NCBI GenBank assembly: GCA_964016885.1
Contig: OZ024765.1
Coordinates: forward strand, 10,850,001-10,914,000
Source: Eledone cirrhosa
Taxonomy: Eukaryota
Reading direction: 5' to 3'
DNA length: 64,000 bases
In this document: in pieces, positions 1 through 64,000 of the stretch
Position numbering within the stretch: the first letter of the stretch is position 1
Layout of the letters: each line of letters begins with the position of its first letter
The notes under the pieces: model-generated
Seen by the model: only the letters and a program-made list of their open reading frames with translations
Databases searched by the model: none
What the model was told of the DNA's origin: nothing
Made by a program: the position numbers and the translations under genes

Positions 1-1342
1 AGAAAGTACCAGCCCAGTAATAGTACAAACCTCTCTATCTCCTTACAGTTATCACATCCTGGATGGCCCACTTATATCAAAAATGGGAGGGAGCTTTGAT
101 ACAATGTCTATGTTTGCTCACGACTGCATGGACACCTAAACCCCCCCCCCCTTTTTTTTTTCTCTTTTTTTTTTTTACCAGAGAAAGCTCAGTACATTCT
201 ACCAAGTCACGCTCGATTACAAATGAGGGCTGCTGTCGTGATAGTTACTCGATTGGTACTTTATTTTATTTTATTGGCCAGGGCCAATAAAATAAAATGA
301 AGTACCAGGCAAATACTGGGGATTGATTTAATCAAATTTGGCTCTTCTCAAAATTTTGCTGGCCTTGAGTCTGTTAGAAACCATTTTTATTCCTATTCTT
401 CTTATTATTATTTTGCCCCTTCCTCCTCTTTATTTATCTTTTTAGTAATTGCTGTAATTTTCTCACCTTTGGTGCATTTTTATATAGTTGTTTTATTTCC
501 CTTAGTAGATTACTTATTGTCTTCTTTCTTATTTTTTTAACCTATTTTCTTTATCTGAGATCAAAGTTGTGTCTTGTCTGCAACCATTTTTGTTGTATAA
601 TTTCCTTATTTTTCAATTTCCACTTTCCACTGCAATATACCTGTATATCTGTATATACCTTTTTTTACCTGTGTGTATAAATGTACATATATATATATCT
701 ATGTATATATATATATGTATGAGTGTGTATATACATACATATATATTAATATATTTTATTTATATATATTATGTATATATATATATATATATTATGTATA
801 TATATATATATGTGTGTGTGTGTGTATATATATATTAATATATTTTATTTATATATATTATATATACATACATATATATATATGTATGTGTATATATATC
901 TATATATTAATATATTTTATTGATATATATATTATATTATATATTTATATATTATATATATACACATACCAGTACACCTGTACACACTAAAGCAAGCAAG
1001 CATGGTAATTAGTACCTGTATCTTCATAGATTAGAATCCCCTGTCACAATTCCATTCCTCATGTATATGTTTGTGTATATATATATGTATATACTCATAC
1101 ATATATCTAATTGTATGTGTGTATGTGTATATATAAATGTTTGTATGTATATTTTAAATGATATACACACACACACATATATATATACATATATATATGT
1201 ATAATGTATATATGCCTGAAAATATACAGGCAAAATGTATACACACTTCAACAGCATTCTAATCTAACTGTGTATATATATTTTAGTGACTCCCTGTATA
1301 TATGTGTGTGTGTGTGTGTGTATATCATTAAAAATATGCACA

Positions 1343-1410
<68 letters not shown>

Positions 1411-1958
1411 TACATATCTAATTGTATGTGTGTGTGTGTATATATATATCTAGATATATATATACATATACATACATAGGTATATATCTAATTGTATGTG
1501 TGTATATATATATCTAGATATATATATATACATATACATACATAGATATATATCTAATTGTATGTGTGTGTGTGTGTATATATATATATATTCATACACA
1601 TACATAGATATATATATATACACATACAGATGTATACACATTATCAACATATATTCCTATAGATTTGTCTCTTTGGTGTTGTTTTCTTTCTCTTTTGCCA
1701 TTAAATTATTGTATGGAATATATTGATTGCTTATTGATCTATTGATTATTTATTGATCTGTTGGCTATTATTGATCTGATTGATATATTGTTGTTAAATG
1801 ATCACAACAGAACAGGTAAGACAACCACCTGTATTTGTTAACCCTCTACCTGTATGTGTATATATATTTGTGTATGTATGTGTGTATATGTATGTGTGTG
1901 TATGTATGTGTGTGTATTTGTGTATGTGTGTGTATATATATATATGTGTATATATAAA

Positions 1959-1996
<38 letters not shown>

Positions 1997-2085
1997 GTGT
2001 GTGTGTGTGTGTGTGTATGTATGTGTGTGTATTTGTGTATGTGTGTGTATATATATATATGTGTATATATAAATATTTGCGTGTG

Positions 2086-2118
<33 letters not shown>

Positions 2119-2269
2119 ATTTATGTGTGTGTATCTGTGTGTGTGTGTATCTGTGTGTGTGTATTTATGTGTGTGTATTTATATGTGCGTGTTTAGATGT
2201 GTATATATATATATATATATCTGTGTATATTGGTGCGTATGTGTGAGTGTATGTACCAGTGTGGTTCTG

Positions 2270-2339
<70 letters not shown>

Positions 2340-2384
2340 GTTAATATATCTTAGGGTACAGTGTACCCCTAGAAATACATAGGT

Positions 2385-2425
<41 letters not shown>

Positions 2426-2457
2426 ATTTCTGTGTGTGTGTGTGTATTTTTATTTAG

Positions 2458-2519
<62 letters not shown>

Positions 2520-2727
2520 ATGTCAGTCACACATCACATTGAGTTCTTTCCTTACAGTTATATGTTGTGTTATTTACTTTTGTTTTGACAAAGCAGAAAA
2601 GGGGCCAATTCTATGGTAAAGGGGTTAACTTAATACTTTGGTCGTTGTTGTTGTTTACCACTGACCCCGATAACCACATCAACCCTTAAACATCGAAGAA
2701 ATCTCTTTCATTACCATATTTCTAATA

Positions 2728-2938
2728 ATGGGTTCTACTATAAGCACAAGGCCAACAATTTTGGAGGAGGGGAAAGTCAGTTAAATCAACCCCAATGCAT
2801 TACTGGTACTTTATTTTATTGATCTCTAAGGATGAAAAGTAAAGCTAATCTCAGTGGGCATTGAACTGAGAATGTAAAGGGCCGTAGTGTCGATAGGCTT
2901 GGTTTTCAATGCTCTACCGATTCTGTCAATCCACCACC
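2728..2938 (-). mobile_element. tRNA-derived SINE family A, reverse copy
   Basis: Reverse complement of the SINE-A consensus (ggattggcagtatcggtagag...gagttcaaatcc...tttgcctttcatcctt...gataaaataaagtaccagtaatgcactggg...ggccttgtgcc). Confidence 0.8.
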
Positions 2939-2959
2939 CATATTTTAAATAATATACTC

Positions 2960-3238
2960 AATAATGCACTGGGGTCGATTTAGTCAACTTCCCCCTCCCC
3001 CAAAATTGCTGGCCTTGTGCCTATATAAGAAACCATTATTACTATCAGGATTGGCAGTATCGGTAGAGAGTCGGACACCATGCTTTGAAGCATAGAGTTA
3101 CGTCCCTTTACGGTCTGAGTTCAAATCCCGCCGAGGTTAAATTTTGTCTTTCATCCTTACGGGGGTCGATAAAATAAAGTACCAGTAATACACTGGGTAA
3201 TTGCTGGCCTTGTGCCAAAAGTAGAAACAATTATTACT
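2960..3238 (+). mobile_element. SINE family A (3' fragment + full copy)
   Basis: A-box TGGCAGTATCGG, B-box GAGTTCAAATCC, conserved central domain, (ATT)n tail. Confidence 0.85.
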
Positions 3239-3239
3239 A

Positions 3240-3622
3240 TCAGGTGAGGAAATAGTTATTTTGGGACCTTGAGGTGAAGACTACGAACAAACTCCAACAG
3301 AACTGCCCTGATATTACTGTAAAAACAACCCACTGCTCTCCAAAATGGACTCTAATTGATATTGCGGTCCCTGAAGACCAGAATGTGGCTGAGAGGGAAA
3401 TGGAAAAGATCAATAAGTATGCAAACCTTTTGCAGACACCATTAGAACTGAGCACCATGTAGGGACAGAAGTCATGCCAGTTGTAATTGGGGTGCTAAGC
3501 ATGGTCCCTAAATACCTTACGGCTTTCATCAAAAGCCTTGGGATCCCCAACTTCATAGGCAGTGCCTAAATTTCTATCATCGCTACACAGCTACAATCCT
3601 GCATGATATATTGAGCCTTTGA
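3240..3622 (+). mobile_element. 3' fragment of R4/Dong/NeSL-like non-LTR element (restriction-like endonuclease)
   Basis: LFWDL...PDI......LIDIAVPED.NV..RE.EKI.KY..L and PVVIGVL..VPK motifs, with stops. Confidence 0.75.
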
Positions 3623-3779
3623 GATAAGGGACTGATTTGGGGCCATTAACGCATTTAAACCGGCCGTATCCAGCCAGAATTCTCTCACCTCTCTCTGTTC
3701 AAACTGGCTGTAACTGGCCACACATACTGATGTTAAGGTATTGTTCTCAAAATAAATAACATCAAAATCTCGTAGATTC

Positions 3780-4115
3780 GATATTATGTGAGGTAAAGCC
3801 TTTACCGCAAAAATACAATAGTATATATAGAGTAATGTAAATGTTATGTGAGATATTATGTGAAGTAAAGCTTTTACTGTGAAAATACAATAGTATATAT
3901 AGAGTAAAGTAAATGTTATGTGAGATATTATGTGAGGTAAAGCCTTTACTGTGAAAATACAATAGTATATATAGAGTAATGTAAATGTTATGTGAGGTAA
4001 AGCCTTGACTGTGAAAATACAATAGTATATATAGAGTAATGTAAATGTTATGTGAGATATTATGTGAGGTAAAGCCTTGACTGTGAAAATACAATAGTAT
4101 ATATAGAGTAATGTA
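3780..4115. repeat. Minisatellite, 60-72-bp unit, about 5 copies
   Basis: ttatgtgaggtaaagcctt.actgtgaaaatacaatagtatatatagagtaatgtaaatg repeated. Confidence 0.9.
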
Positions 4116-5204
4116 ACCTAGCAACAGATTACTGGAGAAACCTTACCAAATATATTGTTGTTGTTGTTATTTAATTTGACCTTCTGTTTTTTGGTTTGTT
4201 TGGGGGGGTTTCTCTCACAATCACTCACACATGCGTACACATACATGACTTTCACACATACGTACACTCACTTGTTTTCACTCACACGCTTTCATATACA
4301 CTCACACACTCACGCACACACTCTCTCACGCTCACACACAATCTCTCACAGACACACACGCAATCTCTCATATGCACACTATCTCATACACACATTCACT
4401 TTCTCACACACTCTCTCTCTTTCTCTTATACTTTCTCTCACGCACTCACACATACAGTCTCTCTCTCTCTCTCTCTCACATCCACAGTCTTTCTCTCTTT
4501 TACACTCACACATACACAATATCTCTCTCTCTCTCACATCCACAGTCTTTCTCTCTCTCACACACATACACAATATCCCTCTCTCTCTCACATACACAAC
4601 ATCTCTCTCTCTCTCACACACACATACACTGTCTCTGTCTCCCATCATCATCACCACTATACATCAGTAACCTGCTCACAATCCACCATTATTTCACTTT
4701 AAACTGTAGGTCAAAGGTATTTCAGGGTTTTTTAAAACTTTATATTCTTCTCTCTCATTTTATTTCCTTAATTTAGAAGTTATAGATTTTTTAAAACCTT
4801 CTGGAGGCTGAATTTTTAATGAGTTGCTTCCCTTGAACCTGTATTATGTATTAAAGGGAGAAAACTCAATCAGTGACTTCAGTCGTCCACAGCGCCAAGA
4901 GGGTTAACCAATTCTTTTCTTTTGCCTCTGAAATCTTCACGTTCCTTTTTATTGCTCTCTCTTGCATCTAACTTTAACATATTGCATGCTTTGGTTCTGA
5001 GTTTCTTTATCAAATATATAAATATATATATATTATATATTATATATATTATTGGGTTTCTAAGGGAATGTTAATAATAATTTCATAATTTGCATGGGTT
5101 TTATATACATACATATATATATATATACATACACACATACATAATATATATATGTATGTATATATACACATATATATATATATGTGTGTGTGTGTGTATA
5201 TACA

Positions 5205-5236
<32 letters not shown>

Positions 5237-5533
5237 CATTGGCTTGGACTCTATTGGCTATCTATCTTTCTAGTTATCTTCCTATACTTACACGGGTCTC
5301 TCTTTCTCTCTCATATATATTACCCTCTTTCTCTCTCTCTCTCTCCTCTTCTCTTTCTCCAATGTAATTTATTATATTTCTAAAATGTATTTTAATATTT
5401 TAAACTTTTATAGTGAAACTTCCTCTGACAAGAAGAATTCTAAAAAAATAATAATTAATAAATAAATATTTACAATTTCAGATTGAATAAGTGTAATATT
5501 GTATATAATATATTTAATGTGTTAGAATACAAC

Positions 5534-5598
<65 letters not shown>

Positions 5599-5632
5599 GA
5601 AGAAATTAAAAGATGGTTACAAGAGTTCCATA

Positions 5633-5702
5633 TATTTTATTATGCGCATTTCGAATACAAAATCATCATGGGACCAAAATTGTGTTCTCATCAGATAAAA
5701 TA
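5633..5702 (-). ncRNA. Type-I hammerhead ribozyme (PLE pLTR fragment of about 5594-6450)
   Basis: Minus strand: tattttat-CTGATGA-gaacacaa...ttgtattc-GAAA-tgcgca-TA-ataaaata. Perfect core, 8-bp stem I, palindromic stem III. Confidence 0.85.
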
Positions 5703-7109
5703 AGGTAACATGATATGAGGCATAATAGCACTTGTTTACAGGAAAGTGCTAAGTCTACATATGACAGAAATATAAGTGTTAAAACTATAGTAAGAAATAG
5801 ATAGGAAAATAGAAGAAAGGAAAGAAGAGGGGAAGAGAGAAACTTTTGATCAGGAACGCTGTCAAAATGAAAACAGCTGTAAATAATGGTTAAAAAGTAA
5901 ATTGATGAGGTGTATGTGCGAATATTATAGACGGTATTCAAATACTAGAGGCCTAAATATAGAAACTGGGTATATTATTTTATATTGGGTTTAAATACTA
6001 AAAATTGGAATAAGAAGTGTAAAAATGTATTAATAAAATAAAATAAAATGAATATAAAAAAAGATTTTTATAAAATAAAATAGAAATAAAAATAGTCTAT
6101 CTATGTGAAAATTAATAATTTCTAGTAAAAATCTATATATGTGGGGTATACTATTTTATTTTTATTTTATATCAAGTAAATAAAGGAAATTACTAGAAAG
6201 ATTTATAAACGTAGAAAAACATATGACATCATAATTTGTTTACAAAATCTACGAAGGTTTGAGCGAAAATCGAAGGCTATAGAAAAAAAGATCAAAGGCT
6301 TAAAATATGATGAGAAAACCAAATTAATACATTGTAGAATATAATGAAAGATGACTGACTCGTGGGATATGTTATAGGACATCAGCTATATACTTTGTGA
6401 AAGGTCTTGTAGGATTTATGATTACAATGTCCAAATAAATCGGTTCTTCGATTTATTATTGTGTTGAAATTCGAGATAATGGTAAATTTTTCAATATCAG
6501 TAGAGCATTGGACAATATGCTTTACAGCATAGAGTTACAGACATTCACATTCTGAGATCAAATCTTGTTGTAGATAGTTTTGCCTTTCATCTTTACGGGG
6601 TCAATTTAATGCAGCAAAGCACTCAATAAGGTTGTGTCACCTTAGTGTAATAACATACGATAGATAGCTGGACAAATTGAAAACTGCGGCAGGCAAGCCT
6701 AGCCATTAGATATATATTTCTGGCTGATAACTATATATATATATATATATATATATCATCATTTCATTTTACGTCCACTTTTCCCTGCTTGCAAGGGTGG
6801 GACGGGAACTGATTCTGGCTTGATTTCTACAGCTGGATGCCCTTCCTAACACCAACCTCATTTACAGTGAGTGCTGGGTGTTTTTTTGCCGTGGCACCTC
6901 CATGATCACTTTGCAGTGGAATGATAGGGATCCCAGTCCCTATCATCTCATTTCTACAGCTGAGTAAACTGGAGCAATGTGAAATAAAGTGTCTTGCTCA
7001 AGGAAACAACACATCACCAAGCCATGTGCCTCTATATATATATATATATATATATAACTGAAACTGTAAGACAAAGTGAAGTAGTTAATTCATTATTTTA
7101 CGATGGTTT

Positions 7110-7303
7110 AGGGCGGTGGATTGGCAGTATCGGTAGAGGGTCGGACGCCATGCGTTGACGCATAGAGTTACGGCCTTTGCCATTCTGTGTTCAAATTCCG
7201 CCAAGGTTAACTTTACCTTTCATCCTTACGGGGTCGATAAAATAAAGTACTAGCAATGCACTGAGTAATTGCTGGCATTGTGCCAAAAGTAGAAACAATT
7301 ATT
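7110..7303 (+). mobile_element. SINE family A
   Basis: Full consensus match. Confidence 0.85.
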
Positions 7304-8063
7304 TTACGATGGTTTTAGAGAGCAAAGTGCTGAATGTGCAGATGAGTCGATGGCACTTATGTAACACCAAACCATCAGCCTCCATAAAGTCTCATCTTTT
7401 CTGCTGTGTCTCCTCTTTTACTTTCAATGTTTAACATTATATGTCAGACTCTGTAGTTTAGAATACTCAGCAATATATATATGGGGATAGCATCTTTCTA
7501 CACAACCAGATGGCCATCTGCTTTAATGAATTCATTTACATTGACATTACAGAAGGTTCTAGAAGGGTTAAAAACCCTACCCTTTTTAATGTATTTATCT
7601 TTTAAAAAAAATTCATTTTAGTGGTCTGTGGGATTTAAAATTAGGAATATAGAGGTCTGTGATGTCCGAAAGGTTGGTGACTGTTGATCAAGAGCATCTG
7701 TTATTATATATGCAAGTATGTATATATATATATATATATATATAAATATATAAATATATATATATAATGTGTGTGTGTTTGTATATACATAGTGGTAATA
7801 GGAAGTTAGATTTGCAGCTTGTTTCATAACAAGCTGCAAATCTGTCTTCCTATAGTCATTCTGTATATACACTCTGGTCACTACAGCGACCTTAAACCTG
7901 GAGCATAACCCAACGAGAGACTGGCCCCATCACAACATTAAGTGCTTCGACCAAGCCTTGCCGTTAGTAACCACAAGTTACTCACATATATATAGTAATA
8001 ATTAATATGAAGAGCAAAATCCGAAGAGGGCTCGATAAGAATTATATATATATATATATATAT

Positions 8064-8149
8064 ATATCAATGATATTAATAAATGGAAACTATATTTATA
8101 AAACCATATTTATATAAATATAGTTTCCATTTAGTAATACCATTGATAT
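8064..8149. repeat. AT-rich hairpin next to (TA)n
   Basis: atatcaatgatattaataaatggaaactatatttata / tataaatatagtttccatttagtaataccattgatat. Confidence 0.8.
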
Positions 8150-8233
8150 TATACTCCAGAAAATCTGTAGAGTGCTTCGAATCTGTTATAAATATATTTG
8201 TTGAATTACCAACAAATTAAATATCCCTTTGCT

Positions 8234-8273
<40 letters not shown>

Positions 8274-8628
8274 TCGTTTGGAAGCCTCGACAATGCAAAT
8301 GGGTAAATCTCCGGGTAACAAGATCCGGTGGTGGAGAGAGAGATGTAAGTGGGTGTACGTTGAGATGCGTGGTGTGTATAAGATGTGTGAGATGTGTAGA
8401 ATGGAGGGAAGAGTAAAAGAATAAAAATAACAACACAAGAGAGAGTTACCTTGGGAGAGATTTAATAGTCCCTATATATTTCGGATTCACATCCATACAT
8501 ATATATATATGTAGATAAATCTACCAAAATATACGGTAGCGTCCGTATGAAGAACACAATGTAATCCAAATATCATGAAAAGCGAAGATGTGTTCAAAAT
8601 TTTTTTAGATGAAAATCACAGGAAAAAC

Positions 8629-8661
<33 letters not shown>

Positions 8662-9111
8662 TATATGTGTGTGTGTGTGTGTGCGTATGTATATATATAT
8701 GTGTGTGTATTTGTATGTATATATGTGTGTGTGTATGTATGTATATATACACGACACACACCACATATGTGTCTGTATATACATATATATATATATATAT
8801 ACACAAACAGACAATGTATATATCACCTTGACCGACTAGTCTGTCGGGCGCCAATCAGCGCCGCTGGTCACAGCACGTCGTGCTGTTTTAGCCATAAGAT
8901 AATGCCATCCCACTGGTTGGGCGGGCAGGCCGGTACTCATTTCTACAGCTGAGCAAACTGGAGCAACGTGAAATAAAGTGTCTTGCTCAAGGAAACAACA
9001 CACCACCCAGTCCGAGAATTGAACTCGCAACCTTTCGATTGCAAGCCCAATGCTCTAACTACTAAGCCATGCGCCTTCACACAATGTATATATATATATA
9101 TACATGCACAT

Positions 9112-9145
<34 letters not shown>

Positions 9146-9415
9146 ATGTACATATATATATATATATATATATAATTCCATCTTTAGTTTCAATCTACTG
9201 TAAATGTTTTACTCCTTAATAATGAAATCGTTGTTGGGTGAAAATCATTCTGTTTTACCAAGCCATGCTTGATTTTTCCAGCTCAGCGGAGCGTGACTCC
9301 AACATACCTGGATAACCGAGACAAAGGTACAGTTGCTTATGAATATACACACCTATGTAAAAAAAAAAAAATATATATATATATATCTATATATATACAT
9401 ATCTATATATATATA

Positions 9416-9470
<55 letters not shown>

Positions 9471-9617
9471 ATATACACACACACCAACACACCTTTCTTA
9501 CCCTTTTTGCACACGCATGCACGCACAGAAATACAAAGACATTCACACAACAATACTGTGTCTCTCTATCTTATCTGCTTCCTTTTCTTTTAAATATTCA
9601 TTTGAATTGTCTTTATT

Positions 9618-9656
<39 letters not shown>

Positions 9657-9699
9657 TTTCTTGGAGTCTCAGTCATTGGAGTCTCAAATGAACATCAAG

Positions 9700-10195
9700 C
9701 CACTACCTGCAGCCTCAGATATTGAGGACGTATCGGAGGGTTCTTGCTGTTCCCAGCAAGCATGCCTTTTGAAGTGTTCCAAAAAAAAAAGGGGGGGGGG
9801 GGGCTGGACTAATGTTCTTTAACCATCCTTGAAAAACTCTTCGAGATAGTACCTAGTGCTCCTATGACAATCGCGATGACCTAGATCTCATGAGAGTCCC
9901 AAATCCTTTTGAACTCCCTCCCACTTTAAATCCTAGTGTCAACCTGACACCTAGCATGGAAGATGGATGTTAAACAATAATGATGAATCAGCTGTCATAT
10001 AAATCATGCTATACGGACATAAACTACAGTAAATGTCTTTGCAAGGTATTTAGATTGATAATAATGCCGTTCTCAGGACATGGACAGTTCCAGTCAGCAC
10101 TATTTTCTGTATCTCTTCCAGATATCAGGTCCAAATATGTTCCACTTCCCTTTTTTTATCCTTCCAACTGCACCGACTATCACTGGTATTACACA
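9700..10195 (-). mobile_element. Two R4-like non-LTR 3' fragments
   Basis: Minus-strand peptides VIAIVIGALGTISK / LQKACLLGTARTLRYVL and VIPVIVGAVGRIKK / EEIQKIVLTGTVHVLR. Confidence 0.7.
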
Positions 10196-10289
10196 GGCTT
10201 TAACCCTTTAGTATTTAATCCAGCCTTGTACTTAAATTAAAAGCCATTGTTATTATTATTATTATTTTCGCTGAGTCCCCTGTTAGTGT

Positions 10290-11507
10290 TTGGCACAGAG
10301 TTACAGCCCTTTATTTTCTGAGTTCAAATCCCGCGAAGGTAAGCTTTGCCCTTCATCCTTACGGGGTCGATAAAATAAAGTACCAGTAATACATTGGGGG
10401 CGATTTAATCGACTTTCCCCTGCCCCCAAATTGTTGGCCTTGTGCCTAAATCCAAAACAATTATTATACATGGCAATGGATTTTCAGTATTGGTAGAGCA
10501 ATAGGCAACATGACTTGTGGCATATAGTTACATCCCTTTATATTTTGAGTTCAAATCCCTTCGAGGTTATCTTCACCATTCATCCTTTTGCAGTCTATGA
10601 AATACCAGTTATACGCTGATGTCAATTTAATTGACTATTCTCTCTGTTAGAAGTTGTTATTGTGGTGGTGGTTGTTGTTGTTGTTCATGCTGGTGGTGGT
10701 GGTGGTGGTGGTGGTGGGTTGATTAGTTACGGAGATAGATGAACGACTACATGAAATTGTAGCTCTGAGTTCAACAGGAAGTCAGCATTGCCTTTCATCA
10801 GTCTAGAATCAAGGAAAATAAAGTACCAGCCACATACTGAGGTCCATATAATTGACTGTATCCTGCCTTCTCAGATGTCTGGCTTTCTACCTACCTTAGA
10901 CATCATCATTAATGGGTTGGCAGTATCGGTAGAGCGTCGAACACTATGCTTTGTGGTATATAGTTGCCTCCCTTTACATTCTGAGTTCCAATCCCGTCTA
11001 GGTTAGCTTTCCCTTTCATCCTTATGGGGATCAATAAAATGAAGTACCAGTAATGCACTGGGGCATATTTAATCGACTCCCCTCGCTCCCCTCTCCTCAA
11101 ATTGTTGGCCTTGTGCCTAAATCAGAAACCATTATTGGTGGGTTGGCAGAATCGGTAGAGCGTCGGACGCCATGCTTTTCAGCATAGAGTTGTGGCCCTT
11201 TATGGTCTGAGTTCAAATGCCGCCGAGGTTAACTTTTCCTTTCTTCCTTACAGGGTCGATAAAATAAAGTACCAGTAATACACTGGGGTAATTGTTGACC
11301 TTGTATGCCAAAAGTAGAAACAATTATTATTGTGTATTTGAGGCCATTGGTTTGGCAGCATCGGTAGAGCATCAGACACCCTGCTTCATGTCAGAGAGTT
11401 CAAATCCCGCTGAGGTTAACTTTTCCTTTCTTCCTTACAGGGTCGATAAAATAAAGTACCAGTAATGCACTGGGGTAATTGCTGGCCTTGTGCCTAAAGT
11501 AGAAACA

Positions 11508-11554
<47 letters not shown>

Positions 11555-11630
11555 CATACGATAAAATAAAATACCAGTAATGCACTGGGGTAATTGCTGG
11601 CCTTTTTGCCTAAAGTAGAAACTATTATTA
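10290..11630 (+). mobile_element. Cluster of about 7 SINE-A copies/fragments
   Basis: Repeated A/B-box heads and the cctttcatcctt..gtcgataaaataaagtaccag domain. Confidence 0.85.
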
Positions 11631-11715
11631 TTATTATTATTATTATTATCATCATTGTTCTTTTTTCTATGTCTCGGTCTCATTGTCTTGACTTATTTTC
11701 TCGTTTACTCTACAG

Positions 11716-11763
11716 GAATGCAGGACTTCACTAGTCCTGCAATGGCTTCTGCACCTGAGCCAG
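11716..11763 (+). CDS. PICALM: Internal exon of AP180/PICALM-family gene (xMQDFTSPAMASAPEP-G), phase 1->1
   Basis: Pyrimidine tract + tacag acceptor at 11715 and CAG|gtacta donor. 48 nt, open frame, joins 20879 in frame (G+GA=Gly). S/P/A-rich, like the disordered AP180 tail. Confidence 0.6.
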
Positions 11764-11801
11764 GTACTACGACTGCTACTCCAGCTGGCTGACCATATAT
11801 G

Positions 11802-11844
<43 letters not shown>

Positions 11845-12126
11845 CACACATGCACATATATATATATATATATATATGAATATAGAAAAAAATGAAGTTG
11901 AAAATGCACTTAAAATTCTCTAATTTGTTCTGTTTTACTCAGCCGGTTTCATAATGTTCTGATAATCTTAGTAATAAATTTACAAATAAAACCCATGATT
12001 ATTACCAAGTTGTGAAACTGGTCAGGAGCATTGTAATAAATTAAAAGATTTCCTGTGCAGTTTTACACTTCATTCTTTCTATATTTCTACTTGTGTGGAA
12101 CAAGACTTCTTTTTCTTTGTACACAC

Positions 12127-12218
<92 letters not shown>

Positions 12219-12343
12219 ATGTAGGAGCAAGCAATCCTTTCTACGTTTGTCTCTTTTTTATCTCTGTAGATATTTTAGTATTTCTTATTGTCTTTTTGTT
12301 AGGGGAAATCAATGATGGAGATTTTCTTTATATCTATATATGA

Positions 12344-12401
<58 letters not shown>

Positions 12402-12501
12402 TCATATATATATATGATTAATATATATATATGATCTACTCACTTTCTTTATGATTGCAGTTGTTATTGTGGTTGTTGTTGTTGTTTCTTTCTTAATTTA
12501 G

Positions 12502-12558
12502 TCACCACTACTACCCCCCCCACTGTCACTCCTGTACCTATCAATGTTGTATTCCAAG
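12502..12558 (+). CDS. Candidate symmetric cassette exon (VTTTTPPTVTPVPINVVFQG), phase 1->1
   Basis: tttcttaatttag acceptor and CAAG|gtagac donor. 57 nt, open frame, compatible with 11763 and 20879. Confidence 0.4.
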
Positions 12559-12754
12559 GTAGACATAGATATAGTTAATTTTCTCTCTTTTCTCTCTTCC
12601 ATGTTCTCTCAGCATGTTTCAAAGAATCTGGTTTGGTGTTTCTTTTTTCTTTTTCATTTTTTTTTTCGTTTTTTTATTGTCTTTATTTTCCATCTGTGAG
12701 ATTTTCTGCTAGTATTTTTCCAGAGTTTCTTTCCAGTATTTTTCCACAGTGTAG

Positions 12755-12975
12755 TGGATTGACAGAAATCAGTAGAGGGTCAGATGCCATGTTTTGCAGC
12801 ATAGAGTTGCCCCCCCCCTTTTTCGTTCTGAGTTCAAATGATGCCGAGGTTAGCTTTGTCTTTCATCCTTACAGGGTCGATAAAATATAGTACCAGTAAT
12901 GCACTGGGGTAGATTTCATCGACTTTCCCGTCTCCAAAATTGTTGGCCTTGTGCCTGAATCAGAAACCATTATTT
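12755..12975 (+). mobile_element. SINE family A
   Basis: Consensus match. Confidence 0.8.
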
Positions 12976-13927
12976 CATAGTTTCTTATCTCTATTTTGTT
13001 TTACCTGTGTGTGTGTGTTATTTTGTTTTACCTGTGTGTGTGTGTTATTTTGTTTTAACTGTGTGTGTGTGTGTTATCATTCAGTGTCCTTCGTGAGAAG
13101 CTTGGAGGGCTGAATTGGTGTGTTTATTTATTACTGGATAAATCTTAGTTAAAAGCTGCCTTCTTTGGTTTGATCAAGTACTTTGCTGCTGTCGAGGTTC
13201 ACTCATTGGTGATACAGTCCCACCTGAACCCTTCCTGGGATGGCATGGCATAATCTGTAAGACGTACAGTTGAAAACATGGATTGGTACAATCAAGTCAA
13301 ACCTTGAACTAATATCTTGGTCCTTGCATATCTACTGTTGGAATTACGACTGACTGAGGATATCTGTAGTCACTGTATAAGGATGGTTTTTGTTTGTAAT
13401 GTGGACAGATTGGCATGATCTTCAGATTTTGAACTAATATCTAGTCCTTGCATATCTGATATCTGCTGTTGGAATCACAACTGACTGACTGACTGACTGA
13501 GGATACCTGTGGGGTCACCCTGCATCAACAACCTCTATTTACATTAGTGTGAATTAACTGGCTGGTAGCAGCATATATGGTGTCTGTTGTCAGAACTGTA
13601 ACTGGCTTACAATATGTGTGTCAGTTTTCTGTGATTGGTTGTCGTTTTGTGTTGCTGTGTTGATACATTAGCTGGAGCTGACACATATTGGTAACTGGTT
13701 GACAATATCTGTCATGCATGGGTGGTCACAGTTTGTGATGCTGTGTCGATGTATTGGTTAGAGCCAGCATATAGTGTTACCGGCTAGTAATATGTCGGAT
13801 GTCTGAGATCGATGTACATTGGTAGCATTCTAATTGTAAAGTTATAAAAACACTTTTTGGAGAACTGCTGTGATACACTGGCTGACAGTATCTGTGTCAG
13901 GCGTCTGTGATTGCCCTGCATGGCTGG

Positions 13928-14400
13928 CTCCAGGTAGAGCCGCTACTTCTCTGAATTGAGAGATCACAGCTCTGATACTATGGACATGTGGTTAGAGTGT
14001 CTCAGGAATGAATCACTGGACAGATTTGTAGCTCAGAGATCAGAGAGTCACTCCAGGTAGAGCTGCTACTTTTCCAAATTGAGAGATCATAGCTCCGATA
14101 CTATGGACATGGGGTTAGAATGTCTCAGGAATGAATCGCTGGACAGATTTTATGGGCAAAACCAATTGGCAGGAAACCCAGGGGTAGACCCCGAGCAAGA
14201 TGGTTGGCTGGTCTTGTTTGAGGATCCAGCCAGATCAGTTGGAGACAGTTGCTTCTGACAGGACCCACTGGAAGGAGATTTTGAGGACTCTGCCCCCCCC
14301 CCCCCCCCCCGACCCTCCCAAGCATAAGTGGGCAAAAAAGAATAAGAAGGTTGGCGTCTGTTGAATGCATTCTTTGCAGCTGGCATAGTGGTAAGGAACT
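13928..14400 (+). mobile_element. RTE-like LINE 3' fragment with internal about 123-bp duplication
   Basis: LRYYGH..RM...ILWAKPIGRKPRGRPRARW. 13928-14028 is repeated at 14051-14151. Confidence 0.65.
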
Positions 14401-14536
14401 CTAGACTGCAGAAGGTCTTCAGGGAAGAAACTCCACTCAAGCAAGGCAAACAAAAACCCATGGAGCAGGGTGCTACTGAGGGATTGTGTTCTTCATAATC
14501 AGAAACTGGATGATGATGATGGTGATGATATATTCA

Positions 14537-14576
<40 letters not shown>

Positions 14577-14785
14577 AGGATATGTATATATTCTGTCAAC
14601 TAGTGTAGGTTTGCTTCAACTGTTTTACCATTTCTGACCTTTATGTATAAATATAGGTGTTAGGGTTCAGTTCTTCATTATAAGGTTGTGTTGTGTCAAG
14701 TCATTATCAAGGTTTTTTATTTATTAACACATCATATCTCTCAGCTGTTTAGTACTTATTTAATATCCTTTGTGTGTATATACAT

Positions 14786-15121
14786 TTCATTTTTCATTTC
14801 ATTTTACGTCCACTTTTCCCTGCTTGCAAGGGTGGGACGGGAACTGATTCTGGCTTGATTTCTACAGCTGGATGCCCTTCCTAACACCAACCTGATTTAC
14901 AGTGAGTGCTGGGTGCTTTTTTGCCGTGGCGCCTCCACGACCACTTTGCAGTGGAATGATAAGGACCCCAGTCCCTATCATCTCATTTCTACAGCTGAGT
15001 AAACTGGAGCAATGTGAAATAAAGTGTCTTGCTCAAGGAAACAACACATCACCCGGTCTGAGAATTGAACTAACAACCTTTCGATTGCAAGGCCAATGCT
15101 CTAACCACTAAGCCATGTGCC
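14786..15121 (-). mobile_element. Full-length SINE family B (tRNA head + CORE-like domain + RTE-like tail)
   Basis: Minus strand: head tggcttagtggttagagc...gttcaattc, CORE-like ccttgagcaagacacttt, body gttggtgttaggaagggcatccagctgtagaaa, tail ggacgtaaaatgaaatga. Related copies at 6760-7030, 8935-9075, 16240-16515 (+), 38395-38500 (+), 55666-55770 (+). Confidence 0.8.
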
Positions 15122-15271
15122 TCCATATATATATATGTATACGTGTGTATGTGTATATTCTACATAATGATATTATACATTGTTTTTGGCTACCACCCAG
15201 TTTCATATTTAAACAGATCAATTTATTAGAGATAATAACTTTCAATATCTATTCAGTGTTCATCATTCATC

Positions 15272-15324
<53 letters not shown>

Positions 15325-15390
15325 ATGTCCCAAGGCTCTGATACCATCAACACTATAAAATACAGAGCTGGCATATCTAAGAACTGACTA

Positions 15391-15446
15391 ACTGCCTGAT
15401 GAGGTCATAGCCATTCAATGGCTATCATCGAAATATATATAGCAGT
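15391..15446 (+). ncRNA. Type-I hammerhead ribozyme in short insert within (TA)n
   Basis: actgc-CTGATGA-ggtc[atagccat-tca-atggctat]catc-GAAA-tatata-TA-gcagt. Confidence 0.85.
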
Positions 15447-15490
15447 AAATAAAGGATTATGAGTTCATGCAATTGACTTATGTTTCGTCA

Positions 15491-15556
<66 letters not shown>

Positions 15557-15584
15557 ATCAAAAGATGGTTAAAAGAGTTTCATG

Positions 15585-15655
15585 TATTTTATTATGCGCA
15601 TTTCAAAAACAAATATCATCATGCAATAACATTTATGTTTTCATCAGATAAAATA
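15585..15655 (-). ncRNA. Hammerhead ribozyme, left arm of palindrome (same family as 5633)
   Basis: Minus strand: tattttat-CTGATGA-aaac...gttttt-GAAA-tgcgca-TA-ataaaata. Confidence 0.8.
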
Positions 15656-15773
15656 GGAAGACATGATATGAAGGTTAAAAAACACTTGTGAATAGTGCAG
15701 TTTTAAATCAACATATGTTGATTTAAAACTGCACTATTCACAAGTGTTTTTTAACCTTCATATCATGTCTCCC

Positions 15774-15844
15774 TATTTTATCTGACGAAAACGCAAATGT
15801 CTTCGCATGATGATATTTGTTTTTGAAATGCGCATAATAAAATA
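15774..15844 (+). ncRNA. Hammerhead ribozyme, right arm of palindrome
   Basis: tattttat-CTGACGA-aaac...gttttt-GAAA-tgcgca-TA-ataaaata. Confidence 0.8.
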
Positions 15845-16515
15845 CATGGAACTCTTTTAACCATCTTTTGATCTTATATATTATGTATACTCCAGTCCTA
15901 CAAACTGTAGAGTGCTTCTTATCCGATATCTGCATTGCTTTATTGTACTACAATAAAACTCACCTCCTACATTATATATATATATATATATATATATGAC
16001 AAGTATGTTTTGAAACAGTGAGCAGATTTGAAATTAGAAAATAGAATAGCATTGACCTCAATACTTATCTTTTTCCATTTATCTGAGGGTTCTAAACCCC
16101 ATTATCAGGCTAAAATTTCTGTAGTCAAAAATACGGTGAAAGATATATATATATATATATAAATATATAAAGTTGGTAATACAGAGTACCCGACCTCCCA
16201 TGGGTACAAGCTGAAGCATATAGACAATATGCCCCCACAAACCCCAGTGCAAGGTGGTCGTGGAGGTGCCACGGCAAAAAAGCACCCAGCCCACACTGTA
16301 AAGTGGACGTGTACGCGCCACGAAAAAGCACCCAGCACTCACTGTAAATGAGGTTGGTGTTAGGAAGGGCATCCAGCTGTAGAAATCAAGCCAAATCAGT
16401 TCCTGTATAAGCAAGGCATGGTCAGCCGACCAGACACTGCCCACAACAGGACAACCCGTCTAACCCATGCTAGCGTGGAAGAACGGACGTAAAACGGTGA
16501 TGATGGTGATGATGA

Positions 16516-16576
<61 letters not shown>

Positions 16577-16965
16577 TAAACGGAAAAGAAAATGCTGACA
16601 AATTGTTCACAGTGAAAAATAGTTTAATTAGGAATAAGTGAGAATTAGTAATAGTATTGGTTAGTATTCAGTTTTGGTTTTAAGTTTTACCGGTTGCGCA
16701 TTTCTAATGCTTTTCAAAAATAATTTTGAGATAGAGCGTCCGTGATGTTTGCTCTATATATATGTGTATATATAAAGTTGGAAATGCACCCAGTGTTCTT
16801 TAAGATTTATTTACAATTAACTTAACTGGTTTTTCAAGTTCATGATTTTCAAAAGTTACTTGTCTATATATATATAGTTTGCAGTAGTTTAAGCGTAGTG
16901 TGGTTGTATATGAAAGAATATACTATACGGTAGCCTATCATATACACATCCATATATATATTATA

Positions 16966-17220
16966 ATCCTTCGTTTGCCGGCAGATCGACCTGCTCATAT
17001 TGCCATGGATTGGGTACCAGAAGGTGGCAGGAGAGAATGGGGAAGACCACGAAAAACATGGCGGAGCACATTCAGGGAGGACCTGCGGGAGATGGGAATT
17101 ACCTGGAGAGGTGTTAGAAGGGCCGCCAGTGACAGGATCAAGGGGAGGAAGCTGGTCGCCCAAAATTCCACAAGGGACTGGAGGAACTAAGACTAAGATA
17201 TAATAATAATAATAATAATA
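16966..17220 (+). mobile_element. RTE-like LINE 3' end with (TAA)n tail
   Basis: LRLPADRPAHIAMDWVPEGGRREWGRPRKTWRSTFREDL...*, then taataataa. Confidence 0.8.
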
Positions 17221-18464
17221 CTGAAACAAAGCTATTGAATAGGACCGATATACCTTCAATCGTTTTCCCACTCAATAATTTAATTAAGTCAGTATCATTA
17301 AGATGCTAGCCCAAGGAAATTAGAGTGGACACTAATACATTAATAGTGAGAAAAACGATTTCATGTGGATAAAAAAAATTAGATTCTCTGGCCCTGGACT
17401 AATACATTAGTTACTGCTACTCCCTCTGTTGGTGACAGTCCTCTTTTGTTTCCCTTTATTGCTAAAAAGAAAATAATGTTGTTCAGCTGGATATCAGACC
17501 TGATTGATCCAGCCTATAATAGCCTATTATGGTATAGCGTTGTTGTATCATGACTGACCTTGGGCTAAACACAACAACTCTAAATCCCTCTCAAACACAG
17601 GCTGTAGCACTAAAGTAAATTATTTAATTAATCGTAGGCTGGTAGGTGGGGTTGGGGGCAAATGGTGAGGTTTGCTTTGTTAAAATCTTTTATTTGATCC
17701 AGCTCCCCATCCGTAAAATTTTATAATTATCCTCTTTAATAATTAAGTCACACTGAAATGATTAGAATTTCCCACTTTGATAATTAGATTTATCCATTTT
17801 AATAATTATAATTAACCATCTTCATAATTGAACTTTCCAAAATTTAATAACCATAATTATCCCACATCAACAATTATAATTGTCCACTTTGATAATTATA
17901 ACAGGCCAATATGATAATTATAATTGTCCACTGGTGATTATAATTGTCTACTTTGATAATTATAATTGTCCACTTTGATAATTATAATTGCACATTTTGA
18001 TAATTACAATCACTCACTTCAATAATTATGTTTCTTATTCTTCGTTTCTTTTTTTTTGTTCATTCAATTATGGCTGTTTTAAAATCTCTCAGTATTATCT
18101 ATTTTAAAGTTTTTCTGTGTTTTGTTCTTTTCTTCTTTGGGGACCTTGGGGTAAGTGGAGGTTGGTCCTCGCCACAACCCCCTCCCCAACACACACACTT
18201 CCTTTTAATATTGTTTTTTGATGTTGTTGTTCTATATATTGTTTGTTTGGTTATATTATTGTCAGTTTTACTGTTACACCTGGCTAGTTTTATTTCTAGT
18301 TTCACAGTTAGTAGTTGGTTCTTCCAGCCAACTGCACACTCACTCTTTCTCTCCCTATATACACACTCATTCTGTCTGTCTCCCTTTCTTTCTTTCCCCC
18401 CTCTTTACACAAACACACTCTCTTTCGCCCACCCTCACACATACATACCAATTCAATTCACACA

Positions 18465-18730
18465 CACACCAAATGTTTAAACTCCAACACCCACACAAAC
18501 ACCAAATGTTTAAACTCCAACACCCACACAAACACCAAATGTTTAAACTCAAACACCAAATGTTTAAACTCCAACACCCACACAAACACCAAATGTTTAA
18601 ACTCCAACACCCACACAAACACCAAATGTTTAATCCCATCATCCACACACCAATTCAACATGCACACCAAATGCTTAACCCAAACACACACACACCACTT
18701 CAACACACACACACACACCAAATGCTTAAC
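18465..18730. repeat. Minisatellite, about 33-bp unit
   Basis: acaccaaatgtttaaactccaacacccacacaa repeated. Confidence 0.85.
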
Positions 18731-19009
18731 CCCTATACCCATACACCAATTCAGCACACTAAGGAAGTTTATATTTTCCACTCATGATTATTAAATACAT
18801 CTGTTCACTCACCACATCTGTACATCTGTTTATTATTTTGTGATATCCCATAATATTGTTTATTTATTTTCAACATCATCTGGCTTCCATAACACAAACT
18901 GTGACCTTTTTCCTTTTTTAATGAGACATAAAAAATAAAATATTCTAAAAATGTTTTAACTCTTAACATGATTCAATAGTAAATGTTTCATAAGCTGCTC
19001 TGCTAATTC

Positions 19010-20230
19010 AAAAGTTTATAGTATCTTTACTGGTGGACAGATTGTTGTGAAAATTTACAGTATTAGAGTAAAGACTTTAATATTTAATGTGATGCAGTCA
19101 TAGTGTTGTTTTGTACTAAATGTTTATAGTATCTTTACTGGTAAACAGATTGTTGTGAAAATTTGCTGCATTAGAGTAAAGACTTTAATATTTAATGTGA
19201 TGTAGTCGTAGTGTTGTTTTGTACTAAATGTTTATAGTATCTTTACTGGTGGACAGATTGTTGTGAAAATTTACAGTATTAGAGTAAAGACTTTAATATT
19301 TAATGTGATGCAGTCATAGTGTTGTTTTGTACTAAATGTTTATAGTATCTTTACTGGTAAACAGATTGTTGTGAAAATTTGCTGCATTAGAGTAAAGACT
19401 TTAATATTTAATGTGATGTAGTCGTAGTGTTGTTTTGTACTAAATGTTTATAGTATCTTTACTGGTGGACAGATTGTTGTGAAAATTTACAGTATTAGAG
19501 TAAAGACTTTAATATTTAATGTGATGCAGTCATAGTGTTGTTTTGTACTAAATGTTTATAGTATCTTTACTGGTGGACAGATTGTTGTGAAAATTTACAG
19601 TATTACAGTAAAGACTTTAATATTTAATGTGATGTAGTCGTAGTGTTGTTTTGTACTAAATGTTTATAGTATCTTTACTGGTGGACAGATTGTTGTGAAA
19701 ATTTACAGTATTACAGTAAAGACTTTAATATTTAATGTGATGCAGTCATAGTGTTGTTTTGTACTAAATGTTTATAGTATCTTTACTGGTGGACAGATTG
19801 TTGTGAAAATTTACAGTATTACAGTAAAGACTTTAATATTTAATGTGATGCAGTCATAGTGTTGTTTTGTACTAAATGTTTATAGTATCTTTGCTGGTAA
19901 ACAGATTGTTGTGAAAATTTGCTGCATTAGAGGAAAGACTTTAATATTTAATGTGACACAGTGAAAGTGTTGTTTTACATGAAAGGTTTATAGTATCTTT
20001 ACTAGTGGATAGATTATTGTGAAAATTTGCAGTATTAGAGTAAAGACTTCAATATTTAATGTGATATAGTCATTATGTTGTTTTGTACTAAATGTTTATA
20101 ATATCTTTACTAGTGAACAGATTGTGAAATTTGCAGTATTAGAGTAAAGACTTCTATATTTAATATCAAGTAGTCATTGTGTTGTTTTGTACTAAAAGTA
20201 TGTTGTTTTGCAGTATTAGAGTAAAGACTA
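19010..20230 (+). repeat. 108-bp tandem repeat, about 11 copies
   Basis: tgtttatagtatctttactgg recurs at 19121, 19229 and onward. Confidence 0.95.
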
Positions 20231-20319
20231 ATTTTTAATGAGATGCCCTCATTTTTTTTAATGTTTCATACGCAAGGTTTTTTATTCAATTCTGTAGCAT
20301 TCATTGATCATAAATGTTT

Positions 20320-20750
20320 TCAAATCCCACCGAAGTTAGATTTGCCTTTCATCCTTAGGGGGTCGATTTAATCACCCCCCCACCTTTCCCCAATTGCTGG
20401 CCTTGTGCCTATAGTAGAAATCATTATTTTTATTATTTCATCCTTCCAAAGGTCAATAAAATAGAGTACCAGTCATGTACGTGGGTTGATTTAATCAACC
20501 GTTTCTTCCCTTCCAGCAAATTTCTGGGCATGTGCCTAAATAATTATGATTGAAGAAGGTTCAAATCTTGCTGAGCATAGAGTTATGGCCCTTTACGTTC
20601 TGAGTTCAAATCCTGCTGAGGTTAGCTTTGCCTTCCATCCTGAAGACATCGATAAAATAAAGTACCAGTAATGCACTGGGGTCGATTTAATGGACTTTCC
20701 CCTCTCACAAAATTGCTGGCTTTGTGGCTAAAGTAGAAACAACTATTATT
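20320..20750 (+). mobile_element. SINE-A fragments
   Basis: Three partial copies. Confidence 0.75.
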
Positions 20751-20878
20751 ATTGATGCTGCTGCTGCTGCTGCTGCTGCTGTTGTTGTTGTTGTTATTGT
20801 TTATGATATATTTATTAAAAAAACCCCCCCAAAACAAGCAGAAACCCAAATATGTTGTTGTTGTTGTTGTGTATGTAG

Positions 20879-21029
20879 GATTCAACGCATTCGGGGATGT
20901 GTTACAACCTCAGACCCAAACCCCATCTAAGAAGGAACCCATGAAGTTGATTCAAGGAGACTTAGATCTTAGTCTCGCCCAAATGGCAGCTAATTTGAAT
21001 ATTAATGGACCTGCAAGTCAAGTCAAGAA
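20879..21029 (+). CDS. PICALM: AP180/PICALM exon: GFNAFGDVLQPQTQTPSKKEPMKLIQGDLDLSLAQMAANLNINGPASQVKK
   Basis: gtatgtag acceptor and AA|gtaagt donor. The F-G-D-V-L-Q-P and KL..GDLD.SLA....NL.I motifs match the conserved C-terminal region of PICALM/SNAP91/Drosophila lap (recognised from memory). Confidence 0.9.
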
Positions 21030-21034
21030 GTAAG

Positions 21035-22725
21035 TCTTCTCTCTCTTTTTCTTTCTCTTTCTCTCTATATATATCTTGTCTTCTCACTTTCTCTCTCTCT
21101 CCCTCTTGTCTTCTCTCTCTCTCTATATTTCTTTCTCTCTCTCTCTCCCTCTTGTCTTCTCACTTTCTCTCTCTCTCCCTCTTGTCTTCTCACTTTCTCT
21201 CTCTCTCCCTCTTGTCTTCTCACTTTCTCTCTTGTCTTCTCTCTCTCTCCCTCTTGTCTTCTCTCTCTCTCCCTCTTGTCTTCTCTCTCTCTCCCTCTTG
21301 TCTTCTCACTTTCTCTCTCTCTCCCTCTTGTCTTCTCACTTTCTCTCTCCCTCTTGTCTTCTCTCTTTCTCTCTCCCTCTTGTCTTCTCACTTTCTCTCT
21401 CTCCCTCTTGTCTTCTCACTTTCTCTCTCTCTCCCTCTTGTCTTCTCACTTTCTCTCTGTCTCCCTCTTGTCTTCTCACTTTCTCTCTCTCTCCCTCTTG
21501 TCTTCTCACTTTCTCTCTCTCTCCCTCTTGTCTTCTCACTTTCTCTCTTCTTCTTGTCTTCTCACTTTCTCTCTCCCTCTTGTCTTCTCACTTTCTCTCT
21601 CCCTCTTGTCTTCTCACTTTCTCTCTCTCCCTCTTGTCTTCTCACTTTCTCTCTCTCTCTCTCCCTCTTGTCTTCTCACTTTCTCTCTCTCTCCCTCTTG
21701 TCTTCTCACTTTCTCTCTCCCTCTTGTCTTCTCACTTTCTCTCTTGTCTTCTCTCTCTCTCCCTCTTGTCTTCTTTCCTCTTTCTCTCTCCCTCTCCCTC
21801 TTGTCTTCTCACTTTCTCTCTCTCTCCCTCTTGTCTTCTCACTTTCTCTCTCTCTCCCTCTTGTCTTCTCACTTTCTCTCTCTCTCCCTCTTGTCTTCTC
21901 ACTTTCTCTCTCTCTCCCTCTTGTCTTCTCACTTTCTCTCTCTCTCCCTCTTGTCTTCTCACTTTCTTTCTCTCTCCCTCTTGTCTTCTCACTTTCTCTC
22001 TCCCTCTTGTCTTCTCACTTTCTCTCTTGTCTTCTCTCTCTCTCCCTCTTGTCTTCTCTCTTTCTCTCTCTCCCTCTTGTCTTCTCTCTTTCTCTCTCTC
22101 TCCCTCTTGTCTTCTCACTTTCTCTCTCTCTCCCTCTTGTCTTCTCACTTTCTCTCTCTCTCCCTCTTGTCTTCTCTCTTTCTCTCTCTCTCCCGCTTGT
22201 CTTCTCTTTCTCTCTCTCTCCCTCTTGTCTTCTCTCTCTCTCCCTCTTGTCTTCTCTCTTTCTCTCTCTCTCCCTCTTGTCTTCTCTCTTTCTCTCTCTC
22301 TCCCTCTTGTCTTCTCTCTTTCTCTCTCTCTCCCTCTTGTCTTCTCACTTTCTCTCTCTCTCTCTCCCTCTTGTCTTCTCACTTTCTCCCTCTCTCCCTC
22401 TTGTCTTCTCACTTTCTCCCTCTCTCCCTCTTGTCTTCTCACTTTCTCTCCCTCTCTCCCTCTTGTCTTCTCACTTTCTCTCCCTCTCTTTCTCCCTTTC
22501 TCTTTCTCTCTCTCTATTTCTTTCTCTCTATCTCTCTCTCTCGTCTCCTCACTCTCTCTATCTTGTCTTCTCTCTCTCTCTCTCTCTCTTTCTCCCTCTT
22601 TTTCTTTCTCTCTCTCTCTGTCTCTCTCTCCCTCTCTTTCTATCTCTATCTCCCTCTCTCTTTTTCTTTCTCTCTATCACTAGCTCTGTCTTGTCACTCT
22701 CTCCTCTCTCTCATCTTCTAACTTG

Positions 22726-22756
<31 letters not shown>

Positions 22757-22850
22757 CTCTCAATCTCTTACAATCTCTCTCCTATCTCTCTCAATCTCCC
22801 CCTCTCTCTCCTATCCTCTATCTCCCCTATCTCTCTACTATATTCAGTAT
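21035..22850. repeat. CT-rich about 30-bp minisatellite filling a whole PICALM intron
   Basis: ctccctcttgtcttctcactttctctct repeated. Confidence 0.95.
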
Positions 22851-22893
22851 CTGACTAAATTTTTCTCTTCTTCTAAATATCTCTTCCGATCAG

Positions 22894-22984
22894 GACCGAT
22901 CACCAATGGCAACCAAAAGGGGAACAAAAAAAGACAGGTGGAGCAAACTGGACAGCACCAGTCTTGTCATCTTCTACCACTTGG
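22894..22984 (+). CDS. PICALM: AP180/PICALM exon: (K)TDHQWQPKGEQKKTGGANWTAPVLSSSTTW
   Basis: cttccgatcag acceptor and TGG|gtatga donor. Phase 2->0 fits both neighbours. The W...GE.K.TGG.NW motif is characteristic of PICALM/AP180. Confidence 0.9.
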
Positions 22985-23114
22985 GTATGAACAAGTAGCA
23001 TTATTGTTGTCGATATAGTTATGTTTTTCTTGTTGTTGCTGCTATCTCCCTAACCCGCCTACTCCCTCCAAACATCCAACTCCCCACTACTGGTTGTAGT
23101 GTTGCCGACATGAC

Positions 23115-23610
23115 GTAAAGCACCCAGTCCACACTGTAAGGTGGTCATGTAGGTGTCACAACAAAAAGCACCCAGTCCACATTGTAAGGTGGTCGTATGG
23201 GTGTCACAACAAAAAGCACCCAGTCCACACTGTAAAGTGGTTGTGTAGGTGTCAGAACAAAAAGCACCTAGTCCACACTGTAAAGTGGTCATGTAGGTGT
23301 CACGACAAAAAACACCCAGTCCACACTGTAAAGTGGTCATGTAGGTGTCAACAAAAAACACCCAGTCCACACTGTAAAGTGGTCATGTAGGTGTCAACAA
23401 AAAACACCCAGTCCACACTGTAAAGTGGTCATGTAGGTGTCAACAAAAAACACCCAGTCCACACTGTAAAGTGGTCATGTAGGTGTCAACAAAAAACACC
23501 CAGTCCACACTGTAAAGTGGTCATGTAGGTGTCACAACAAAAAGTACCCAGTCCACACTGTAAAGTGGTCATGTAGGTGTCACAACAAAAAACACCCAGT
23601 CCACACTGTG
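23115..23610. repeat. 46-48-bp tandem repeat derived from SINE-B body
   Basis: aaaaaacacccagtccacactgtaaagtggtcatgtaggtgtcaac, compare 16276-16310. Confidence 0.9.
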
Positions 23611-23639
23611 TGTGTGTGTTTGTGCATGTTGGCACTTTT

Positions 23640-24070
23640 TTCTATCAAATTGTTTAAAAAGGAGGAAGTGTCAGAAGCAACTGTCTCCAACTGATCCGGC
23701 TGGTTGCCCAAGCGAGTCCAACCATCTTGCTCAGGTCTACCTTTGGGTTTCTTGCCAGTTGGTGTTGCCTGTAATATCTGTCTAGGAATTCTTGAGCTCA
23801 TGGATGTTATCCAACCATCTTGTTCAGGAAAGGGGTCTATCTGTGCATCCTGCCAGGTAGTTTTGCCTATAAGATATGTCTATGGATTCTTGAGCTCATG
23901 GATGTTATCCAACCATCTTGTTCGGGAAAGGGGTCTACCCTGGGACTCCTGCCAGTTGGTTTTACACTGTAAAATATTTCCAGTGACTCTGACAGGACCC
24001 GCTGGAAGTGGTATTTGAGGACTCTGCGCCATGGTGACCCACCCAGGAAGAAGCTTGCAAGGAAGAAGAA
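23640..24070 (-). mobile_element. RTE-like LINE 3' fragment(s)
   Basis: RIPRQILQATPTGKKPKGRP, with internal duplication. Confidence 0.6.
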
Positions 24071-24099
24071 GAAGGAAGTGTGGAATCATCATCATCGTC

Positions 24100-24410
24100 A
24101 TCAGCAGCATTTTATGTCCGCTTTTCCCTGCTTGCAAGGGTGGGACGGGTCCCATTCAGCACAGCATATCTCCACTTGTCACGGTCCTTCGTCATCTCCT
24201 CCGTGAGCTTCAGCGATCTGAGGTCTGCTCCACCACCTCCGCCCACGTTTTACGTGGTCTACCTCTACTGCGTCTTCCTTCTTCTGGGATTTCTTGGCAC
24301 TTCTTTAACCAGTGGACATCCTCCATGAGCATCACATGTCCATACCATCTCAGTCTTCTCTCCCACACACTACAGCTTATCCCTCTTATACACAGCTTCT
24401 CTCTCAACTC
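24100..24410 (-). mobile_element. RTE LINE 3' end sharing its tail with SINE-B
   Basis: ELREKL.I......ERRLRWYGHVM.ME...WLKKC....EGRRSRGRPRKTWAEVV, tail cccacccttgcaagcagggaaaagcggac. Confidence 0.8.
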
Positions 24411-26840
24411 ATCACATGTCCATACCATCTCAGTCTCCTCTCCTGCACACTACAATTTATCCCTCTTATACACAGCTTCTCTCTCAACTCATCACATGTC
24501 CATACCATCTCAGTCTTCTCTCCCACACACTACAGCTTATCCCTCTTATACACAGTTTCTCTCTCAACTCATCGCATGTCCATACCATCTCAGTCTCCTC
24601 TCCTGCACACTACAGCTTATCCCTCTCATACACAGTTTCTCTCTCAACTCATCACATGTCCATACCATCTCAGTCTTCTCTCCCACACACTACAACTTAT
24701 CCCTCTTATACACAGCTTCTCTCTCAACTCATCACATGTCCATACCATCTCAGTCTTCTCTCGCGCACACCACAACTTATCCCTCTTATACACAGCTTCT
24801 CTCTCAACTCATCACATGTCCATACCATCTCAGTCTCCTCTCCTGCACACTACAATTTATCCCTCTTATACACAGCTTCTCTCTCAACTCATCACATGTC
24901 CATACCATCTCAGTCTTCTCTCCCGCACACTACAACTTATCCTCTTATACACAGTTTCTCTCTTAACTCATCACATGTCCATACCATCTCAGTCTTCTCT
25001 CCCACACACCACAACTTATCCTTCTTATACACAATTTCTCTCTCAACTCATCACATGTCCATACCATCTCAGTCTTCTCTCCCGCACACTACAACTTATC
25101 CTCTTATACACAGTTTCTCTCTTAACTCATCACATGTCCATACCATCTCAGTTTCCTCTCCTGCACACTACAACTTATCCCTATTATACATAGTTTCTCT
25201 CTCAACTCATCACATGTCCATACCATCTCAGTCTTCTCTCCCGCACACCACAACCTATCCCTATTATACACAGTTTCTCTCTCAACTCATCACATGTCCA
25301 TACCATCTCAGTCTTCTCTCTCGCACACCACAGCTTATCCCTCTCATACACAGTTTCTCTCTCAACTCATCACATGTCCATACCATCTCAGTCTTCTCTC
25401 CCGCACACCACAACTTATCCCTCTTATACACAGCTTCTCTCTCAACTCATCACATGTCCATACCATCTCAGTCTTCTCTCCCACACACAACAACTTATCT
25501 CTGTTATACACAGTTTCTCTCTCAACTCAGCACATGTCCATACCATCTCAGTCTTCTTTCCCACACACAACAACTTATCCCTCTTATACACAGTTTCTCT
25601 CAACTCATCACATGTCCATACCATCTCAGTCTTCTCTCCCACACACCACAACTTATCCCTCTTATACACAGTTTCTCTCAACTCATCACATGTCCATACC
25701 ATCTCAGTCTTCTCTCCCGCACACTACAACTTATCCTCTTATACACAGTTTCTCTCTTAACTCATCACATGTCCATACCATCTCAGTCTTCTCTCCCACA
25801 CACCACAACTTATCCCTCTTATACACAGTTTCTCTCAACTCATCACATGTCCATACCATCTCAGTCTTCTCTCCCACACACCACAACTTATCCCCCTCAT
25901 ACACAGTTTCTCTCTTAACTCATCACATGTCCATACCATCTCAGTCTCCTCTCCTGCACACTACAACTTATCCCTCTTATACACAGTTTCTCTCTCAACT
26001 CATCACATGTCCATACCATCTCAGTCTTCTCTCCCAGACACCACAACTTATCCCTCTTATACACAGTTTCCCTCAACTCATCACATGTCCATACCATCTC
26101 AGTCTCCTCTCCTGCACACTACAACTTATCCCTCTTATACACAGCTTCTCTCTCAACTCATCACATGTCCATACCATCTCAGTCTTCTCTCCCGCACACC
26201 ACAACTTATTCCTCTTATACACAGCTTCTCTCTCAACTCATCGCATGTCCATACCATCTCAGTCTCCTCTCCCACACACTACAACTTATCCCTCTTATAC
26301 ACAGTTTTTCTCTCAACTCATCACATGTCCATACCATCTCAGTCTTCTCTCCCACACACAACAACTTATCTCTGTTATACACAGTTTCTCTCTTAACTCA
26401 TCACATGTCCATACCATCTCAGTCTTCTCTCCCACACACCACAACTTATCCCCCTCATACACAGTTTCTCTCTTAACTCATCACATGTCCATACCATCTC
26501 AGTCTTCTCTCCCACACACCACAACTTATCCCTCTCATACACAGTTTCTCTCTCAACTCATCACATGTCCATACCATCTCAGTCTCCTCTCTCAACTCGT
26601 CACATGTCAATACCATCTCAGTCTTCTCTCCCACACACCACAACTTATCCCTCTTATACCAGCTTCTCTCTCAACTCATCACATGTCCATACCATCTCAG
26701 TCTTCTCTCTCGCACACCACAGCTTATCCCTCTCATACACAGTTTCTCTCTCAACTCGTCACATGTCCATCCCATCTCAGTCTCTTCTCTCCCACACACA
26801 ACAACTTATCCCCCTTAAACACAGTTTCTCTCTCAACACA
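24330..26840. repeat. 80-bp tandem repeat (about 31 copies) derived from RTE coding sequence
   Basis: atcacatgtc at 24331, 24411, 24491 and onward. Unit encodes ELREKLCIRGISCSVxERRLRWYGHV on the minus strand. Confidence 0.95.
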
Positions 26841-26862
26841 TTTTTGTTTGTTTTATTTTCAG

Positions 26863-27063
26863 ACCATGAACCAACCAGTACAGCCAGGTATTGGACTGTC
26901 ACCTACTGCTGGGGGTGGGGCCACAAGCGGTGGACCCCGTATGCCAGCTGCCGGAATCTCTGGGACAGATTTGTTTGGCTCCAAGGCTCCTACCTCTACT
27001 ACTACCACTACTACAACACAATCTCAACCATCGCAACCAAACGACCCTTTTGGTGCTTTGTGA
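26863..27063 (+). CDS. PICALM: Last coding exon of AP180/PICALM: TMNQPVQPGIGLSP...DLFGSKAP...QPNDPFGAL*
   Basis: ttttattttcag acceptor, phase 0. DLF and DPF endocytic-adaptor motifs. C-terminal DPFGAL resembles invertebrate AP180. TGA at 27061-27063. Confidence 0.85.
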   Translation, partial: TMNQPVQPGIGLSPTAGGGATSGGPRMPAAGISGTDLFGSKAPTSTTTTTTTQSQPSQPNDPFGAL

Positions 27064-27103
27064 AAGCCTAACTTTCCACTGCTGGCTGTCATCAAAGTAA
27101 GAC

Positions 27104-27148
<45 letters not shown>

Positions 27149-27227
27149 TTCTCTCTCTCCCCTTTCTCTCTCTCCTTTCTCTCTCTCTCTCTCCCGCCTT
27201 CTCTCTCTCCCTCCTTCTCTCTCTCCC

Positions 27228-27260
<33 letters not shown>

Positions 27261-27321
27261 CTTTCTCTCTCTCTCTCTCTCCTTTCTCTCTCTCTCTCTC
27301 TCCTTTCTCTCTCTCTCTCTC

Positions 27322-27352
<31 letters not shown>

Positions 27353-27584
27353 CTTTCTCTCTCTCTCTCTCTCCTTCTCTCTCTCTCTCCCCCTTTCTCT
27401 CTCTCCCTCTCTCTCTCTGTTTCTCTCTCTCTCTCTCTGCCCTCTCTCTATATATTTATCTATCTTTCTCTCTCTCCCGCCTTCTCTCATCTCCCCCCTC
27501 TCTCTCCCTCTCCCCCTTCTCTCCCCCTCTCCCCCTCTCCCCATTCTCACCCCCCCTCTCTCTCCTTATATAAAATTATTCATT

Positions 27585-27775
27585 GGTGGATTGGCAGTAT
27601 TGGTAGAGGGTAGTACACCATGCTTTGACGCATAGAGTTATGGCCCCTTGCCATTCTGAGTTCAAATCCCGCCAAGGTTAACTTTGCCTTTCATCCTTAC
27701 GAGGTTGATAAAATAAAGTACCAGTAATGCACTGGGCAATTGCTGGCCTTGTGCCAAAAGTAGAAACAATGATTT
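27585..27775 (+). mobile_element. SINE family A
   Basis: Full consensus match, immediately followed by the AT-rich satellite. Confidence 0.85.
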
Positions 27776-30240
27776 CATTACTAAGAAGTAACTTAATGTA
27801 AGGAGGTTCTTATATAAAATTATGTTGGAGTGATTTACTCAAATTATTAATTATTTCATTACTGAGAAGTAACTTTATGTAAGGTTCTTATATAAAATTA
27901 TGTTGGAGGGATTTACTAAAATTATTAATTATTTCATTACTGAGAAGTAACTTTATGTAAGGTTCTTATATAAAATTATGTTGGAGTGATTTACTAAAAT
28001 TATTATTTCATTACTAAGAAGTAACTTAATGTAAGGTTCTTATATAAAATTATGTTGGAGTGATTTACTCAAATTATTAATTATTTCATTACTAAGAAGT
28101 AACTTAATGTAAGGTTCTTATATAAAATTATGTTGGAGTGATTTACTCAAATTATTAATTATTTCATTACTGAGAAGTAACTTTATGTAAGGTTCTTATA
28201 TAAAATTATGTTGGAGTGATTTACTAAAATTATTATTTCATTACTAAGAAGTAACTTAATGTAAGGTTCTTATATAAAATTATGTTGGAGTGATTTACTC
28301 AAATTATTAATTATTTCATTACTGAGAAGTAACTTTATGTAAGGTTCTTATATAAAATTATGTTGGAGGGATTTACTAAAATTATTAATTATTTCATTAC
28401 TGAGAAGTAACTTTATGTAAGGTTCTTATATAAAATTATGTTGGAGTGATTTACTAAAATTATTATTTCATTACTAAGAAGTAACTTAATGTAAGGTTCT
28501 TATATAAAATTATGTTGGCGTGATTTACTCAAATTATTAATTATTTCATTACTGAGAAGTAACTTTATGTAAGGTTCTTATATAAAATTATGTTGGAGTG
28601 ATTTACTAAAATTATTATTTCATTACTAAGAAGTAACTTAATGTAAGGTTCTTATATAAAATTATGTTGGAGTGATTTACTAAAATTATTAATTATTTCA
28701 TTACTGAGAAGTAACTTTATGTAAGGTTCTTATATAAAATTATGTTGGAGTGATTTACTAAAATTATTATTTCATTACTAAGAAGTAACTTAATGTAAGG
28801 TTCTTATATAAAATTATGTTGGAGTGATTTACTAAAATTATTAATTATTTCATTACTGAGAAGTAACTTTATGTAAGGTTCTTATATAAAATTATGTTGG
28901 AGGGATTTACTAAAATTATTATTTCATTACTAAGAAGTAACTTAATGTAAGGTTCTTATATAAAATTATGTTGGAGTGATTTACTCAAATTATTAATTAT
29001 TTCATTACTGAGAAGTAACTTTATGTAAGGTTCTTATATAAAATTATGTTGGAGGGATTTACTAAAATTATTAATTATTTCATTACTGAGAAGTAACTTT
29101 ATGTAAGGTTCTTATATAAAATTATGTTGGAGTGATTTACTAAAATTATTATTTCATTACTAAGAAGTAACTTAATGTAAGGTTCTTATATAAAATTATG
29201 TTGGCGTGATTTACTCAAATTATTAATTATTTCATTACTGAGAAGTAACTTTATGTAAGGTTCTTATATAAAATTATGTTGGAGTGATTTACTAAAATTA
29301 TTATTTCATTACTAAGAAGTAACTTAATGTAAGGTTCTTATATAAAATTATGTTGGAGTGATTTACTAAAATTATTAATTATTTCATTACTGAGAAGTAA
29401 CTTTATGTAAGGTTCTTATATAAAATTATGTTGGAGTGATTTACTAAAATTATTATTTCATTACTAAGAAAGTAACTTAATGTAAGGTTCTTATATAAAA
29501 TTATGTTGGAGTGATTTACTAAAATTATTAATTATTTCATTACTGAGAAGTAACTTTATGTAAGGTTCTTATATAAAATTATGTTGGAGGGATTTACTCA
29601 AATTATTATTTCATTACTAAGAAGTAACTTAATGTAAGGTTCTTATATAAAATTATGTTGGAGGGATTTACTAAAATTATTAATTATTTCATTACTGAGA
29701 AGTAACTTTATGTAAGGTTCTTATATAAAATTATGTTGGAGGGATTTACTAAAATTATTATTTCATTACTGAGAAGTAACTTAATGTAAGGTTCTTATAT
29801 AAAATTATGTTGGAGGGATTTAGTAAAATTATTAATTATTTCATTACTAAGAAGTAACTTAATGTAAGGTTCTTATATAAAATAATGTTGGAGTGATTTA
29901 CTAAAATTATTAATTATTTCATTACTAAGAAGTAACTTAATGTAAGGTTCTTATATAAAATTATGTTGGAGTGATTTACTAAAATTATTAATTATTTCAT
30001 TACTGAGAAGTAACTTTATGTAAGGTTCTTATATAAAATTATGTTGGAGTGATTTACTAAAATTATTATTTCATTACTAAGAAGTAACTTAATGTAAGGT
30101 TCTTATATAAAATTATGTTGGAGTGATTTACTCAAATTATTAATTATTTCATTACTGAGAAGTAACTTTATGTAAGGTTCTTATATAAAATTATGTTGGA
30201 GGGATTTACTAAAAGATGAATACTTAACGTAAGGTTCTGA
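27770..30240. repeat. AT-rich satellite with 74- and 78-bp unit variants
   Basis: aaggttcttatataaaattatgttgg at 27881, 27959, 28033, 28111, 28189, 28263 and onward. Confidence 0.95.
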
Positions 30241-30569
30241 TAAAATTATGTTGGAAGATTTTAATTTGAATTAGAAACCTTTAAAATGGGTGTTTTTATT
30301 TCATAGAGCCAGAGCTGGTTTTGGCTAGGTTGGTAACTAAAGGGTTATGTATGTAGTGGCATTTGTTTGTGCACTTCATAAACAATACACCCCACATTGT
30401 TGATTGGTTTTCTTCCCTTTGTTTATTGAAAGTTGTAACATTGTCAGGGACAAACCCATTTCTTTCGTGAAGATATTTTCATAATTTAATTCATAATTGT
30501 TGTTTTTCTTTTACAATTTTCTTCTGCTACAGATCTTACTTTCTTTTTCTCTTTTTTAAACTCTTTCAG

Positions 30570-30594
30570 GTGCACTTGTGAAGCAAGTACAGCA

Positions 30595-30600
<6 letters not shown>
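30570..30600 (+). other. Candidate start of terminal 3'UTR exon of PICALM
   Basis: Strong acceptor (ttctttttctcttttttaaactctttcag|G) at 30569 pairs with donor AAA|gtaaga at 27097. The exon's end is unknown. Confidence 0.4.
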
Positions 30601-32510
<1,910 letters not shown>

Positions 32511-32810
32511 AACATTATCCAGTGTATATAAGAGAAAACTATCCCAGTCTCCCTGCACACTAAGAAGACGTCGTAAAATATGATCACAGCTTACCCCTTC
32601 TATCTTATCTCTCTCTCTCTTTCTCTCTGCCTCTATCTCACATTCTCACTCTCACTCACACTCACACTCGATACTCGAACACAATGGATATGAAGTGAGA
32701 CTTGGAATGAACCCTACATCAAAGGAATTCTGTTTGACACAGAATGGTTGAGATGTACTCTTTCTTATGGTATCTTTTTATTGTGTTTTTAGCTTTTGGG
32801 TTATATATAC

Positions 32811-32918
<108 letters not shown>

Positions 32919-33135
32919 GCTTTTTGCAAATATTCTGATACCAGTTATCTACTGATAAACATACATATACATACACATAGACATATATATATATAGTATA
33001 AATATTACATATATAGTATGTATTATATATATATGTATAGTATATATTTATATATGTGTAGTATATATCTATATATATATATGTAGTATATATAATATAT
33101 ATGTATATAAGTAATAAATATATAGTATATATTTA

Positions 33136-33199
<64 letters not shown>

Positions 33200-33355
33200 C
33201 TACAGTAATCAGATATATACGGAGTCCAGAGGTAGCGAGACATTTAAAGTATTTACTAAACTCTGTGGATTTGAAACTTAGGCTGAATTTACTATATGGA
33301 AACAAAACAGCTTACCCCTACTCCAAACCTGCTGGGTAGATAGATAGATAAATCT

Positions 33356-33410
<55 letters not shown>

Positions 33411-33411
<1 letters not shown>

Positions 33412-33601
33412 GTGTATACTCGTGTATAAGTTGCCCATTTTTCCATGAAAATTCTGCGTGAAAAAACCCAGCATGTGACTTATCTACTGGACTGGACCTA
33501 CAAAACCTCGATTGAAGCTATGTGGTATATTGTGAATGTTGTACGTGAAAATAGAGGTGCGACTTATCTACTGGGCATAACTTATACGTGAGTATATATG
33601 G
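33411..33601. mobile_element. MITE (DNA transposon derivative)
   Basis: Imperfect TIRs gtatactcgtgtataagttgccc / gggcataacttatacgtgagtatat. Related elements at about 44460-44735 and 46065-46215. Confidence 0.6.
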
Positions 33602-33611
33602 TGTGTGTTTG

Positions 33612-33642
<31 letters not shown>

Positions 33643-33657
33643 ACATATTTACATACT

Positions 33658-33688
<31 letters not shown>

Positions 33689-33841
33689 CATACATAAAAC
33701 AGTTCTGTGTGAGCAAGACACGGTCACCTGAGCCAACTTACCTCAAACAGGACAACCCGTCTAACCCATGCTTGCGTGGAAAATGGACGTTAAATGATGA
33801 TGATGATGATGATGATGATATACATATATACATACATACAT

Positions 33842-33877
<36 letters not shown>

Positions 33878-33925
33878 GTGAAACAATCAATGACTGTTAT
33901 AATAATGATAATAATGATGATGACG

Positions 33926-33961
<36 letters not shown>

Positions 33962-34436
33962 TGGATGGTTGGCCAGAAAAAGAGAAATATAGAGCCTGAG
34001 TTAAACTGGAGAGATAGGGAGTGAGAGAGAAAAATATGTCTCACCATCCCTCCTTTTTTGTGACACATTTCTTGCTGCTATTCCCCCACACACCACCACC
34101 GTTAGTCAGTATCCTCCACCTACCCTCTCACTTACTCAGTAGCCACCTCAAAATAGTAGCTTAATCTTTAGCACGCTATAAATGTTATGAATTGCTTCCC
34201 TTGAGACAGTATTATGTATTCAGGGGAGATTATTCTGTTGGTGACATAATGCACCTTGAGCATCCAGAAAGTTAAATGTACCACTGCCCCCTACACTCAC
34301 ACAAACACCTGTTCGGGTCACCCTCCTCCACATGCCTTCTCCCTGCATCTTAAAAAAGAAGTGAAGTTTAAAATGGTCTGATCTAATGTAATAATAACAA
34401 CAATAACAATAATAATACTTACAATTAATAATTATA

Positions 34437-34990
34437 GCTTTGCCTTTCATCCTTACGGTGTCGATAAAATAAAATACTGGTAATACACTGGGGTCGATTT
34501 AATTGACTTTCCCCTCCCCTTCAAATTGCTGGCCTTGAGCCTAAAGTAGAATCAATTTTATTATTACAGAGCAGTGGACGGTGCGGTGGATTGGCAGTAT
34601 CGGTAGAGGGTCGGATGCCATGTTTTCCAGCATAGTTACGTCCCTTTACGATCTGAGTTCAAATCCCGCCGAGGTTGACTTTGCCTTTCATCCTTACGGG
34701 GTCGATAAAATAAAGTACCAGTAATGCACTGGGGTAATTGCTGGCCTTGTGCCTAAAGTAGAAACAACTATTACAGAGCAGTGGATTGGCATTATGGACA
34801 AGTTTTATGGCATATAGTTACGTCCCTTTACATTCTGAGTTCAAATCCCGCCAAGGTTAGCTTTGCCTTTCATCCTTATGGGATCAATAAAATAAAGTAT
34901 TTGTAACAAACTGGGGTGGCTTTAATTGACTCGCCCCTCTCCTTGAAAATTGTTGACCTTGCGCCTAAATCAGAAACAATTATTATTATT
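34437..34990 (+). mobile_element. Three tandem SINE-A copies
   Basis: Consensus matches. Confidence 0.85.
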
Positions 34991-35309
34991 ATTATTAAAA
35001 TGATAATAAAGATGATGATTATAATTATAATTAACGTATTAGGAGACTTAGAGACAGTGGATAGAATTTTCAATGGTTGGTTGAAGAAGGATAAATTTCC
35101 TGACTTTACACATACCCTACCTTATAAGGCTGCGGAAGAACAGCTTGATTAATAGTAATCCAAATAGTGGCAGAGTAACATTGAAATGGTGAGAAACAGA
35201 AGAAAAATAATGGGGAAAACTGAAAACAGAAAGAATACCTATAATAATAGATGATCTAGGAATGATAAAAACACAGACAGATACATAACCAAAACCCCAA
35301 GACTTACAA

Positions 35310-36850
35310 ATATATACTGTATATATATTATATAGAGTACCACAGGACTTACAAATATATATAGCATACAGAAGATAGCATTACTAGGTACTGTATATAT
35401 ATTATATAGAGTACCACAGCACTTACAAATATATACAGCATACAGAAGATAACACTACTCTACTAGGTACTGTATATATACAGTACCTAGTAGTGTTATC
35501 TTTTGTAAGCTATATATATTTGTAAGTCCTGTGGTACTCTATATAATATATATACAGTACCTAGTAGTGTTATCTTTTGTAAGCTGTATGTAAATATATA
35601 CAGCTTACAAAATACACAAGCTTACAAGATAACACTACTAGGTACTGTATATATATTATATAGAGTACCACAGGACTTACAAATATATACAGCTTACAGA
35701 AGATAGCATTACTAGGTACTGTATATATATATTATATAGAGCACCACAGGACTTACAAATATATACAGCTTACAGAAGATAGCATTACTAGGTACTGTAT
35801 ATATATATTATATAGAGCACCACAGGACTTACAAATATATACAGTATACAGAAGATAACACTACTAGGTACTGTATATATATTATATAGACTACCACAGG
35901 ACTTACAAATATATACAGCTTACAAAAGATAACACTACTAGATACTGTATATATATTATATAGAGTACCACAGGACTTACATATATATACAGCATACAGA
36001 AGATAACACTACTAGGTACTGTATATATATTATATAGAGTACCACAGGACTTACATATATATACAGCATACAGAAGATAACACTACTAGGTACTGTATAT
36101 ATATTATATAGAGTACCACAGGACTTACATATATATACAGCATACAGAAGATAACACTACTAGGTACTGTATATATATTATATAGAGTACCACAGGACTT
36201 ACATATATATACATTATACAGAAGATAACACTACTAGGTACTGTATATATATTATATAGACTACCACAGGACTTACAAATATATACAGCTTACAAAAGAT
36301 AACACTACTAGGTACTGTATATATATTATATAGAGTACCACAGGACTTACATATATATACAGCATACAGAAGATAACACTACTAGGTACTGTATATATAT
36401 TATATAGAGTACCACAGGACTTACATATATATACAGCATACAGAAGATAACACTACTAGGTACTGTATATATATTATATAGAGTACCACAGGACTTACAT
36501 ATATATACAGCATACAGAAGATAACACTACTAGGTACTGTATATATATTATATAGAGTACCACAGGACTTACATATATATACATTATACAGAAGATAACA
36601 CTACTAGGTACTGTATATATATTATATAGACTACCACAGGACTTACAAATATATACAGCTTACAAAAGATAACACTACTAGGTACTGTATATATATTATA
36701 TAGAGTACCACAGGACTTACATATATATACAGCATACAGAAGATAGCACTATGAGGTACTGTATATATATTATATAGAGTACCACAGGACTTACAAATAT
36801 ATACAGCATACAGAAGATAACACTACTAGGTACTGTATATATATTACAAA
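35310..36850. repeat. 74-bp tandem repeat (about 20 copies) with internal inversion
   Basis: ctaggtactg at 36012, 36086, 36160 and onward. Units are reversed at about 35476-35590. Confidence 0.95.
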
Positions 36851-38136
36851 AAGTACTATTAATACAATAGAAACAGCAGCAAAAACTCTACTGCACATAC
36901 CCAAGGTACACAGAGCTGTGCTCAGTAATGCAGTAATGATGTGCAATAAAAATAATAATAAGAGAAAATAAGGCACTGCATACATATATTATGTAGAATA
37001 CTTTTAATACAATTGAAATAACACCACCTAAAACTACACTGCACATACCCAAGGCCCACAGAGCTGTGCTCTGTAATGCAGTGTTGACTGACAATAATAA
37101 TGTGACGGTTATATCTAATGGTGAAATGAGTCTAACACTATAAATACCTATTGGTGTTATGTGAACTGGTGGGATCTGAATCTACTAGAATTCAACAACT
37201 GTTCCTACTCTTAGTGGTTTGTGTATGTGTGACGCCTGAACAAATATCCTCCATCTGTCTTACCCTCCGTCTCTTAGTCCCGGCTGACAGGACGGAGGTC
37301 AAATAATGATAACGATTTAATTTATTGGCCACAAGGGCCAACATATAGGGGGCAGTACAAAGACGGACAGTGGGGGGTTTACAATAAAATTGAATGAAAA
37401 TGCACAATAACGAAACCAATTTAACAATGGAAAAATATAAAAATAGAATATATATATAAAAATATAACAAAATAAATTCCCCAAATGGCGGGGTGAACCA
37501 CCCAACTCTTCTCGAGGGCATCCCTCTATTCTGCAATGTTAATAATAATACTAAACCTGCCAGGTACCTCTGTCCCGCTCCAGAAAGACTTTACTGGATT
37601 TTTCTCACCTGTTATTTATAGTGATTGACTATTATTGTAGTCACTTGTGTTGCGACGTACACACACTGAAAACTTCAGTGATCTAACAGTTTGAATATTA
37701 AAATAAATCAAAGCAAAACCACCATTTCTGGCATATACAGGAGACAGACATTCCCCCCCTCTCTCTCTCTTTCTCTATGCCCTCTTTCTCTATTTCTTTC
37801 TGGCTCTCTCTTTTTATCTTTCTATTTCTCTATCTTTCTCTCAGTCTCTCTCTCCCCCTCTTTCTCACCTCCTTCTTTCTCCCCCCCCCTCACTCTCTCT
37901 ATATATATATCCCTATTTATCTCTCATTATCTCTTTATATCTCTCATTCTCCCTCTCTCTCTCTCCCCCTCCCTCCTCTCTCTCTCTCTCTGCCCTCTTT
38001 CTGGCTCTCTCTATCTTTCTCTCAGTCCTACTCTCTCTCTCTCTCTCTCTCTCAATATATATATATCTCATTCTCTCTCTCCATATCTCTCTTCCTTTCT
38101 CTTTCTGGTCACATCCCATACTTATACACACCATCA

Positions 38137-38184
<48 letters not shown>

Positions 38185-38314
38185 CATTAGTGCTGGTACT
38201 TTGTAAGGAAGTAATTTTTATCATGGGGGTATACAGTTTAGGTGATGATGATGATGGTGATAATGATATATAATTGTCTGTGTGTGTATATATATATATG
38301 CACAAACATACATT

Positions 38315-38396
<82 letters not shown>

Positions 38397-38499
38397 AAAT
38401 GAGGTTGGTGTTAGGAAGGGCATCCAGCTGTAGAAATGAAACCAGAATCAGTTCCTGTCCCACCCTTGCAAGCAGGGAAAAGCGGACGTAAAATGATGA

Positions 38500-39096
38500 T
38501 ATATACAGACATACATATATATATATATACAGACATATATATATATATATATGCACAAACATACATTCATATATATATATATATATGTGCAGACATTCAT
38601 ATATATATATATACATGTGCAGACATTCATATATATATATATACACAAAAATACATTCATACATACATATATATATATATACAGACATTCATATATATAT
38701 ATATATACACACAAACATACATTCATACATATATATATACACAAACATACATTCATACATATATATATATATATATATACAAACATTCATATATATATAT
38801 ATATATATACACAAACATACATTCATACATATATATATACACAAACATACATTCATACATACATATATATATATATATACAGACATTCATATATATATAT
38901 ATATACACAAACATACATTCATACATATATATATATATATATACAAACATTCATATATATATATATATATATACACAAACATACATTCATACATACATAT
39001 ATATATATATATACAGACATTCATATATATATATATATATACACAAACATACATTCATACATATATATATATACACACATTCATATATATATATAT
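38500..39096. repeat. Compound repeat acaaacatacattcat(at)n
   Basis: Direct inspection. Confidence 0.9.
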
Positions 39097-39154
39097 CGTG
39101 AGAATGAGTACTCAATACTAAAGTAGAGATAAATAGTTTTGTTAAGGTTGAAAC

Positions 39155-39258
39155 AGCGTCCTTGTTCTCTACAGTTACACCTGTATGTTCTCAGGGTCAT
39201 CAGACAAGACTGATGACCCTGTGAAGACACAGGTGTAACTGTAGAGAATGAGGGCGCT
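39155..39258. repeat. Fold-back hairpin of two head-to-head hammerhead-like halves
   Basis: ttctctacagttacacctgt...cagggtcatcag-acaaga-ctgatgaccctg...acaggtgtaactgtagagaa. Confidence 0.85.
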
Positions 39259-40132
39259 CTGGGGGTCAATTTAGACTTCCATCCTTACAGGGGTTGATTC
39301 CCTCAAGCCCCCCCCCCTCCCCTATCTTCCCTTCCAGTTGCTGGCCTTGTGCCAAATGTAGAAACTATTATTATTAATAATAAAGGATGGTGGATTGGCA
39401 GCAGTATCGGTAGAGCGTTGGACACCATGCTGTGTGGCATAGAGTTACGGCCCTTTACGTTCTGAGTTCAAAATCCACTGAGGTTAGCTTTGCCTCTCAT
39501 CCTTACGGGGGTCGATAAAATAAAGTACCAGTAATGTACTGGGGTAATTGCTGGCCTTGTGCCAACAGTAGAAACAATTGTTAATAATGGATGGTGGTTT
39601 GGCGGTATCGGTAGAGCGTTGGACACCATGCTGTGGGGCATAGAGTTACGGCCCTTTACCTACCGAGGTTAACTTTGCCTTTCATCCTTACGGGGGTCGA
39701 TAAAATAAAGTACCAGTAATGTACTGGGGTTGATTTAATCGACTTGCCCCTTTCCCCAATAACATTGTTGGCCTTGCCCCTAAATCAGAAACTATTATTC
39801 TTCTTATTATTATTAAAGTCGAGGGCTGTAGATTGGCAGAATCGGTAGAGCGTCGGACACCATGCACCGTGGCATAGAGTTACGGCCCTTTACGTTCTGA
39901 ATTCAAATCGCATCGAGGGTAGCCTTGCCTTTCATCCTTACAGGGTCGGTAAAATAAATTACCAGTAATGCACTGGGGTCGATTTAATTGACGTTTCCCC
40001 TCCCCTTTAAATTGCTGGCCTTGTGCCTAAATAAGAAACCATTTTTAATAGTAGTAGTAGTAGTAGTAGTAGTAGGAGGAGAAATTGTGATGTAGTGGAG
40101 CAAATGCTGGTAAACCCTGTTCCATTGCTCAC

Positions 40133-40180
40133 CTCTAGTGCCAGCCCCCTGTCCCTTTTACTTAAGCCGAATTCTCAGGT
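40133..40180 (-). CDS. Candidate alternative last coding exon (D)LRIRLK*, or 3'UTR exon, of the minus-strand gene
   Basis: cattctacag acceptor and GAG|gtgagc donor. Unique sequence embedded in a SINE cluster. Confidence 0.35.
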
Positions 40181-40931
40181 CTGTAGAATGCCAACTAACA
40201 GTCAAGTACGGAGTAGGCGGGTGGGGTGGGGGTGGCGAGAGGGGAGTTTAGTTCATTGACTATACTTACCTCCACCACCACCACCACCACCACCTTCCTT
40301 CTCCTCCCTGTCCCCTCAAATGTGTGGCCCTCTGTGCCAATATAAGAAACAATTATTACTATCATCATCATCATCATCATGTGTTCTTTTGGTCGATTTA
40401 ATCAACTTCGCCCTCCCCCAAATTGCTGGCCTTGTGCCCATACTATAAATCATTATTATTATTATTAATAGTAGGGCGGTGGATTGGCAGTATCGGTAGA
40501 GGGTCGGACACCATGTTAGGGCAGTGGATTGGCAGTATCGGTAGAGGGTCGGACACCATGTTAGGGCGGTGGATTGGCAGTATCGGTAGAGGGTCGGACA
40601 CCATGTTAGGGCGGTGGATTGGCAGTATCGGTAGAGGGTCGGACACCCTGCTTCATGACAGAGTTATGCCCCTTTATGTTCTGAGTTCAAATCCCGCCAA
40701 AAAAGCTTTGCTTTTTATCCTTACCAGGGGGATCAATAAAATAAAGTACCAGTAATGCACTAGGGTTGATTTGTATCGTTTTTCCTTCTCCTCCCAAAAT
40801 TGCTGGCCTTGTGCCTAAATCAGAAACAATTATTATTATTATTATTATTACCATCATCATCATCACTGAAACAGTAAGTCAAGTTTGCCTGTTCATCTGT
40901 GTATCCAAAGTTTTGGTAGAATCCGCACCAG

Positions 40932-40984
40932 TTATATATTAGGGTCTATTCCAGTGACTGTGTGCTGCTTGTCTGCAAATGTCT
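40932..40984 (-). CDS. Terminal coding exon of unnamed minus-strand gene: (E)TFADKQHTVTGIDPNI*
   Basis: Strong minus-strand acceptor (T-rich tract ending ttgcag). Phase 1 matches exon 43859-43923. TAA at 40932-40934. Confidence 0.55.
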
Positions 40985-42776
40985 CTGCAAAAAAGAAAAA
41001 ATATATATACCAAAAAAAAAAAAAAACAAGAAAGAAAAATCATTTCCTGAAACCATTATTATTATTATTATTATTATTATTTGCAGCATAGAGTTACGGC
41101 CCTTTACGTTCTGATAAAATAAAGTACCAGTAACTCGTATGTACTGGGAGTCGGTGTAGTCGACTTTCTCACCGCCTCTCCCCCACCCCCACAAATTAAT
41201 GGCTTTGTGCCTAAAATCAGAAACCAATATCGGGGTCGATAAAATAAAGTACCAGTAATGCACTGGGATAATTGCTGGCCTTGTGCCAAAAGTAGAAACA
41301 ATTATTATTATTATTATTATTATTTTTAGTGGATTGGCAAGTATCGGTAGAGGGTCGGACACCTTGCTTTGACGCATAGAGTCACGGCCCTTGCCATTCT
41401 GAGTTCAGATCCCGCCGAGGTTAACTTTGCCTTTCATCCTTATGGAGTCGATAAAATAAAGTACCAGTAATGCACTGGGTAATTGCTGGCCTTGTGCCTA
41501 AAGTAGAAACGATTATTATTATTATTATTATCATCATCATCATCATCATCATAGTCAGGGCAGTGGAAAATGGCTGTATAGTTAGAGCAATGGACACACA
41601 CAAAATAAATAAAAATAAAATGCTTTGCTGTAACTGAGTTTACAGCCCCTTTAATGTTCTGAGTTTCAAATCCCAATTGAGGTCCACTTTGCCTTTCTAA
41701 TCCTTTCCATAAAGGTCAGAGGAGTGTTGAAAAAATAAAGTACCGGTAATGTGCTGGGGTCGAGAAAATCGACCATCCCCTTTTCAGCCCTCATTCCCTC
41801 TGCAAAATTTCTGGCCTTGTGCTGCCTATGTTGTTAGTCCCAATAATTATTATTATCATCATTATTATTGTTGTTGTTGTTATTATTATTATTATTATAA
41901 AAAATAATATGAAGAAAAGTTTTGTCTATCCATGTTTCCGGTTCAAATCTCGCCGAGGTCGGGCTTTTTCCTTTTTTTTTTTCTCTTTTTTTTTGTGTGT
42001 GTTTTAAACCTTTCATCCTCCAGAGTTTGTATATGAAGAAGTCATACCAGCTATATACTTGGAATAATTTATCAACTGTATCCTTCCTCAAGATATTTGC
42101 CTTGTGCCAGTGTAAGACATCATCATTATTATTATTATTATTATTATTGTTATTTTTGTTGTTGTTGTTATTATTTTTATTGTCATTGCATTCTGAGTTC
42201 AAATCCTACCGAGGTCACTGTTGCCTTTCATCCCTCCAGGGTCGATAAAATAAAGTACTAGTTAAGTTACTGGGGTCAATTTCATCAACTTTCCCTCTCC
42301 CTTCAAGTTGTTAGCCTTGTACCAAATTTAGAAGCCATTATTATTATAGCCGAGGTTAACTTTGCCTTTCATCCTTACGGGGTCGATAACAAAGTACCAG
42401 TAATGTACTGGGTAATTGCTGGCCTTGTGCCAAAAGTAGAAACAATTATTTTATAGCCGAGGTAAACTTTGCCTTTCATCCTTACGGGGTCGATAACAAA
42501 GTACCAGTAATGTACTGGGTGATTGCTGGCCTTGTGCCAAAAGTAGAAACAATTATTTTATAGCCGAGGTAAACTTTGCCTTTCATCCTTACGGGGTCGA
42601 TAACAAAGTACCAGTAATGCACTGGGTAATAGCTGGCCTTGTGCCAAAAGTAGAAACAATTATTATTATAGCCGAGGTAAACTTTGCCTTTCATCCTTAC
42701 GGGGTCGATAAAATAAAGTACCAGTAATGTACTGGGTAATTGCTGGCCTTGTGCCAAAAGTAGAAACAATTATTAT

Positions 42777-43060
42777 TATAGCTGTCATCCTTCATACACA
42801 TCACATGACCATATCAACGTACTTGAGACAAGATTATGTTGGATGGTATGGTCATGTGATGTGTATGAAGGACGACAGCTGTATATAAAAGTGCAGGGCG
42901 ATCAAAATTGATGGCAGCTACGGAGTAGGTAGACCCAGAAAAACCTGGGACAAGGTGATAAAATTTGACCTTACACACTTACACCTCTCTAAGACAATGT
43001 CACTGGATCAAGATCTTTGGCGCTACGCAGTAATACAGAAGAGCTGTCTTCCTTTACATA
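42777..43060 (+). mobile_element. RTE LINE 3' fragment with short 5' inverted duplication
   Basis: WYGHVMCM...GRPRKTWDKVIKFDL...DLWRYAV. 42777-42813 is the reverse complement of 42847-42885. Confidence 0.75.
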
Positions 43061-43858
43061 TGAATGTAGACCTACAGTCAGTAGGCACCTCTTAACCCAA
43101 TATACATCCCACCCCACACGATAAAATATAGTACCAGTCATGCATTGGTGTCAATTTAATCAACTTTTCCTGTCCAACAAATTGCAGGCCTTGTGCTTGA
43201 AGTAGAAACAATTACAGTTTTGTCCTTCAGTAGTCGTATGCGTTACATTCTTAGAACAACCACGAATATTGGACATGATACATAAAGATTCCTATAAATG
43301 TAAAAACGTAACGTAAAATATAGGCTGGCAAATGCGGTATATTGTTATAAATAATTTAGCATGGGCGGTGGTTTGGCAGAATCGGTAGAGTGTCGGACGC
43401 CTTGCTTTGACGCGTAGAGTTACGGCCCTTGCCATTCTGAGTTCAAATCCCGCCGAGGTTAACTTTGCCTTCCATCCTTATGGAGTCGATAAAATAAAGT
43501 ACCAGTAATGCACTGGGGTAATTGCTGGCCTTGTGCCCAAAGTAGAAACAATTATTAATAATTTAACGTTAAAAAGAGTGAAAAAAATATATATTCCCAC
43601 GAAAAAAGCCACTAAAAAATTGCAGAAGATATTTATGATTCTGCGAATATGCGGTGGTTTCCACAAACAATTATTTGTTAGGTTCTAAGGAAAATTCCAT
43701 GAATAACCGGGACTTCGAATGTCGGAGGTACACTGTAATTTCATCATCATCATTATTGTTATTTTTGTTCTTGTTTTTTTGTTTTTATTTTCTGTTAACC
43801 ACTCGGTATATATTAAAGTCTATAAAGAAGAAAAAAATTCAGATTGGAAAAAACAAAC

Positions 43859-43923
43859 CTCTCGGTTGATTCCATTTAACTTGTCTGGAGGACATGATGG
43901 TGATAAAACATTGGGTATTCCAT
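43859..43923 (-). CDS. Exon of unnamed gene: (I)WNTQCFITIMSSRQVKWNQPR, phase 2->1
   Basis: ctatctaag acceptor and GAG|gtttgt donor. 65 nt, open frame, phases fit both neighbours. Confidence 0.6.
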
Positions 43924-45488
43924 CTTAGATAGGTATGTGGGTAGGAATGGATGTGTGTATATGTGTGGATGTACGTGTGAACAGATTTATGTATATGTAT
44001 GGATGTATGTGTGAACATATGTATGTGCAGATGTATGGATGTATGTATGTGTGTTAAACCACTGGGAGTGAAGGACCCCTAGCCTTTGTCAGGGCATTCT
44101 TCTAGGAGAAGGCAACCCAGGAAACTGGGATAACTCTGATATAAAACCTGCGGCTCAGTAGTTACCGATGATGTTGATCTTTTCTTCTTTTTGGGTTATA
44201 GTTACTGTCTCTCAGAGAGTGGGATTGGCTCAGTGCGCAGTCTTTCCTCGCTTTAAAAAAATATCTTCACGCACAGGCATTGCATGATAGAATTAATTAA
44301 TAATTATTAATAGTGGTATGTTGTGCAATGGCCATACTCGGTAACGAGGGGGCAGCCATCATGTATGTGTGTGGGTGCATGTATGTATATATGTGTGTAT
44401 GGATGAATATGTCTGTGTGTGTCTACAACCTATTTGTATATATGTGTGTAATGTATGTACCATATATATTCGACTATAAGCCAAGGAAACTGATTGTAGA
44501 AAGTGGGGTTGGCTTATATTTGAGGTCAATATTTGGGACAGCTTATATTCAAGTCAATATTTTAAGGATTTTTTTACCTATTTCTCAGACCTAAAATAGT
44601 AGAGTTGGCTTATATTTGAGGTCAATATTTTAAGGATTTCCACCAAATTCAAATTCTACATAAATATGGTTTGGATTTTTGTCCATTTCTCGGGCATAAA
44701 ATTGTGGGGGTCGACAAATTGGAATATAAACGGTATGTACGTATATGTTTTTGTGAGTATTTGTGTGTGTTTGGATTTCTGAATGAGAAAATGAAGCAAA
44801 AGAAAGCAGAAAGTACTCAATACATGTAGAGTTTACTTTATTTAAATTTCAGTCTCTGTGGAAAGATGGAAACAGGAAGACTGAGAGAAGAGCAATAGCA
44901 GGAAGTTTCAGCTTGAAATAAAGGATTGCACACACATAATAGTATATATGTACACACATACATGTGTACTTGCATACAAATACACTCACATATGCACTAA
45001 AGCATTACATGCATTTACTTGTATACACAATGTATTGCATTCTTGTACTTGCATACATACATACATACATACATACATGTACTTGCATACATACATACAT
45101 GTACTTGCATACATACATACAGACAGACTCACACACATGGACTAAAGGATTACACACATATGTACTTGCACACACATATATATATACATATACACACACG
45201 CATTTATATATTCAGTCACATGTATATCACACATATATACATATTTTTTGGTTTTAGGAATGAATGCAAGAGTACTCAATGTTTTATGGAGTGTATATAT
45301 ATATGTATATAGTTTTTGACTGAGTTATGCATCACCAATGGTTTTATAGACATATGTTTATAAATAAGACTTATTTACACAGTGTGAGATGTATTTACAT
45401 CTCTGAGATCACTGGTAATGTGTAAATAAGTCAAACTCTTAATATATTTATTCTATATCAAATGTTGATTGCTCTTTTCATTTATACC

Positions 45489-45545
<57 letters not shown>

Positions 45546-46223
45546 GAATTAGAATTTAGCTTCGAGCATAGTTGTATACAGATATGTATTGGAATTTCGT
45601 ATTTCTAAAGAAATACGGTATGTTTATAAATAAACATTTAGAAAGCCGTAGCTATGCAAAAACACTGGCAGCTATCGCCACCTGGTGGTTTCCAGTTGAA
45701 GGAAAGGGGAGAGTCATCCTAATGAGAACCAATTCAGTTCGAAATGCATCGACGATTGTCCCCCTTGCATAGAGTTATGGACCTTTACCTCCTGAATTCA
45801 AATGCTGATGAGGTTAACTTGGCCTTTCATCCTTATGCGTCGATAAAATAAAGTACCAGTAATACACTGGGATAATTGCTGGCCTTTTGACAAAAGTAGA
45901 AACAATTATTTAAATTATGTAAACATTTTTTGGGTGTTTACTTATAATTGAATTATGTCTGAAGATAATTTTATTTACGGGAAAGGCTCTACATTCTAAT
46001 GAATATTGCCTGTACAGGTAATCAAAGTGTGTATATATTTTTTAAGGACACCCTGTATGTATACGTGCTTATACACTTGGATATGTTGTACTTGTAGATA
46101 AGTCACACCTCCATTTTCACGCACAACATCGAGGTGCTACAAGTCCAGGACTTGTCACATGTTGGAGATTCACGTCATAGTTTCATGGGAAAAGGTGCAA
46201 CTTATATGCTTGTGTATCTGTTA

Positions 46224-46256
<33 letters not shown>

Positions 46257-46557
46257 TATATACATAGATATATACTTATATATATACACACATACATATA
46301 TAAATTCCACACACATATATAGATACATTCATACATATATTTATAAATATATACATGGAAACATACAAACATATATACACACACACACACATACATATAC
46401 CTATATACAAATACACAAATATATATATATACACATTATATATATATATATACATTATATATATATATACACATATATATATATATATACATTATATATA
46501 TACACATACATATATATATACATTATATATATATATATATACATTATATGTATATAC

Positions 46558-46589
<32 letters not shown>

Positions 46590-47064
46590 TCTATGTATAT
46601 ACCTATATATATATATATATATACATTATATATATATATATATATATATATACATTATATATATGTATATACATTATATATATCATGGTGATGCTCATCA
46701 TCTTGCATCTTCTTCTTTATGTTTGGAGTGGACAGGGTCTTCTCCAACATGACTTCCACTAGAGTCTCGTGCCACATCCTCACCCTACAAACACCCTCCT
46801 CCTCTCGCAGCATTCCTTCACCATCTTCTCAGTGGGGTTCCATGTCTCTCATACTCTACACCAGTTGTACCATGATGACTGTTGTTCTTGGACTGAGATT
46901 TAATCACCTGGATTACTTAATGAGAAAAGGTAGTAGTAGTTATGATGGAGGTGGTGGTGGTGGTGGTGGTGGTATATGTTGTGGAGTGGTTGAAATTTGC
47001 CTTTGAAATATTATTTCTTATAGCAACCCAATAAAGTAGGTAGATAGCTTTAGATATGATATCA

Positions 47065-47430
47065 CTCTGACTAAAGTCTTAGTTAAGATAGAACACGTCT
47101 CTAACTAAAGTCTTAGTTAAGATACACCACCACTGACTAAAGTCTTAGTTAAGATACACCACCACTGACTAAAGTCTTAGTTAAGATAGAACACGTCTCT
47201 AACTAAAGTCTTAGTTAAGATACACCACCACTGACTAAAGTCTTAGTTAAGATTCAACACCACTCTGACTAAAGTCTTAGTTAAGATACACCACCACTGA
47301 CTAAAGTCTTAGTTAGGATACAGCACTACTCTGACTAAAGTCTTAGTTAGGATACAACACCACTCTGACTAAAGTCTTAGTTAGGATACAACACTACTCT
47401 GACTAAAGTCTTAGTTAGGATACAACACCA
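47065..47430. repeat. 32-36-bp minisatellite
   Basis: ctgactaaagtcttagttaagatacaccacca repeated. Confidence 0.9.
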
Positions 47431-47564
47431 CTGTGAATAGTTATGATGCTACCACTCTACACCAGTTATGACACAATTGTACACAAATTATGACTGATAC
47501 AACTGTTATCAAGTTATACCGATAGCCTACTTATGATGGACACTCCAGATATGACACCACTGTG

Positions 47565-50500
47565 CACAAGTTATGACTGGCATTCTAGGTAATAAGACAT
47601 CACACTGGCTATGATACAGCATCCACTACACAAGTTATGACTGACATTCTAGGTAATAAGAGATCACAGTGGCTATGATACAGCATCCACTACACAAGTT
47701 ATGACTGACATTCTAGGTAATAAGAGATCACAGTGGCTATGATACAGCATCCACTACACAAGTTATGACTGACATTCTAGGTAATAAGAGATCACAGTGG
47801 CTATGATACAGCATCCACTACACAAGTTATGACTGACATTCTAGGTAATAAGAGATCACAGTGGCTATGATACAGCATCCACTACACAAGTTATGACTGA
47901 CATTCTAGGTAATAAGACATCACACTGGCTATGATGCTGCATCCACTACACAAGTTATGACTGACATTCTAGGTAATAAGACATCACACTGGCTATGATG
48001 CTGCATCCACTACACAAGTTATGACTGACATTCTAGGTAATAAGAGATCACAGTGGCTATGATACAGCATCCACTACACAAGTTATGACTGACATTCTAG
48101 GTAATAAGACATCACACTGGCTATGATACAGCATCCACTACACAAGTTATGACTGACATTCTAGGTAATAAGAGATCACAGTGGCTATGATACAGCATCC
48201 ACTACACAAGTTATGACTGACATTCTAGGTAATAAGACATCACAGTGGCTATGATGCTGCATCCACTACACAAGTTATGACTGACATTCTAGGTAATAAG
48301 AGATCACAGTGGCTATGATACAGCATCCACTACACAAGTTATGACTGACATTCTAGGTAATAAGACATCACACTGGCTATGATGCTGCATCCACTACACA
48401 AGTTATGACTGACATTCTAGGTAATAAGAGATCACAGTGGCTATGATACAGCATCCACTACACAAGTCATGACTGACATTCTAGGTAATAAGACATCGCA
48501 CTGGCTATGATTCAGCATCCACTACACAAGTTATGACTGACATTCTAGGTAATAAGAGATCACACTGGCTATGATGCAGCATCCACTACACAAGTTATGA
48601 CTGACATTCTAGGTAATAAGACATCACAGTGGCTATGATACAGCATCCACTACACAAGTTATGACTGACATTCAAGGTAATAAGACATCACAGTGGCTAT
48701 GATGCAGCATCCACTACACAAGTTATGACTGACATTCTAGGTAATAAGACATCACACTGGCTATGATGCAGCATCCACTATACAAGTTATGACTGACATT
48801 CTAGGTAATAAGACATCACAGTGGCTATGATACAGCATCCACTACACAAGTTATGACTGACATTCTAGGTAATAAGACATCACACTGGCTATGATGCAGC
48901 ATCCACTACACAAGTTATGACTGACATTCTAGGTAATAAGACATCACACTGGCTATGATGCAGCATCCACTACACAAGTTATGACTGACATTCTAGGTAA
49001 TAAGACATCACACTGGCTATGATGCAGCATCCACTACACAAGTTATGACTGACATTCTAGGTAATAAGACATCACACTGGCTATGATGCAGCATCCACTA
49101 CACAAGTTATGACTGACATTCTAGGTAATAAGACATCACAGTGGCTATGATACAGCATCCACTACACAAGTTATGACTGACATTCTAGGTAATAAGACAT
49201 CACACTGGCTATGATGCTGCATCCACTACACAAGTTATGACTGACATTCTAGGTAATAAGACATCACACTGGCTATGATGCTGCATCCACTACACAAGTT
49301 ATGACTGACATTCTAGGTAATAAGAGATCACAGTGGCTATGATACAGCATCCACTACACAAGTTATGACTGACATTCTAGGTAATAAGACATCACACTGG
49401 CTATGATACAGCATCCACTACACAAGTTATGACTGACATTCTAGGTAATAAGAGATCACAGTGGCTATGATACAGCATCCACTACACAAGTTATGACTGA
49501 CATTCTAGGTAATAAGACATCACAGTGGCTATGATGCTGCATCCACTACACAAGTTATGACTGACATTCTAGGTAATAAGAGATCACAGTGGCTATGATA
49601 CAGCATCCACTACACAAGTTATGACTGACATTCTAGGTAATAAGACATCACACTGGCTATGATGCTGCATCCACTACACAAGTTATGACTGACATTCTAG
49701 GTAATAAGAGATCACAGTGGCTATGATACAGCATCCACTACACAAGTCATGACTGACATTCTAGGTAATAAGACATCACACTGGCTATGATGCAGCATCC
49801 ACTACACAAGTTATGACTGACATTCTAGGTAATAAGAGATCACACTGGCTATGATGCAGCATCCACTACACAAGTTATGACTGACATTCAAGGTAATAAG
49901 ACATCACAGTGGCTATGATGCAGCATCCACTACACAAGTTATGACTGACATTCTAGGTAATAAGACATCACACTGGCTATGATGCAGCATCCACTACACA
50001 AGTTATGACTGACATTCTAGGTAATAAGACATCACAGTGGCTATGATACAGCATCCACTACACAAGTTATGACTGACATTCTAGGTAATAAGACATCACA
50101 CTGGCTATGATGCAGCATCCACTACACAAGTTATGACTGACATTCTAGGTAATAAGACATCACACTGGCTATGATGCAGCATCCACTACACAAGTTATGA
50201 CTGACATTCTAGGTAATAAGACATCACACTGGCTATGATGCAGCATCCACTACACAAGTTATGACTGACATTCTAGGTAATAAGACATCACACTGGCTAT
50301 GATGCAGCATCCACTACACAAGTTATGACTGACATTCTAGGTAATAAGACATCACACTGGCTATGATGCAGCATCCACTACACAAGTTATGACTGACATT
50401 CTAGGTAATAAGAGATCACAGTGGCTATGATGCTGCATCCACTACACAAGTTATGACTGACATTCTAGGTAATAAGACATCACACTGGCTATGATGCAGC

Positions 50501-51415
50501 ATCCACTACACAAGTTATGACTGACATTCTAGGTAATAAGACATCACACTGGCTATGATGCAGCATCCACTACACAAGTTATGACTGACATTCTAGGTAA
50601 TAAGAGATCACAGTGGCTATGATGCAGCATCCACTACACAAGTTATGACTGACATTCTAGGTAATAAGACATCACACTGGCTATGATGCAGCATCCACTA
50701 CACAAGTTATGACTGACATTCTAGGTAATAAGAGATCACAGTGGCTATGATGCAGCATCCACTACACAAGTTATGACTGACATTCTAGGTAATAAGACAT
50801 CACACTGGCTATGATGCAGCATCCACTACACAAGTTATGACTGACATTCTAGGTAATAAGACATCACACTGGCTATGATGCAGCATCCACTACACAAGTT
50901 ATGACTGACATTCTAGGTAATAAGACATCACACTGGCTATGATGCAGCATCCACTACACAAGTTATGACTGACATTCTAGGTAATAAGAGATCACAGTGG
51001 CTATGATGCTGCATCCACTACACAAGTTATGACTGACATTCTAGGTAATAAGACATCACACTGGCTATGATGCAGCATCCACTACACAAGTTATGACTGA
51101 CATTCTAGGTAATAAGAGATCACAGTGGCTATGATGCTGCATCCACTACACAAGTTATGACTGACATTCTAGGTAATAAGACATCACACTGGCTATGATG
51201 CAGCATCCACTACACAAGTTATGACTGACATTCTAGGTAATAAGAGATCACACTGGCTATGATACAGCATCCACTACACAAGTTATGACTGACATTCTAG
51301 GTAATAAGAGATCACAGTGGCTATGATGCTGCATCCACTACACAAGTTATGACTGACATTCTAGGTAATAAGACATCACACTGGCTATGATACAGCATCC
51401 ACTACACAAGTTATA
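47565..51415. repeat. 64-bp tandem repeat, about 60 copies, intronic
   Basis: acaagttatgactgacattctaggtaataaga[c/g]atcaca[c/g]tggctatgat[g/a]c[a/t]gcatccactac. Confidence 0.97.
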
Positions 51416-51599
51416 CCGATAGTCTAGTTCTAACAGATACTCCAGTTATGAGACAGCTGTACTCAAGTTATGACTGACATTCTAGCTAATGATAAGACAT
51501 CACAGTGGCTATGACACAGCACCCACATTGCCAGCACATCACGGTCAACTGTTAGAAGACCTGATGTTCTAGGTTCAAACCAGACTGCCAAGAACTTAC

Positions 51600-51735
51600 A
51601 TGAGAAATCCATGGTTTCTGGTACAATCTGGAAAACTTTGTGCTAGTGAGAAGCACTTTTGGTTAAAGCCAGAGAAAGCGAGTTCTTTTTCGGCTTTATA
51701 TACATGGGAGTGGGGCCAGGGGATCTGTTCGTTCA
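51600..51735 (-). CDS. Exon of unnamed gene: (V)NEQIPWPHSHVYKAEKELAFSGFNQKCFSLAQSFPDCTRNHGFL(I), phase 1->2
   Basis: cattgcag acceptor and consensus gtaagt donor. 136 nt open frame with globular-protein composition. Confidence 0.7.
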
Positions 51736-51824
51736 CTGCAATGATTGTTGTTGTTGTTGTTATTTTTGTTAGCTCTTAATGTCCTGTACATGAAACCACA
51801 TTAGACATTCTTAAAAACTACGAA

Positions 51825-52345
51825 ACAGTACTCTGACTGCATCACATTAAATATTAAAATCTTTACTCTAATACAGCACATTTTCATAAAAATACTATAA
51901 ACATTTAGTAAAAAACACTATGACTGCATCATATTAGATATTAAAATCTTTACTCTAATACTGCACATTTTCACAACAATCTCTCCACTCATAAATATAC
52001 TATAAACATTTAGTACAAAACAAAACAATGACTGCATCATATTAAATATTAAAGTCTTTACTCTAATACTGCACATTTTCACAACGATTTGTTCACCAGT
52101 AAAGATACCATAAACATTTGAATTAACAAACTATATGAAACCACATTAGCAAGACATTCTTGAAAAGTACAAAACAACATTATGACTACATCATATTAAA
52201 GTCTTTAGTAAAGATATTATAATAAGTATTTGAATTAACAAACTATATACAACCACTTGAATACATAACATTAAATTTTAAAGTCTTTAGTTGACTGCAA
52301 ACTTCCACAATAATCTGTTCACTAGTAAACATAATATAAACACTT
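51825..52345 (-). repeat. Diverged reverse-orientation copies of the 108-bp repeat family
   Basis: aatattaaagtctttactctaatactgcacattttcacaac is the reverse complement of the 19-kb unit. Confidence 0.85.
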
Positions 52346-53082
52346 GAATTAACAAAGCCATATTTTTAGGTATTTTCTGCAAAATCATGACAGGATGTTA
52401 AGAGATTCATGTTCATGGTGATAGGGTATAATGGGATGAGGTTTTGGTTGGTAGGGACAGATGCTTTCAAAGTTTTTTTATGGATGACTTCATTTTATTT
52501 TAAATTTATTTTCTCAATGATTTAGTCTGTAGTGAAGGTGAGGCAAGGTATGGCATATAGCTTCATGGTTAGAGTGTTGGTTTCACAATTTTAATGTGGG
52601 TTTGATTCCTGGACTGATGTGGTGGTGGTGGGGGATGTTAGGCACCACCATATGAAACTAGAAGAAGCTATAGTCTGATGAGCTTGTATGCTTAAAGATG
52701 GACTTTAAATAATAATTTGGTTGGGAGAGGAGAATTGGCAGAGTCATTTAGAATGTAGGATTCAATACCTAGGTATTTCTTTTGGCTCTATATATCCTAT
52801 GATCAAATCTCACTGAGGTGAACTTTCAAGGGTTGATAAATGAAGTACCAGTACAGAGAAGGATCTGTTTCAGCTCTGGGTATTTTGAGTCGTACTTCTT
52901 CTGGGAGTTTCAATGGGGAGATACTATCAACAATAGAAATATTGTTTCTTTAGTCTCATCTGACTCTAAGCTGCTTTCTCTCCTGACTAACCGAAAGATC
53001 TGAGTGACTACAACCTTCACGGGGTTCTTTCAGATTGATAAAATCAAAACAGTTGATGTTTCATTGTTTAAAAATATATATA

Positions 53083-53292
53083 CAGGGTGTTTCAAAAAAT
53101 TTGATATCAATAGCCTGTTCCCAAGGTTGTCACATTGAAATATATATTGTGAATTAATGTTATAACGTGGACATGTTTTGAGGAATAAATCTTGTTACTC
53201 AACATGGAGCCTCCTTAGTCTCGTTGTCCTAGACCCTGTAGTTTCTGGGATATTTACATCTCAAATGATGTTAAATTTTTTGAAACACCCTG
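53083..53292. mobile_element. Tc1/mariner-like MITE
   Basis: TIRs CAGGGTGTTTCAAAAAA / TTTTTTGAAACACCCTG with TA on the left. Deleted sibling at 53463-53607 and a half TIR near 46050. Confidence 0.75.
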
Positions 53293-53427
53293 TGTGCATA
53301 TGTATATAAATATATATATATACAGTTCCCTGTATGTGAATCAAGGTCCTCTGACATGATCTCTCAGAAACGGACTGCCCGTCCTACCCTTGTTGGCATG
53401 GAAAACGGGCGTTAAATAATTATGATG

Positions 53428-53458
<31 letters not shown>

Positions 53459-53722
53459 GATACAGGGTGTAAATATCCAAGAAACTACCTCTTTATATTG
53501 AAGAATAAATCTTATGCTGCTCAACGTTAAGCCTGCTCTCGTCCTAGACTTTGTAGTTTTGGGGATATTTACATCTCAAATGATATCAATTTTTTTGAAA
53601 CACTTTGTATATCCAAAAGTATACAAAAAGATTAAATTTAAAAAAATGAGAACTCGGGATTAATTTTGGAAATTTTGGAAGTTTCATCTCTGAACCACAA
53701 CCAATTCCTCTCCTCCTCTCAC

Positions 53723-53847
53723 CCACTTCACAGAATTCTACAATTATGCTTTGGTCGAACTGTGACCCATATATTTCTTTGATCAGTGAGTTGCAATGGC
53801 GTTGTCCTCTCTCTATTGATGTCCAGCGACGCTGTTGACCACTGAAT
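53723..53847 (-). CDS. Exon of unnamed gene: FSGQQRRWTSIERGQRHCNSLIKEIYGSQFDQSIIVEFCEV, phase 2->1
   Basis: GTGG|gtgaga donor. Only one open frame, and it joins 51735 in phase. Acceptor is ambiguous (53841, 53847 or 53868). Confidence 0.6.
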
Positions 53848-54236
53848 CTAATTCACTGTCCTGTCCAGCTGTGGTCTTAGACATTTGCTGGTGTTTTATT
53901 GTCATTACAGATGTCAGAATGTTTGGTCAAGCTGTTTGTTAAATATTATCCCGCCTAAGTTAACTTTGCCTTTCATCCTTATGGGGTCAATAAAATAAAG
54001 TACCAGTAATGTACTGGGTAATTGCTGGCCTTGTGCCTAAAGTAGAAACAATTATAAAGTAACGAAGAGACAAAACATTTCAATGTAAAATAACAAATAT
54101 TTCATTGGGTGTTATCATTAGACACTATATATATACGTGTATATATATATACGTATATGTATATATATGTGTATGTATGTATATATACCCCGTCTAACCC
54201 ATGCTAGCGTGGAAGAACGGACGTAAAACAGTGATG

Positions 54237-54239
<3 letters not shown>

Positions 54240-54271
<32 letters not shown>

Positions 54272-54910
54272 TATATATGTGTGTATATATATATATATGT
54301 ATATATATAAGTATATATATATATATATGTATATATATAAGTATATATATATATATATGTATATATATAAGTATATATATATATATGTATGTATACATAT
54401 ATGTGTATATATATATATGTATATATATAAGTATATATATATATATATGTATACATATATGTGTATATATATATATGTATATATATAAGTATATATATAT
54501 ATATATGTATACATATATGTGTATATATATATATGTATATATATAAGTATATATATATGTATATATATAAGTATATATGTATATATATAAGTATATATAT
54601 ATATATATGTATATATATAAGTATATATATATATATATGTATATATATAAGTATATATATATATATATATGTATATATATAAGTATATATATATATATAT
54701 ATGTATATATATAAGTATATATATATATATATGTATATATATAAGTATATATATATATATATATGTATATATATAAGTATATATATATATATATATGTAT
54801 ATATATAAGTATATATATATATATATGTATACATATATATGTATATATATATATGTATATATATGTGTATGTATGTATGTATATATATGTATATAATGTA
54901 TGTATATATG
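54240..54910. repeat. Compound (TA)n microsatellite (gtatatatataagtatata...)
   Basis: Direct inspection. Confidence 0.95.
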
Positions 54911-55838
54911 CTGTGTTAAGGTATCAATACATATTAAAATGTATGATGGTTATGTTTCTCAATAAAAAAGCTTAATGGACCTTAGTTTAGATCATAAATT
55001 ATTTAGATTTAAAAGATATATGTAGAGAAAGGAGCATATATTGTTTGAGAAACAGTATTTTGTACACATATATAGAGAGCAAATAATATACAGGAAAATA
55101 TACAAAGTTTAAGGTGGTAAAAAGTCATTTCTTTCCATACCCTGCTGTTTCATAGACCAAAGAATGAAGCCAAACTATCGATTATGGATTAACAACTATT
55201 GATTTTGGTAAAGCATCGAAAGAGAGATCTAATCATCAGAGGAATAATCTTAATATATATCTAGCACTCGTACAACATACCTTTATATCTGATGAGGGCT
55301 GAGAGTTTATTTTAAATCTCTACTCCATTCAAAGGCAGCGAACTGGCAGTCATTAGAATGTCAGATAGATTACTTTAGGGTATCTGTTCCAACTATTTGC
55401 TCTTTGAGTTCAAATCCCACCGAGGTCGATAAAAAAAAAAGTACTAGTCTAGTACTGGGACCGATTCTTCCTCTATACCTTTCTCATTTTCTATCTTTCT
55501 CTGGAAGAAATCCACTGTACTCAGCCCTGGAGAGGTATGGGCTCTGCCAGGCTTACAATGCCCAAGAATCGCTGTATGTCAATACGGCACCCCTATGACT
55601 ATCGGGAGTTACGGGACCACACATACTCCATACAAATACATGTGTGTGTTTGTGTATAAGATGTCATTTAGTGGTTAGAGAATTGGATTCTCAATCGTGA
55701 GGTTGAAGGTTTGATTCCCAGACCAGGCGATGCATTATGCCCCTTAGCGTGACACTTTATTTCACCTTGTTCCTTCTGCCAGGCGTTTTGACTGATAGAT
55801 AGTATCAGCAATTGAAAGACCAATGGAAGCATTGTTAC

Positions 55839-55864
55839 CTGGATCTCATTTGACAATCTCTACC
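55839..55864 (-). CDS. Candidate small exon GRDCQMRS(R/S), phase 0->2
   Basis: tttgtttactgactag acceptor and CAG|gtaaca donor. Bridges 56303 and 53847 in frame. Confidence 0.4.
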
Positions 55865-55992
55865 CTAGTCAGTAAACAAATGAGGTGAGGGATCTTGTTG
55901 ATCAATTCCTTATTTAATGTGAGAAAAGGAAAAGAGAATATCTTGATGTTTCAGATGTCGGTCCTTCATTGGGAAAGAGTGAAGATATTTAT

Positions 55993-56060
<68 letters not shown>

Positions 56061-56064
56061 GTTG

Positions 56065-56195
56065 TATTAAGGCTAAATAGTGAGTCTTGTTAGGCTGGAG
56101 TTTCACCTTTTTATCATATGGTCATCATTGTCTGATGTCTTTGTGATAAACAGGCAAAACCCCAGACTCTCAATACTCACTATTTAGCCTTAATA
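56065..56195. repeat. Fold-back hairpin related to 39155-39258
   Basis: Arms tattaaggctaaatagtgagt / actcactatttagccttaata. Shares the centre (catcagacaa..tgatgacc) and the flank gagtactcaatac.aaagtagag with the 39.1-kb element, in opposite orientation. Confidence 0.75.
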
Positions 56196-56302
56196 AAATG
56201 AATATTTAACTCTACTTTGGTATTGAGTACTTTTTTCTCTCAGCCGTCAACCACATATGGATACAAATATGTGTCTATATATATATATATATATATACTA
56301 AC

Positions 56303-56370
56303 ATCATTTTTCATTAACTGTTGTGGAACTATTTCTACCAAACTCGTCCCATGGACTGAGTGCTCTACTA
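56303..56370 (-). CDS. Candidate exon (V)VEHSVHGTSLVEIVPQQLMKND, phase 1->0
   Basis: atatctgcag acceptor and gttagt donor, open frame. Confidence 0.4.
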
Positions 56371-56842
56371 CTGCAGATATAACACATCAGTGTTCTGCCA
56401 CTATCTATCTATTTATATCCTTAGCCTGCACATATCCTTGGATTGTGAAGGCTGTAGATAGCACAAGTTATCAATCTTTAACAACCTAGCTAAACAAATG
56501 CCTAACATTTAAAGAGTAGTTCGTTAAATTTAAAACTTGAAATACCAGGCCAGTAATATGAGGGACTTGTTAAAACGAATGACAACTAAGAAGATGGTGG
56601 TGATGTTCCTGAGATGAAATAAATCTCTTTAACCTTCCTTCCTACTTGCACCGTACTCTCCCAAATAATACATTCACACTAAAGTTAACTAGTTATTTTC
56701 TTCACCTCGTATATAAGTTTTTTTTCCTTCCTTCCTTCTTTCCTTAGACCCCCTAGATCATCTGACAAGCTTTTCATTGAACGTCCCCCTTTTACATACA
56801 TATATACACGGATACAAACATATACTATAATAAAGAACCAAC

Positions 56843-56862
56843 CAGTTGTCTCCCCTTGTTGG
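56843..56862 (-). CDS. Candidate 20-nt exon QQGETT, phase 2->1
   Basis: ttatttttcag acceptor and CTG|gttggt donor. Phase fits 56370. Confidence 0.3.
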
Positions 56863-58742
56863 CTGAAAAATAATAGCTTTCTGTGGTTTCCGCATACACA
56901 CATATATATACATATTTATACGCATAAGTATATATGTATGTATGTTCGTGTATATGTTTTGTAAGTAGCCATAGAGTGTGGTATATATGTGTATAACTTA
57001 TCTGTAGACAACAGAGCCAACCTCAATAAATGATAAAACTTAACTTGTGTTGTTTTTTATTTCATTTAATTTATATAAATATATATATATGAAAATTCTT
57101 GATCCCGACGGCTGAGCTCCGGTCGTTTCAGCAGCTAGATCCGAACTATTCAGATCTAGCTGCTTAAACGGAAGAGGGTCTTAACGTTTCGGACACTAGT
57201 CCTGGTTATTCGACAACTTGAATTTACCTGGCAGTCCGATGACGTCATTAGCTTTACACCGGTGACATAATTAGTTCTACACCGGTATTTTCAGACCTGT
57301 TTGATAGTAATGTTATTGAAAGAGGTAAGGTGTTCTGTATGTTAATGATATGTCTGTAGCTCGATTTCTTTATTTCATAGAACCCTTCGTAAACGTGTTT
57401 GTAGTGAAATGGTTTAGGAGAGGGGATCTAGAGTAGAATAGATTGACGGCGATCCTGGATTGAGTGTATGTGGAGTTCAACCTGGAGCTGTCTCTTCCAC
57501 ACAGTCCATTCACTGGGATTTTTCTACATCTTTTGTACAGCTCGATGTCCTTTGTAAGCATGACTGTTATATACATTCTTAACATAGCGAACACTCCAAC
57601 AATTATTGACCCTCAATAAAGCTCGATTGAGGCCCACAATGGAAGAAATATCCGATATCTGGAACGGTACTGTTTTTTATTGATAACACTAATATTTTAA
57701 ACACTATAGAAAAGCCACTCATTTATTTAGTTCAAAATCACTTTCATACATTCAACAGGCTCTGTTCCACAGTTATGCTCTCTCGTCCTGTATATTGTTT
57801 AAGGGACTCCTTGCTCTTTATTGATATACTCCAGCCCATAAATATGCCGTCCCCTCTCTTTGGTGGTCTCCTTGAAACACTCATGACTTACTCGTCAACT
57901 ACATTGTGGAGGTATTTGGCAGGGTGAGAGGCACTCAACTCTAGATCCGCGGCAGTGTGGAAGATACTGTGGTAATAACATATACTTGGGGTGGTATGAC
58001 CGGTGTGATCTTGTGTAGAATGTAGGGATAGGGTATTGACCCTAGGTAGAGTGTGAGTTCTTCCTGGATTTGTCTCTTTTATGAGTTCCGTCCACTAAGA
58101 TTTCTTTAGATGCCCGTCGTAAAATAAAAGACGATGCTGACAGAATTTAACTTATTTTACTGATATTCAATTACTGGGAGGTAAGATAGACGGGTAATAT
58201 GAAATCTCTACACCGGTGACATAATTACTTTTACACCGGTATTTTGAAAAATCATTTTGGATATTACGTTTGTGAAAGAGTGATGCAAAGTTTTATTTGT
58301 CGTGTCATGTTAGTATACCTTACCTTTTTTTTAAATTCATAGAACTCTTCCTAAACATATTACGTGTGTTAAGAATAAATATAACAAAGACTAACCTTCA
58401 CGGCTTGAGAATACTTCACACTGCTCTGAAACACTCAAAGCAGGGTCCTTCTTGTCATTGTATATTGTCCAATCCACTCCAGGGCCTTCTCACACGTGTT
58501 GGAGGAACCCCTCCCTGGTTGATCACCTCTTTCTATTTGGTTTTGGTCATGTCAGGGATATAAGCTGAGTCTGGGAAGATGGGTAGTTCAGGTTGATTTG
58601 CCTAATTTGGAGGGTGAGTACGGTTTGGTTTGGCAGGAGACATGGGTTCAGGTTGGTGTTCAGTTTAAGGTGTTTGCTGAGGGTTAGAAGACTGATCGTT
58701 GCAATATATATATATATATATATATAGAAGAGCTTCTATAGG

Positions 58743-58780
58743 ACTATTACTGTTTCATCCGTGAGAAATCATCAGGTATA
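58743..58780 (-). ncRNA. Degenerate minimal hammerhead motif next to the PLE left end
   Basis: Minus strand: CTGATGA-tttctcacggat-GAAAC-a-GTA. Stem I is poorly paired because its 5' side runs into (TA)n. Confidence 0.4.
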
Positions 58781-58848
58781 TATATACGTATATATATATG
58801 CATATATATATAAATTACACAAATATCAAAGTTATGTTCAAATCATTT

Positions 58849-58900
58849 AATTGCTGACAATTGTTTCTTCCAAACTTTCGTTTGGAGTCATCGGAGCATT
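58849..58900 (-). ncRNA. Hammerhead ribozyme in the inverted pLTR copy
   Basis: Reverse complement of 62296-62347. Confidence 0.75.
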
Positions 58901-59467
58901 ATCAATGTTTGTACATATAATTAAACCTCCTAATCAACTGAACAATCATATAGATACATATATATTGATGTTGTGAACAACAGTTTAGTATTTACAGGGT
59001 GGAATGGATGCGACATATATTATACGAGAATTGTACAAAAATTCAAATTCAAATTAAAAGCAGAGTGGAATACATGCGACAGATAATAGAAGAGAATAGT
59101 CTAATAATTAGAGAGACATTGAGAAAGAATGAAGACACTAACAGTACATATGCAAGCGTGTAGAGAGTGTACATGTGTTAGTCTTATATATTAGGAAACA
59201 AGCAAAGGTATTAGGCATATATAAATACTGTATGGCAAGGTATTACATAAAATAGAAGCACTTTAAACGAATATGTTAGTGTATTAAAATTATGGAGGAT
59301 GTGATGCGATGATAGTTTCTGTAGAGTTCAAATTTGTATGTGTGAGAATATCAAAGTTATTGTTTTCCTATCCATTACATATGTTAAATTATATTTTAGT
59401 TAATGTTTGTATTGAATGGTTTTAGTTAGTTACAGTAATAGATTGTAAATTGGTCTTATTGTATTCT

Positions 59468-60926
59468 AGTGACTCGGCGCAGGTCACTGATTTGGTGGGC
59501 CTATATCTACTAAATGAAATTCATAAGAACCCACCCTACCTCAATGGTGGTTTATACTGCGATGATGCAATACTCCTTATAGACTATAAAAAATTTAATA
59601 TAGAAAGAACTAGGAAACTATTACATAAAATTTTCAAAAACTTCAACTTGGGTATCACCTTAGATAAAAACACTAAAAACGTTAACTTCCTTGATGCTAC
59701 CCTTTACCTAGACTCTAAGATATATACACCCTTTCATAAACCAAACGAAAAACTAATTTATGTAGACACCAAGTCTAACCACCCTAAATCAATATTAAAC
59801 TCAATTACGAAAGGAATATCTAATAGAATCTCTAATCTATCATATAACGAAACCATATTTAACAATAATTCCTAATACTATAATGAGGCCTTAGCTAAAT
59901 CAGGCCATAAAAATGGGATTGAATTCCTACCTATAAAATTACGTAGTTACAGCATTATTTCTCACAATATGGCCACGAGGAAAAATAATAAAAGTACTAG
60001 CCACTCTTACTCTAATACGAAGGGTAATATCAAACTTAACTCGCACCAAAGTAAACACCACAATAATAATATAAATACAAATACCTCAAAAGACATTACA
60101 AAAAACAAAAATAGAACTAATACATTCTTCAATCCTCCTTTCAATCTAAATGTCTCTACCAACTTGCCTAAGGCTTTCTTCTCAATCCTAGAAAAAAACT
60201 TCCGATCTGGCCACAAATACCATAATCTTATCAATAAAAATACCATTCAAATCTCTTACTCTACCACACCTAACATCGCATACCATATAGCTAGTAGTAA
60301 TAAAAGGAAGATTAATAACTATTTCCAACTAATTAAAACACAACAGGAGGTAAACTTACAGAACAACATAGTACCTGTAAACCCTAGTAGTAATAATGGT
60401 AATAGCACTAATGAAATCAATAACAATAGGAACGACAACCAACATTACCCTAATGCTATCCATAGCAACCAGACAACATAGTAACCGGAAAGCTAACATT
60501 CAGAATAAATGTAACTGTAGATCAAATAGAACTTGCACTTTAGGTAATAATTGCTTAATCAAAGACATCATTTACTCTTGCACGGTCAACACAAACAACT
60601 CTTCTAAAAAATATATTGGCTCTGCTTCAAGATGAGATACAACTTGCACCTCCACTCTTTCAAAAAACACAATCTAGCCAACTCCACTTCATTATCTAGC
60701 TACATACACTCTGAAAACTAGGAATAGACCATACACACTTCAATGGAAAGTAGTAGGTAGGGCCACATCGTATAAACCACCGAATAAATTATGTAACCTC
60801 TGTCTTCTAGAGACCTGTACTATAATCTTTTCGAAACTAGACGTCCTAAATAGAAAAGCAGAGGTGTTTTCCTCATGCCAGCACCACTACTGACACTCAT
60901 TCCATAACTTTAAACCTAGCCGCTAG
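59468..60926 (+). pseudogene. Disrupted PLE reverse transcriptase C-half + thumb + zinc-binding linker + GIY-YIG endonuclease
   Basis: Motifs DSAQVTDLVGLYLL, GLYCDD (YxDD), VNFLDATL, FHKPNEKLIYVDTKSNHP, FFNPPFNLNVSTN, CNCR....CTLGNNCL..IIYSC...KYIG, WKVV..A.SY....LCNLCLLE...LNRK.E...CQH. In-frame TAA at 59873 plus frameshifts near 60480, 60635 and 60720. Confidence 0.9.
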
Positions 60927-61409
60927 TATATAACAATGTCAGATTTGAATTCCTCACCACCATTAACACTTCACCTCTAGGATTTTTCTTCCCCCACAGC
61001 ATCACACACTTTCCTCTACACAACTATTATCTCAAACCTTATACTCTACAATAACTATTAGAAATAAATATGTAGTCACCACCTTTTAATATAAATACTT
61101 TAGATTACTTATTATATATCCATTACTGTATATATTATATGTAGAGACATTAAATGTAATATATGATAATGAATTATATATACATTTATAATTAAATATA
61201 TAAATTAATAGTATTGTATATAAAGGATTAAATTATTAACATAAGGGATTTAACTAATTGGACATGTAAACAGCTATACATTTTTCCATAATTTATATCT
61301 TATCTAGTATTGGATAGATAACAATCTAATGAGACCTTTAATATATTATGGGAGAATAGACTGTATTTAAAATTAAATATAAATATATAACATTATGTAA
61401 AAGAGATTG

Positions 61410-61590
61410 AATTGGCAGTATCGGTAGAGTCAGACGTCATGTTTTCCAGCATAGTTATGTCCCTTTATGATCTGATTTCAAATCCCGCTGAGGTTAACTT
61501 TGCCTTTCATCCATACGGGGGTTGATAAAATAAAGTACCAGTAATGTACTGGGTAATTGCTGGCCTTGTGCCGAAAGTAGAAACAATTAT
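61410..61590 (+). mobile_element. SINE-A nested inside the PLE 3' region
   Basis: Consensus match between the ORF end and the pLTR. Confidence 0.8.
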
Positions 61591-62295
61591 TTAAAAGGGA
61601 TTCAATTGTGACACTATATAATGTCTATTAGAGCAAAGAATTTAAATAATTTAATTTAATGAGCTCCTTACCTCCCCTTAATCACTTCCGGAAATCTCAC
61701 TGTGGAACAACTCTAATCCATGAATAAGAATACAATAAGACCAATTTACAATCTATTACTGTAACTAACTAAAACCATTCAATACAAACATTAACTAAAA
61801 TATAATTTAACATATGTAATGGATAGGAAAACAATAACTTTGATATTCTCACACATACAAATTTGAACTCTACAGAAACTATCATCGCATCACATCCTCC
61901 ATAATTTTAATACACTAACATATTCGTTTAAAGTGCTTTTATTTTATGTAATACCTTGCCATACAGTATTTATATATGCCTAATACCTTTGCTTGTTTCC
62001 TAATATATATGACTAACACATGTGCACTCTCTACACGCTTGCATATGTACTGCTAGTGTCTTCATTCTTTCTCAATGTCTCTTTAATTATTAGACTATTC
62101 TCTTCTATTATCTGTTGCATGTATTCCACTCTCTGCTTTTAATTTTAATTTGAATTTTTGTACAAATCTCGTATAATATATGTAGCATCCATTCCACCCT
62201 GTAAATACTAAACTGTTGTTCACAACATCAATATATATGTATCTGTATGATTGTTCAGTTGATTAGGAGGTTAAATTATATGTACAAACATTGAT

Positions 62296-62347
62296 AATGC
62301 TCCGATGACTCCAAACGAAAGTTTGGAAGAAACAATTGTCAGCGATT
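62296..62347 (+). ncRNA. Minimal type-I hammerhead ribozyme in PLE pLTR
   Basis: tgct-CCGATGA-c[tccaaac-gaaa-gtttgga]a-GAAA-caattg-TC-agc: stem I, stem II with GNRA loop, palindromic stem III, GUC site at 62340. Core has a U4->C variant. Confidence 0.75.
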
Positions 62348-63894
62348 AAATGATTTGAACATAACTTTGATATTTGTGTAATTTATATTCCTGCTCTGTA
62401 AAACACCTGATGTTTTTACATTGAGCTATTTCTCTTACTGGTAATAAGGTAGTAATATATTACTGACCTTTCCTGTTTATAGTATATACATAACTATAAA
62501 TAACACCATTACTATTATTATATATATACATGTATATATATACATAGAAAATGGAAAACTAAGAAAAGTAAGAATAATTTCTTTCAAATTTTTGTAAATA
62601 AATCCAGTTTTTCATTAACTTTGCAACTTTTTAAGCAGAAAAATCCTTCAGAACAAACATCCATAGAGATGCGGAAAAAGGAATTTTGAAGTGGAGTGAT
62701 TGGATAGCTATTAGTGAAAAGACAAGTTTTGTGTAAATCAGACCACAGGTTCCCGAGATACAGTTTTTTTGTGGGTACTTTGAACTATTGATGACCCAAC
62801 GGTTCACGAGTAGTCTAGTATATACCTATTTTAAGAAATTAACTAAAGTTTCTCTCTCTATATATAAATCAACAATTACATGGGAGGAGGAGGTGGTGAG
62901 AGCTGACCTCAGATAGTTCAAGCTCACAGAGGAGATAACGACCCAACCCACCTTTGCAAGCCAGGAAAAAGTGGATGTAAGATGTTGATGACAGCAGCTA
63001 AATATTCTCCACAGAGGAAACGACTTCCATCTTTGAAGAAGCTAAATAAATTGTGAAATGAAAAAAGAATAAACCAAATTTTTTCTTTGTTGCTTCATTA
63101 TTTCTTTTGTGTATATCTATATATAGTATCTAGAGACACACACCCAGCTACCTTTATTTATACAATATAAATGCTGTTCACTAAACACAGGCATGTAATT
63201 ATATACCTCTTCTTCTTAGAAACTAAATCACTCTATACGTACAGCTTCATTCTTCTTTGCTCTATAGAAGATGTCTATTTAAATGTAGTTGTACATACAT
63301 ATACACCTGATGTAAGAAACTTTTCCTTTTCTATTTATAAACCCCCTTCTCTAGATACAGTATATATATACACATAGCTATATTTTTCTCTATATAACTT
63401 TACATATATATACCTCGTGTAGGAAACTACTACTACTATTCCTGTGTATATATACTTACCTCTTCTTTTATTATATATGTATACCTTCTCTATACAGGAA
63501 GAAATACATACATCTTCTTTACACAGGAAAGTACTACTACTGTCTTCTCTAGGGAATAAAAGAAATTAAATAAATAAATAAAACAGGTTTTTGTTGTTGA
63601 TCTTTTTTATTTCTTCAAACTGTGTATATATATATACACACAACTGCAGGCTGACCACGATACTCTCATGGAATGACCAGATCAGGTTTATTATTCAACA
63701 TCCCTGGAAAGAGATATTAATAAAAAGTAAGAGTTTAAATTAATGTATGCAAGATCTAGAGAGAGAAGAAGCTAAACCTCTAGAGACACATCGAGTTAGA
63801 TAACCAAGCCTTCTATACATAATACACACATAAACTTTCTTCATCTAGAGCGTAATAAATAAACAAAACTAAATCTCTACACAAGAAAATAGTA

Positions 63895-63992
63895 CCTTGT
63901 TTGTTTTGACGTTGCTTCGTAGTCTAATCCTGAATCTTACAATTCCTTTCTGACCTTTTCCACCATTCTCCTGCTGACGCTGAGAAAGTCTG
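63895..63992 (-). mobile_element. Possible Tc1/mariner-superfamily transposase N-terminal fragment
   Basis: DFLSVSRRMVEKVRKEL* resembles a transposase HTH. Short and contains a stop. Confidence 0.3.
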
Positions 63993-64000
63993 AAATTTCC

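Follow-up and report, generated by a model that had tools for sequence, protein, structure and literature searches.

The window analysed here, a 64-kb stretch of AT-rich, repeat-filled, animal-like DNA, perhaps from a cephalopod, contains a long palindrome with a hammerhead motif on each strand. Is this structure a by-product of the insertion of a Penelope-like element (PLE), or is it a self-contained hairpin element? A first-pass annotation had offered both readings. The asymmetric layout, the linear copies and the variable joins described below uphold the former and not the latter; the palindrome probably represents two end modules of a very abundant PLE inserted back to back, in the ordinary manner. 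That the family is a PLE is very probable, and its membership rests on non-coding features because a reverse transcriptase (RT)/endonuclease gene was not found: no coding sequence could be recognised, and no RT or GIY-YIG sequence was present, among 120 of the 162 frames of the window, and Pfam gave weak, sub-threshold matches only.

Architecture of the insertion

The inverted repeat consists of two 167-nt arms (15548-15714 and 15715-15881) which are 95% complementary, with a spacer of 0 nt. It is the longest of the 12 near-spacerless hairpins listed for the 64-kb window. The axis at 15714/15715, which the first-pass annotation had placed correctly in a spacerless palindrome, falls within the sequence CATATG (15712-15717). 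Eight mismatches separate the arms (right-arm positions 15771, 15786, 15793, 15794, 15801, 15802, 15804 and 15849); one affects core position 7 of the hammerhead, two lie outside the ribozyme, and five fall in stem II, in agreement with the earlier statement that most of them do. The features of the insertion, together with a further copy in the window, are as follows.

15494..15554, no strand: (TA)n target array, left side (sequence)
15548..15714, minus strand: inverted, tail-less pLTR-like arm (inverted-repeat search; family 3′ ends join (TA)n near the mirror position)
15585..15655, minus strand: type I hammerhead motif, core CTGATGA at 15647-15641, predicted cut between 15593/15592 (motif scan)
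15712..15717, no strand: centre CATATG, holding A15713 (fixed 5′ end of the inverted arms in the family; putative capped RNA start) and the shared microhomology ATAT (read/contig joint tables)
15715..15881, plus strand: direct pLTR-like arm (inverted-repeat search; reads/contigs)
15774..15844, plus strand: type I hammerhead motif, core CTGACGA at 15782-15788, GAAA at 15825-15828, loop III GCGC (motif scan)
15882..15972, plus strand: one-sided tail of ~90 nt, family sequence (read/contig depth; records 8, 14 and 23 bridge arm and tail)
15973..15997, no strand: (TA)n target array, right side (sequence)
5605..5763, minus strand: third family copy, single arm with its own hammerhead (83% over 133 nt)

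Read from left to right, the insertion comprises (TA)n, the inverted arm, the direct arm, the tail and (TA)n again. The (TA)n lies on both sides, and a target-site duplication is unreadable within the repeat; the outer ~7 nt of the inverted arm are likewise not distinguishable from the TA run. The element had been thought to end at 15880, which proved incorrect, as the right "flank" 15882-15972 is high-copy family sequence, and this makes the insertion asymmetric. None of the contigs or reads listed from four public runs spans the palindrome locus end to end.

Directly to the left of the palindrome, between two (TA)n runs, is a solo unit of another family (15322-15493, plus strand), which carries a type I hammerhead at 15391-15446 (z -2.6) and has no other copy in the window. 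Short hairpins occur at 254-307, 7780-7871, 35359-35589, 39155-39258 and 42780-42880, with arms of 26-101 nt and no hammerhead core in the scan. A tRNA-like head is found at 9008-9071 on the minus strand (Rfam, 31 bits), and SINE-like repeats are abundant, for example at 6492-6605, 14851-14954 and 16244-16393. Two SINE-like copies, oppositely oriented and 1.3-1.4 kb apart, lie one on each side of the palindrome.

Hammerhead motifs and their predicted folding

Each arm carries one hammerhead, CTGATGA on the left and CTGACGA on the right, differing at position 7, as had been noted earlier; both are type I motifs. Both possess an 8-bp stem I, a long stem II, GAAA and an AUA cleavage triplet, with a stem III of 2 bp closed by the palindromic loop GCGC. 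The predicted cut of the right-arm (plus-strand) motif is after A15836. A type I hammerhead with a short palindromic helix III inside a pLTR-like arm is a PLE feature. The first pair of stem II is A-U in both arms (A10.1-U11.1) instead of the canonical G-C, and the third copy (5605-5763) has G-C at this place.

Of the five stem II differences, four leave a base pair in place (G-U/A-U, C-G/U-G), and at the fifth the right arm has a U-U mismatch where the left arm has A-U. Judged from the sequences, the pair-keeping changes mostly preserve pairing by themselves and are no show of selection; pair counts on three sequences were uninformative, with 166/500 shuffles equally high. Core variants other than N7 are absent from the best 40 of 92 variant rows (reads/contigs). 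Rfam gave no hammerhead match at gathering level or at E<=10, and its miRNA matches, below the gathering score, are what any perfect hairpin yields and were set aside. Taken in isolation, the two hammerhead motifs fold no better than shuffled sequences (z -1.0 and -0.2).

The palindrome had been described as encoding a rod-like, superficially viroid-like RNA with ribozymes in both polarities. Computed folding does not support a viroid-like RNA. Read-through RNA is predicted to fold into a single duplex (-230 to -239 kcal/mol), in which the stem I pairing probability of the plus strand is 0.0, as against ~0.3 in RNA starting at A15713; because stem I does not form in the read-through RNA, the viroid likeness is, on the predicted fold, superficial. 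As passengers of the end module, the hammerheads would be unmasked only in RNA beginning at the centre. For a pair of sense RNAs, the computation predicts contact via the GCGC loops with the stem I strands swapped (-33.9 kcal/mol). Such a dimer form has been described for PLE hammerheads, with weak cleavage in vitro (PMC4209133), and the ribozyme of an anole PLE required protein, insertion being possible without the ribozyme (PMC11167929).

Family copies and the joins at the centre

Eighteen public runs from 13 studies contain words from the palindrome stretch, and the listing includes no RNA run. Four of these, X1 and X20 (organism A), X4 (organism B) and X7 (organism D), were aligned at 80% likeness to a reference stretch of 283 bases (15690-15972), yielding 4734 contigs, 5230 raw reads, 36 and 34 records for X1, X20, X4 and X7, respectively. 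The reference includes 25 nt of the left arm and may favour the listing of joints at that end. Contig depths are not copy numbers, and the depths of X20 were excluded as copy frequencies, these data being of the reduced-representation kind, in which 1142 molecules share one end point.

The alignments reveal a high-copy family in three organisms, comprising linear copies, other palindromes with the same centre, and many asymmetric head-to-head joins. Its depth is uninterrupted over 15882-15972, where pieces bridge arm and tail, and its 3′ ends join (TA)n near 15869, 15889 (61 contigs, 274 reads) and 15970. In the third copy within the window (5605-5763) the likeness begins at the same CATATG as the palindrome centre; this copy is without a tail and ends in (TA)n. 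Linear copies run on upstream of 15712 with similar sequence in 4/4 runs, 30 letters being visible in all four. This continuation is present in 266 raw reads of X20, and the agreement among 20 X1 contigs is only 0.65. Over these letters it would fit partial tandem pLTR-ORF-pLTR source copies. The third copy was considered as a carrier of the native upstream sequence and dropped, because a motif taken from the upstream sequence of the reads does not occur in the window. An A-rich stretch (5763-6490, plus strand) faces the third copy head to head and contains a 54-aa basic frame (6180-6341, plus strand) which by eye resembles a PLE N-terminus; no homologue was found for it and it was rejected. 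Pattern scans of metagenome, viral and prokaryotic collections gave 0 matches. Five short family motifs are absent from the supplement text of PMC8557442, in whose available part line breaks could hide a match.

A related family is represented at 8044-8240 by (TA)n, an inverted 37-nt arm, a 12-nt spacer, a direct arm, a tail of ~90 nt and (TA)n. The main tail shares its motif at 15889-15913 with this family (77% over 44 nt). The shared motif can form a stem-loop with a variable loop, and the minimum-energy fold of the main tail pairs it differently.

Three forms of the centre are found among the family copies: linear, same-centre palindrome and asymmetric join. Record 9 of X4 is a same-centre palindrome in another copy, with 127 nt and 13 differences; it ends at 15700, the point at which assembly with 31-mers is bound to break off at a hairpin of this kind. 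Six X1 contigs show a centre variant with two extra letters (+AT), and in X20 the centre is crossed by 16-19 raw reads with two starts, a G at 15714 and at least three other differences. Fourteen of the 15 joints among the matches listed (15 of 30) have one side at 15712-15716, the fifteenth being an internal skip in X7. All 12 of the listed "skip" rows allow an end at exactly 15716, which mirrors A15713, and both opposite-strand joint rows sit at 15713. The start of the partner arm, among the joints listed, takes 12 values in the range 15820-15953. A head-to-head inverted copy next to the 5′ end, truncated to a variable extent, is a further PLE feature.

The first-pass annotation had proposed that a shared centre would mark a family and variable centres independent truncations. 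The joins give a third answer, with one side fixed to the base and the other side varying, so that same-centre palindromes recur without the unit moving as a whole. The fixed end is not universal, since both arms of the 8044-8240 insertion are cut short, and the predicted hammerhead cut site does not coincide with A15713.

Microhomology at the 12 skip rows averages 1.75 nt, compared with 0.60 nt expected by chance (P=0.0005), a mean which omits seven insert rows that would lower it. Ten X1 rows carry inserted letters. Seven of them start at 15716, and their inserts begin with C in 7/7 cases; the other three (15717, 15722 and 15830) begin with A, C and A. With a C fraction of 0.16 for the element, seven C-starting inserts have a chance of 0.16^7=2.6e-6. 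On this strand the inserted letters represent a cDNA 3′ end. A linear template would give G, not C, after the fixed end. Duplication of CAACA or CATAT letters close by could account for three of the seven inserts but not for four, and we read the C as untemplated in at least 4/7 of these rows. Of the 12 skip rows, ten are joined through microhomology and so offer no test of the C.

Inserts beginning with C are as expected from the copying of a 5′ cap. The linear context at the fixed end, pyrimidines then C|A, resembles the initiator consensus. An extra G from the cap marks full-length insertions of the L1 type, and C opposite the cap is a known mark of cDNA that has reached the capped 5′ end (PMC11702581, PMC2912911). 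The Penelope element of D. virilis has an internal promoter with a start upstream of the hammerhead region (PMC2377424, PMC4209133). We surmise that A15713 is the capped start of a Pol II RNA, 61 nt before stem I.

Two single joints in X1 deserve separate mention. In one contig the symmetric joint from 15716 to 15713 has a 29-letter insert in which the terminal ~12 letters of the cDNA recur, with a C after every repeat; it looks like repeated re-copying of the RNA 5′ end, similar to telomerase realignment, or like an insert templated by a repair polymerase. In the other, from 15716 to 15837, the partner arm starts exactly at the predicted hammerhead cut (after A15836); this is one of ~20 joins and is compatible with chance.

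Origin of the palindrome and comparison with known systems

Within the PLE reading, it is reasonably probable that the palindrome arose from two target-primed cDNAs, made on different sense RNAs, each reaching the capped start and joined via the ATAT microhomology. One target end would prime at the inner start and run ~165 nt to the RNA start, producing the inverted arm. The other would prime at the outer start, producing the tail, and its cDNA could stop anywhere; the two cDNA ends would then be joined by microhomology. Should both cDNAs stop at, or be caught at, the self-complementary ATAT, a spacerless palindrome would result, with ends annealed over 4 nt giving the centre seen in the window and ends annealed over 2 nt giving the +AT variant. 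The palindrome would be rebuilt at each insertion and would not move as a unit. We infer a cap-copying origin for the C, priming from two ends, and a PLE RT/GIY-YIG protein as the agent. In work with purified PLE protein, AT-rich DNA was cut on both strands and both were extended; the protein is predicted to form a dimer, and it starts at two internal sites which define the tail (PMC11167929). A more speculative extension, which we regard as doubtful, would have the head-to-head structures of PLEs in general arise in this way, by two-ended priming on two separate capped sense RNAs and not by self-priming on antisense RNA. As the RNA start would lie at the axis, palindromic mini-copies could then themselves fire unmasked hammerhead RNA outward from the centre and so seed new copies, and the outcome would be a non-coding family in which each insertion builds the palindrome anew from two RNAs.

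The principal alternative keeps the PLE insertion and has the mirror arm made by self-priming (fold-back) of one strand at the native CATATG, the arms being altered by later mutation or gene conversion. Self-priming on an antisense template has already been proposed for rotifer PLEs in the Discussion of PMC3846280, and the native CATATG is present in the linear copies. The two explanations can be compared on the arm alleles. At six of the eight arm differences the left allele is a variant frequent in the family (0.27-1.00, depending on the run). Organism A commonly has either allele at 15771, 15793, 15801 and 15804, and the left alleles at these four positions have the same depth in two X4 contigs (organism B). 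The right allele at 15802 is rare (1-7% or less) and probably private, and two of the eight differences are absent from the best 40 of 92 variant rows. Three of the six shared alleles are CpG sites, able to change recurrently, which suits fold-back followed by mutation; the non-CpG differences at 15771 and 15801 match common linked family alleles, which does not. The arms share an identical inner 56 bp (P=0.029 for random placement of the eight differences), which mildly favours the copying of one arm from the other, and later gene conversion may be the source of the arm differences. A fold-back of one cDNA would begin with identical arms, so that arms carrying different family alleles argue against a simple event of this kind. 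Moreover, fold-back at a fixed palindrome accounts neither for a fixed end joined to 12 partner positions nor for the C that follows it, and we consider it unlikely.

Much less probable still is a self-contained, non-autonomous hairpin element, either MITE-like or a rod-like RNA, moving as the whole palindrome. Same-centre palindromes do occur in other copies and in a second organism, the summed depth of the +AT variant is 4711 as against 30-160 for single joints, and on the left of the centre the X1 depth changes abruptly at 15700, from 30907 to 67686. Against these stand a unit that is asymmetric, with its tail on one side, and a fixed end which is shared by centre variants, asymmetric joins and linear copies alike. 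The read-through hairpin, as computed, abolishes stem I, and each strand has one sense ribozyme, of the 2-bp stem III type reported to need a dimer (PMC4209133). An assembly or read fold-back artefact, suggested by the want of a listed contig or read across the locus and by the recorded difficulty of assembling such structures (PMC8557442), is scarcely credible, as it would give identical arms and mirrored flanks, whereas here the arms differ by family-type alleles and the flanks differ, same-centre joins are found in a further organism and in the raw reads of a different study, and X1, though possibly the source sample, contains 0.94 of 32 sampled words.

How tandem and inverted PLE structures form is named as unresolved in PMC8557442, and our literature search, over listings of open-access papers, found no cap signature or two-template origin described for PLE inversions. 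As a test case the family offers joins by the thousand, an end fixed to the base, what may be a cap signature, and subfamilies that can be told apart; its joins together with RNA 5′ ends could decide between the two-template and self-priming models.

In its structure the palindrome is ordinary for PLEs, of which it is very probably a new family member. The same head-to-head inverted 5′ copy and junction palindrome are described for PLE insertions (PMC8557442; PMC3846280, Adineta vaga; PMC2377424, D. virilis), as are the tail at one end, the (TA)n targets and the hammerhead in the pLTR (PMC8557442). Here, by comparison, no ORF lies between the repeats, the tail is ~90 nt where 30-40 bp has been published (PMC8557442), and there is a base-exact fixed end with a following C, which does not appear in the portions of the published descriptions compared. 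The hammerheads share with those of PLEs (PMC4209133) the type I topology, long helix II, 2-bp helix III, palindromic loop and variability of helix II across copies, and depart from them in A10.1-U11.1 in place of the usual G-C, with a helix I of 8 bp. In Schistosoma mansoni, PLE copies contain paired opposite-strand hammerheads 100-700 bp apart; the cores here are likewise paired, ~135 bp apart, the available account giving neither orientation nor spacer (PMC4209133).

Non-LTR retrozymes are similarly non-coding, carry type I hammerheads and derive from PLE pLTRs, but they are head-to-tail tandems with ribozymes of the same sense, in contrast to the head-to-head arrangement with one ribozyme per strand seen here (PMC4209133; bioRxiv 10.64898/2026.07.22.740005). 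A retrozyme was rejected on this ground and because no join of unit end to unit start is present among the 15 joints listed. A MITE or fold-back DNA transposon was rejected in view of the one-sided tail, the variable partner arm and the linear copies. Viroids and viroid-like circular RNAs with hammerheads carry these in both polarities on an imperfect rod. The palindrome resembles them in having hammerhead motifs readable in both DNA polarities, and differs in that its duplex is perfect and the ribozyme, by computation, cannot fold in read-through RNA.

The twin priming of L1 also involves two cDNAs from two target ends, annealed by microhomology, and L1 has the same extra nucleotide opposite the cap at full-length ends; its two cDNAs copy non-overlapping parts of one RNA with a poly(A) tail (PMC2912911, PMC11702581). 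In the palindrome, by contrast, a single module has been copied twice, with internal starts and, as it seems, on two templates.
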